Assembly (NCBI GenBank): GCA_043806035.1 | Contig: JAZDHK010000022.1 | Span: 1 to 13,511, forward strand | Length of the DNA: 13,511 nucleotides | Reading direction: 5' to 3' | Source of the DNA: an archaeon | Lineage (GTDB): Archaea > Nanobdellota > Nanobdellia > Woesearchaeales > UBA9642 | The notes under the pieces: generated by a model | What the model was told of the DNA's origin: nothing | The model's database searches: none | Seen by the model: the letters and a program-made list of their open reading frames with translations, nothing else | Shown: positions 1-13,511 of the stretch, in pieces | How positions within the stretch are numbered: the first letter of the stretch is position 1 | Layout of the letters: each line of letters opens with the position of its first letter | Translations under genes and position numbers: made by a program

Positions 1-129
1 CATCCTGAGAGTCTCGGGCAGCCCCGAGCGAAGCAATCCAAAAATGAGGCTAGTGCGTGAAAGCTCGTATGCGTGCACCTGCTTACACTGCTGTGCGGAG
101 CGGGATGCGAAAGAAATTCAGGATGAAGC
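1..129. mobile_element. MITE/REP-like element, copy 1 (truncated by window start; inverted relative to copy 2)
   Basis: Positions 1-129 are the exact reverse complement of 9072-9200. Ends in TIR TCAGGATGAAGC (118-129). Begins at CATCCTGA, missing the first 4 nt of the other TIR. Confidence 0.85.
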
Positions 130-145
130 AACAGGGAACGGAAGA

Positions 146-153
146 TTTATAAA
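146..153 (+). promoter_or_regulatory. Archaeal TATA box (TTTATAAA) with purine-rich BRE-like upstream sequence
   Basis: GGAAGA-TTTATAAA upstream of RBS GAGGTG (192-197) and the GTG start at 203. Confidence 0.7.
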
Positions 154-158
154 GAGGA

Positions 159-186
159 AGTATATACTAAGTATAAACGTATATAC
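159..186. promoter_or_regulatory. Putative operator: three GTATA(T/A)AC boxes
   Basis: Perfect palindrome AGTATATACT (159-168), GTATAAAC (171-178) and palindrome GTATATAC (179-186), all between the TATA box and RBS of an AbrB-domain gene. Confidence 0.5.
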
Positions 187-202
187 ATTATGAGGTGTTC
201 CT

Positions 203-694
203 GTGGAATCAAAGACCGTATCTGTCATTGGCGCACTGCACAAAGTGGGCAACTCCTACAGCGTTCGCATCCCCCGACACATTACCAATGAGCTGCACGC
301 CAAAGAAGGAGACATGCTCGCGCTCAAGATAGCGAAGATATCCCTGACGTTCAACGATAGCATCGCCGAGCAGTTCAGGGCAAAAGCACGCTGCATACGT
401 GCATTAGACCATTTCAGTGACGACAAAGTATACATCCTCGCACGGCTCTATTATGGCGAGGGCGTGAAACTCACGCAGGCCATCGAACAGAAGAAAGGAA
501 AACCGGGCACAGCGCGTATCATGCAGGTGAGCACGCTGGAAGCAGACGCACTTGCACAAATCAAGCAGGTGCAGCAAGACTATCTTGCAAAGATACGCAG
601 AGAATACGGCGATAAGCTCCTCAAGGAGTATCTTCATTTCAGGAAACACATCGAACCGGCCATGCGACAACAGCACAAACAGAATACTTTATGA
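203..694 (+). CDS. AbrB/MazE/SpoVT-family DNA-binding domain protein with helical C-terminal extension
   Basis: N-terminal LHKVGNSYSVRIPRHITNELHAKEGDMLAL fits the swapped-hairpin pattern (GNS-x-x-V-x-IP...GD). RBS GAGGTG lies 5 nt before the GTG. Confidence 0.8.
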   Translation: MESKTVSVIGALHKVGNSYSVRIPRHITNELHAKEGDMLALKIAKISLTFNDSIAEQFRAKARCIRALDHFSDDKVYILARLYYGEGVKLTQAIEQKKGKPGTARIMQVSTLEADALAQIKQVQQDYLAKIRREYGDKLLKEYLHFRKHIEPAMRQQHKQNTL

Positions 695-731
695 ATATAC
701 AAACGAGCAAACCGCTTAAGAGAAAGAGAAC

Positions 732-2606
732 ATGCAATACAAACAGTTTGAACTGGACATATTTCAAGAAGACGCCATCACGGCAATAGACAACAACCAC
801 AGCGTCGTCGTCTCCGCACCAACCGGCAGTGGGAAGACGCTCATCGCAGACTTCATCATCGACAAGGAACTCAAGACGGGCAAACGTGTCGTATACACTG
901 CCCCCATCAAGGCACTTTCTAATCAGAAGTTCAAGGACTTCTGCAAGGAATACGGTGAGCAGAACATCGGTCTCATGACGGGCGACACCGTCATCAATCC
1001 TCATGCACAGGTTGTCATTATGACGACAGAGATCTTCAGGAACATGGTGCTCATCAAGGACCCTGAAATCATGAATGTCAGCTATGTCATATTCGACGAA
1101 ATCCATTACATCAACGACATCGAGCGTGGCGTGGTGTGGGAGGAGAGCATCATCTTCGCTCCCGATCACGTTCGTTTTCTCTGCCTGAGCGCGACCATTC
1201 CTAACGCGAGGCAGTTCGCGAACTGGATTGAGTCAATCAAGCAGCACACCGTCGACGTGGTCATCCACACCAAGCGCCCCGTGCCGCTCGAGCAGCTCTT
1301 CTATGATGACGTGCTTGGTATCACCACACTGGACAGGATAGAGAAAGTACGTCACATCCCACGCGACAGACGGGATAAAAAAGACAAAGCGAGACGGCAG
1401 GAGCATATCCGGCTCATCGAGGATCTTGGCGAGGACAAACTGCCCTGCCTGTTCTTCTGCTTCTCACGCATGGCCTGCCAGCGCAACGCCGTCGAATTAG
1501 CAAAGAAATGGCAGTTGGCAGGAAAAAGCGATCCCGACACAACCAGAATGATCATCAACAAGTTACAGACGGCGCCTCCTGAAGTGGGCCAGCTCGAGAC
1601 CACGCGCATATTGCGAGAGTTGCTGCCTCGAGGCATCGGCTTCCACCATGCAGGGCTCATACCTGTACTCAAGGAGATCGTCGAGGAACTGTTCGGGCAG
1701 GGCAAGATCCGTGTCCTGTACGCGACAGAGACGTTCGCCGTGGGTATCAACATGCCTGCAAAGACGGTCTGCTTCGAGAGCTTCAGGAAATTCAATGGAC
1801 TCAACTTTACCCTGCTCACGTCCAAGGAATACTTCCAGATGGCAGGCAGGGCGGGAAGGAGAGGCATAGACACTATAGGCTATGCTATCGCCATGCTCGA
1901 CCGTGAGCGTGCAGAGCTCAAGGGCATACGGGAGCGCACGGACAGGGATGTCGAGCCGTTGGTGAGCCAGTTCAAGCTCTCCTACAACACCGTCCTGAAT
2001 CTTGTGCACAATCACGTGCCGGATGAGCGTAGGAAGATTCTGCAGCAGAGTTTCTACACGTACATCAATCGTAAGGAGACGATGATTCAGACGAGCTACA
2101 AGAAGAAGTATGAGAAGCTCAAAAAAATGGGGTATATCATCGATGACAAGCTGACGGATAAGGGTTTCTTCGCGAGCAGGATGTACTGTGACGAGCTTAT
2201 TTTTACTGAGCTGTTTGCTACGGATCTTTGGCAGGAATTCTCCGACTATCAGCTCACACTCATCCTTGCCTGCCTGGTCTTCGAGAGCAGGGAACGCACG
2301 GCGTTCAAGAACAAGCACGTGCACAGAGACGAGAAGTATGTGTACAAGCGGACGCGCTTCCTTATCGGAAAGCGGTCGGACAGCATCTATGACATTTCCG
2401 CGCTCATCTTTCCACTCTTCCAGCAAAAGACGTTCTTCGACCTGCTTGAGAATACGAACATGGCAGAAGGTGACATCATCCGTTTCTTCAATCAGATACT
2501 GGACAGGATTAACCAGGTCATTCGTGCGAGCGAAAATTCTGAATTGCGGCAGCGCATGAGGACATGTTTCGATCTCATGAGGATTATGCTCGAGAAGGTG
2601 TGCTAG
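732..2606 (+). CDS. Ski2/Mtr4/HelY-like DExH-box SF2 RNA helicase with DSHCT-like C-terminus
   Basis: Motifs: FQEDAI (Q), APTGSGKT (I), YTAPIKALSNQK (Ia), DEIH (II), LSAT (III), HHAG, ATETFAVGINMPA (V), QMAGRAGRRG (VI). C-terminal EGDIIR is DSHCT-like. Confidence 0.92.
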   Translation: MQYKQFELDIFQEDAITAIDNNHSVVVSAPTGSGKTLIADFIIDKELKTGKRVVYTAPIKALSNQKFKDFCKEYGEQNIGLMTGDTVINPHAQVVIMTTEIFRNMVLIKDPEIMNVSYVIFDEIHYINDIERGVVWEESIIFAPDHVRFLCLSATIPNARQFANWIESIKQHTVDVVIHTKRPVPLEQLFYDDVLGITTLDRIEKVRHIPRDRRDKKDKARRQEHIRLIEDLGEDKLPCLFFCFSRMACQRNAVELAKKWQLAGKSDPDTTRMIINKLQTAPPEVGQLETTRILRELLPRGIGFHHAGLIPVLKEIVEELFGQGKIRVLYATETFAVGINMPAKTVCFESFRKFNGLNFTLLTSKEYFQMAGRAGRRGIDTIGYAIAMLDRERAELKGIRERTDRDVEPLVSQFKLSYNTVLNLVHNHVPDERRKILQQSFYTYINRKETMIQTSYKKKYEKLKKMGYIIDDKLTDKGFFASRMYCDELIFTELFATDLWQEFSDYQLTLILACLVFESRERTAFKNKHVHRDEKYVYKRTRFLIGKRSDSIYDISALIFPLFQQKTFFDLLENTNMAEGDIIRFFNQILDRINQVIRASENSELRQRMRTCFDLMRIMLEKVC

Positions 2607-2964
2607 CGTCCTGCGTCTCGACGATCATGCTATCATGCTTGATCACGTACGGTCTGCCTGTTTGTTCATGGTATGCATGAGCGAGCTTGCTCATGTCCTG
2701 CAGCGCATCTGACACGAACAGTCGAATTTCAAGATCCCCTCTTCGCACGCTATCCCTGTTCGAGAATGCATCCTCCTCTATAGGAAGGGTGGTCAGATCA
2801 GCGATGGGAGTGTATGCCGTATAGCCGAAGCCGAGGAATTTCTTCTTTTCTTTTCGCGCGAGGATGTAGCTTTCCAGCCCGCCCAGTGCATCGTATGACG
2901 TGCGCACTGCCAAGTCAGGCAGATTTTCCTGGATGAGCTGTTCCCATTGCTGTTCGTTCATCAT
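2584..2964 (-). CDS. Hypothetical protein (126 aa)
   Basis: ORF with natural composition filling the gap. TTTAAA-type box about 25 nt upstream. 23-bp convergent overlap with the helicase. No family recognised. Confidence 0.6.
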   Translation of the reverse strand: MMNEQQWEQLIQENLPDLAVRTSYDALGGLESYILARKEKKKFLGFGYTAYTPIADLTTLPIEEDAFSNRDSVRRGDLEIRLFVSDALQDMSKLAHAYHEQTGRPYVIKHDSMIVETQDASTPSRA

Positions 2965-3017
2965 ACAGACAGAGAATGCGTGTTTCCTTTTAAACCTTAT
3001 GGCAAGAAAATACAGGT

Positions 3018-3368
3018 TTACTTGACGAGCATAAGAATGAACACGGCAAGATAGATGACAAAAAGGATAACGAGCACGAACTTGAGCGTCTGCAAGTTCT
3101 GGACCTTCTTGAGCTTCTTCTCTCTGTATTCCTTGTAGCGTTCGTGGAATGCTTCCATGAGCAGCTTCTCATGCTCGAATTTTGCACGCGCGGCAGGGAC
3201 TATCCTGACGAGTTTCCGTTCTTTGCCCTGTGGATGCTCATCCGCCCCTCCTGCGTTTGCGCTGAGCAGGACGTACTGTTCAAGCTTCTTAGACGAAGAT
3301 GATCGCTTTGTTTTCGGCGTTTTCTTTATTCGCCCCACTGGAGAACGCTTCCTCACACCCTTTTTCAT
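3018..3368 (-). CDS. Hypothetical tail-anchored membrane protein (basic N-terminus, coiled segment, C-terminal TM helix)
   Basis: Lys/Arg-rich N-terminus and hydrophobic C-terminus FVLVILFVIYLAVFILMLV. TTTATAAA at 3391-3398 is 22 nt upstream of the ATG. Confidence 0.72.
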   Translation of the reverse strand: MKKGVRKRSPVGRIKKTPKTKRSSSSKKLEQYVLLSANAGGADEHPQGKERKLVRIVPAARAKFEHEKLLMEAFHERYKEYREKKLKKVQNLQTLKFVLVILFVIYLAVFILMLVK

Positions 3369-3416
3369 GTCTTTCTTGCCGTAGAACTTATTTATAAATG
3401 TATTGATAAAGATGAC

Positions 3417-3534
3417 CTTGTTGAAAAGGTCCGCACAGCGAAGTCATCAGAGAGAACAGTTATTGCGATTGCCCTCGAGACGGGCAGCTGCTCACCAGAC
3501 AGTACGAAGCGCGGACTACAAAAAGTTCAACAAG
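3417..3534. repeat. Intergenic nested inverted-repeat element (possible second MITE/REP-like element)
   Basis: CTTGTTGAA (3417-3425) / TTCAACAAG (3526-3534); GTCCGC (3429-3434) / GCGGAC (3511-3516); hairpin TGCCC (3470-3474) / GGGCA (3482-3486). Single copy in the window. Confidence 0.4.
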
Positions 3535-3568
3535 ACTGATAATGGCAAGCAGAGCAATCCCAACAATA

Positions 3569-3602
3569 TTTAAATACGAGTTGTCCTTTGTAACAGGGGT
3601 GA
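3569..3602 (+). promoter_or_regulatory. TATA box (TTTAAATA, 3569-3576) and RBS (GGGGTGA, 3596-3602)
   Basis: Archaeal consensus motifs upstream of the ATG at 3607. Confidence 0.6.
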
Positions 3603-3606
3603 TAGC

Positions 3607-4140
3607 ATGAAAGCAGCACTACTTCTCGCATTAGGACTTACGTTGGCTCAACCTCTGGCAGCGCAGCACAGAGATCGTCACCACACACCACCGCCTCCGC
3701 CGCAGCATCAGAGACATGTGCCACCACCTGCATTTCATCCTCCTCACCATTACCCTCACTATCCGTACCACTACCGACACCTGCCAAGGCACCATACGGG
3801 ATTCTTCTTCCATCTGTACGTGTACCCTGAACCTGCCGCCCTACTCGTCGACCTTCCCTGGGCACAGTACCGCATCAGGTCAGGTGAGGCAATAACCCTG
3901 GACACCTATTTGACGGACAGCGCACTGCCTCGACGGGTAGCAATCATCGATGAACAAGAATATCCAGGACGTGACGAATACAATGACCCGTCATTCTGGG
4001 CTAACGTGGGTACGCTGTATCGTACACAAGAAAGAGAGGATAGGCAACTGTTCACCCGCATCGCAGGAACGGACAGAATTATCACCGCTCGTGATGACAG
4101 GAATCGTGACGGCATCATTGATATTTTTGATGCTCGATGA
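3607..4140 (+). CDS. Secreted His/Pro-rich protein with C-terminal Dx[DN]xDG (EF-hand/dockerin-like) Ca-binding loop
   Basis: Sec signal MKAALLLALGLTLAQPLAA|Q. 14 His and 13 Pro in residues 21-69. C-terminal DRNRDGIIDIFD. Strong RBS. Confidence 0.75.
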   Translation: MKAALLLALGLTLAQPLAAQHRDRHHTPPPPPQHQRHVPPPAFHPPHHYPHYPYHYRHLPRHHTGFFFHLYVYPEPAALLVDLPWAQYRIRSGEAITLDTYLTDSALPRRVAIIDEQEYPGRDEYNDPSFWANVGTLYRTQEREDRQLFTRIAGTDRIITARDDRNRDGIIDIFDAR

Positions 4141-4834
4141 TGTGCAGGACGTCGCTGCATGATGCAACAGGTGTGATGTTTCCTTCCCGCAGTTCTTGCT
4201 GCCAATGCTCGTCAGTGAACTGTTCATTACACCAGTTGTCTGCGGGGTTGATGTGCTGGTTGTAGGGCTGCTTGATGAGATAGACGGTTTTGCCGAGACG
4301 GGAGAGGTCATAGGCGTGCCGCGGATGGTCCTCGACGACGATCTCGACGTCTTGTCCTGTTTCTTCTTCGAGTTGTTGGATGGCGAGGACTTTGTCTTTC
4401 CTGAATCGTAGGAAGTCGTAAGGAAGGTTGTGCATGTGCAGCCAGGCAATCGTCTTTCCCGGACCGTCATTGTAGAAACGGTCAGGATTGCCTTCTTCTG
4501 CTCGGTGTGTGATGAGGCTGATGATGGATTCTTCCTCACGTAAGTAGTTGAGCAATGCTTCGCTGCCGTGCAGGGGTCGTGTCTCAAGAAAAAGATTTGC
4601 GTCGCCGAGCCTGCGCAGCAGTGCGTAGTATCCTCCTTTTCGTTCATAGCAGGCGAGCAGTTCGGGAAAGGGTTTGAGCGCTACACCTATATTGTAGGCG
4701 GTTGACTCAAAATGCAGAGAGGCGTAGCTGCCGTTCAGGCATGCCTTGAATTCTCTATTGAGCAAGGTCTCAAGTGCTGCATGAAAAGGGAAGAGCACAT
4801 CATCAATGTCCAGCATCACATGCCCAACGCGCAT
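4115..4834 (-). CDS. HAD-superfamily 5'(3')-deoxyribonucleotidase (NT5C-like)
   Basis: Motif I LDIDDVL, motif II ITHR, Lys in KDK, motif IV VEDHP, and PYNQ typical of NT5C-like enzymes. Start reassigned to ATG 4834 (MRVGHV), with TTTATA at 4861-4856 upstream. Confidence 0.8.
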   Translation of the reverse strand: MRVGHVMLDIDDVLFPFHAALETLLNREFKACLNGSYASLHFESTAYNIGVALKPFPELLACYERKGGYYALLRRLGDANLFLETRPLHGSEALLNYLREEESIISLITHRAEEGNPDRFYNDGPGKTIAWLHMHNLPYDFLRFRKDKVLAIQQLEEETGQDVEIVVEDHPRHAYDLSRLGKTVYLIKQPYNQHINPADNWCNEQFTDEHWQQELREGNITPVASCSDVLHIIEHQKYQ

Positions 4835-4944
4835 GATGATGAGAATGCGCGTTTCTATAAATACTTTATCAGCACAACTACTCAAATTTACCACTGTAGA
4901 ATAAACTATGTTTCAACTATTTTTCGTGGAGAGGAAACAACAGG

Positions 4945-4952
4945 TTTTTAAA
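4945..4952 (+). promoter_or_regulatory. TATA box of the permease gene
   Basis: TTTTTAAA 22 nt upstream of GTG 4975, consistent with a leaderless transcript. Confidence 0.55.
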
Positions 4953-4974
4953 GCACGAGGGCTGTTTGTTAAGC

Positions 4975-6879
4975 GTGGCAGAACTCAAGAAAAGCCTCGG
5001 TTACATCACCATCATCGCCCTTTCCATCACAGCACTTATCGGCACGGGCATATTCTTCGGGCCAGCACTTGCGGCAAAATATGCTGGCAAGGCGAGCATT
5101 TGGGCATGGATCATTCTCGGGTTTGTAAGCGTGTACGTCGCCACTTGTTTTGGAGAGCTCGCAAGCATGTATCCGAAAGCAGGAGGGGTGTATGAGTTCA
5201 GCAAACACGCCTACGGCAGATTCCCGAGCTTCCTCATCGGCTGGACGACGTGGATGGTAAGCAACATCACGACAACGCTCATCATCGTCGCTGCAGTGAA
5301 TTATCTCCTGCCCACAACCATTCCTTTCTACAAGCTCATTGCCTGCATCGCGCTCATCGTCGTCCTCAATATCGTGGCATTTCGTGGCATTGACGAGAGC
5401 AGTGCCGTGGTCATCTTCTTCAGCATCGTCATCATCGCCGTCATTTTGGGATTGGTCATTCCTGGAAGCACGAAGATCGTTGCAGAAAACATATTCCCCT
5501 TGACATTCACTAATCCGCTGTTGATCCTGCTTGCACTGTTCTTCATTGTCGAGACGTACTTCGGTTGGGAGAGCGCCACGTTCTTGGCAGAAGAGACGAA
5601 CAATGCTGAACGGGTCATCCCCAGAAGCCTCGTCATCTCCAGCATCATCGTCGCCGTGCTCGGTTTTGCGAGCGCGTTCGTGATGCTCGGCATCATCCCT
5701 GCGGGGCAGCTCGCACAGCTGGATGTTCCGTTGGCGAGCGTCGCGAACATCATCTTCGGCAGCCAGGGAGAACTGATCGTCCGCATCGGCGTCTTCCTTG
5801 CATTGATAGGCAGTGCTGCTGGAGGCATCGTGAGCCTGCCGAGACTCCTGCTCGCATTGGCGAGGGACAAGCTGTTCCTGCAGCAGTTGGCGGACATCCA
5901 CCCTGTGTACAAGACGCCGTACAAGGCGATCATCTTCCAGCTTATCGTGAGCCTGCTCATCTTGTTCATCGGTTTCGGGAATTACAGCACGCTACTGAGT
6001 TTGCTTGTTCCTCTCGCACTGATCATGTACATCACCGTGCTCTTTGCCGTCCCCCTGCTCAGGTGGAGGAAGCCACAGCATGAGCGTCCGTTCAGGGCAC
6101 CGCTCGGCAGCGTGCTTCCGCTCCTGGTCATCCTTTTGTATGCGGTGACGATTGCTGCGTGGTTGTTCCTCGATCCTGGCGCGATTGGTCTGTTCAAGAT
6201 TGCACTCTCGCTCATCTTTTTGGGCATTCCCGTGTATTTGCTGTTGCTCTTCCATTATGAGCCGGAGACGATCATCAAAGCGAATAATTCCATCGCGTAC
6301 ATGAATTTGTGGTTGGAGAATGCCCTGCTCCCGAAAAGCGTGAGGAAAGAACTGCTGGGTTACTTCAAGACGCTCCACCAGAAGACCGTACTTGAGTTTG
6401 GCACGGGAGTGGGCACGATGACCGTGCATCTCGCAGAAGAGGTAGGGCCTAAAGGAAGAATTATTGCAACAGAGCTCAGTGACAAGAACGTCGATATTCT
6501 CAAGAAGAGACTGGTGAAGAGGGGCATTTCCAATGTACAAGTCATCTATGACAAGCACCAAGTGAATAGGCTGCACCCAGACATCAAAAAGACAGACGTC
6601 GTTATTAGTGTGGGCATGCTGAGTTACATGCAGGACGTGAACAAAGTGCTCCGAGAAATCAATGCCGTGCTCCCGAAGAATGCAGAGATATGCTTTGCCG
6701 AATACGTCGATTTCTTCTGGGTTCTTCCTAACGTTGGCTGGTTGAGCAGTGAGCAAAAAATAAAAAAGACATTCAGGGATGCTGGCTTCGCCGTCCGGGT
6801 GAAGAAGAGAAAGGGCCTGCTCTGGAACTATCTTATCGTCTACGGCATTAAGTCAGAGGAGGACGTGCCGTACATCTAA
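4975..6879 (+). CDS. APC-family amino acid permease fused to a C-terminal class I SAM-dependent methyltransferase domain
   Basis: APC motifs: IGTGIF (TM1), ELASMYPKAGGVY, YFGWES (TM6), AEE..N.ER.IPR, PRLLLALARD, HPVYKTP, RPFRAP, with about 12 hydrophobic segments. Then VLEFGTGVG (SAM motif I, 6388-6414), GRIIATELS (acidic residue ending beta2) and DVVIS. Start placed at GTG 4975 (MAELKKSLG); the ORF track gives TTG 4966. Confidence 0.88.
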   Translation: MAELKKSLGYITIIALSITALIGTGIFFGPALAAKYAGKASIWAWIILGFVSVYVATCFGELASMYPKAGGVYEFSKHAYGRFPSFLIGWTTWMVSNITTTLIIVAAVNYLLPTTIPFYKLIACIALIVVLNIVAFRGIDESSAVVIFFSIVIIAVILGLVIPGSTKIVAENIFPLTFTNPLLILLALFFIVETYFGWESATFLAEETNNAERVIPRSLVISSIIVAVLGFASAFVMLGIIPAGQLAQLDVPLASVANIIFGSQGELIVRIGVFLALIGSAAGGIVSLPRLLLALARDKLFLQQLADIHPVYKTPYKAIIFQLIVSLLILFIGFGNYSTLLSLLVPLALIMYITVLFAVPLLRWRKPQHERPFRAPLGSVLPLLVILLYAVTIAAWLFLDPGAIGLFKIALSLIFLGIPVYLLLLFHYEPETIIKANNSIAYMNLWLENALLPKSVRKELLGYFKTLHQKTVLEFGTGVGTMTVHLAEEVGPKGRIIATELSDKNVDILKKRLVKRGISNVQVIYDKHQVNRLHPDIKKTDVVISVGMLSYMQDVNKVLREINAVLPKNAEICFAEYVDFFWVLPNVGWLSSEQKIKKTFRDAGFAVRVKKRKGLLWNYLIVYGIKSEEDVPYI

Positions 6880-6946
6880 ATCATCTACAGGGGCTAGTGA
6901 CTTTGAGATAATATTTTAGAACAATATACAACTTTCAACGAGAAAA

Positions 6947-6954
6947 TTTATAAA
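6947..6954 (+). promoter_or_regulatory. TATA box of the lrp - Ntn hydrolase - fic unit
   Basis: GAGAAAA-TTTATAAA 22 nt upstream of ATG 6977. Confidence 0.65.
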
Positions 6955-6976
6955 TAACTGAATATCATGCAATTCT

Positions 6977-7426
6977 ATGAAGAACATCGCCCCAGACCTG
7001 TTGCGTCTTTTCAGGGAGGGGTACTGCACGCCGCAAATAGCAAGAATAGCGCGAAAGCTCAAGGAGCCCTCAACGACCATACACTACAATATCAAGAAGC
7101 TCGAGAGAGAAGGCGTCATCAGGACGTACAAGGCAGTCCTCGACCACAGTAAGATCGAGGAAGGGTTCTGCGTGCACATCCTCATCAACCTCTCTCCCGA
7201 CGAGTATGGCGACCCGGAGCGGCTGGCAAAAGACATTGCCAAGCATCCTCGGGTGGAGAGCGTGGACATCTGCACGGGAGATTGGGAGCTGCTCGTCAAG
7301 ACACGCGCCAAGGACCAAGAGGACTACTTTGCATTCGTCAAACAAGTGCTCTCGAAGAAAGGCATCGCCCACGTCAAGAGCATCATTTCCCTGAAACAAG
7401 TGAAGAGCGAGTTCACCACACCATGA
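6977..7426 (+). CDS. Lrp/AsnC family transcriptional regulator
   Basis: HTH IARIARKLKEPSTTIHYNIKKLEREGVI followed by a RAM domain (HPRVESVDICTGDWELLVK). Confidence 0.92.
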   Translation: MKNIAPDLLRLFREGYCTPQIARIARKLKEPSTTIHYNIKKLEREGVIRTYKAVLDHSKIEEGFCVHILINLSPDEYGDPERLAKDIAKHPRVESVDICTGDWELLVKTRAKDQEDYFAFVKQVLSKKGIAHVKSIISLKQVKSEFTTP

Positions 7427-8373
7427 GACGCGTGTCGCTCATCCTTATCGTGCTGCTTCTTCCCGCAGTTTTGGCCATAGACCATAACTGCAGGATGTGG
7501 GCTGCCGTCGGCAACACGCTCGACGCTCAGCAACAGCTGCTCGAGGGAGGGCACAGCCTCAAACAACTCGGTCAGTATAATAGGAATGGGTGGGGCATGG
7601 TCAGCTACACCAATCAAACAAATGTCTATCGAGGAATCCTGCCTGCTTCCGAGGACACTGCCTTTGACAACGCAGCCATGAACATTTCAGGGAATATCAT
7701 CATCGCCCACGTCCGTGCGTGCAGCTCGGGTTGCTGTGACATCGCAGACCCGCATCCCTTCGTCAAAACGTTCAGAGGAAAGACGTGGAGCCTCGCGCAT
7801 AACGGCAACATAAACAAGGACGTACTGTTCAAGCTAATCGATGATGCCTACTTGCAGGACCATCCCGTTCAAACCTGTCCTGACAATCCCATCGACAGCG
7901 AGCTCTACTTCATCTATCTCGAGAAGCTCATCGAAGAAACGAACGGGAACGTTGAAGACGCGATCTTTCAGGCAACGACGACGCTCATGCAGTACGGGCA
8001 ATCAACCTTGAACATACTGTTCAGCGACGGCACTACCCTCTGGGCATACAAGCAAGGTAACACACTCTATTACACGTATGACATACGGCAAGGCAAGACT
8101 TTCGTCGCATCAGAGCCGTTAAATTCTGGTTGGACCGCTCTTGAGGATGGACAGCTGCTCATCATCAGAGAGGGGGAATTTCCTCTTATCATGGACACCC
8201 AAGAACGTCCTCCCGCTCCTGAGCCAAGCACGCCGATTGTCGAGCAGAGTATTGATGACGCGACAAAGAACATCATCATGATCACCATGGTTTGTGTGAT
8301 GCTGCTGATGCTCATCCTCATGATCATCTTCATGATTAACTCAAGAGTAGAAACACATAAAAAGCCGCGTTGA
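7423..8373 (+). CDS. Exported, C-terminally anchored class II glutamine amidotransferase-like Ntn hydrolase (EgtC/DUG3/YafJ-like)
   Basis: Start reassigned to ATG 7423 (ATGA overlap with the lrp stop). Signal peptide, then CRM, NGWG, AHVR, HPF, AHNG, DSE, LNILFSDG and VASEPL motifs. Pro-rich linker, C-terminal TM helix and basic tail. Confidence 0.85.
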   Translation: MRRVSLILIVLLLPAVLAIDHNCRMWAAVGNTLDAQQQLLEGGHSLKQLGQYNRNGWGMVSYTNQTNVYRGILPASEDTAFDNAAMNISGNIIIAHVRACSSGCCDIADPHPFVKTFRGKTWSLAHNGNINKDVLFKLIDDAYLQDHPVQTCPDNPIDSELYFIYLEKLIEETNGNVEDAIFQATTTLMQYGQSTLNILFSDGTTLWAYKQGNTLYYTYDIRQGKTFVASEPLNSGWTALEDGQLLIIREGEFPLIMDTQERPPAPEPSTPIVEQSIDDATKNIIMITMVCVMLLMLILMIIFMINSRVETHKKPR

Positions 8374-8385
8374 TTTCTCTTTTGC

Positions 8386-9030
8386 ATGTTCGAGACAAAT
8401 TACGTTCCACAACGGTTCAACATACCTGCAATCACGGAAGCATTGCTGACTGTGAAGGAGGACATAGCAGGGCTTCGGAAAGATCCGGAACGGCACGCTC
8501 ACGACTTCCGCAATGGCATCGTCATCGACCGGTTCGTGCAGGGCTTCTCGTACGTCGATTATCTGATTACGCAGGACAAGAATCCGCTGAAAGACCACTA
8601 TCACATCTATGAGCTGGACAAGATCATCGTGTATGGGAATGACTTCCAGGAGTGGATGCGTCACTTCGAGGTGATTGAGAGCGTTCGTGCCCAATTCTCC
8701 TCACGAATTGCCAAGATTGGACAGTACGCACAAAACAAAAATCCGTTCATGCGCGCAGCACAGGCCTTCTCGTACACGTGCTCAAAACCTTTGCCTTTCC
8801 TCGACGGGAACATGCGGACGGCGCTGCTTCTCGCAAATTACGTTCTAGCCAAAGCGGACCTGCCTCCATTCGTTCCCCAAAAAGAGAACGCACGCAACTA
8901 CTTCGACCAAACTGCTGACTTCGAACACATGCACAAACGCAATCCCATCTTGAGGGTACGCATGCACTTGCAGGAATGCGTGCTTGCATTCATGTTCGAG
9001 AAGTCCTCATCATCAGCTTATCTGAAGTGA
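8386..9030 (+). CDS. Fic/Doc-domain protein with degenerate active-site motif
   Basis: LPFLDGNMRTALLLANYVL (from 8791) versus consensus HPFxDGNGRxxR, followed by the typical LPPF segment. Confidence 0.75.
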   Translation: MFETNYVPQRFNIPAITEALLTVKEDIAGLRKDPERHAHDFRNGIVIDRFVQGFSYVDYLITQDKNPLKDHYHIYELDKIIVYGNDFQEWMRHFEVIESVRAQFSSRIAKIGQYAQNKNPFMRAAQAFSYTCSKPLPFLDGNMRTALLLANYVLAKADLPPFVPQKENARNYFDQTADFEHMHKRNPILRVRMHLQECVLAFMFEKSSSSAYLK

Positions 9031-9071
9031 ACGCAACTCAGCCATTTCTGAAAACAGCCTATCATTTTCCG

Positions 9072-9204
9072 GCTTCATCCTGAATTTCTTTCGCATCCCG
9101 CTCCGCACAGCAGTGTAAGCAGGTGCACGCATACGAGCTTTCACGCACTAGCCTCATTTTTGGATTGCTTCGCTCGGGGCTGCCCGAGACTCTCAGGATG
9201 AAGC
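9072..9204. mobile_element. MITE/REP-like element, copy 2 (complete, 133 bp, 12-bp perfect TIRs)
   Basis: GCTTCATCCTGA (9072-9083) / TCAGGATGAAGC (9193-9204), 13 bp here if the flanking G/C is included. Identical inverted copy at 1-129. Intergenic, no ORF. No clear target-site duplication seen. Confidence 0.85.
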
Positions 9205-9220
9205 CATCGTTTCCATAAAA

Positions 9221-9228
9221 TTTATAAG
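9221..9228 (+). promoter_or_regulatory. TATA box of aspS
   Basis: AAAA-TTTATAAG upstream of ATG 9249/9261. Confidence 0.65.
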
Positions 9229-9260
9229 CAATTCTTCGCTGCGCAGTAATGGGTGAATGT

Positions 9261-10565
9261 ATGAGAACGCTGATCGAGGACGTGTACGCACGTAAAGGAA
9301 CGTCTGTCCAGCTCCAAGGCTGGATTCAGGAAATCAGGAACTTGAGCAAGGTCAAGTTCGTCATTCTCAGGGATAGGACGGGAGACATGCAGTGTATTGC
9401 ACTCAAAGGCAAAACGCCTGACGCCGTGTTCGAAAGCATCGCCAAACTCACGAAGGAAAGCGTCATATCCCTCACGGGACAAGTCACGGAGAACAAGGAA
9501 TCCCGTTGGGGCGTCGAAATACTCATCACGGACATCAGCGTCATCAATGAGTCTGCAGCGGTCCTCCCCATCGACAACACGGACAAGAGCAAGACCGAGA
9601 TCGAGAAGCGGCTCGACTACCGCTTCCTCGACACGAGAAACAAGAAAGTGCACACCATTTTCAGCATACGGAGCAAGATTGCCCGCATCCTCACCGATTT
9701 CTTCGATGAAGAAAAATTCACGAACATCAACACGCCAAAAATAACGCGGATAGGCGTAGAGTCAGGAGCATCGCTCTTTGAAGTGAATTACTTCGGCGAT
9801 TCCGCCTACCTGAGCCAGAGCCCGCAGATCTATAAGCAAATGTTTGTAGCGGGAGGATTTGAGCGCGTTTTCGAGCTCGGGGTCGTCTTCAGAGCAGAGA
9901 ATTCCAACACGACGAGGCATCTCACTGAGTTTACGGGCATTGATTTTGAGATGGGCTTCATCAATGACTTCACCGACGTCATGGACATGATCGAGAAGAT
10001 GATGCTGACCCTCCTCCGACGGCTCAAAGCAGAGAGTGCAGAGCAGCTTGCTCTCCTGAACATTACGCTGGACATTCCCGAGCACGTCCCGCGCATCACC
10101 ATGCGAGAGGCAAAAGACTATCTGAGAGCAAAGGGTAAGATCCTGTCGGAAGATGATGATTTTGACGCGGAAGCCGAACGGATGGTCGGCGAGTGGGTCA
10201 AGGAAAAGTACACGTCTGATCTTGTCTTCATAACCCATTATCCCTGGAAGGTGCGACCGTTCTATCACATGCGGACAGAAGGCAAGCCGGATGAGACAAA
10301 AAGCTTCGACATGCTCTATCGTGGTGTAGAAATCGCGACAGGAGCGCAGCGAGAGCATCGTCTCGACGTGTTGCAGGCGCAGGCGGAAGAGAAAGGCGTA
10401 AACTTTGAGGAGATGGAAGCGTACGCGAACATCTTCAAGTACGGCATCCCCCCTCATGGAGGCGTTGGTTTTGGCCTGGACAGGATAACGCAGCGGCTGC
10501 TTGACATCGGCAACATACGCGAGGTTGTGCTCTTGCCTCGAGATCCAAAGCGGGTGAGCCCTTAA
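9261..10565 (+). CDS. aspS: Aspartate--tRNA ligase, archaeal/eukaryotic type
   Basis: OB-fold GWIQEIRNL...FVILRD, RLDYRFLD, YLSQSPQIYKQ, motif 2 FRAENSNTTRHLTEF, GAQREH, motif 3 PPHGGVGFGLDR. RBS GGGTGA (9251-9256) favours ATG 9261; ATG 9249 is also possible. Confidence 0.96.
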   Translation: MRTLIEDVYARKGTSVQLQGWIQEIRNLSKVKFVILRDRTGDMQCIALKGKTPDAVFESIAKLTKESVISLTGQVTENKESRWGVEILITDISVINESAAVLPIDNTDKSKTEIEKRLDYRFLDTRNKKVHTIFSIRSKIARILTDFFDEEKFTNINTPKITRIGVESGASLFEVNYFGDSAYLSQSPQIYKQMFVAGGFERVFELGVVFRAENSNTTRHLTEFTGIDFEMGFINDFTDVMDMIEKMMLTLLRRLKAESAEQLALLNITLDIPEHVPRITMREAKDYLRAKGKILSEDDDFDAEAERMVGEWVKEKYTSDLVFITHYPWKVRPFYHMRTEGKPDETKSFDMLYRGVEIATGAQREHRLDVLQAQAEEKGVNFEEMEAYANIFKYGIPPHGGVGFGLDRITQRLLDIGNIREVVLLPRDPKRVSP

Positions 10566-11467
10566 GTGGTTATGGTGAATTTCTTTTCGAGAAGCGTGCT
10601 TGCCATTCCTCTGCCCGTGCTGAATCCGATCTGGTTCGTGAGTCCAGCAAGTTCCTCGATGAGTGACTTGTGCACAGGATACGTTTTTAACGTGACGGTT
10701 TCATTGAGAACGGCTGCTGATTCCAAATAGGCAATTGCTGTCTTCTCATTGCCTATCTCGTCGATGAGGTGGAGATCAAGGGCTTCGGTGCCGAGATAAA
10801 AGACGCCGGTGCTGATCGTGTCGACTTCATCCTCGGTGAGGTTCCTGTTGTTCTGCACTTCCTCGAGGAAATACGTTTGCATGAGGTCTATCTTCTGCTG
10901 GAGCAGGTTCTTCTCTGCAGAGGAGAGTTTCTTTGCTGGGTTGCCTAGGTCTTTGTACTTGCCCGCCACGAGCCGTTGCTCGGTGATGTTGAACCTGGAG
11001 AGCAAGTCTGCATATTCGAGATAGCTGCCCAGGACACCGACGCTGCCGGTGATGCTCATTCTGCTGGCGATGACGTGGTCTGCGCTGCTTGCCGCCCAGT
11101 ACGCGCCGCTCGTACCCGTCTCCCGAATGAGGGCAACGATGGGTTTTGTCGTTTGGGAAATAGCGTGCGCAATTTCCTCGCTCGCCACGGGACTGCCTCC
11201 AGGGCTGTTGATGTCGAGCAGGATTGCCTTGACGGTTGCATCTTCTTCTGCGCGTGTTATTTGTTCGACGATGTCTGTCGAGGATGCTCCTGCTGTGCCT
11301 AAGAGACTGCTGTCCTCATCGATGGCAATGATGCCATGGAGGGGGATGACGATGACGTTGCCACTGCTTTCTCCTATGCCACTGATGATAATGGCTCCGA
11401 TGATGGCGATGATGATGAGTACTGCTGCGATGAGCACCCCAGACGGTTTTTTTTGTTTTTCTTTCAT
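10562..11467 (-). CDS. sppA: Signal peptide peptidase SppA (peptidase S49, short type)
   Basis: N-terminal TM helix, INSPGGS, TSGAYW (catalytic Ser), TGSVGV, GKYKD (catalytic Lys) and ALDLHLIDEIG. Start is 11467 or 11488. Confidence 0.92.
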   Translation of the reverse strand: MKEKQKKPSGVLIAAVLIIIAIIGAIIISGIGESSGNVIVIPLHGIIAIDEDSSLLGTAGASSTDIVEQITRAEEDATVKAILLDINSPGGSPVASEEIAHAISQTTKPIVALIRETGTSGAYWAASSADHVIASRMSITGSVGVLGSYLEYADLLSRFNITEQRLVAGKYKDLGNPAKKLSSAEKNLLQQKIDLMQTYFLEEVQNNRNLTEDEVDTISTGVFYLGTEALDLHLIDEIGNEKTAIAYLESAAVLNETVTLKTYPVHKSLIEELAGLTNQIGFSTGRGMASTLLEKKFTITT

Positions 11468-11512
11468 GCAAACACTTCTCAAGTTCATCCATGTAGCGCG
11501 TTCATGCAGCGC

Positions 11513-11983
11513 TTAATACGCCTCAAAAAATTCTATATCCCTTGTCTTGGTAAGCTTTTCCATGAAACGATGGCCGAAGATGAGGACATGAACGGGCTCG
11601 ACTATCCAGAGCAGGTAAAAAGGAAAAAGAGGAATGATGAACACATTCCTGATGAGCGTCTTCCAAATGTTCAATTTGCCGTCGAGATAGATCTTCATGA
11701 GCTGCATGCCCAGCGTCTGCCTCCTGTACAGCTCGAAAAGGGCGAAGTAGAGCCAGCTGACGAGCAGGAATAGTCCGAAGGCGAGGTATGCCTTGAGCGG
11801 CAGCTGCAATTGCAGCGCTGAAGAGAACGTTGTCGGCAAGTGGACGCCTGCAAGTGCTATGCTTGCAATAGGCACGAGGAACAGGAAGTAGAGCGCGGCG
11901 ATATCGATGAGCAGGGCGGCAAGCCGTTTTCCCACAGAGGCGGGCTTTGCGAACGTTCGCTTCTTGGGCAGGTTGAGTTCCAT
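11513..11983 (-). CDS. RDD family membrane protein
   Basis: ASVGKRLAALLID, YFALFE..RQTLGMQLMKI, LIRN and a degenerate C-terminus (HRFMEKLTKT). TTTTTAAG at 12012-12005 favours ATG 11983 over 11998. Confidence 0.85.
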   Translation of the reverse strand: MELNLPKKRTFAKPASVGKRLAALLIDIAALYFLFLVPIASIALAGVHLPTTFSSALQLQLPLKAYLAFGLFLLVSWLYFALFELYRRQTLGMQLMKIYLDGKLNIWKTLIRNVFIIPLFPFYLLWIVEPVHVLIFGHRFMEKLTKTRDIEFFEAY

Positions 11984-12074
11984 AACCGTGGAAGTCATCC
12001 TGGGCTTAAAAATATTCTGTTGGCGCTGCCTCGAGGCGCAAGCTATTTAAAGGCAACTCATTTTTCCTCGCATA

Positions 12075-12419
12075 ATGAGCAAAGAGAAAGAAGCGCAGGC
12101 AGCGGCTGAGGAACAGCAGGAGATGATCAGAAAGGTCAGGCTGCCTCGTAACAACGAAAGCATAGGCATTCTCGAATCACGATTGGGAGGGAGCAGGTGC
12201 AAGGTCCGCTGCCTCGACGGCAAGACGAGGAACTGCAGGATTCCCGGCAGGCTCAAGCGCAGATTATGGGTAAGGGCGAACGATGTCGTGCTCGTCGAGC
12301 CGTGGGAGTTCGGCGGTGATGAGAAAGGAGACATTATCTTCAAGTACTTGCCTATCCAGGTGCAGTGGCTCAGGCAGAAGGGCTATCTTGACAAGTTACA
12401 AAATCTTGAAGAGTTCTAA
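12075..12419 (+). CDS. eif1a: Translation initiation factor aIF-1A
   Basis: VRLP...[61 protein letters not shown] box at 12046-12051. Confidence 0.96.
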
Positions 12420-12420
12420 G

Positions 12421-12861
12421 ATGAAAAGGCAGCATGTGGTGTTTGCCGGCATTTTTTTCTTGCTTCTCCTGTTGGATAGGGTGACGAAGACGCTTATCCT
12501 GCATGATCCGAGCAAGCAGTCGTTTGGCTTGTTCGATCTCACGCTCGTGCAGAATACGGGCATGAGCTTCGGCCTTCTTTCTTCATGGGGGGTTGTGTTT
12601 ACCGTGCTTGCCGTGCTTGCACTGCTCGTGCTTGGTTTCTTCTATGTGCGACAGGAAACGTACAGGCCGTTGCTTGTCGTCATCAGCGCAGGCATTCTGG
12701 GAAATCTCCTTGACAGACTCTTGTACGGATTCGTCATCGACATCATTGACTTCAGGTGGTTTCCCGTCTTCAATCTTGCAGACTGCATGATCAGCATCGG
12801 TGTTCTCGGATTAGTTGTGCAGTCGTGGCTTGCGGAAAAAAAGAACAAGAACCGAAGATAG
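12421..12861 (+). CDS. lspA: Signal peptidase II (lipoprotein signal peptidase, peptidase A8)
   Basis: Start reassigned to ATG 12421. Motifs LDRVTK, NTGMSFG, GILGNLLDRL, VIDII and FNLAD with both catalytic Asp residues; four hydrophobic segments. Confidence 0.9.
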   Translation: MKRQHVVFAGIFFLLLLLDRVTKTLILHDPSKQSFGLFDLTLVQNTGMSFGLLSSWGVVFTVLAVLALLVLGFFYVRQETYRPLLVVISAGILGNLLDRLLYGFVIDIIDFRWFPVFNLADCMISIGVLGLVVQSWLAEKKNKNRR

Positions 12862-12880
12862 ATGAGGAACGTGCGTATTG

Positions 12881-13315
12881 CTACCAGTACTTTCCCGCGT
12901 TGGCCTTCTCTCCTTCTGCAATCATCTCTATGCGCCGGATGCGTTGGCTGATGCTGTCCAACTCTGATTTTATGGCGTCCATCTTGAGACTAAGAATCTC
13001 AACATCCTTATTGGTGAGCGAGTGCTCTTGCGCCCTCGGCAGATCAGTACCAAAGGGTTGGCTGAACTGCTGGCTGAAGCTCGGCCCTGACGCGTATGGA
13101 TTCTGCTGCGCCTGGGGTTGCATGCCGAACTGGCCTGCCTGATTCTGCTGCTGATTGAATTGTCCTTGTGGGAAGGAGCCTTGCTGGAAGGAAAGCTGGT
13201 TGGGGTCGTTGTCGAACTGCGGCGCAAAAGAAGGATTCGTGAACAACGGATCGTTCTTAATGTCAGTAAGGTCATCGTGCTTCTTCCAGAATTGCAACTT
13301 ACCGAAAAATCCCAA
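12881..13315 (-). CDS. Hypothetical protein: amphipathic N-terminus, Q/F/P/N low-complexity linker, C-terminal coiled coil
   Basis: RBS GAGGTGA (13326-13320) before TTG and TTTTAAA box at 13356-13350. MGFFGKLQFWKK start and heptad-like VEILSLKMDAIKSELDSISQRIRRIE. Confidence 0.8.
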   Translation of the reverse strand: MGFFGKLQFWKKHDDLTDIKNDPLFTNPSFAPQFDNDPNQLSFQQGSFPQGQFNQQQNQAGQFGMQPQAQQNPYASGPSFSQQFSQPFGTDLPRAQEHSLTNKDVEILSLKMDAIKSELDSISQRIRRIEMIAEGEKANAGKYW

Positions 13316-13428
13316 TGGCTCACCTCTCCCTGCTCAGTGCACGTTCCTGTTTAAAAGGATTTCGTTCGAGACAGTATCTCCGTAGGGTTGTGTGGTGGTT
13401 GAGCGCTCTGTCTTTTGTGGTGGAGGTG

Positions 13429-13511
13429 TGGCCTTTTTGATCTCGCTGCCGATCGGGCATATCCACACGTTCTGTCGAGGTGTAGATATCAGGCGTGATC
13501 AAGAAAGGCCA
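13429..13511 (-). other. Structured non-coding segment (long stem enclosing two hairpins), running to the window end
   Basis: TGGCCTTTTTGATCTCGCTG (13429-13448) pairs imperfectly with CAGGCGTGATCAAGAAAGGCCA (13490-13511). The inner 10-bp stem 13459-13468 / 13480-13489 pairs fully, via a G-U, only on the minus strand. Confidence 0.45.

Follow-up and report, generated by a model that had tools for sequence, protein, structure and literature searches.

The stretch of DNA analyzed here, referred to below as the window, is 13,511 nt long and constitutes the whole of contig C22 in an archaeal assembly of 1.5 Mb. The host genome encodes one TFB and one TBP, and at least 84% of it is coding, as estimated with a crude gene caller. 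Positions 1-129 of the window are a perfect reverse-complement match to positions 9072-9200, and these sequences belong to two copies of a short repeat (MITE A). A member of a second family (MITE B) lies between them. The features that matter for what follows are listed here.

1..130, minus strand: MITE A copy 1; its last 5 nt are beyond the contig start, on contig C10 (from the C10 overlap)
131..139, plus strand: promoter-side half of the 9-bp TSD of copy 1, decayed (6/9 match to the C10 side)
140..145, plus strand: BRE-like hexamer RNAANN on the copy 1 side (genome promoter matrix)
146..153, plus strand: TATA box downstream of copy 1 (BRE plus TATA, 14.7 bits)
203..694, plus strand: host gene of the copy 1 promoter, with a weak, sub-cut-off match to a MazE/AbrB-type N terminus
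3018..3368, minus strand: host ORF of 116 aa with no family match, downstream of the minus-strand TATA box
3391..3398, minus strand: TATA box near MITE B, 15 nt from the MITE B end (13.7 bits)
3399..3404, minus strand: BRE-like hexamer near MITE B (promoter matrix)
3405..3413, plus strand: left TSD of MITE B, 9 bp (6/9 match to 3538-3546)
3414..3537, plus strand: MITE B copy, with its own TIR and an interior homologous to that of A but inverted
9061..9070, plus strand: left TSD of copy 2 (against 9206-9214, 5/9 ungapped and 8/9 with a 1-nt indel)
9071..9205, plus strand: MITE A copy 2, 135 bp, with perfect 13-bp TIRs and an imperfect stem
9206..9214, plus strand: promoter-side TSD of copy 2
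9215..9220, plus strand: BRE-like hexamer on the copy 2 side (genome promoter matrix)
9221..9228, plus strand: TATA box downstream of copy 2 (12.0 bits)
9249..10565, plus strand: aspartate-tRNA(Asn) ligase gene of the copy 2 promoter (NF003483, above cut-off; start at 9249 or 9261)

The window also carries unrelated genes, namely a Ski2-like DEAD/DSHCT helicase (732-2606) and a small protein (8386-9030) with a Fic/DOC match above the Pfam cut-off that is unconnected to the insertion finding.

Both repeats are MITEs, i.e., non-autonomous DNA transposons. An iterated nhmmer census over the genome contigs recovered 14 full copies of family A (135 bp) plus one partial copy, and nine copies of family B (123 bp), of which 3414-3537 is the window member. 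The partial A copy, on contig C19 (39% identity), was removed ahead of all counts. The TIRs of A are perfect over 13 bp and continue into an imperfect stem (copy 9071-9205). Those of B are different, and the interiors of the two families are homologous but oppositely oriented. Short GC-GNA-GC motifs are retained in both interiors, and we take these to be of the kind that forms very stable DNA mini-hairpins. Among the 22 MITE copies with both flanks available, the 9-bp TSD is perfect in four and matches at 8/9 positions in three; the TSDs of the remaining copies, both A copies of the window included, are decayed or shifted. No ORF of at least 60 aa lies inside 9071-9205. A known RNA family was considered for MITE A and B and dropped, since an Rfam search of the window returned no match; the TIR stem makes up most of the consensus fold, and the covariation term is only -0.45.

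Regarding possible parents, the left and right ends of two metagenomic IS5-like elements (L264 and L328) match the left and right ends, respectively, of MITE A, and the ends of MITE B resemble those of two other elements (L067 and L069). A de novo TIR+TSD scan of the assembly found no IS with exactly the ends of MITE A, and a search of 60 related genomes did not find the MITE A sequence.

Some aspects of the A copies concern their history and assembly. Three of them (1-130, 9071-9205, and C2:8-142) share 98%-100% identity despite decayed TSDs; more diverged A copies retain perfect TSDs, and the nearest neighbors of A copies switch block by block along the element. This mosaic of near-identical copies suggests gene conversion between copies or an assembly consensus. 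Exchanging the TSD halves of the window's two A copies, as checked by eye, did not restore the match. The segment 131-9070 is flanked by two identical inverted A copies, and one contig from sequencing run X2 starts in the sequence beside copy 1, crosses the element, and ends in that beside copy 2, as an inversion of 131-9070 would give; this join could equally well be a low-depth graph artefact. At window position 9070, runs X1 and X3 have a loose end, where the element is flanked by sequence with a 14-base motif that is missing from the assembly. This represents a further copy, located either elsewhere in the community or in sequence that was left unassembled. Empty alleles were not seen: contigs of the four DNA runs covering 2900-9700 have no joint that skips an element.

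The preliminary description of this DNA had pointed to two 12-mers, each separated by a 16-nt spacer from a TTTATAA box, with the two A copies turning opposite ends toward it. All of these are present where it had placed them, and the ends do face the boxes in that way. The 12-mers are indeed located at element ends, although the element extends 1 base further on each side (9071-9205, 135 bp). The spacer has the length given, yet is not arbitrary, as it comprises the terminal base of the element, the 9-bp TSD, and the 6-nt BRE. The inverted-repeat element beside the minus-strand TATA box also stands, but its limits are 3414-3537 (not 3417-3534) and its distance is exactly 15 nt (not 15-18 nt).

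A promoter matrix was built from upstream regions (321 sites) after removal of all elements. Its motif is RNAANN-TTTATAAA, i.e., BRE plus TATA. The matrix was scored outward from element ends with a threshold of 8 bits, and 13 of the 23 MITE copies (A, 9/14; B, 4/9) have a BRE-TATA match exactly 15 nt away, while 19 (A, 13/14; B, 6/9) have one at 15-17 nt. Random intergenic positions reach the threshold in 0.48% of cases at 15 nt and in 1.28% at 15-17 nt. If the three window copies are set aside, the counts are 10/20 and 16/20, and the binomial p for these 20 copies, taken as independent, is about 1e-18. The distance plot over genomic copies against random intergenic positions, which the preliminary description had proposed, therefore displays a sharp peak and not a broad spread, and the 15-nt spacing of the MITE copies is not due to chance. 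Either MITE end may face the promoter.

The logo of the sites reproduces the BRE adenines and the TATA columns seen in the promoter matrix, itself trained independently; the TSD and the far side carry almost no information. At 19 of the 25 flagged sites, the box is followed after 29-60 nt by a called sense start; at five of the other six, a sense ORF was overlooked or started late by the crude caller, and the last has its called start 12 nt ahead of the box. Among intergenic matrix sites overall, 684 of 1091 are accompanied by a sense start. Given these two proportions, the flagged sites are plausible promoters, with no clear preference for them over other motif matches. Insertions lie upstream of the BRE, at about 45 nt or more from the start codons, and leave BRE, TATA, and gene intact in either orientation. 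Six copies (C1:64397-64530, C19:15511-15633, C23:30254-30376, C23:51392-51514, C27:31013-31147, and window 3414-3537) split divergent promoter pairs, and the second TATA at such pairs is at a variable distance (17-31 nt).

Full elements of the genome were sought by the de novo TIR+TSD scan combined with a Pfam search. There are two IS5-like elements (on contigs C14 and C15), one ISNCY-like element (C33), and one IS1182. The three intact, TSD-bounded, transposase-bearing elements on C14, C15, and C33 have BRE-TATA matches of 13.8, 13.0, and 11.7 bits, respectively, at 15 nt. The IS1182, on contig C1 (L211), sits at the center of an imperfect palindrome and has no clear TSD, which amounts to another target rule within this one genome. 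The proteins of the C14 and C15 elements match PF01609 (DDE_Tnp_1) above cut-off, and no match to the Mutator family was found in the DDE_Tnp_1 proteins of elements with matching ends. The IS5-like transposase has about 276 aa and an invariant triad (D108, D178, E230). It is predicted to be a compact DDE protein (pLDDT 85) whose fold weakly matches DDE transposases, and the predicted structure contains no evident extra targeting domain. The C33 protein has no Pfam match and resembles ISNCY/ISFac3 clusters; no plasmid match was found for it, and no relatives of these elements were found on viral contigs. The IS5-like and ISNCY-like transposases are distant from each other (hhalign probability 29%), whereas the IS5-like proteins are collinear with haloarchaeal transposases (hhalign 99.7%). 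A transposase tree built with a quick method leaves a polytomy among the deep branches.

We then have the question of whether the register extends beyond this genome. Relatives were sampled from genomes of the same phylum and from metagenomes; loci of G490 and G491 (same phylum) were counted once, and the unpublished genome G456 was excluded from every count. For the IS5-like genomic loci, ends were found in 48 of 93, and dropping four unclean cases left 44, one of which is the host's own. The TSD-verified insertions outside the genome number 54 (43 IS5-like, five ISNCY-like, and six metagenomic), and 45 of them have a match of at least 8 bits at TSD+6 on one side. A genome with six identical copies of one element (G450) has the box in register at all six. 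The ISNCY-like elements score best at 15 nt in 6/6 cases, five of which reach at least 8 bits. Metagenome contigs were scored per end, as most have unmatched flanks, probably from chimeric joins. There, 46 of 104 ends (23 left and 23 right) have at least 8 bits at 15 nt, with at most four at any other distance, and 46/104 is near the ceiling expected if one end in two faces a promoter. Some of the metagenomic ends (L276, L299, and L312) carry a second inverted TIR of their own family within about 10 nt, as if from reinsertion at an occupied promoter or from hairpin joints.

The signal is not uniform among the elements compared. A 13-copy IS of genome G217 is looser (3/22 ends with at least 8 bits, and several weak TATA-like sites in register). 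Haloarchaeal plasmid IS5 elements, which have similar TIRs and 8-bp TSDs, gave 0/11 matrix matches and one loose TATA-like word at 14 nt (1/11), in a small set scored with a matrix from another lineage. IS1182 elements of the same phylum showed 0/3 at 15 nt (ends were found in 3 of 16 loci), one Paracoccus element gave no register signal, and a single Methanomethylovorans element has no clear TSD. Nevertheless, promoter-registered insertion is real and general in the host lineage, and the sharp peak in both the genome and its relatives strongly supports the claim that the promoter sets the insertion point, just upstream of the BRE.

The best position of the box depends on the length of the TSD. 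Of nine cases with 8-bp TSDs, eight have their best box at 14 nt, and of 34 with 9-bp TSDs, 27 have it at 15 nt (Fisher p=1.2e-6, a value overstated by kinship, because the comparison spans related lineages and the events are not independent). As the distance shifts with TSD length, the fixed quantity is the 6 bp (the BRE) from the promoter-side cut to the TATA box. This bears directly on a second suggestion of the preliminary description, that the TIR acts as a portable site for an upstream regulator; selection would then hold it at a fixed distance from the TATA box. The mosaic, possibly homogenized copies and some compensated changes in the TIRs do hint at constraint on the element. However, the distance tracks the TSD and not the TIR, many unlike TIRs and intact autonomous IS occur in one register, and the genes served are unrelated, so that we now consider the regulator reading very improbable.

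Another possibility is that insertion is loosely intergenic or AT-biased, and that selection subsequently spared only those copies that lie just upstream of a BRE. The gene density of the genome (84% coding, by the crude caller) is in keeping with this, as are the many old MITE copies with decayed TSDs and the far looser pattern of the recently expanded G217 IS. Yet positions further upstream should also be tolerable, so selection could not yield a peak at a single base such as that of the metagenome ends, and it leaves the shift with TSD length unexplained. Single-base precision and the TSD-linked shift together argue against selection alone. The identical copies of G450, all in register, and the IS1182 elements of the same phylum, which lack the register, also count against it. 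Overall, we judge such an origin improbable, although slightly less so than the regulator site.

More serious is the possibility that the transposase itself reads the sequence or shape of the BRE-TATA through one subunit, in an asymmetric capture that involves no host factor. The motif lies 6-14 bp from the cut, probably within reach of the transposase, and the targeting lineages would need no added domain. Furthermore, the absence of signal in haloarchaea could stem from GC-rich, motif-poor plasmid DNA. A dimer that reads DNA would normally favor both flanks, however, and no insertion of the 54 has at least 5 bits on both sides, the far side being at its own background (p=0.45). The one-sided motif thus argues against symmetric readout by a dimer. 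Direct readout also sits less easily with a logo in which every column, those of the BRE among them, agrees with the host promoter matrix, and with a register common to two distant transposase families. We regard it as unlikely, but as the alternative most deserving of attention.

The reading that we prefer, with a probability of about 0.62, is that the transpososome is positioned by promoter-bound TBP-TFB, through a contact that we infer. The preliminary description had named bound TBP/TFB as the guide, and it does emerge as the most likely cause, the contact itself being the conjectural part. Two distant DDE families (IS5-like and ISNCY-like) have one common register. The upstream BRE is contacted by the second helix-turn-helix (HTH2) of TFB (PMC8131849), which would place the promoter-side cut at the edge of the TFB footprint. 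The transpososome would be set by the TBP-TFB complex sitting on the promoter, most plausibly by abutting or touching the C-terminal helix-turn-helix of TFB on the BRE. One active site would then cut right beside TFB at an invariant spot, and the second would cut 8 or 9 bp upstream of that. The gain for the element would be a safe harbor in a genome that is so largely coding. A predicted complex of the TFB core and the transposase scored 0.00, which counts neither for nor against contact. Several points weigh against TBP-TFB as the guide. The collinear haloarchaeal relatives lack the signal even though their hosts have TBP and TFB, and the compact transposase has no obvious additional domain for targeting. 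In addition, true promoters are not clearly favored over other intergenic motif matches, and the loose G217 IS indicates that later selection may add strength to the register elsewhere.

If TBP-TFB does guide these insertions, this would account for the persistence of DNA transposons in gene-dense DPANN genomes. In practical terms, the insertions are base-exact promoter markers in uncultured archaea, and they could be developed into a non-disruptive, promoter-adjacent insertion tool. The model of the TnGBS type would become directly testable with three small purified proteins.

Base-precise targeting guided by host factors is so far a property of a few bacterial and eukaryotic elements. Promoter-targeted transposition is thus already known, and the archaeal case is apparently undescribed: no report of TATA-registered insertion in archaea was found in the literature searched, which included parts of PMC10969869 and PMC9208149. 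As far as the section of PMC10969869 used here extends, prokaryotic MITEs (Correia, Sulfolobus SM1-4, MITEAba12) have an AT-rich intergenic or upstream-of-gene location. They are like MITE A and B in being short, non-coding, TIR/TSD-bounded, multicopy, intergenic, and hairpin-forming, but that section does not describe for them a single-base register to a promoter element.

The elements studied here resemble the IS5 family (haloarchaeal ISHvo2/ISHla2 and Paracoccus ISPpa3) in having one DDE_Tnp_1 ORF, a length of 0.9-1.2 kb, TIRs starting GGC or TGC, and a TSD of 8-9 bp. They differ in that the best matches of the C14 and C15 proteins to NF033579 (119 and 109 bits) are below the model cut-off of 140, and in that none of the 11 haloarchaeal members has a TATA at TSD+6. 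ISH1 and IS903 are presumably the subgroup names for the IS5 family elements compared.

The closest geometry is found in bacteria. According to PMC3942029, TnGBS, ISLre2, and ISKra4 elements have their insertion points on the upstream side of the sigma-A -35, at a distance of 15-17 bp with a peak at 16, and a contact between the TnGBS transposase and the initiation complex was proposed by analogy to Ty3. The same paper reports insertion in both orientations for those ISKra4 elements whose IRs are near-perfect and, for archaeal ISH6, mentions only an AT-rich duplicated motif. The elements described here share with p-MULT 3/4 (TnGBS ICEs, ISLre2, ISKra4), as presented there, a DDE transposase and a short, constant spacing between the insertion and the core promoter element downstream of it, and with ISKra4 the two-orientation insertion. 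In contrast, p-MULT 3/4 have bacterial Mutator-type transposases and a sigma-A target, p-MULT 3 being oriented, whereas the archaeal elements have DDE_Tnp_1 (IS5-like) and ISNCY-like transposases and a BRE-TATA target. The archaeal elements therefore work like, but are not members of, p-MULT 3/4, as both transposase type and target differ.

The analogy to Ty3 drawn in the preliminary description holds only loosely. The integration point of Ty3 is the Pol III start site, and TBP and Brf1 are required, as shown in vitro (PMC5911963). Position-specific integration is common to both, as is the use of TBP with a TFIIB-family factor, for the archaeal elements presumably TBP-TFB. But Ty3 belongs to the LTR retrotransposons and enters at the start site, which lies downstream of where TBP binds, whereas the archaeal elements are DNA transposons that insert upstream of the BRE of protein-coding genes. 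We lean slightly toward a broader view, in which archaeal DNA transposons would in general use promoter-bound TBP-TFB as their landing pad, with at least two distant DDE families docking on TFB and cutting 6 bp upstream of the TATA box. This would be the archaeal counterpart of sigma-A and TFIIIB targeting, carried out by a minimal integrase (about 280 aa) guided by a basal factor. If true, the sigma-A and TFIIIB cases would be joined via the domain that uses TBP and TFB.
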